Positions 1 to 22,984 of a stretch of DNA of 22,984 bases are shown here, piece after piece; position 1 is the first letter of the stretch; each line of letters opens with the position of its first letter. Below the pieces are notes generated by a model. The model saw nothing but the letters and a program-made list of their open reading frames with translations, ran no database searches and had not been told where the DNA came from. Source of the stretch: Candidatus Nanohaloarchaea archaeon. Lineage in GTDB: Archaea; Nanohalarchaeota; Nanosalinia; Nanosalinales; Nanosalinaceae. Both the position numbers and the translations under genes were made by a program. The stretch is taken from assembly GCA_041640075.1 (NCBI GenBank), contig JBEQAY010000016.1:1-22984 (forward strand), given 5' to 3'.

Positions 1-94
1 GGTTGTCAAATACTTCGTGACCGGTTTTCCTCTCGTGCCTGGAGGCTCCTACAACCGCTATCTTCCGGGGATCAAACAGTTTTTCCAGAGTCAT
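1..94 (-). CDS. acdA: ADP-forming acetyl-CoA synthetase (acetate-CoA ligase), 5' fragment running off the window
   Basis: Manual translation from the ATG at 94 gives MTLEKLFDPRKIAVVGASRHERKTGHEVFDN, matching the LF.P.SIAVVGAS CoA-binding N-terminus of the ACD family. It is divergent from pdhA. Confidence 0.8.
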   Translation of the reverse strand, partial: MTLEKLFDPRKIAVVGASRHERKTGHEVFDN

Positions 95-148
95 GTACTG
101 GGTTTACTCAGGCCTGTTATTTAGGTTGTTGAGTTCACTCTAGAGTCG

Positions 149-166
149 CAAACGATTTTTTATATA
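149..166 (+). promoter_or_regulatory. BRE/TATA promoter of the pdh operon (leaderless pdhA)
   Basis: CAAACGATTTTTTATATA with the TATA ending ~25 nt before ATG 192. A near-identical CAAACGTTTTTATATA precedes the histone gene. Confidence 0.7.
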
Positions 167-191
167 CGAGGCGTCGCCTTTCTCTAGTATA

Positions 192-1250
192 ATGGTTCGA
201 AAAGATGTCTACTCAGGTTCTATCCAGAAAATTGAGGTAATGGGAACTGACGACGATGAAGACTTTCCCTGGGTGGAAGAGGAGGAGTACAGAGAGCTTT
301 ACAGGAAAATGTTGATCGCAAGAAAATTTGATGAAAAAGCCTTCAGTCTCCAGAGACGTGGAGAGATCTCCACGTACGCACCGCATAAAGGCCAGGAGGC
401 AGCCCAGATCGGAGCTATGTTCGCCCTGGGCGAGGACGACTGGATGGTGCCAAGCTTCAGGGAGACCGCAGCATTCATAGCCCGAGGAGCGCCTTTGGAC
501 CAGATATTCCTGAGATGGATGGGTGACGCCAACGGCCAGAAAAACCTGTCCGAAATGAACACTTTACCAGTTGCAATCCCGGTAGGAACCCAGAACCAGC
601 ACCTTGCAGGTATAGGGATGGCTATGGAGAAAAAAGATGATGATAAAGCAGTACTCGGATTTACAGGAGATGGAAGCACGTCTCAAGGAGACTTCCACGA
701 AGCCCTGAACTTTTCAGGAGTCTACAGCGCGCATTCAATCTTCTTCGTGCAGAATAACCAGTACGCGATCTCCATGCCACGTGAAAGGCAGACAAAGTCC
801 GAGACAATCGCACAAAAAGGACTTGCACACGGTGTCGACGGTATACAGGTCGACGGTAACGACATACTAGCCGTGATCAAGGCCGTCGAGGAGGCGCTGG
901 AAAAGGCGCGGAACGGCGAACCAGTGCTGATCGAGGCCGTAACCTACAGACTGGAGGATCACACAACCTCCGACGACTCCACACGGTACAGAGACGAGGA
1001 AGAAGTAGAGGAATGGAAGGAGAAAGATCCACTGAAGCGTTTCAGGGAATACCTGAAAGAACACGATATCTGGAACGAAGAACTAGAACAGTTTGATGAA
1101 GAAGCTGAGGAAAAAGTCGATGAAGCCGCTCAAAAGGCTATAGACGCTGATGACCCAGAGTTCGACGAACTATTTGACTACGTCTACGACGAGCTACCTG
1201 AACTGTTGCAGGATGAAAAAGAACAGCTCAGAGAAGAGGTGAACCAGTAA
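192..1250 (+). CDS. pdhA: 2-oxoacid (pyruvate) dehydrogenase E1 alpha subunit
   Basis: GQEAAQIG, TPP-binding GDG...NN motif (GDGSTSQGDFHE...VQNNQYAIS), YRLEDHTTSDD..YR loop. Confidence 0.93.
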   Translation: MVRKDVYSGSIQKIEVMGTDDDEDFPWVEEEEYRELYRKMLIARKFDEKAFSLQRRGEISTYAPHKGQEAAQIGAMFALGEDDWMVPSFRETAAFIARGAPLDQIFLRWMGDANGQKNLSEMNTLPVAIPVGTQNQHLAGIGMAMEKKDDDKAVLGFTGDGSTSQGDFHEALNFSGVYSAHSIFFVQNNQYAISMPRERQTKSETIAQKGLAHGVDGIQVDGNDILAVIKAVEEALEKARNGEPVLIEAVTYRLEDHTTSDDSTRYRDEEEVEEWKEKDPLKRFREYLKEHDIWNEELEQFDEEAEEKVDEAAQKAIDADDPEFDELFDYVYDELPELLQDEKEQLREEVNQ

Positions 1251-2224
1251 TGGCTCAGAAGGAAAAAATGAACATAGTTGAAGCTGTGAACGCGGCGCTT
1301 GAAGACGAGATGGAGGAAGATGAAGACGTCGTTGCATACGGAGAGGATGTAGGTGAGGATGGAGGAGTTTTCCGTGCCACCAAAGGTTTGCAGGACAAGT
1401 TCGGTGAGGATCGCTGTTTCTCAAGCCCTCTTGCTGAGTCAGGTATCGTGGGCACCGGGATCGGCATGAGCCTGTACGGTTTCAGGCCGGTGGTGGAGAT
1501 GCAGTTCTCAGGGTTCGGTTACCTTGCTTTCCATCAAATAAAGGAACATGCAGCACGTTTCCGGATCAGGAGCCGAGGAGACTACAACGTGCCGATGACC
1601 ATCAGGATGCCTTACGGAGGTGGTATAAACGCCCTCGAGCACCATCAGGAAAGTCCTGAAGCATTCTATTCTCACGCAGAAGGTCTTCACGTCGTGATCC
1701 CGAGCACACCGCAGGATACTTACTCTCTACTCAGGAAATCTATACAGCTCGACGATCCTGTGGTGTTCCTGGAGCCGAAGAAAACCTACAGAGCCTTCAA
1801 GGAAGAAGTTGACAGGGAAAAAGAAGTCGAGCTGGAGAACGCCCGTACAGTAAGAGATGGCTCAGACGTTACACTCATCGCTTGGGGAGCGATGATTCCT
1901 GTAGCAGAAGATGCTGCAGATGAGATAGATGCATCGGTTGAGATAATTGATCCGCGGACCATCTACCCTACAGACTTCGATGCTATAATTGAATCAGTGG
2001 AGAAGACAGGTAGAGCAATGGTTCTGCACGAGGCCGCGAAATCTGCAGGCTTTGGAGCAGAGATCGCGACAAGAATCCAGGAAAACGCTATTCTAAGCAT
2101 GGAGGCGCCTGTGGAACGTGTTACAGGCCCTGATGTGCCTTATCCGCTCTACACGCTGGAGGATTTCTACATGCCTAACAAGGAAAGGGCTGTAAACGGG
2201 CTTGAAAGAGTCCTCGATTTCTAG
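1250..2224 (+). CDS. pdhB: 2-oxoacid (pyruvate) dehydrogenase E1 beta subunit
   Basis: GEDVG..GGVFRAT.GL, PLAESGIVG, EMQFSGF, EHH.ESPE motifs. TAATG overlap with pdhA and a GAGGTG RBS. Confidence 0.93.
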   Translation: MAQKEKMNIVEAVNAALEDEMEEDEDVVAYGEDVGEDGGVFRATKGLQDKFGEDRCFSSPLAESGIVGTGIGMSLYGFRPVVEMQFSGFGYLAFHQIKEHAARFRIRSRGDYNVPMTIRMPYGGGINALEHHQESPEAFYSHAEGLHVVIPSTPQDTYSLLRKSIQLDDPVVFLEPKKTYRAFKEEVDREKEVELENARTVRDGSDVTLIAWGAMIPVAEDAADEIDASVEIIDPRTIYPTDFDAIIESVEKTGRAMVLHEAAKSAGFGAEIATRIQENAILSMEAPVERVTGPDVPYPLYTLEDFYMPNKERAVNGLERVLDF

Positions 2225-2255
2225 GTGATCAAAATGTATGAAACTAAATCAAGAA

Positions 2256-2315
2256 CCGGAGTGCATCCCTTAAGGATGTGCTACGCATGCTGAAACTTTG
2301 CGTGAAAGTTTCATG
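2256..2315 (+). promoter_or_regulatory. Two-hairpin leader element (copy 1) ending at the pdhC ATG
   Basis: Stem AGTGCATCC/GGATGTGCT (2260-2282), then TGAAACTTT/AAAGTTTCA (2291-2313). The same architecture precedes dnaJ. Confidence 0.6.
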
Positions 2316-3725
2316 AAGTTTGAATTCCCTGACACCGGCGAAGGAGTGACGGAAGGAAAGTTCCTGGACTGGAAAGTCGATGAAGGCGACGAGATAGAGG
2401 AAGATCAGGTTGTTGGGGAAGCAGAGACAGATAAAGCAGTTGTGGAAATTCCTGCGCCTGCTGATGGCCATGTGAAAAGTTTAAAGGCATCTCCTGGCGA
2501 TACAGTCGAAGTTGGAGATGTTATAATGGTGCTGGAAACAGAAGGTTCTGATGACGGAGAAACTGTAGAAGCAGACGAGAAAGAAGTGGAAGAACCACCT
2601 GAAGGACAGAAGGATAAACCAGATGGAGAAAAAGCAGCTAACAGTACTTCCGGTAGTAAAAATTCCTCAGAAAAAGTGCTTGCTCTTCCGAAAGTCCGGA
2701 AACTTGCCGAGAAGAAAAATGTAGATCTTTCTGCAATCAAGACCGGTGAGAGGATAACTGAGGAAGAAGTTCTCAGTGCTGCAGAATCTGGAGAAGGAGT
2801 TAAGGAAAAAGATTCAGAGGGCTCCAGAGATAGTTCTCAGCAGGAAGTTAAAGCAACTCCTTCCGTCCGTAAACTGGCAAGAGAGAAAGAAGTGGATATA
2901 GAAAGTATAGATGGCAGCGGCAGAGGTGGAAAAGTAACTAGGGAAGATGTAATAGATGCAACAAAGAGTAAGAAGAGTGGAGAAAGCTCTGGCGGAGATT
3001 CAAGAGAAGTAAGCCACTCTGTTGAATCCAGTAGAGAGACTGAAAGAGTGAAGATGTCGGGCATCAAAGAGAAAACTGCTGAACGTATGGCCGAATCCCG
3101 TTTCACAGCTCCCCATGTCACGCATGTGGAGAAAGCAGATGTTACAGAACTCAAAGAGCTGCGTGAAGAGGAGAAAGACGAAGTTGAACCGCATCTAACG
3201 TATCTTCCGTTCATCATGAAAGCTGTTACAGATGCTCTGAAAGACTATCCGGAACTGAACGCTGAGCTTGATACAGAAGAAGATGAGATAGTTCATAAAA
3301 AGTATTACGACTTTAACATCGCAGTTGATACCGAGCAAGGTTTGCTTGTACCACAGATAGAAGATGTGGACGATAAGAGCATAGTTGAACTTGCAGCAGA
3401 AATATCAAGAAAAGCTGAAAAGGCGAAAAGCGGAGATCTAACCGCAGATGAGATGGCAAACGGCACTTTCTCAATAACTAACCTTGGTGTAATCGGTGGA
3501 GAAGAATTCACCCCGATCATAAACTATCCACAGACTGCTATCCTAGGTATAGGTAAGATTTCAGAGACTGCTGAAGTTGTAGACGGTGAAGTAGTGCCTA
3601 GAACTACTGTAAAACTTTCTCTAAGCTACGATCACCGTGTTGTTGACGGTGCGACAGGTGCTAGATTCATGAATGAAGTCAAGGAAAACCTTGAAAATCC
3701 TGAAAAGATGCTTCTGGAGCTGTAG
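2313..3725 (+). CDS. pdhC: Dihydrolipoamide acetyltransferase E2 (one lipoyl domain, two PSBDs, catalytic domain)
   Basis: Lipoyl motif ETDKA, two subunit-binding repeats, catalytic DHRVVDG. ATG 2313 (MKFEFPDTGEG) is preferred to the TTG at 2298. Confidence 0.92.
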   Translation: MKFEFPDTGEGVTEGKFLDWKVDEGDEIEEDQVVGEAETDKAVVEIPAPADGHVKSLKASPGDTVEVGDVIMVLETEGSDDGETVEADEKEVEEPPEGQKDKPDGEKAANSTSGSKNSSEKVLALPKVRKLAEKKNVDLSAIKTGERITEEEVLSAAESGEGVKEKDSEGSRDSSQQEVKATPSVRKLAREKEVDIESIDGSGRGGKVTREDVIDATKSKKSGESSGGDSREVSHSVESSRETERVKMSGIKEKTAERMAESRFTAPHVTHVEKADVTELKELREEEKDEVEPHLTYLPFIMKAVTDALKDYPELNAELDTEEDEIVHKKYYDFNIAVDTEQGLLVPQIEDVDDKSIVELAAEISRKAEKAKSGDLTADEMANGTFSITNLGVIGGEEFTPIINYPQTAILGIGKISETAEVVDGEVVPRTTVKLSLSYDHRVVDGATGARFMNEVKENLENPEKMLLEL

Positions 3726-3729
3726 AAAA

Positions 3730-5139
3730 ATGGTTGTAGGAGATATTGAGACTGGTGCAGACCTTGTCGTCATAGGTGCAGGTCCTGGCGGTTACGCTGC
3801 TGCTATTAGAGGCGCTCAGGAAGATCTTGATGTGGTTTTAGTTGAAAAAGAGGATATAGGCGGTACCTGTCTGAACAGGGGTTGCATACCAGCTAAGGCA
3901 CTTATTCACGCATCAAAGTTCCATCATGACATCCAGCACTGGAACGATATCGGAATCAAAGCCGAGTGCGAGACGGTAGATTTCCAGGAAATTCAGGAGT
4001 GGAAGGATGAAACTATCGAAAAACTGACTTCTGGTGTAAAGCATATTCTTGAGCGGGAAGGTGTAGAGGTCATGCAGGGAACGGCCCGCTTTATCGATGA
4101 GGAAACTGTTAGAGTAGAAGAAGAGCACAACGCAGAGAACGTAAAATTTGAAAACGCAATAATCGCAACAGGAAGCCAACCTATTGAGATCCCTGGTATG
4201 GAGTTTGAAAAGGACAAAATTATCTCATCACGAGAACTACTGAACATAGATGAAGTTCCAGATGAGTTAGTGGTAGTTGGCGGCGGATACATCGGTATGG
4301 AGGCCGTCACGAAACTTGCAAAGTTTGGATGCACTGTTAAAGTTGTTGAAGCTGCCGACCGTGTCCTAGGTAATTTTCAGGAGGATATAGTAGGAGAACT
4401 AAAGGAGATGAACTCTGATTACGGCGATGAAATCTACACTTCTGCGATGGCTCAGGAAGTGAAGTATGAAGATGATAAAGCAGTCCTAGTAGCTGATCAG
4501 GATGGCGAAACACTTGAGCTTGAGGGCGACTATGTCCTGGTAGCGGCAGGGCGAACTGCAAAGCCTGCTCTGGAACAGGTCGGTCTTGAAAACCTTGATG
4601 TAGAAATCAACGACGATGGATTCCTTGATGTAGATAAGGAGATGCGTACAAGCCAGGAAAATATCTTCGCTGTTGGAGATGTCGCTGGACAGCCTATGCT
4701 TGCCCATAAAGCTTACAGGGAGGCGGAAGTCGCTGCGGAAGTTGCAGCCGGCAAGCCATCCGCCTTCGATAACCAGTACATACCGAAGGCTATGTACACA
4801 GATCCTGAAGTAGGGGTTGTGGGAATGAACCCTGGGGAAGCCCGTGAAGAGTTTGGCGAGGTTAAGATCGGAGAGTTCCCGATGCGTGCCTCTGGAAGAG
4901 CTTTGACCACAAACGATACTAGCGGTTTTGTCCGTGTTATAGCATCCGGAGACGGAAAAATTCAGGGAGTCCAGATGATGGGTCCTCGAGCGTCGGATAT
5001 GATAGCTGAGGCTACACTTGCTCTGGAGATGCAGGCCTACCTTGACGACGTGGCAAATACCATCCACGCACACCCTACATTCCCAGAAGCCTTTGCAGAG
5101 GCCTGTAAAGACGCTTTAGATAAGTCCGTACATATCTGA
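3730..5139 (+). CDS. lpdA: Dihydrolipoamide dehydrogenase E3
   Basis: GAGPGGY FAD motif, redox disulfide GGTCLNRGCIP, GGGYIG, C-terminal HAHPTFPE. Start at ATG 3730 (MVVGD), just after the pdhC stop. Confidence 0.94.
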   Translation: MVVGDIETGADLVVIGAGPGGYAAAIRGAQEDLDVVLVEKEDIGGTCLNRGCIPAKALIHASKFHHDIQHWNDIGIKAECETVDFQEIQEWKDETIEKLTSGVKHILEREGVEVMQGTARFIDEETVRVEEEHNAENVKFENAIIATGSQPIEIPGMEFEKDKIISSRELLNIDEVPDELVVVGGGYIGMEAVTKLAKFGCTVKVVEAADRVLGNFQEDIVGELKEMNSDYGDEIYTSAMAQEVKYEDDKAVLVADQDGETLELEGDYVLVAAGRTAKPALEQVGLENLDVEINDDGFLDVDKEMRTSQENIFAVGDVAGQPMLAHKAYREAEVAAEVAAGKPSAFDNQYIPKAMYTDPEVGVVGMNPGEAREEFGEVKIGEFPMRASGRALTTNDTSGFVRVIASGDGKIQGVQMMGPRASDMIAEATLALEMQAYLDDVANTIHAHPTFPEAFAEACKDALDKSVHI

Positions 5140-5201
5140 ATCTTTTGCCAGGTTTTCTAGAAAGGACTGAATTAAAAACCTGGAACCGTATTAACTGTTT
5201 T

Positions 5202-5981
5202 ATGCCAGAGTGCGGATTCTGCAGCCAGGAATTTGAAGGCGAAGAAGAGCTGAGAGAGCATATTGAATCCGAGCACAGAGATGAGGCAAAGGAAGAAATG
5301 AAGACGGGTGGCTGGAAGAAAAAACATCTGGCTGTAAAATACACTTTCACTCTGATAGTTATCCTGGCTGCAGGAGTTCTGATACCGCAGGTGCTCGATG
5401 AAGCAGCCGAGACAGATATGAATAACTCCGATGTAGATTTAGAAGGAAACCCTATGCTTGGAGGAGAGGATGCAAATACCACGATAGTTTTCTTCGGTGA
5501 CTACAAGTGCACAACTTGTGCAGAAGTTAATCAGCACCTAACAGGAGACATATACGACGAATTTATCGAGACCGGTCAAGCAAAGCTTTACTTCCTGAAC
5601 TACGATTACCTGAACACTGAAAACGGTGAATCAAGTACCAGGGCAGCTATAGCTGGAGAATGCATGTACAGACAGAGTGAAGAACAGTTCTGGAGCTTCC
5701 ATAACAATATTTACAGTGAACAAGGCAGTCAGGACGATGAATGGGCTACAACAGACTACCTTATAGAGCTCGCACAGCAGTCAACCGCTGGAATGAACTA
5801 CACCGAACTTGAGAGCTGTATAACTTCTGAAGAGACCCTAGAACATGTAAATCAGGACAAAAGAACAGGAATTGATATGAACGTCGGGTTCGTGCCTTCA
5901 GTATTCATAGATGGTGAAAAAATAGCTAACACCTCCATTGAAAACATAAGAAACCATCTAGAGGAAGCTGTTACACAGTAA
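5202..5981 (+). CDS. DsbA/thioredoxin-fold membrane protein with an N-terminal C2H2 zinc finger
   Basis: CGFC-x12-H-x4-H, one TM helix, then FGDYKCTTC active site and cis-Pro loop FVPS. TTAAAAA at 5172-5178 supports a leaderless ATG 5202. Confidence 0.8.
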   Translation: MPECGFCSQEFEGEEELREHIESEHRDEAKEEMKTGGWKKKHLAVKYTFTLIVILAAGVLIPQVLDEAAETDMNNSDVDLEGNPMLGGEDANTTIVFFGDYKCTTCAEVNQHLTGDIYDEFIETGQAKLYFLNYDYLNTENGESSTRAAIAGECMYRQSEEQFWSFHNNIYSEQGSQDDEWATTDYLIELAQQSTAGMNYTELESCITSEETLEHVNQDKRTGIDMNVGFVPSVFIDGEKIANTSIENIRNHLEEAVTQ

Positions 5982-6005
5982 AATTCAGTTATTTAATCGC
6001 TGTTT

Positions 6006-6191
6006 CTATGTGAGTTGATCTATCTTGTAGAGTCCTGCAGTAGTTATCAGTACGCCCAGAGATGCCCCAAGCAGTTCATACACCGGACCGTATAGAACTT
6101 TATCTTCTGAAACTAGAGTTGTACCTGCAGCTACTGTTAACACTGCTGCGACCTCAAGTGCCAGGAGTATCTTCACGTGTTTTTCCTTCAA
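6006..6191 (-). CDS. Small two-TM membrane protein
   Basis: Two hydrophobic segments; directly downstream of and co-oriented with the antiporter, with GGTGA overlapping its stop. Start codon uncertain. Confidence 0.6.
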   Translation of the reverse strand: MKEKHVKILLALEVAAVLTVAAGTTLVSEDKVLYGPVYELLGASLGVLITTAGLYKIDQLT

Positions 6192-6200
6192 TTATCTCAC

Positions 6201-7472
6201 CTATGCGAAGTCCTGCGGGAAGTACGTAAATCTTACGTATAGATATACGAAGTAAAGCAGGATAAGTACCAGTGCACCTGCTATCGAAAGTACCTGGTTT
6301 TCTGTAGCTTTCAGTCTTTCTGAAATCTTATCCAGGCCCAGTTTCTCAGCTGGTACGGCGAGCATGTTGCCTAAATGGTCTCTCTTGAACATGTAGAGAA
6401 CCGGTAGACCGGCAAGTAGTATCTCCATTGGAAGATCCCATAGTACAAGAGGTCGCGGGACAGCATAAGTCGACACAACTGCCCCTGACCCTATGGCAAG
6501 GAGAGGATTAGTTATGTTGCTTCCGACCAAGGTTCCCAAGGAGATACCTTCACTACCGTGTCTCAACCCAGAAATAGCTGTTATCATCTCAGGAAATGCC
6601 GAAACCACTCCAACTGTAGCTACTCCTATCATCGAACCTGAAAGCCCTGTTTCCTGAACAGCTAATTCTACAACCCTCAGGAAAATATCTGCAGAACCTA
6701 TAACAAGCAGCATAGCAACTACACCAACTCCGAGATCCAGTAAAGGTCTCGAAGATTTTGATATATCCCCTTGCTCTGCAAGTATATCCTCACGAGTAGT
6801 ATAAAGATAGTACATGTATGCGACAAAACCCGAAACAAGTATTAAACCATCTAAACGAGTTAAAGTACCTGAAACACTCAGAGCACCTCCTCGAATAAAG
6901 CTTAAGACTCCTTGCCAGTTCAAGGCAAGTACCAACGTTACAAGAGTCGTTCCCACCATCGGAGCGTAATCTCTAATAAGGAATTTTCTGGAAAACCTGA
7001 ATCCTTTCTTATTGGCCATCAAAGCAGAGGATATGATCACGAGCCCTATGACAAGTGTTTCTTGAACTACGTCACTGCCTATGCTGGCCCCCAGTACTGT
7101 TCCCGACTGCTGCAGGTAAACTCTTTGAGACTCAGCTACAGCTGTCTCTGCGATAACACCATTCTGCATAAGTGTTTCAAGCGCCTGAGAATGAGCACTC
7201 AGGAAGATCTCCATCAGATTCACGCCGAAAAGTTCGAGAGGAACACCTGAGCTAAGAAGGATTTTAGCTGATCCAACGAGATGTAAGGTAAGTTCAGGGA
7301 GAGAAGTACCTATAGAAACTATCGTCATGGCAATAACAACCTCTGAGACACCATAGTACTTGGCCACACCCTCCATCTTCTTCACAACTACTTCAGCGGC
7401 TGCGACCAGAAATAAGATTGATATAGCTCCTATCAAAAGATTTGGTAGAAATCCCGACACGCCCAGAGCCAT
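6201..7472 (-). CDS. Cation/Ca2+ exchanger (CaCA, YrbG/NCX_Mj-like)
   Basis: Alpha repeats SIGTSLPE and VVSAFPE...GSNITN; many TM helices. Confidence 0.88.
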   Translation of the reverse strand: MALGVSGFLPNLLIGAISILFLVAAAEVVVKKMEGVAKYYGVSEVVIAMTIVSIGTSLPELTLHLVGSAKILLSSGVPLELFGVNLMEIFLSAHSQALETLMQNGVIAETAVAESQRVYLQQSGTVLGASIGSDVVQETLVIGLVIISSALMANKKGFRFSRKFLIRDYAPMVGTTLVTLVLALNWQGVLSFIRGGALSVSGTLTRLDGLILVSGFVAYMYYLYTTREDILAEQGDISKSSRPLLDLGVGVVAMLLVIGSADIFLRVVELAVQETGLSGSMIGVATVGVVSAFPEMITAISGLRHGSEGISLGTLVGSNITNPLLAIGSGAVVSTYAVPRPLVLWDLPMEILLAGLPVLYMFKRDHLGNMLAVPAEKLGLDKISERLKATENQVLSIAGALVLILLYFVYLYVRFTYFPQDFA

Positions 7473-7507
7473 AAAACGTAAATTATCCTGAAGCCATTAA
7501 TTAATTC

Positions 7508-9931
7508 CTAGCCAAAGCGGCCGAGACCGCTCTGCTTACCTTTACCTTTCAACTGGCCTTCAGTGTATCCGAAAACTTTCAGAACTCTTATAGCAGCCGG
7601 CAAAACCTGGTTATCGATGTAGTAATCCGCATCATAGCTTTCAGCGAACTCTGTAAGCTCTGCCCTGCTGGAGATCCCGCCTGCACCTCTGGTAATGACG
7701 TAATCAATCGTTGTCTCAGGTTCAATCGTTTTACCTCTCTCACGAGCCTTAATAGCTGCTTCAACATGAGGTGCCGTTGTATCATACTCTTCAGGTGGTT
7801 TAGTCAATGTAGTGAATATCCTGAGTTTTTCTACAGGAACCTCTTGACCTTTCAGATTCTGGATGGTGTCCTTAACGATCTCAGCAGCTTCATCAATCTC
7901 GTTCTGCAGTACCTTCCTGAGCACTTTCTTCTGCGTCTCCTTAGCTATTGGACTCCAGTCTCTTCTGACCTGCTCAAACCCTGTTATCTTCATCTCACCG
8001 TCTTCATCCATCAAGGCATACTTCTTTTTCGCTCCCTCTCCAGATTCCTTGGATGTAAAGAACCCTGTCTCAAAGTAGCCCTCGAACTCCAGCTCCATGA
8101 ACTCAGGGAGATCGGAGTTCACCTTCTCAATAAATTCAGTTTTCCTTTGCCTGATATTATCACCTGAAAGGAATACAGAATCCGTATCACCATATACGAT
8201 CTCTAGACCCATTTCTTCAGCAGTTTTAATAGTATCTTCAATATATTTTCTGCCCATGTACGTTGTTGCCTGCGCTGACTCCTTCGAGTACCAGCGTGCA
8301 CCGTTATAGCCAAGATAACCGTAAAATGAGTTCGCAAGTATTTTCTGCGCCTGCTGGCGGCTGTAAATTCTTTCGTACTCTATAGATTCTTCGTCGTATT
8401 CCTTCATCTCGTCCTTAAGTTCGTATCTGGACTCCACAAGCCCTTCGATCAGTTCCGGGAAGAATCCCTGGTGGTCCTGGCAGAAGTAGAAGTCGAACTC
8501 CTCTGGTTCAAATTTTTCGCTGCAGTCTTCCAGGTTAAGCATCTCTGGTGATATGTTGTGTGCTACCATCACTGTCGGGTAAAGTGAGCGGAAGTCGAAA
8601 ACCACGATATCTTCGTGTAGGCCTGAATCCGGTGTGTAGACGAATCCTCCCTCATATGCTCCCTGGCTTTGACGTCTGCGTCTTTCGTTTCTGGTTGGCC
8701 GGTTAGGCGAGATCATGTTCTTCTTCCGGGCTTCCTTCAGCAGGAAGTTCTCCGTAAGCTGGCCGTAAGTCAATCGGCAAGCATCAAAAGGTGTAAGCCC
8801 TGTGATTCTGGAAAGCTCTATTATCTGTGGTACCAGTTCCCTGGAAAGTTTGTAGGCGAGCTCGGAATCCTTCAGCGCGTACCGGGCGAACTCCTCCAGG
8901 TTTTCTTTTTTATCCCACCACTCCTTCATCTCTGGGAAAGATACGTCGTCTTTGTTTTCACCAAGCATCTCCTCGGCGACCGAGTCCAGATCAAGTCTTT
9001 CTGACTCCAGGCCGGGCGAGACCACGTGCTCGATGAACGGATACAGGTCCAGATGCATCCGGCCCTTCAGACGCGCTCCCGCAAACCTACCACGCCGGTT
9101 GAACTTCATTCTTTCTCCGTCACGGCCAAGCGAAAGCTCCAGATTATGTTTCTCAACACGCTCCCTCAGGACCTGGAAATCAAACTCATCAGTATTATAA
9201 CCTGATAGAATATCCAGATCCTCATCCTGTACGACCTCTATTATACTTTCCAGCAGCTCTTTCTCATCTTCAACAGTTTCAACAAAGTCCTCCTCGATCT
9301 CAACCGTCGAGATAACTTTCTCCATATCCTCCCCGAAAAACGACACCATGACTATCTCATCATCTATAACCTCAAGATCAAATGCCACAGAAGTGAAATC
9401 TACATCTTCAGCCTCAATACCAGTATTAACATCCTCTAACTCTATGCTGATATCAAAATCCTCAGATTCTTCTTCTCGTCCTTCCAGCTCTATGGTTTCT
9501 GTAGGTAGTATCTGATTGTCGATCAGGTATCGCTTGTAGAAAGGTATGTCAAACTCTCTGCAGCTTGAAACCTCTTCAAGCTCGTAAACTTGATGTTCAA
9601 GCTTTGGTACTGTTGCCGGGATCTCTGTGTAAACCTTGAGAGCTTTTACCTGCTTCATACCGTCTTTTTTCTCAACTATTTCGATCTGCGACGGTTCAAC
9701 AGGTTCCCCGTTATCGTCGTGGAACTCTTCAGTTTCTATAATTTCCTTCAGGTCCTCAACAGTTTCTCGTTCCTCCGGTATAGCGTAGAAATAAGGTTTG
9801 AAGTTTTTCTCCAATGCAAGCACATTTTCTCCTTCAGGAGTTTTTCCGAAGAGCCTCAGTTCTACTTCTTCCCCTTCATCTGTCTCGTAGGTTCTGTAGT
9901 CTATATCTATTATGCTTGCCTGGAGTTTCAC
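7508..9931 (-). CDS. polB: Family B DNA polymerase (PolB3-like), no intein
   Basis: Exo motifs FDLE, YNTDEFD, YALKD; pol motifs DFRSLYP, KILANSFYGY, YGDTDS; C-terminal PIP-like QSGLGRF. Start is GTG 9931 (TATA-like ~25 nt upstream) or TTG 9946. Confidence 0.95.
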   Translation of the reverse strand: MKLQASIIDIDYRTYETDEGEEVELRLFGKTPEGENVLALEKNFKPYFYAIPEERETVEDLKEIIETEEFHDDNGEPVEPSQIEIVEKKDGMKQVKALKVYTEIPATVPKLEHQVYELEEVSSCREFDIPFYKRYLIDNQILPTETIELEGREEESEDFDISIELEDVNTGIEAEDVDFTSVAFDLEVIDDEIVMVSFFGEDMEKVISTVEIEEDFVETVEDEKELLESIIEVVQDEDLDILSGYNTDEFDFQVLRERVEKHNLELSLGRDGERMKFNRRGRFAGARLKGRMHLDLYPFIEHVVSPGLESERLDLDSVAEEMLGENKDDVSFPEMKEWWDKKENLEEFARYALKDSELAYKLSRELVPQIIELSRITGLTPFDACRLTYGQLTENFLLKEARKKNMISPNRPTRNERRRRQSQGAYEGGFVYTPDSGLHEDIVVFDFRSLYPTVMVAHNISPEMLNLEDCSEKFEPEEFDFYFCQDHQGFFPELIEGLVESRYELKDEMKEYDEESIEYERIYSRQQAQKILANSFYGYLGYNGARWYSKESAQATTYMGRKYIEDTIKTAEEMGLEIVYGDTDSVFLSGDNIRQRKTEFIEKVNSDLPEFMELEFEGYFETGFFTSKESGEGAKKKYALMDEDGEMKITGFEQVRRDWSPIAKETQKKVLRKVLQNEIDEAAEIVKDTIQNLKGQEVPVEKLRIFTTLTKPPEEYDTTAPHVEAAIKARERGKTIEPETTIDYVITRGAGGISSRAELTEFAESYDADYYIDNQVLPAAIRVLKVFGYTEGQLKGKGKQSGLGRFG

Positions 9932-10013
9932 AACTTGTTTTTCCAAGCCGAGAATTAAGTAAACGGAGGGACAGGTCCAATTATTAAGTTGAAGGCTCTG
10001 TCATTTAACCAGT

Positions 10014-10670
10014 ATGAGAACACTTCTAGTGACTGATATCCATGGAGACCATGAAAAACTGGAAAAAATAATCGAAAGAGAGGAGTACGATGCCATCCTC
10101 TGTGCAGGCGATCTTGGAGACGCCAAAGAATACCCTGACTATACTGCAAACCTTGAAGACGTGCTGGAAAAGTTCAACCAGAAAGACAAGCTTGTCAAGG
10201 CGGTTCCAGGGAATATGGACCGCGAAGAAGACTGTATCAAGGCGCTGCGGCAGCACAGATTAAATCTTCATCAGAAAATTGCTTCCTTTGAAGGTTTTGA
10301 GGCTGTCGGTTATGGAGGAGGTATAACGCCGTTTGGAACTCCGTTTGAGCCTGCTGAAGAGGAAATCCGGAACGCTTTAGAAATTTTACAGGAAAGAATG
10401 ACATCTGACACAAAGGTAGGAGTAATCCATCAGCCGCCTAAGGATACTGAAGTCGATATCGCTGATGGCGATCACGTGGGAAGCCAGGAGGTCAGAGAGT
10501 TAATTGACGAATCCGATTTCGATCTTATCGTTACAGGTCATATCCATGAATCCAGAGGTCAGGATACGTTAGGTGAAACAGATATAGTGAACCCTGGTCC
10601 GGTGCTGGAAGGGTTCTATGCAGTTGCAGATATTGAAGACAGTATAGAAGTTGAACTCAAGCAACTCTAG
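10014..10670 (+). CDS. Calcineurin-like metallophosphoesterase (Icc-related)
   Basis: DIHG, GD, GNMD, HQPP and GHIHE motifs. Confidence 0.9.
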   Translation: MRTLLVTDIHGDHEKLEKIIEREEYDAILCAGDLGDAKEYPDYTANLEDVLEKFNQKDKLVKAVPGNMDREEDCIKALRQHRLNLHQKIASFEGFEAVGYGGGITPFGTPFEPAEEEIRNALEILQERMTSDTKVGVIHQPPKDTEVDIADGDHVGSQEVRELIDESDFDLIVTGHIHESRGQDTLGETDIVNPGPVLEGFYAVADIEDSIEVELKQL

Positions 10671-10773
10671 AAGTATTGTTCATCATATAAGTTGTATTTG
10701 ACCAGTCACAACCTAGTTCAGTTACAGTTTTGAATCCAGTTTGAACTAGTGACTCAAGTAACTCCCGGAACAT
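10657..10773 (-). CDS. Possible 38-aa sORF MFRELLESLVQTGFKTVTELGCDWSNTTYMMNNTSRVA
   Basis: ATG preceded by AGGTG, filling an otherwise empty intergenic gap. RBS spacing is short (4 nt). Confidence 0.35.
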   Translation of the reverse strand: MFRELLESLVQTGFKTVTELGCDWSNTTYMMNNTSRVA

Positions 10774-10842
10774 TTCCCACCTTTCTTTCACTTTTTTCTC
10801 TTGACTGTATACACGAAAACATGAATAACGTGTGCTGAAGAG

Positions 10843-10858
10843 CAAACGTTTTTATATA
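10843..10858 (+). promoter_or_regulatory. BRE/TATA promoter of the histone gene
   Basis: CAAACGTTTTTATATA, followed by GGAGGTG RBS at 10894-10900. Confidence 0.7.
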
Positions 10859-10909
10859 GGAAAGGAACATTAGTTATGTACAGAACCCTTCAAGGAGGTG
10901 ACAAATTCA

Positions 10910-11107
10910 ATGGCAGAACTACCACTAGCACCAGTCAAGCGGATCATCAAGCAGGCCGGAGCAGCAAGAGTCTCAGAAGACGCAGTCGAAGAACTAAGAG
11001 ACGAACTAGAAGATCATGCTTCCGAGCGTGCACGCGACGCCAAACAGATGGCAGAACACGCAGGCCGCAAGACAGTGCAGGCAGACGACGTAAAGGCTTC
11101 CGCATAA
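10910..11107 (+). CDS. Archaeal histone (single histone fold, HMf-like, 65 aa)
   Basis: MAELPLAPVKRIIKQAGAARVS...HAGRKTVQADDV, with strong RBS and a T-rich tract downstream. Confidence 0.95.
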   Translation: MAELPLAPVKRIIKQAGAARVSEDAVEELRDELEDHASERARDAKQMAEHAGRKTVQADDVKASA

Positions 11108-11167
11108 AGTTGTGGAACCCCACTAAAATACTTCCTTTTTTATTTCTCACTTCTCTTGTCTAATACA

Positions 11168-11923
11168 GTGAAACTGGAAAACTCATTCATTCTGTTCCCA
11201 GGTATCGGGGAAAAAACAGAAAAGAAACTCTGGAAAGATAATATCACCCACTGGGATCATCTTGAGGACTCTTCAAAATACTCTGACAAGATACATGAAC
11301 ACAGGGAGAAAGCCAGGAAAAACCTAGAAGTCGGCAACGAGACCTTCTTCAAGGACAAGATGCCGAACAAAAGCCTCTGGCGAGGCTACGAAAACTTCAG
11401 AGAGAACGTTACATTCTTCGACATCGAAACTACCGGTCTGAAGCCGGAGAGGAACAAGACCACGACAGTAAGTTTCTATCGAAACGGAGAATCTAAGACT
11501 TTGATTAGAGGACAGGACCTGACGAAGGAAAAGCTTGAGCAGGAGTTTTTCGAGTCCTCTATGATGGTGAGCTTCAACGGCAAGAGATTTGACCAGCCTT
11601 TCCTGGAGAAAAGTTTTGACGTCGATATCCAGAACCCTCACATCGACCTGATGTATCTCTGCAAGAGACTTGGCTACTCGGGAGGGCTGAAGAAGATTGA
11701 GAAAGAACTTTCAATCGATCGTGAACTTGAGGATATCGATGGACGTGAAGCGATCCGTCTCTGGAAAAAGTATGAGAACAATGGTGACGAGGAAGCACTC
11801 CGGAAACTTGTGAAGTATAACCAGTACGACGCCGAGAACCTTCAGGACCTTCTTGAAATAGTTAGAGAGAAGCTGATAGACAAGGTCGCTCCTGAGCCCG
11901 AACGGTTCGAACGCAACACTTAA
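11168..11923 (+). CDS. YprB/RNase_H_2-like DEDD exonuclease with N-terminal HhH-like segment
   Basis: PGIGEKTE, FFDIETTG, SFNGKRFD, HIDL, YNQYD motifs. Likely leaderless GTG 11168 (TTTTTA 11137-11142); alternative TTG 11156. Confidence 0.85.
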   Translation: MKLENSFILFPGIGEKTEKKLWKDNITHWDHLEDSSKYSDKIHEHREKARKNLEVGNETFFKDKMPNKSLWRGYENFRENVTFFDIETTGLKPERNKTTTVSFYRNGESKTLIRGQDLTKEKLEQEFFESSMMVSFNGKRFDQPFLEKSFDVDIQNPHIDLMYLCKRLGYSGGLKKIEKELSIDRELEDIDGREAIRLWKKYENNGDEEALRKLVKYNQYDAENLQDLLEIVREKLIDKVAPEPERFERNT

Positions 11924-11943
11924 AAACGTCTCTACCCAAGTTC

Positions 11944-12237
11944 AGCTTGAAAGCAAAACATGGCCTTGCTTAATACGACTTCACCCTCCGGAAACATGTG
12001 GATGGATCTGGTGAGGTGCACCCATACCGAATACAAGGCCAACGACTTCTCCATTATCTACCTGGCAGCTTAAAGCGGGATGAAGTCTTGGCCCAAATTG
12101 GGTCAAGCACCGACCGCGAAAACTCCAAACCAACTGAAAACACAGTTCTTTCATTCTACCTCTATGGAACATGGAATGAAGGAACTTGGGCGGTGCGTCG
12201 CTTGCAAGGTGGCGTACCGTTCTCGGGCTTTTCAACT
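11944..12237 (+). ncRNA. Candidate large structured RNA or long 5' leader of unknown family
   Basis: Six helices visible by eye, several with G-U pairs only on the + strand. TTAAAAA at 11920-11926 is a plausible TATA. The overlapping long ORFs lack the acidic bias of real genes here. Confidence 0.6.
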
Positions 12238-12303
12238 AAACCACGATTACAGACCAGGCGGAAAAACAAGGACCCCCAACCAAACAAGAGGTGTCAACCC
12301 AAA

Positions 12304-12420
12304 ATGGACGCAAACGCGAAGCACTTTGAAACAGAGCTTTTGGCACGTGCAGAAGAAGCAGCCCGTAGAACAGCACAGTTAAGCCCAGAAGCAAACGTTG
12401 TCACAGCAACAGCACTTTAA
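12304..12420 (+). CDS. 38-aa small protein MDANAKHFETELLARAEEAARRTAQLSPEANVVTATAL
   Basis: GAGGTG RBS (12288-12293) at the same 9-10 nt spacing as histone and dnaK; GCA/GAA/ACA codon preference like the histone gene. Confidence 0.65.
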   Translation: MDANAKHFETELLARAEEAARRTAQLSPEANVVTATAL

Positions 12421-12487
12421 ACAAATATGATAGTGAGTGCAGCTTTCCAGAGTAGACCCAGCTATTCAATAATAATACAGGGAAAAC

Positions 12488-12970
12488 TCAATCCTGGCTC
12501 TGGTACGCCGCTGACTCGAAAGCAGCCCAGCCATTAGCCATAGAATCCAGTATTGAAGTAAAGGATTTCGCTGGCTTGATAACTTTCCTGCGGCCCTGAG
12601 AGCCTTCCTTCGCATCACGATACTCAAGATACTCGTACTGAATAATACCAAGACGTCTCAACTTCGGTAAAATATTGTTCTTCAGATTTGATTTACCTTT
12701 CTCGTGACCCCATTCATCGAACGCGTTCAGTTTTGTCGAATCGATCTCTCCTTCATCCTTTAACTTTCTAAGGAAAATCTTGGCGTACTTGTTCCTCTTC
12801 GGAGACTGCTCATGAGGAAAGATCAGGTCAACTATCTTCTCCCAGTTCCAGGCTCTCTCACTTTTCTTGAACTTCTGCTCATCTTCAGGAATCGCGATAC
12901 TGTGCTTAGTTACTATTGTCGAGGTTTTCCTCGCGGTCTCATCGACAAAAGGGTGTTTATCTTCCGACAT
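12488..12970 (-). CDS. Uncharacterised 160-aa basic protein, probable winged-helix DNA-binding domain
   Basis: ILPKLRRLGII helix followed by a GRRK wing-like hairpin. TTTTTATA lies ~25 nt upstream (leaderless). Confidence 0.7.
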   Translation of the reverse strand: MSEDKHPFVDETARKTSTIVTKHSIAIPEDEQKFKKSERAWNWEKIVDLIFPHEQSPKRNKYAKIFLRKLKDEGEIDSTKLNAFDEWGHEKGKSNLKNNILPKLRRLGIIQYEYLEYRDAKEGSQGRRKVIKPAKSFTSILDSMANGWAAFESAAYQSQD

Positions 12971-13005
12971 GGAAACATCTTAACAAAGAAGGTATAAAAA
13001 GAATT

Positions 13006-13167
13006 TCAGGTGAGTACGCTGAAAACTTTGCCCAGCGTACTTGTCAAACCTGCGTAAGCGAATATCCCTACTATCCAGGTCAATGCGAAAGCCATGAAAA
13101 CGAAGTAGTTTCCGGCTCCACTTGACGCGCTGAACTGGAGAAACGGAAGTGAAACAGTGATATCCAT
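13006..13167 (-). CDS. 53-aa small membrane protein, below the ORF-track cutoff
   Basis: MDITVSLPFLQFSASSGAGNYFVFMAFALTWIVGIFAYAGLTSTLGKVFSVLT. TTTATAAG TATA on the - strand at 13191-13198, ~25 nt upstream. Confidence 0.65.
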   Translation of the reverse strand: MDITVSLPFLQFSASSGAGNYFVFMAFALTWIVGIFAYAGLTSTLGKVFSVLT

Positions 13168-13264
13168 GGAGAGAAATCAGGAGATACTAGCTTATAAATT
13201 ATAACTCGCCGAGGTCTGGAGACCTGATTGGAAATATTTGAAAATTGACCTCAACCACCAACAT

Positions 13265-13783
13265 ATGAGCTACGAAGAACTCTCCCGCGAACAACTCATC
13301 GAAGCACTCAGAGAGATGGAGGAAAACTACGAAGAGGAAAGAGAGGAACGGGAAAGGTTCGAAAAACTCGCCAGGAAAACCAAAGCCGACTTCGAGAACT
13401 ACAAGAAGAAACAGGATGAAAGAAAGCAGCGCTGGCAGGATGAAGCCAAGCAAGAACTGGCAGAAGACCTGATCGAAGTCATGGACAACCTTGAAAGAGC
13501 ACTGATGGCAGCAGATGAGGAAACAGCAGTAGTACAAGGCGTGGAGATGGTCAACGATCAGCTCTACGATAAATTGAATCGTAAAGGACTTGAGATAATA
13601 GAAACGGAGGAAAAATTTGATCCAGAAGTACACAAAGCCGTTGATACCCGCAAACATGAAGAACACGAGCCAAAAACAATCCTGGAGGAGAAAAGAAAGG
13701 GTTACAGGTATGGGGAGAAAATTTTAAGGCCAGCAGAAGTGGTTGTGGCTGAAAAACCTAGAGAGGAACAAGATGAATCCTGA
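13265..13783 (+). CDS. grpE: Nucleotide exchange factor GrpE
   Basis: ADFENYKK, DNLERAL, FDPEVHKA, KGY...LRPAEVVV. ATG 13265 preferred. Confidence 0.93.
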   Translation: MSYEELSREQLIEALREMEENYEEEREERERFEKLARKTKADFENYKKKQDERKQRWQDEAKQELAEDLIEVMDNLERALMAADEETAVVQGVEMVNDQLYDKLNRKGLEIIETEEKFDPEVHKAVDTRKHEEHEPKTILEEKRKGYRYGEKILRPAEVVVAEKPREEQDES

Positions 13784-14048
13784 ATACATAAGCAGTAGAC
13801 TGGAAGAGGAAACAGCCGAACTGGACGGGGAAGAACTCAGACATGAGGCTGAAGCGATCCTGGACGAAGAAGATATCGATTACTCGAAAATAGGTGTTTC
13901 AGGCCTCGAAAAACCTGAGCACAAACAGCACAGCTACGAACTTGAAGTCGGAGGAGAAACATACCGTCTGGAAGTGATCCTCGCAGACGGGCGACCAGGC
14001 CACGAAGACGGCTCCATAAAACTTGAAGAGAAAAATGAGCTAGCTTAA
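13773..14048 (+). CDS. Hypothetical acidic protein (91 aa), coupled to grpE
   Basis: ATG 13773 overlaps the grpE 3' end with GAGG upstream; acidic composition. Confidence 0.7.
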   Translation: MNPEYISSRLEEETAELDGEELRHEAEAILDEEDIDYSKIGVSGLEKPEHKQHSYELEVGGETYRLEVILADGRPGHEDGSIKLEEKNELA

Positions 14049-14054
14049 AAATTT

Positions 14055-14555
14055 CTAATCCTTGAAAACTAGGTTAAGCCAGGTCTCTTCACCGAATCGT
14101 GGCTCATCGAAAATTTTTATCCTGTACGGTCTGACAACGTAAAACTCTGAATCAATATACTCCATTTCTTCAGGTTCAGAGACTTGCTCTTTCAGGCCAG
14201 GAAACCTTTCTGTGTAAGTTTTGAAGGCTTGTGAAACTTTCTCTTCATCCTCCAGTTTTTCCGCTTCTCCGAAGACCTGTAGACCTCTTTTATCGTCGCT
14301 CCATTCCTGTCGAGAGTCATAGATGGAGAGCGAGATCGAGGAGTTCTCCTCAATGTTCTTTCCGTGATCCGTGTCCGGCTCGGTCAGAATGTAAAAATTG
14401 AATTCGCCGTCGAATGCGAAAAATGCTGTCGCATTGAAGGCCTTCGAGTTTTCCGAGACTGTGGCCAGCGCCAGAAGTTCGTTTCTGCGGCAGATTTCTT
14501 CCAAACTTGCCTTTGCTTCCTCAAATGAAAAATTTTCTGTTTCCAGCAGCTTCAT
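14055..14555 (-). CDS. Pyridoxamine 5'-phosphate oxidase-like FMN-binding split-barrel protein
   Basis: LALATV, T.H.KNI..N..ISLSI and RGLQVFGEA motifs. Confidence 0.8.
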   Translation of the reverse strand: MKLLETENFSFEEAKASLEEICRRNELLALATVSENSKAFNATAFFAFDGEFNFYILTEPDTDHGKNIEENSSISLSIYDSRQEWSDDKRGLQVFGEAEKLEDEEKVSQAFKTYTERFPGLKEQVSEPEEMEYIDSEFYVVRPYRIKIFDEPRFGEETWLNLVFKD

Positions 14556-14657
14556 TACAATGTAAATTCTAGAGCAAACTCCAAAAAATTTCTCTCCAGT
14601 TCTCTATTTTTCTATTCCTGAATAAGAGAGTGTATAAAATGATAATGTAAGCAATTT

Positions 14658-15086
14658 CTAGTTTGACTCCATATTCAGTATAAGCTCGATATCCTCATCT
14701 GCATCTTCATCAATTTTGGCAGCTTTTCTGGCAGATTGTTCCAAGTCTTTGAGCTCGCCCGTCATTATCTCAAAATCTTTTTCAAGCTCCTGAAGAGCCT
14801 GATGTATTTCCTGGATGTCCCCTAGAGCGTCTTTCAGAAACTGAAGTTCCTCTTTATCTACACTCTTGCCTCTAGCTATATCCCTTAAAACTCTGTCCAA
14901 TCTATTTTGATTCTCTAACTCATGTAGATCCTCATCCATTTGTTTATCAGCTTTCTCCGCAGTTTGAACCATTTCCTCCAACTTTGGTAACGCCTCCTGT
15001 AGATTTTGATCGAATTCAACTAGGTTTCCGACATCCTTCTTCAGGTTTTTAGCTGCTTTCTGCTCGTCCTTACCTCTAATTGCCAT
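14658..15086 (-). CDS. Hypothetical coiled-coil protein
   Basis: All-helical, heptad-like and acidic; GGGAAACTTTTTTTA promoter upstream. Confidence 0.7.
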   Translation of the reverse strand: MAIRGKDEQKAAKNLKKDVGNLVEFDQNLQEALPKLEEMVQTAEKADKQMDEDLHELENQNRLDRVLRDIARGKSVDKEELQFLKDALGDIQEIHQALQELEKDFEIMTGELKDLEQSARKAAKIDEDADEDIELILNMESN

Positions 15087-15220
15087 AATCTACAGTTATC
15101 GAATTTTTCATAAAAAAAGTTTCCCGATCAGTATACTTCACAATCTTAAAACGAGTAGAAACAACTGGTTTAAAAATTTTTATTCACGTAAACAAAAACA
15201 TAACTAGGTGTTATTCTAAA

Positions 15221-17131
15221 ATGAGCAGAATTATCGGGATCGACTTGGGAACGACAAGAAGCGCAATGGCAACAATAGAGGACGGAGAGCCTAAAATCAT
15301 CGAAAACAAGGAAGGTGAAAGAGTTACTCCTTCCGTAGTAGGTTTTGACGACGGTGAGCGACTCGTCGGGAAGCCTGCGAAGAACCAGTTGCTGACGAAC
15401 AAGGAAAATACTGTAAAGTCGATCAAGCGGCACATGGGAGAGGACTATGATGTAAATCTTGATGGAGAAGATTACACTCCGCAGGAAATCTCCTCTATGA
15501 TTCTGCAGAAGCTGAAAAATGATGCAGAGGACAAGCTCGGCGACGATGTCGAGAAAGCTGTAATCACAGTTCCTGCTCACTTCGACGACACTCAGAGGCA
15601 GGCTACAAAGGACGCTGCAGAGATCGCAGGTCTTGAAGCAGAGAGAATTCTGAACGAGCCGACCGCAGCAGCTCTAGCATACGGGCTGGATGATGAAAGC
15701 GAGAAAACTGTACTTGTATACGACTTCGGAGGAGGAACCTTCGACGTCACAGTCCTAGAGATGGGAGACGGAATCTACGAAGTCCAGAGCACCGAGGGAG
15801 ACAACGATCTCGGAGGAGATGACTTCGACGAGAAGATCGTTGACTACCTGCTTGAAGAGTTCGAGGACGAGCACGGAGTTGATCTCCGAGAATCAGATGA
15901 AGCTATGCAGCGTTTGAGAGAGAACGCTGAAGAGGCCAAGAAAGAGCTCTCCTCCCGTGAATCCACAAAGATCAACATACCGTTCATCTACCAGGAGGGC
16001 GGCGAGACATACAACCTCGACCAAGAACTGACGAGAAGCAGGTTTGAAGATTTAGTTGAGGATCTCATCCAGAGAACTACAGATCCGACAAAGAAGGCTA
16101 TGAACGACGCCGGCGTGAACTCCGGAGACCTCGACGAGGTCATCCTTGTCGGAGGTACGACACGTGTCCCTGCTGTCAGAGAGCACGTGCAAGCCATCAC
16201 AGGCCTCCAGCCGGATAAAAGTGTAAGCCCTGACGAAGCAGTTGCCCTGGGAGCATCGATCCAGGCAGGAAGCATGGAAGGCGAAATGGAAGACATTCTG
16301 CTACTCGACGTAGCACCTCTCTCACTTGGAGTAGAGGTCAAGGGAGGTCTCACAGAAACACTGATTGAGGAGAACACCACGATCCCGGCAGAGGAATCGA
16401 AAACTTTCACGACAGCCCAGGACAACCAGTCCGTCGTGACCGTACACGTCGTCCAGGGAGAACGTGAGATGGCAAAGGACAACAAGTCTCTCGGGCAGTT
16501 CAATCTTGAAGGACTACCGCCAGCACCTGCTGGACAGCCTCAGATCGAGGTAACTTTCGAGATCGACTCAGACGGTATCCTGAACGTCTCCGCAGAGGAA
16601 CAGCAGAGCGGAGAATCAGCCTCCATCACTATCGAGGATCAGGCCCGATTAGACGACGAAGAAATCGAGGAGATGAAGGAGGAAGCAGAGAAGCACGCAG
16701 AAGAAGACGAAAAAAGAAGAGAGTTCATCGAAGCAAAGAACAAGGCCGACCAGATCATCTCGCAGGGCCGCGACCAGCTTGAAGAGCACGGAGACAAAGT
16801 CGACGACTCCCTAGTCGAAGGTATCGAGATGCAGCTGAATGAACTGGAGGACTTCCGTGAAGACGTAGAGCTTGAGGAAAGCGAGGAACTTCAGGAGAAA
16901 GTCACAGAAGTCGAGGAGAAGCTCCAGGAGATCGGTCAGGAAATCTACGGCGGAGAAGACGGCGCTCCCGGTGGAATGGAAGGCATGGGTGCAGAAGGAT
17001 TCGATCCAAGCAACATGAGCGAGGAAGACCTGAAGCAGGCAGCCCAGAACATGGGAGCAGGCTCAGGCGACGATGTCGTCGACGCAGACTTCGAAGAAGT
17101 AGACACAGAAGACGAGGAGAAAGAGGAATAA
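15221..17131 (+). CDS. dnaK: Hsp70 chaperone DnaK
   Basis: [38 protein letters not shown]-terminal [18 protein letters not shown]. Confidence 0.98.
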
Positions 17132-17165
17132 TGCTCCTCTCCTCCTCTTTTCAAAATCTCCATAA

Positions 17166-17230
17166 CATCACCGAAGTGCGTTCAGCTTCTCTGAACGTGC
17201 TCTGGTGATGAAACTTCCAGAAGTTTCATG
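17166..17230 (+). promoter_or_regulatory. Two-hairpin leader element (copy 2) ending at the dnaJ ATG
   Basis: Stem AGTGCGTTCAG/CTGAACGTGCT (17175-17201) closed by CATCACC/GGTGATG, then ATGAAACTT/AAGTTTCAT (17208-17229). Confidence 0.6.
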
Positions 17231-18304
17231 GCGAAAGAATACTACGATCTTCTCGGCGTAAGTGAAGACGCAAACCAGGATGAGATCAAGAAGGCTTACA
17301 GGAAGAAGGCGAAAAAATACCATCCTGACTCCAACAAGGATTCAGCCGATGAGGAGAAGTTCAAGAAGATCAACAAGGCGTATGACGTTCTCTCGGACGA
17401 GAATAAGCGTAAAAAATATGATAAATTTGGAAAACAGGGAGTTGAAGGTAGCTCCAGTAGAGGAAAGAGGCGGGCCTCCGCCAATTTCCAGGATATCTTC
17501 GAGCAGATCTTCGGCGGCGGAAGAGGACGTCGTGGAAGCAGAGAGGCTCAGGGAGAAAACCTGAAGGTTCAGACGACTATCTCTCTGGAAGAGGCCTATA
17601 AAGGGGTTGAGAAAACCTTCAAGGTCTCGAGGAAATCCGAGTGCGCCGAATGCGATGGTTCAGGCGCAGAAGACGGTAATACTTCTACATGCTCCAACTG
17701 TAATGGTCAGGGGAAAGTTGAACAGGTAAGGCGAACTCCTCTGGGGAGAGCTCGCCAGGTAACCGAGTGTCCTGAGTGTAACGGTACAGGAGATATTCCA
17801 GAGACCAAGTGTTCTGAATGTAATGGTTCAGGTATAACAGAAAAAGAGGATGAGATCACTGTTGACATACCTGAAGGAGTAAAAGATGGACAGAGGCTTA
17901 GAGTCAAAGGAAAAGGCCATACAGCAAGAAACGGTAATTCTGGAGATCTTTATATCTTTGTAAGTGTTGAACCTCATGATTCTCTGGAAAGACGTGATTC
18001 AGATCTATATACAACAGTCAAGGTCGGTGTAGGGGATGCCGCACTGGGTACTCAGGTTGAAGTACCACATCCAGAGTCCACTATTTCTGTAGACGTTCCT
18101 GCAGGCACACAACCTGGACAGGTGATGCGTGTAGAAGGCAAAGGATTCCCGAGTGGCTGGGGTTCAGGCGATCTATATGTTAAAGTAGACGTCGACATAC
18201 CGAGCGAGCTGACTGAAGAACAGGAAGAAGTTATGGAGGAACTCAGAGAAACTGAAAGTAATGAGAAAAACTTCTTCGAATCAGTCAAGGACTTCATCAG
18301 CTGA
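17228..18304 (+). CDS. dnaJ: Chaperone DnaJ
   Basis: J-domain HPD, four CxxCxGxG repeats, C-terminal GDLY motifs. Confidence 0.97.
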
Positions 18305-19037
18305 TTAACAAACTCTTAAGGAATGGTATAGAATACATAATAGCGGTTCCTAAAGAGAACATCGCCAGGTGCAATATAATGTCTTCGTCTTCTTTGAATC
18401 TTGGTAGCAGGTCTGCTCCTGCGATGTAGACAAAGTTTCCGATTACAAGAGGAAGCAGTACTGCGTTTATACCTGCGGATGCTGTTGATAAGGCAAGCAC
18501 TATCCCTGCACCTAGAAACATGAATAAGCTGATTGCAATGTTGAATCCTACTGCTTTTTTCTGTGAGAAACCGCTTTCAACCAGTACTCCAAAGTCTCCG
18601 GCTTCTTTCGGAATTTTGTGTGCCATTACAGCAATGGTTGATGCGATTCCTGCAGATGTTCCGACCAGAAAACTGGATGCGATCAGTATTCCATCAAGTA
18701 TGTTGTGTACTGCGTCTCCCGCCACAAGAACATAGGAAAATGCTTCTATATGGTGATCCTGGTTGTGACAGTGCCAGTGAACCAGTCTTTCCAATACTAG
18801 TGAGCCTGCCAGCCCTGCAAGCACTAAAAGACCTGTAAACCGTGTGTAACCTACATTATTTGCGAGTTTAAAGATCAGGTGTATGAATACTCCTCCGAAT
18901 ATGGTTCCAGCTGATAAAGAGATAAGGTATGGAGTCATTCTCTCCGTTTTTTCATCGTTTACCGCGAGAAAAAGTGCTCCCAGACCTGAAAGTAGGGATG
19001 TTGCTATCAGGCTGTACGCTATAAGCTCAAGAACCAT
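18297..19037 (-). CDS. ZIP-family divalent metal transporter
   Basis: HWHCH loop, TM4 HNILDG, TM5 HKIPKE.GD, GNFVYIA..DL.P. Confidence 0.88.
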
Positions 19038-19051
19038 ACCAGAAAAAGGTG

Positions 19052-19079
19052 TTAATAATTTTTTAAAGTATGCTATTAA
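19052..19079. promoter_or_regulatory. Candidate operator TTAATA-N16-TATTAA in the divergent ZIP/regulator promoter
   Basis: Perfect 6-16-6 inverted repeat bracketing the central TTTTAAA; same geometry as the E. coli NikR operator. Confidence 0.55.
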
Positions 19080-19088
19080 TCTGGAGTT

Positions 19089-19475
19089 ATGGAAGTAATA
19101 AGCCTGTCCATAGACGACGAGACACTGGACAAAATTGAGGAAATACAGGAAAACTCAAGTTTCAACGGCCGAAGCGAACTTATCCGAACAGCGATCGAAA
19201 ACCTCCACCAGGAAACAGCTGACAGAGAAGACCTGGAAGGACGCCTGAACGCAGTGATAATCGCCCGGCACTCACACTCAAGCGAACAGAAGATCGCTGA
19301 GATATCACACGACTTCGACGATATACTCACAACCCAGCTCCACAGCAAGCTGAGCAACGACAAATGTCTGGAAGTATTCCACACAGACGGACCTGCAGAC
19401 AAAGTCATCGAGTTCTACAAGCAGCTCGAGGGCAGTAAACACACAGAATCAGTCAATATACTACCACAGAACTAA
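19089..19475 (+). CDS. NikR-like ribbon-helix-helix metalloregulator
   Basis: ISLSID...GRSELIRTAI RHH, followed by an ACT-like domain with H...QLHSKL...KCLE. Confidence 0.85.
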   Translation: MEVISLSIDDETLDKIEEIQENSSFNGRSELIRTAIENLHQETADREDLEGRLNAVIIARHSHSSEQKIAEISHDFDDILTTQLHSKLSNDKCLEVFHTDGPADKVIEFYKQLEGSKHTESVNILPQN

Positions 19476-19478
19476 GGA

Positions 19479-20105
19479 TTAACTGAAAAGTGCGAGAGCG
19501 ACATCTTCCTCAGGCGCCCACCAGAAATCCACTTCCGGCGAAAAATCCGGGTTGAGATCCATACTGTGGGCTACATCCCCTATCACAGTTTCAGGAGCTA
19601 TAGTTGTAGAGTACATCTCTATAAAGTCTGCTCCGGTTCGATCAGCTGAGTAGAGAAGTTCTTCACGTCCCATGAAGTCACCAACATTGTTTGTCAGCAC
19701 TAGATCAGCTTCGCCGCTGTAATCCGAGAAGCATTTAACATGAGAACTGTCTGGCTGCCGGGCTCTGTTACCTATCTCAGTGATTATTTCCGGATAAATT
19801 GCTCCGCATTCTTCCTCAGGTTCCAGGAAATCATATGATTGGACACTGCTACGTAAACTTTCAGGGTCAGCTCCTTCAGAAAGCTGTCTACCTATCCTGT
19901 TCTGCATCTCGGCAGTTCTGCTCTCAACCTCCACAGTATGTATAGATGCCTCAGGATACTGGTCCTTCAAGTACCATCCCACCAAGTTTGCACCCACAGT
20001 CACGATATCCGAATCACTGGATTCAAAACCTCTTTCACTAAAGTAATCCATCACATCATCATAATACGAAAGATGTGTGTTACCTACCTGATACAAATGA
20101 TTCAT
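19479..20105 (-). CDS. Hypothetical protein, possibly a divergent SAM-dependent methyltransferase fold
   Basis: Acidic 208-aa ORF; IVTVGANL...YPEASIHTVEVE resembles class I MTase motifs I-II. Confidence 0.55.
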   Translation of the reverse strand: MNHLYQVGNTHLSYYDDVMDYFSERGFESSDSDIVTVGANLVGWYLKDQYPEASIHTVEVESRTAEMQNRIGRQLSEGADPESLRSSVQSYDFLEPEEECGAIYPEIITEIGNRARQPDSSHVKCFSDYSGEADLVLTNNVGDFMGREELLYSADRTGADFIEMYSTTIAPETVIGDVAHSMDLNPDFSPEVDFWWAPEEDVALALFS

Positions 20106-20189
20106 GTCAGAGTTAACAATGTCAAATTTTTTGAAACCGAAAAACCATTGAGGACAGAGATAAAAGATAAAGTCAATATTTCAGAACCC

Positions 20190-20582
20190 ATGAAGCTTGC
20201 ACACACTATGCTCCGGACAGGTTCACCGGACGAGATGATAGACTTCTACACAGAAGCCTTCAACATGGAGCTTAAAAGGAAAAATGAAATGGATACCTTC
20301 ACACTCTACTTCCTCGGCCACCCCGGACAGACAGCGGAAATTGAACTCACATACAACCACGGCGAAGACGGAAGATACGAGAAAGGGGAAGGATTCGGCC
20401 ATATCGCAATCCACACACCAGAAAACACCTCACTTCAGGAAGCATATGATCAGGCAGTCGAAGCAGGTGGGGAAGACTACCGGCCACCGGAGGAATGCCC
20501 TGGAGACTACGCCTTCGTCAAGGACCCGGAAGGCTACGAAGTAGAGATCCTGGCAAGACCGGCAGTTACCACGGACAATTAG
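20190..20582 (+). CDS. gloA: VOC-family protein, glyoxalase I-like
   Basis: AHTMLR, FTLYFLG, IELTYN, GFGHIAI, FVKDPEGYEVE. True start at ATG 20190. Confidence 0.85.
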   Translation: MKLAHTMLRTGSPDEMIDFYTEAFNMELKRKNEMDTFTLYFLGHPGQTAEIELTYNHGEDGRYEKGEGFGHIAIHTPENTSLQEAYDQAVEAGGEDYRPPEECPGDYAFVKDPEGYEVEILARPAVTTDN

Positions 20583-20591
20583 CCCAGAAAC

Positions 20592-20625
20592 ATCGGGAAA
20601 CCACACACCCGATTTTTTCTCTTCT
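20592..20625 (+). terminator. Hairpin plus T-tract after the glyoxalase gene
   Basis: ATCGGG/CCCGAT stem followed by a TTTTTCTCTTCTC pyrimidine tract. Confidence 0.45.
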
Positions 20626-20881
20626 CTCTCAACTCACACAAAACACATTTCGCACCTCAGCTGCACACCAACTACCTCATACTTCTGCTGCTTCCGACAG
20701 CTCGAACCGAATTCAGACTTCCGACCGAGGAAAAAGAGCGCAAAACCACTTGAAAACACCTCAGAAAACTCACAAACACCACCAGACTGTGCAAAAATTT
20801 TGAACACCAACCAACTCAGGAGTGTTCAACTATAGCAAACATTCATTACTTTTTAATAAACTTTGAAACAACTTATCAGTA

Positions 20882-21181
20882 ATGACAAGAGAGTATGAGA
20901 GTGCAGATAATATGCACAGTCTTACCGAAAGAACCTATGAACGTATTGAGAGCCAGTTAGACGATCAAATAGACTACTGGAAAGATCAACAAGCCGCGGT
21001 AGCACTTGGCCAGTTCCTGGAAGGAGAAGGAAACAATTCAGGCGAACTTGAAAGAATTAAAGGCGAAATTTTCATGGGAGAGAGTCTAAAAGCTATGCTC
21101 GAAGCCAGTTTAGGAGATACAATCAACATGGAAAACGCTATGTCGCTGGTAGGAGGCTACCTGCAAAACCACCAATACTGA
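20882..21181 (+). CDS. Hypothetical 99-aa protein
   Basis: Acidic ORF; TTTTAATAAA ~25 nt upstream (leaderless). Confidence 0.7.
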   Translation: MTREYESADNMHSLTERTYERIESQLDDQIDYWKDQQAAVALGQFLEGEGNNSGELERIKGEIFMGESLKAMLEASLGDTINMENAMSLVGGYLQNHQY

Positions 21182-21234
21182 GTGTTAAATTTAATCGAAC
21201 ACCCACAATATTTCATCAAAATCTCTGAAACCTT

Positions 21235-21407
21235 CTTAACAAAGGAAGTATAATAGAAACGTATGAAATCAGTTTCCTGGTTCATACAGAAAAGTTATAC
21301 CTTCTTTATGTTAAGGCAGATCCATAGCAAATACCCAAGGTAAAGCACCAAGAAGATACCAGGAAACACAGAAACCCTAGGTTGCGATATACCTTCTTTG
21401 TGTTAAG
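21235..21407. repeat. Three copies of TATACCTTCTTT(RT)GTTAAG, with a fourth at 12979-12996
   Basis: 21235-21252 (- strand, 16/18 to the 12979 copy), 21296-21315 and 21388-21407 (+ strand, 2-nt insertion). Confidence 0.75.
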
Positions 21408-21548
21408 GGGTTTTCGAAAACAGCCAATTTCACCACTCTAATTAACTAGAATTTTTCGAGTGTTTACACGTTCCGAACACTCACATAGACCTCAACATAA
21501 AACTGAATAATATCTGTAGATATCCATCTCCTGGACGAAGACTAAAGT

Positions 21549-21755
21549 TTAGCTGCCTGTGCAGTCTTTCAGCATCCTGAGAACTATATCTCTGTTATTT
21601 TCAGTGTAGAGGACATTAGCCATGCCTTTTTCTGAGGCCGTCACTGAGATACCCAGGCCTACGTTAGAGAATACCTGTTCCAGATTGTCTCTGAGTCCGG
21701 CTTCACCATGGATAATGAATTTTTGACCGTCGTCCTGTATATTGTCAATTCTCAC
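21549..21755 (-). CDS. Hypothetical 68-aa protein
   Basis: GTG start ~25 nt below a GGGAAAACTTTTA BRE/TATA. Confidence 0.55.
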   Translation of the reverse strand: MRIDNIQDDGQKFIIHGEAGLRDNLEQVFSNVGLGISVTASEKGMANVLYTENNRDIVLRMLKDCTGS

Positions 21756-21983
21756 GTTTCAGGTTCTCTACGTAGAGTCTAAAAGTTTTCCCGACAAGGA
21801 TGTTCATTTTAGTTAAACACTCATAATAGGCTTATTTTTACTTCAAGGAGACAACGAAAGGTTTTAAAGAAAATAGTATGTTCGTAGTGTATTAACAGTC
21901 TTTATTTTTCTGATGTGAGTTTAGAGACCCCCACCTAACCGGTCTGAGGAAGAGTTTTTCAACAACGCAGGGAAAAATTACCT

Positions 21984-22675
21984 ATGGCAGCCCAAGAAGG
22001 AAGCAAGCTACGTGCAAGCGACGTTGCAGATAAATACAGGGAGACAATCGATTTGATGGAAGAGTTAGAGGAGCAGAAAGCCCTAACTTTCCACGTCCTC
22101 AAGAGGTTTATAGAAGACAAGTCAAACTTCGCGGATAAATACACTGAGCGGATCGTAGATGTTCAACGTTTCCACTCGGAGGTTGGCCAGTTCGAGCACG
22201 ATGTGAGAGCTCTGGAGTCTTCCAATAATACTTCAAAGAAAAAGTCTGCGAAAAAGATTGCCTACGAGGAAGAACAAGCAATAAAGGATATGAAAAGTGC
22301 GGCAGAGGCGGTGATAAAGTTCGGAGAACTCAAGGAAGACGCACTTGAGAGGAAAGAAAAGTTCAAGAGCGAAGGTAGAGACTTATCCGCGCTTGTGATG
22401 ACGGACAACTACCTGGTGATCGAGGCCATCTTGAGAGATGTAGTCATTACTACTGGGATGCCTACTCAGAGATCAGAGTCATAGCAAATAAACTGGCTAG
22501 AGAAACGGAGTACAACCAGTTCAAGAAAGAAATCAATGAGATAAAGAACGATAGAGAGATCAACGAGGCCGAGGAAGTGATACGTGAGAACTACGGTGGA
22601 CCAGGTTCACTTGAACAGGACAGATATGCTGGTTTGAAGAAAAACGCTGAAAAAGTGTTGAACAACCTAGAATAA
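21984..22675 (+). pseudogene. Helical hypothetical protein, apparently split by a -1 frameshift (166-aa ORF plus ATG-less 98-codon continuation)
   Basis: Frame 1 ends at 22484. The -1 frame is open 22379-22675 and ends in protein-like IANKLARETEYNQFKKEINEIK...KVLNNLE*. Confidence 0.55.
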
Positions 22676-22688
22676 ATTACAACAGCTT

Positions 22689-22967
22689 TTACTCATCCCT
22701 GAATTCAGAAAGGAGTTCGCCGCATCTCTTGGCGATCTTCTCACCTTCATCCGTGAGTTCGACGACTTTTTTTCTACCGTCTTTCTCCGAGTCAACCAGA
22801 TCAAATTCCTCCAGCTGGTGGAGTATACGGACGGTATGTGAGTATGTGGCGTCGACCTCCGATGAAAGTTCGGATGCGTAGTTATCTGTGAAGCCGCTGT
22901 TTATATTTACGAGTATCTTCACCGGTTTCTCGTTGATAAAGAAGCTTTCAAGGTCTTCCTCCCCCAT
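22689..22967 (-). CDS. Winged-helix (MarR/ArsR-like) transcription regulator
   Basis: EKPVKIL...YASELS..VDATYSHTVRIL..LEE...KDGRKKVVELTDEG. Confidence 0.85.
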   Translation of the reverse strand: MGEEDLESFFINEKPVKILVNINSGFTDNYASELSSEVDATYSHTVRILHQLEEFDLVDSEKDGRKKVVELTDEGEKIAKRCGELLSEFRDE

Positions 22968-22984
22968 CTACAACCCTCTATTAC

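Follow-up and report, generated by a model that had tools for sequence, protein, structure and literature searches.

The window, i.e., the whole stretch of 22,984 nt that was analyzed, is contig C16 of genome G000, which has a size of 980 kb, a GC content of 46%, and a completeness of 89%. Two copies of a short hairpin repeat are situated on its forward strand, one ahead of pdhC (2256–2315) and one ahead of dnaJ (17171–17230), and both agreed letter for letter with the copies quoted in an earlier, sequence-only reading of this DNA. The features at the two junctions are collected in Table 1. The pattern TGAAACTT-N-AAGTTTC matched the window exclusively at these two copies (4 strand matches versus 0.01 expected). 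Among the 13 small ORFs of the window, Pfam named no mobile-element protein. Between grpE and dnaK (13238–15221) lie three ORFs, of which one is forward and two are reverse; one of the three is PPOX-like. No known RNA family had been recognized in the sequence-only reading, and indeed an Rfam scan of the window yielded no match at the gathering score; with eight loci, Rfam returned tRNAs only, plus isrA at 21 bits (cut-off 51).

Table 1. Features at the pdhB-pdhC and dnaK-dnaJ junctions of the window
Feature	Coordinates	Strand	Basis
Shine-Dalgarno (SD)-like GGTGATC, the original SD-like motif of pdhC; shares bases with the pdhB stop and is likewise found at empty junctions	2224..2230	+	sequence, orthologous junctions
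Upstream ORF of 19 codons; starts after the old SD, spans hairpin 1, TGA at 2291-2293 within the module, 19 nt 5′ of the pdhC ATG	2234..2293	+	
Stretch that a close relative with the empty allele has exchanged for 4 nt; the insert amounts to roughly 79 nt net	2236..2318	+	joint 2235-2319, runs X2 and X3
Hairpin 1, AGTGC subtype, pdhC copy	2260..2282	+	folding, subtype survey
Terminal module, pdhC copy	2283..2312	+	pattern and covariation
Stem A of pdhC module: ACGCA / TGCGT; linker TGCT 2288-2291	2283-2287 / 2299-2303	+	
Stem B of pdhC module: GAAACTT / AAGTTTC; loop with weak GTGA	2292-2298 / 2306-2312	+	
pdhC (dihydrolipoyl acetyltransferase), ATG flush with module end	2313..3725	+	
Terminator-like hairpin plus 3′ T run, lying over the dnaK stop; outside the repeat	17114..17149	+	consensus match only
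Upstream ORF of 25 codons; overlaps the dnaK stop (TAATG), ends at the TGA of the module TGAT, 19 nt 5′ of the dnaJ ATG	17131..17208	+	
Hairpin 1, AGTGC subtype, dnaJ copy	17175..17201	+	folding, subtype survey
Terminal module, dnaJ copy	17202..17227	+	pattern and covariation
Stem A of dnaJ module: CTGG / CCAG; TGAT 17206-17209	17202-17205 / 17217-17220	+	
Stem B of dnaJ module: GAAACTT / AAGTTTC	17210-17216 / 17221-17227	+	
dnaJ, ATG flush with module end	17228..18304	+	

Folding of 61-nt pieces gave z-scores of −3.39 (pdhC) and −5.12 (dnaJ), and none of 200 shuffled sequences reached an equal value. The start codon had been described as covered by the second stem; however, no more than its first 1–2 bases are paired. 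The description as two hairpins turned out to be incomplete, because a further stem had been overlooked, in which the loop of hairpin 2 is paired with the 4–5 nt located 5′ of TG(A/C)T. This stem (ACGCA/TGCGT at pdhC, CTGG/CCAG at dnaJ) covaries across the repeat family. The tandem G.U pair and the CUU loop that had been pointed out are real in both copies, but they mark just one subtype of hairpin 1, the AGTGC subtype, present in 14 of 170 distinct modules. Loops vary within this subtype, which occurs at tRNA sites as well as at start codons. In a close relative, the exchange G2263A turns one G.U pair into an A-U pair.

As an alternative, the sequence-only reading had proposed a small dispersed repeat family, and this was borne out by copies across the Nanohaloarchaeota. 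In 70 genomes of the phylum, the pattern TGATSRAACTN{4,11}AGTTYS was used for the terminal (right) module, N3-5-TGAT-SRAACTN-N′-AGTTYS, and retrieved 198 matches in 48 genomes, compared to 12 matches of the reversed pattern as a control. A left module, a(6)-G-TTACG-CT-a′-N1-4-CGYAA, was matched 185 times in 44 of the 70 genomes (2 control matches). In G000 itself, seven right modules were recognized by inspection in a relaxed search, i.e., the two in the window and five that precede genes for tRNA Gly (twice), Leu (twice), and His. A loose descriptor gave 18 matches and 21 control matches in G000 and was discarded. The commonest variant yielded 39 matches in one genome per prokaryotic species, of which 28 were from Nanohaloarchaeota, 9 from entries named "uncultured archaeon", and 2 from bacteria, the latter both devoid of hairpin 1. 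This distribution suggests that the window, too, derives from the Nanohaloarchaeota. A stricter variant was matched 28 times in metagenomes, mostly at tRNA genes. Viral contigs yielded chance-level numbers only, with both stems of the right module in 5 of 51 matches and a covarying stem of the left module in 4 of 120 among the matches listed, none of them with element context.

No description of this nanohaloarchaeal repeat family was found in the literature searched, in which subscription papers were thinly covered. Nanohaloarchaeal tRNA introns and five ncRNAs, and not these repeats, are noted in the accessible portion of PMC10266531, and both module motifs are absent from the five ncRNAs as far as its supplement displays them (by eye). 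"Nanohalo" occurs nowhere in the accessible text of PMC13343696, and the available part of a paper on Rep-Arvir origins (PMC13107129) revealed no connection to the repeat.

That the motifs are short, and that the viral matches stay at chance level, would fit chance hairpins or an assembly artefact. Both are extremely improbable, however, in view of the low expectation for the window, the excess over the control in the phylum, the copies in complete genomes, and the presence of the pdhC copy with two pairing-neutral changes on a contig from an independent run.

The anatomy of the ends was analyzed with modules extracted from the fetched loci. Their number was 137, or 135 after two without hairpin 1 (L088, L106) had been dropped; L146 and L149 were also dropped from some of the later counts. 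Stem B (SRAACTN with N′AGTTYS) belonged to the search filter, and thus its covariation is partly by construction, but in an unfiltered listing about 140 of 150 among the matches listed were Watson-Crick at both variable pairs, as judged by eye. Stem A is outside the filter and is formed by the three bases 5′ of TGAT and the three bases after SRAACTN. Of the 135 copies, 105 form all three pairs, whereas shuffled sets gave a mean of 21 and never more than 35; counted by distinct 3-mer combinations, 23 of 48 are paired (3.9 after shuffling). Kinship of the copies inflates such shuffle tests. In 84 distinct 28-mers, 90% of the stem A cells pair, two-sided changes occur at all three pairs, and pairing of the whole structure amounts to 97%, compared to 17–56% in slid registers. 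G.T pairs account for just 7 of the 365 paired cells at the three positions of stem A.

Stems A and B interlock as an H-type pseudoknot, the alternative being a switch between two hairpins. As loop 3 comprises only 0–1 nt in the commonest variant, on steric grounds both stems should not be able to form fully at the same time, so partial pairing or a two-hairpin switch is more likely for this variant than a full pseudoknot. In the left module, a and a′ pair at no fewer than 5 of 6 positions (at least 5) in 31 of 36 distinct copies (shuffle mean 8.9, maximum 15), and read on the opposite strand this module is a mirror of the right module. Each of the two kinds of end module has two covarying stems, and one to several variable hairpins lie between the ends. 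Outward-facing pairs (left-right or right-right) are mostly 75–152 bp long, with two of 207 and 275 bp, and contain no gene; a search out to 3 kb revealed no larger two-ended unit. The ends share a terminal inverted match of only 4–6 bp. Many copies have one end module only, and neither window copy has a left module. The strand asymmetry of hairpin 1 is weak and mixed. The invariance of TGAT, AACT/AGTT, and GTTACGCT, together with the covarying stems in five families, suggests that the ends are read by a specific protein. Box C/D or K-turn RNAs (fixed boxes RUGAUGA and CUGA) do not fit, given that the sequence following TGAT is variable and covaries with the 3′ end; hammerhead, pistol, twister, and HDV-like cores were rejected on account of the same variability.

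The insertion sites were classified for 111 modules, i.e., all rows of the loci fetched by the pattern alone (L082–L191), which represent about half of the 198 matches and favor copy-rich genomes. At tRNA genes or tRNA fragments, 82 copies were found: 39 were flush with a tRNA end (25 at the 5′ end, 14 in antisense orientation at the 3′ end), 19 were in introns, 16 were within 150 nt of a tRNA, and 8 were followed by a tRNA fragment. Five were at start codons, 3 at SD motifs, and 21 remained unassigned. Whether copies always abut an ATG had been put forward as a check, and the answer is no, as only these 8 of the 111 are at starts or SDs. Equally, random placement had been thought to identify a selfish repeat; this was too simple, since the copies are non-random and abut the ends of RNA genes and start codons to the base. 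All 17 copies in antisense orientation at tRNA 3′ ends overlap the last 1–2 bases of the tRNA, and the internal SR of the module matches in 16 of them. Both orientations occur at each class of site, and the flanking dinucleotides varied.

A strict bulge-helix-bulge (BHB) motif was present in 11 of 20 element-bearing introns, with the module end 0–2 nt away in all 11, and absent from the other 9; in several introns, the two element ends pair with one another as the upper stem of the BHB. By eye, no BHB motif was seen at the mRNA junction and duplicated tRNA ends. In genome G028, the same antisense element lies inside the T loop of two different tRNA genes (L126, L128), and a BHB found by eye would restore the loop. 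This is likely to represent a recent gain of a non-canonical intron, as judged from the sequences.

Further observations concern the surroundings of the repeat. A single SD site before a large gene, which we take from its translated N-terminus to encode the large subunit of PolD, is filled by three variants in three genomes (G000:C25:4110-4290, L116, L167). The names rpl3, rps3, rpoB, atpE, rplP0, and polD were likewise assigned from translated N-termini and are presumptive. Tandem arrays occur at L117, L083, L494, and L504, with units of 111–133 bp that consist of the element and a tRNA end or tRNA-like piece. In the 5′ flanks of tRNA genes on G000 contigs C3, C8, C13, and C6, another small hairpin repeat, of the GCAAATCTT-CGATTT type, pairs into the first tRNA bases, and several partial copies of the 3′ end of the tRNA-Gly on C3 lie downstream of that gene.

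Orthologous loci revealed gain and loss. At the pdhB-pdhC junction, the module was present in 4 of 30 loci, in four different variants, and absent from 26, which mostly have a tight junction and in a few cases other inserts. The four filled loci are on separate branches, two of them being sisters of empty loci from the same genus, and the pdhC tree (a quick tree with 29 rows) contains 4 changes, at least 3 of which are forced by well-supported branches. In a public contig with 96% identity across a 336-nt portion of the pdhB end, 4 nt take the place of positions 2236–2318. Another public contig, from an independent run, contains the element with A2260G and G2263A, both of which are compatible with pairing. 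At most of the pdhB-pdhC junctions L024–L051, the GGTGA SD is followed by ATT, ATA, ATC, TTG, or CTG at the position of the pdhC start, which suggests from sequence that non-AUG initiation is frequent in this lineage. At dnaJ, the module was found in 14 of 30 loci and was flush with the start in 11; dnaK lies within 330 nt at 22 of the loci, which include all 14. Either the insertion is old or the site has repeatedly been refilled.

These distributions bear on the proposal of the sequence-only reading that a dedicated cis-regulatory RNA (an attenuator, a thermometer, or a protein-binding site) evolved for pdhC and dnaJ. The stable folds that take in the first ATG bases and the frequency of the module at dnaJ would agree with such an RNA, as would the wobble pairs of the start-codon copies, which lean weakly toward the transcribed strand (16 versus 7). 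However, most copies are at tRNA genes and very few at starts or SDs, many are antisense to their transcript, the type of hairpin 1 differs among dnaJ orthologues, and the pdhC copy is missing both from the great majority of orthologous loci and from the 96%-identical relative. A cis-regulatory origin of the two copies is therefore very unlikely, and for the whole family this interpretation is largely refuted.

Target duplications were the second trace of mobility. With a threshold score of at least 24, a direct repeat of the 3′ flank was found upstream of 38 of 135 copies, compared to 6 of 135 for a control segment; 97 copies were below the threshold, and neither window copy has a clear duplication. 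Clear duplications are 15–26 bp long and variable in length. They have 20 bp at L143 and 18–21 bp over the SD at L167 and L116, comprise the T arm and the 3′ end of the tRNA at L170, L158, L120, and L179, and comprise the 5′ end of the tRNA, in antisense orientation, at L096, L133, and L171. Often 5–8 nt beside one element end are imperfect in the duplicates. In the dead duplicates of L094, L170, L171, L179, L183, and L012, these nucleotides often begin with GTTCA, even away from T loops, and such linkers are possibly flank carried along from the donor site.

Long duplications with imperfect linkers could also arise in the absence of a dedicated enzyme, if stalled forks switched template between hairpin loci by microhomology and returned 15–26 bp behind, as has been proposed for organellar palindromic repeats. 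Mosaic interiors, tandem arrays, the lack of a detected transposase, and one empty pdhC junction that is module-like (SD TGAT ... AGTTCG) are in line with this. Slippage would, however, hardly produce base-exact flush placement, the invariant motifs and covarying stems in five families suggest a specific protein, and we regard template switching as unlikely.

Somewhat less probable still is a SINE-like RNA route, in which excised tRNA introns or read-through transcripts would be re-ligated or reverse-transcribed and then inserted. It would explain insertions that exactly abut the ends of mature RNAs and the borders of introns, the long variable duplications with 1–2 nt of microhomology and imperfect linkers of 5–8 nt, and the many copies with a single end module. 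It is at variance with both orientations at every class of site, with the almost purely Watson-Crick covariation of stems A and B, and with the distribution of reverse transcriptase (RT), which was found in 7 of 70 genomes, not in G000, and never near a module. Taken together, the occurrence of both orientations, the mirror-like ends, and the nearly pure Watson-Crick covariation indicate a process at the level of DNA.

The two window copies are right ends of a gene-less nanohaloarchaeal repeat, which is probably a non-autonomous mobile element that is moved in trans via folded single-stranded ends. Each end would fold on single-stranded DNA, and an internal segment of 6–7 nt would pair with the terminal bases of the element and in many cases with 1–3 target bases, which resembles the guide sequences that define the ends of IS608. 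An enzyme acting in trans would then join the element at staggered positions 15–26 bp apart. As insertion of the IS200/IS605 type leaves no duplication, the guide analogy and the observed duplications suggest chemistries that differ from one another, which speaks against this explanation. Insertions would persist only where the duplication rebuilds a tRNA or a gene start, or where a BHB permits splicing; at tRNA genes, pairing of the two ends as the upper stem of a BHB would allow the insert to be spliced out as a tRNA intron.

The mobilizing enzyme was searched for in the same genomes. G000 contains no match for Y1 transposase, TnpB, Cas1, RT, or GIY-YIG, and in the phylum these families are patchy (Y1_Tnp 4/70, TnpB 14/70 over the cut-off, Cas1 3/70, RT in the few genomes mentioned above, GIY-YIG 10/70 over the cut-off). 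A module was found near none of 47 Y1_Tnp, TnpB, Cas1, RVT_1, or GIY-YIG loci, a search that lies outside the DDE, IS110, tyrosine, and serine recombinases. Genome G039 has the most left modules (23) and intact Y1 transposases, and G008 has 19 right modules and no Y1; no link is shown by this.

An ORF that reaches the module was present at 19 of 22 resolvable operon junctions, compared to 10.8 expected by shuffles (fixed start rule, 24 junctions tried, 2 unresolved; P = 0.0002, a value that is overstated because 12 of the 22 junctions are dnaJ orthologues and not independent). Of these 19 ORFs, 18 stop between −5 and +17 of TGAT. An SD-like GGTG in the terminal loop was found in 9 of 19 start-codon copies and in 1 of 84 tRNA copies, which are not independent of one another. 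At dnaJ, the upstream ORF also traverses the terminator-like hairpin over the dnaK stop. At pdhC and dnaJ, translation from the old start would follow the upstream ORF, cross hairpin 1, and end at a stop codon within the module; there, stem B would be melted by the ribosome and the real start codon would become accessible. In Haloferax volcanii, reinitiation amounts to 40–60% at distances of 13–14 nt and is near zero at 22–23 nt, according to the available part of PMC10666635. The distance of 19 nt between stop and start in the window is close to the one at which reinitiation is lost, and it would be likelier that the ribosome, on terminating, opens stem B than that it reinitiates directly. 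It is likely that the host tolerates the element at operon junctions since the short reading frame carries ribosomes across. A secondary translational effect of the copies, above all at dnaJ, is plausible from the sequences, and exaptation of the dnaJ copy, as an addition to the mobile-element explanation, is conceivable but rather doubtful.

Comparison with known systems revealed partial similarities. Like MITEs, the element is short, non-coding, dispersed, and variable between strains. It differs from them in the length and variability of its duplications, which are not short and fixed, in the very short match of its ends, and in the lack of an ORF-bearing partner among the loci examined, with DDE families outside the search. 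Presence or absence between strains is shared also with the SMRs of Haloquadratum, which lack a target duplication according to the accessible text of PMC3119063 (on prokaryotic MITEs, see also PMC11602168). The element resembles PATEs and the ends of IS200-IS605 elements in that it is gene-less and has near-terminal palindromes at both ends and no long terminal inverted repeat. It further resembles IS608 in the ability of an internal segment to base-pair with the terminus; the cleavage sites of IS608 are recognized by pairing with guide sequences, as described in the available part of PMC3201880. IS605-type elements and Haloquadratum PATEs leave no target duplication, again as far as the accessible portion of PMC3119063 goes, in contrast to the long duplications at 38 of 135 copies; moreover, pairing with the target involves only 1–3 nt, and insertion is not confined to positions 3′ of a fixed motif of 4–5 nt. 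PATEs also do not share the strict sites at tRNA ends, intron borders, and starts. The ends are unlike the 3′ ends of 7 TnpB elements from the phylum, and a module was present at 0 of 14 TnpB and 0 of 6 TnpA loci.

With REP/RAYT and NTS/Ssn systems, as presented in the accessible part of PMC11893778, the element has in common that the hairpin repeats are oriented, bear a conserved motif at their flank, and are probably read as single-stranded DNA. Unlike these, it has a low copy number and exact tRNA and start-codon sites, and a repeat-flanked nuclease gene was found at 0 of 16 GIY-YIG and 0 of 6 Y1 loci (Pfam, which divergent nucleases may escape). Like the present element, the double-hairpin elements of fungi are short palindromic modules that merge and shuffle. 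Similarly, the GC clusters of yeast mitochondria, in the part of PMC4478555 available, are short, merging palindromic modules with quick turnover at orthologous sites and no known mobilizer, but they are organellar, the GC42 target has 2 nt, and pseudoknot-type ends are not described there. BHB motifs were seen at element-bearing inserts located at 37/38 and inside the T loop, which recalls archaeal tRNA introns (PMC3293823 and bioRxiv 10.64898/2026.10.13.758758, in their accessible portions). The near-identical intron in two tRNA genes (L126, L128) likewise recalls intron transposition, but in contrast to known archaeal tRNA introns, the intron body is a repeat that is also encountered, in both orientations, away from tRNAs. 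When casposons and tRNA-targeting integrative elements insert at the end of a tRNA gene, a long duplication restores that gene. The element described here shares this behavior with them, but it has only about 80 bp, no gene, and no long terminal inverted repeat, and no module lies near Cas1. In summary, the element acts as a short non-autonomous mobile repeat, yet it departs from MITEs, PATEs, REP/Ssn repeats, and casposons in their defining properties.

As a tentative proposal that goes well beyond the mobile-element explanation itself, the repeat may represent a new class of gene-less mobile DNA. Its pseudoknot ends would base-pair with the target, insertion would be flush with RNA-gene boundaries and generate long duplications, the BHB upper stem would found tRNA introns, stops and an SD loop would keep operons translated, and the enzyme would be outside the known transposase families.

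According to the available part of a preprint on Asgard introns (bioRxiv 10.64898/2026.10.13.758758), it is an open question by which route tRNA introns are acquired in archaea. The repeat may be a source of such introns, and because a repeat that also resides outside tRNAs in both orientations makes up many introns here, with filled and empty alleles, and the lineage has cultured members, intron origin becomes testable. The covarying ends are defined substrates for finding an enzyme that joins single-stranded DNA. For annotation, hairpins of this kind ahead of DPANN start codons should not be called riboswitches. The start-codon copies illustrate the way in which inserts at the junctions of essential operons are accommodated in a highly compact genome.

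Follow-up and report, generated by a model that had tools for sequence, protein, structure and literature searches.

Box C/D guide sRNAs combine a kink-turn (k-turn) with a 10- to 21-nt antisense element, and a D or D′ box directly follows the guide. Dual-function RNAs, which both base pair and encode a peptide, include SgrS/SgrT, SR1, AzuCR, and sRNA154 of Methanosarcina mazei; SgrS is described as carrying its ORF at the 5′ end and its pairing region in the middle, whereas the ORF of sRNA154 is leaderless and the RNA masks the glnA2 site (PMC12612679). Another M. mazei RNA, sRNA162, has both a cis target and a trans-encoded target mRNA tied to transcription control (PMC3510493). In archaeal mRNA leaders, k-turns that bind L7Ae serve as translational switches (PMC5539422, PMC6298567). 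From the Nanohaloarchaeota, a 266-nt intergenic RNA, STRG.4577.1, has been reported to be expressed, conserved, and structured (PMC7002113).

We analyzed a window of 22,984 nt, a stretch of contig JBEQAY010000016.1 from a Candidatus Nanohaloarchaea archaeon (GCA_041640075.1). Positions ~11920 to 12420 of this window form a unit that had not been classified before, in which a structured RNA, bearing an antisense guide that co-evolves with its target, is flanked by two small genes. The layout is a TATA box, ORF1 (37 codons), a k-turn hairpin, two more hairpins, a ribosome-binding site (RBS), and ORF2 (38 codons). The strongest signal of the region comes from the guide segment, which has evolved in step with the 5′ leader of a gene located at another place in the genome. 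Our main reading, to which we assign a probability of about 0.62, is that this is a conserved two-ORF unit in which a 17- to 27-nt segment of the central hairpin pairs and co-evolves with the predicted 5′ end of another transcript, and that the RNA probably acts in trans as an antisense repressor of the target's translation.

As in box C/D guide sRNAs, a k-turn is found together with an antisense element; unlike in those RNAs, the k-turn closes its own local hairpin with the guide outside it, a D box follows the guide in 0 of 37 cases, and what the guide targets is the leader of an mRNA. Like SgrS and sRNA154, the unit is predicted to carry, on one transcript, a small ORF and a segment that pairs in trans with the RBS region of a target. 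It differs from the dual-function RNAs, as they are described, in having an ORF on either side of the pairing region, a long duplex with hardly a mismatch, and a k-turn beside the guide; in addition, the matching 5′ tag is found on one of two unlinked genes depending on the lineage, and no Rfam match exists (PMC12612679). Like sRNA162, it would be an archaeal sRNA with a trans-encoded target mRNA tied to transcription control; sRNA162 comes from another lineage and also has a cis target, and the two were compared for homology through Rfam only (PMC3510493). The k-turn shares with the archaeal L7Ae switches a GAU bulge, tandem G·A pairs, the rare G:C at −1b:−1n, and location in an mRNA (PMC5539422, PMC6298567). 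Unlike the switches described there, it lies past a stop codon and ~190 nt from the next RBS, and it therefore cannot cover that RBS directly. STRG.4577.1 is of similar size and from the same phylum, and by size and description, the only features compared, it could be the same molecule; the available description mentions no ORFs, k-turn, or target (PMC7002113). In the literature examined, we met no description of the unit and no RNA that unites a k-turn with two small ORFs and a long guide.

The region had been singled out in a sequence-only reading as a ~290-nt structured RNA with seven helices, all of which are present on the + strand: 11961-11968 with 12034-12041 (8 of 8 pairs Watson-Crick), 11978-11985 with 12010-12017 (7 plus one G-U), 12044-12049 with 12082-12087 (6 of 6), 12088-12095 with 12099-12106 (7 plus one G-U), 12144-12158 with 12172-12186 (13 plus two G-U), 12188-12203 with 12207-12222 (10 plus six G-U), and a closing helix, 11944-11954 with 12227-12237 (8 plus one G-U and two mismatches). 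The closing helix pairs as described and does not covary among homologues (swap z of −0.6, n = 52; the swap test is defined below). The claim of strong structure was borne out, with a folding z score of −4.70 for the + strand of 11930 to 12250 (0 of 100 shuffles equally good) and −1.54 for the − strand; with a rougher shuffle, the stretch scored −5.0 versus −2.2 to +1.1 for 15 other 294-nt segments of the same contig. Compensatory changes in the helices likewise agreed with the proposed selection on RNA structure, and the TATA-like box claimed upstream was located at 11920 to 11926 (+ strand), where we predict the promoter; in 42 of 43 homologues, an aligned TATA-like box lay 27 to 41 nt upstream of the ATG chosen for ORF1. 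The proposed extent had to be revised: the conserved unit goes on to position 12420, and a reading frame makes up its first third. Of the suggestion of a new large noncoding RNA or regulatory leader, the structured RNA stands; it is not purely noncoding, because 11960 to 12073 is a conserved ORF, and it is not a simple leader of a small gene.

A DNA search with the region gave matches in 21 of 41 genomes, its own included. The relatives that carry it are Nanohaloarchaeota, and the sequence conservation spans the TATA box to position 12420. We then searched 401 genomes for ORF2; it was found in 58 of the 70 Nanohaloarchaeota genomes and in none of the 331 genomes of other archaea. With f1 denoting the source genome's own family and f2 to f5 the other Nanohaloarchaeota families, ORF2 was present in the source genome and 43 of 49 other f1 genomes, 6 of 10 f3 genomes, 8 of 8 f4 genomes, and neither the single f2 genome nor the single f5 genome (0 of 1 each). 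In the f4 loci and three f3 loci, the order of TATA box, short ORF with internal hairpin, stop codon, k-turn, spacer, Shine-Dalgarno sequence, and ORF2 is kept, and the unit faces the same convergent gene as in f1; in another two f3 loci, ORF2 is present and the k-turn pattern is missing. Nanohaloarchaeota genomes are ~1 Mb in size, and most of them have kept the unit despite this. The convergent gene (12488 to 12970, − strand) encodes a 160-amino-acid protein that is 73 to 90% identical within the family and has homologues in 96 of the 401 genomes, including distant ones in 35 other archaeal genomes. This syntenic neighbor belongs to no family found by Pfam, NCBIfam, or PDB sequence search (an Atlas search gave PF27297 as a lead), and the element was absent from all 12 convergent-gene loci inspected from outside the phylum. 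Upstream, at 11156 to 11923 (+ strand), lies a gene for a DEDD-type exonuclease (RNase_H_2, PF13482, E value of 3e-41), which holds this position in the f1 loci inspected and in 3 of 5 f3 loci; in the f4 loci inspected, what we take to be a histone-like gene lies directly upstream in its place. The exonuclease is a conserved neighbor and at most a candidate part of the system. One f3 genome (G039; L013 and L153) carries, beside its own f3-type copy, an f1-type copy on a short contig, which is likely bin contamination.

ORF1 (11960 to 12073, + strand) is near-leaderless and under purifying selection. In the first 20 loci aligned, the frame was uninterrupted between the aligned ATG and the aligned stop in every one (20 of 20), and once an in-frame ATG was chosen, 43 of 46 distinct loci had an ORF1 of 35 to 43 codons; of the remaining three, two are truncated by the end of the locus and one (L061) is out of the consensus frame. 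Internal stops occurred in 0 of 54 sequences in the ORF1 frame and in 53 and 54 of 54 in the other two frames. Gap runs were multiples of 3 in 28 of 28 cases within ORF1, versus 6 of 17 past its stop, and pN/pS was 0.33 (33 close pairs). The stop codon itself varies (TAA, TAG, or TGA), and the peptide matches no known family. The exceptional L061 (genome G016) retains the hairpin, k-turn, and guide, and its apparent frame shift is either an assembly error or a true loss. ORF2 (12304 to 12420, + strand) encodes an acidic peptide with a pN/pS of 0.08 (16 pairs), preceded by a Shine-Dalgarno sequence at 12288 to 12293 (+ strand), the GGTG core of which is conserved in homologues. The f3 and f4 versions of the peptide contain a CxxC motif, and no family was found in Pfam, NCBIfam, PDB sequence search, or Atlas. 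ORF1 and ORF2 represent two unannotated small-protein families. At the aligned ORF2 start, 18 of 54 sequences have ATC, ATA, or ATT rather than ATG, which suggests tuned, weak initiation; 16 of these 18 have an in-frame GTG inside the Shine-Dalgarno sequence, and only 2 would need an AUU-type start. A fused or read-through product across the element was considered as well and rejected, as was a fixed-frame ribosome hop, because the spacer lengths spread across all three frames; the ORFs of 140, 100, and 84 amino acids concerned have no Pfam match.

Directly past the ORF1 stop, at 12075 to 12117 (+ strand), lies the k-turn hairpin, with a 4-bp C-helix, a GAU bulge, and tandem G·A pairs. By the standard definition (PMC6298567), it has the C-helix, 3-nt bulge, tandem G·A/A·G pairs, and NC-helix of a k-turn. 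Among 634 alignment cells of this hairpin, 95.9% were paired, compared with 28 to 42% in slid controls, and 9 of its 12 pairs showed compensatory changes. The k-turn pattern is also present in three f3 loci. The −1b:−1n pair was G:C in 54 of 54 f1 and 8 of 8 f4 sequences; this rare pair prevents a k-turn from folding in ions alone, and every k-turn tested folds with L7Ae, according to the same source (PMC6298567). The source genome has an l7ae gene, and we infer from the pattern that L7Ae would bind at this predicted site. Position 3b:3n is mixed, being of the ion-folding type in 18 of 54 f1 sequences and in most f4 sequences, which weakens the case for strict dependence on L7Ae. The strict pattern occurs in only two hairpins in the source genome, the other being near offset 12711 on the − strand of contig C13 (G000:C13). 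The l7ae gene of this genome (L173; G000:C8, upstream of 29871, − strand) has a k-turn-like leader just before its start, as is known from other archaea (PMC5539422).

We examined pairing elsewhere in the element with an alignment-free swap test, in which the pairing of each sequence with itself is compared to its pairing with segments of the other sequences; in f1, 52 of 54 sequences were used, L001 and L016 having been dropped because the anchor failed. The long hairpin at 12188 to 12222 (+ strand), which has a conserved tip, showed the strongest covariation (z of −19.9), followed by the upper hairpin of the k-turn (z of −12.1). The P1/P2 hairpin at 11961 to 12041 (+ strand), which lies inside ORF1 and over its start, gave a z of −6.8 for P1 and −6.7 for P2 (n = 52), and it is kept with different letters in f3 and f4; f4 also has a hairpin that resembles 12188 to 12222. 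An alternative helix between an ORF1 segment and the 5′ arm of the k-turn hairpin (12037 to 12093, + strand) had a z of −5.9 in f1, is partly exclusive with both P1 and the k-turn hairpin, and was not evident by eye in f4 sequences. For a long-range helix joining the 3′ end of ORF1 to the Shine-Dalgarno region of ORF2, z was −5.5 in f1 and, with one sequence per genus, had a median of −3.7 (200 of 200 draws), with one control pair at −2.1; there was no signal in f4 (z of −1.1, n = 8). Two other interactions were rejected, namely, a palindromic kissing-loop dimer at the 12188-12222 tip, the palindrome being broken in several homologues, and pairing in cis of the guide loop with the ORF2 Shine-Dalgarno sequence, which did not covary (z of −0.9).

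The guide occupies the 5′ arm and loop of the hairpin at 12144 to 12186. Its 24 nt at 12149 to 12172 (+ strand) are exactly antisense to the rpoE′ leader on contig C6 (G000:C6:28687-28710), at a site spanning the rpoE′ Shine-Dalgarno sequence; the gene was identified as that for RNA polymerase subunit E′ (Rpo7) by a match to TIGR00448 above the cut-off. When G-U pairs are counted, the run extends to 27 nt, and the next best site in the genome has 16 nt. Among 55 genomes, the element paired better with the rpoE′ start region of its own genome than with swapped ones (z of 10.3), and compensatory substitutions in guide and rpoE′ leader were visible in several genera. Lineages without an rpoE′ match have a different loop; when the complement of that loop was used as a search pattern, it pointed to the leader of a gene of ~80 codons (orf80) located downstream of the gene for aIF2beta (PF01873). 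The orf80 protein belongs to no family above the cut-off.

Of the 39 f1 genomes in which both leaders were available, 20 had a contiguous match of at least 15 nt at rpoE′ only, 16 at orf80 only, and 0 at both; the other three had interrupted runs of 13 to 14 nt at the same place. Five further f1 genomes have one leader, with G056 and G061 matching and the assemblies of G006, G012, and G053 being without orf80. Covariation persisted when swaps were confined to a target class: there were 19.5 Watson-Crick pairs with the genome's own rpoE′ leader and 12.1 with swapped ones (z of 10.0, n = 22, 18 distinct target sequences), and 16.5 versus 10.7 for orf80 (z of 8.7, n = 19, 13 distinct target sequences), z values that are overstated because the genomes are related. 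By an automatic rule, 28 of 37 matches start 23 to 35 nt past the first base of a TATA-like box and so coincide with the predicted transcript start, whether the leader is short or long (22 to 93 nt). In 12 f3 and f4 genomes, no match was found at either the rpoE′ or the orf80 leader, and BLAST of two f3/f4 spacers against six genomes gave chance-level matches only; the guide may therefore be a feature of one family. The orf80 protein is rich in Gln and Met (L313 to L362; G000:C50:432-638 in the source genome), and 61 of the 70 Nanohaloarchaeota genomes have the gene. Tags (e.g., L276, L283, and L200) often hold a tiny upstream frame, of three codons in most orf80 tags and leaderless in many rpoE′ tags, although this is not universal.

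We next considered what the pairing would do to the target. In 15 of 41 targets, the ribosome-binding region lies under the guide; in the other 26, there is no overlap. In these 26, the tag tends, by computation, to be paired with a pyrimidine-rich strand farther downstream; with the tag blocked, the computed cost of opening the RBS region rose from 6.1 to 7.7 kcal/mol (Wilcoxon P = 0.015, with genomes not independent and five tag positions set by hand). By target, the cost rose by more than 1 kcal/mol in 12, fell by more than 1 kcal/mol in 5, and was little changed in 9. In genome G023, a second guide segment reaches the distal Shine-Dalgarno sequence. The computed duplex (mean of −36 kcal/mol) outweighed the cost of opening the guide (mean of 8 kcal/mol) in 24 of 24 cases. 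Of 24 cases in which the guide was forced open, only 4 showed a change of more than 1 kcal/mol at the ORF2 site, 2 in each direction, and a model in which the target triggers ORF2 opening was rejected, as it had no computed effect. A second model, a leader-peptide attenuator in which a ribosome at the ORF1 stop opens the ORF2 site, would fit the covarying pairing over the ORF2 Shine-Dalgarno region in f1 and otherwise gained little support: a footprint there opened the site by more than 1 kcal/mol in 11 of 38 cases, which is not significant (P = 0.23). Given the RBS coverage, the tag-blocking result, and G023, against the small change at the ORF2 site, repression of the target is the best-supported direction.

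Transcription of the element is weakly hinted at by one RNA run, in which two 151-nt contigs with at least 95% identity cover 11933 to 12083 and 12099 to 12235. These contigs show neither strand nor ends, one of them begins upstream of the predicted start site, and elsewhere in the surrounding 2.5 kb there were only distant matches. Two further runs (X2 and X3), probably or possibly of DNA, do not bear on expression; ORF2 was without cover in all of the runs, which is no evidence of absence.

The best reading of these data is that the RNA would be a dual-function, likely L7Ae-bound, trans-acting antisense RNA. A single RNA of ~470 nt would be transcribed from the TATA box and bound by L7Ae at the k-turn, and its guide would invade the first ~20 nt of the target mRNA. 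With a short leader, the guide would cover the RBS directly; with a long one, it would free the pyrimidine-rich strand, which would refold onto the RBS. Ribosomes on ORF1, stopping 1 to 4 nt before the k-turn helix, may couple the RNA fold and ORF2 output to translation activity, a step that has little support because the footprint at the stop did not consistently open the ORF2 site. In the source genome, the outcome would be less RNA polymerase stalk subunit and possibly less Spt4, presumably the product of the gene just downstream of rpoE′. If repression by the guide is correct, a DPANN archaeon would have a regulatory RNA that acts in trans and whose targets, a core RNA polymerase subunit among them, were recognized by covariation. 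The circuit would be one that has switched its target in evolution, with an either-or pattern over dozens of genomes. A wider version, which is conceivable and which we regard as doubtful, is a portable RNA address system. An L7Ae-bound guide would read a ~20-nt 5′ tag that moves between genes (rpoE′ or the 80-amino-acid gene) and so rewires the circuit, and with the two peptides of the same RNA it might throttle an ultra-small symbiont's transcription machinery, for instance, while the cell is between hosts. The natural compensatory guide-target pairs are ready-made controls for reporter tests.

The main rival to repression is that pairing leaves translation unblocked and that the RNA and L7Ae form a guide particle protecting the target 5′ end or marking it for trimming or decay, perhaps with the DEDD exonuclease. 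We consider this unlikely, even though the match keeps to the predicted 5′ end of the transcript and not to the start codon, 26 of 41 tags lie outside the ribosome-binding region, the duplex is long and nearly perfect, and the exonuclease gene is a conserved neighbor. The other 15 guides do cover the ribosome-binding region, long leaders tend in computation to close the RBS region upon binding, and one lineage has extended its guide onto the distal site; moreover, the exonuclease also adjoins f3 elements, for which no target was found. It is more than a little improbable that the direction is reversed, with the target leader as the signal that opens the hairpin and switches translation of ORF2 (or ORF1). 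The alternative helices in the element, the covarying pairing of the ORF1 3′ end with the ORF2 RBS region (median z of −3.7 with one sequence per genus), and the 18 of 54 ORF2 sequences without ATG at the aligned start would fit such a switch; against it are the 4 of 24 cases in which opening the guide shifted the ORF2 site by more than 1 kcal/mol, 2 each way, the control pair at −2.1, and the absence of that pairing in f4 (z of −1.1, n = 8).

Two readings dispense with a trans-acting regulator of mRNA. One, a leader-peptide switch that acts on ORF2 in cis only, with the complementarity a relic of an old inverted duplication, would account for ORF1, the k-turn, and ORF2 (three families) being older than the detectable guide-target match (one family). 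We disfavor it as very improbable, since the two halves of a relic would each decay on their own; here, guide and target have changed in concert at many positions, and the tag of each genome is on one of two unlinked genes, never both. The other, a divergent housekeeping RNA (RNase P, SRP, tmRNA, or a box C/D methylation guide), is suggested by the size, stable fold, k-turn, and antisense segment, and the small hydrophobic residues at the ORF2 C terminus resemble those of a tmRNA tag. It is largely refuted and barely credible. The sequence-only reading had seen no hallmarks of RNase P or SRP RNA, and neither is in the region: the sole RNase P RNA match (RF00373) in the genome is on contig C9, with none in the window, and an SRP RNA (RF01857) above the cut-off is on contig C22. 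Rfam had no match to the region, at the gathering cut-off or at an E value of 10, ARAGORN on the region made no tmRNA or tRNA call, and the genome, which is 89% complete, has no SmpB; a D box followed the guide in 0 of 37 cases. The RNase P RNA (L021; G000:C9:5867-6215) scores 38 bits versus the Rfam cut-off of 84, and standard annotation would therefore miss it.

Paralogues of ORF2 without the RNA are scattered among the genomes (L087 to L098, L116, and L174 to L183). Several of them have a Shine-Dalgarno sequence and an ATC, ATT, or GTG start. They often adjoin genes that we take to be transcription-factor-like (Lrp-like, TFB, or winged helix), and one paralogue each lies before what appear to be a glnA-like gene and an aIF1A-like gene.
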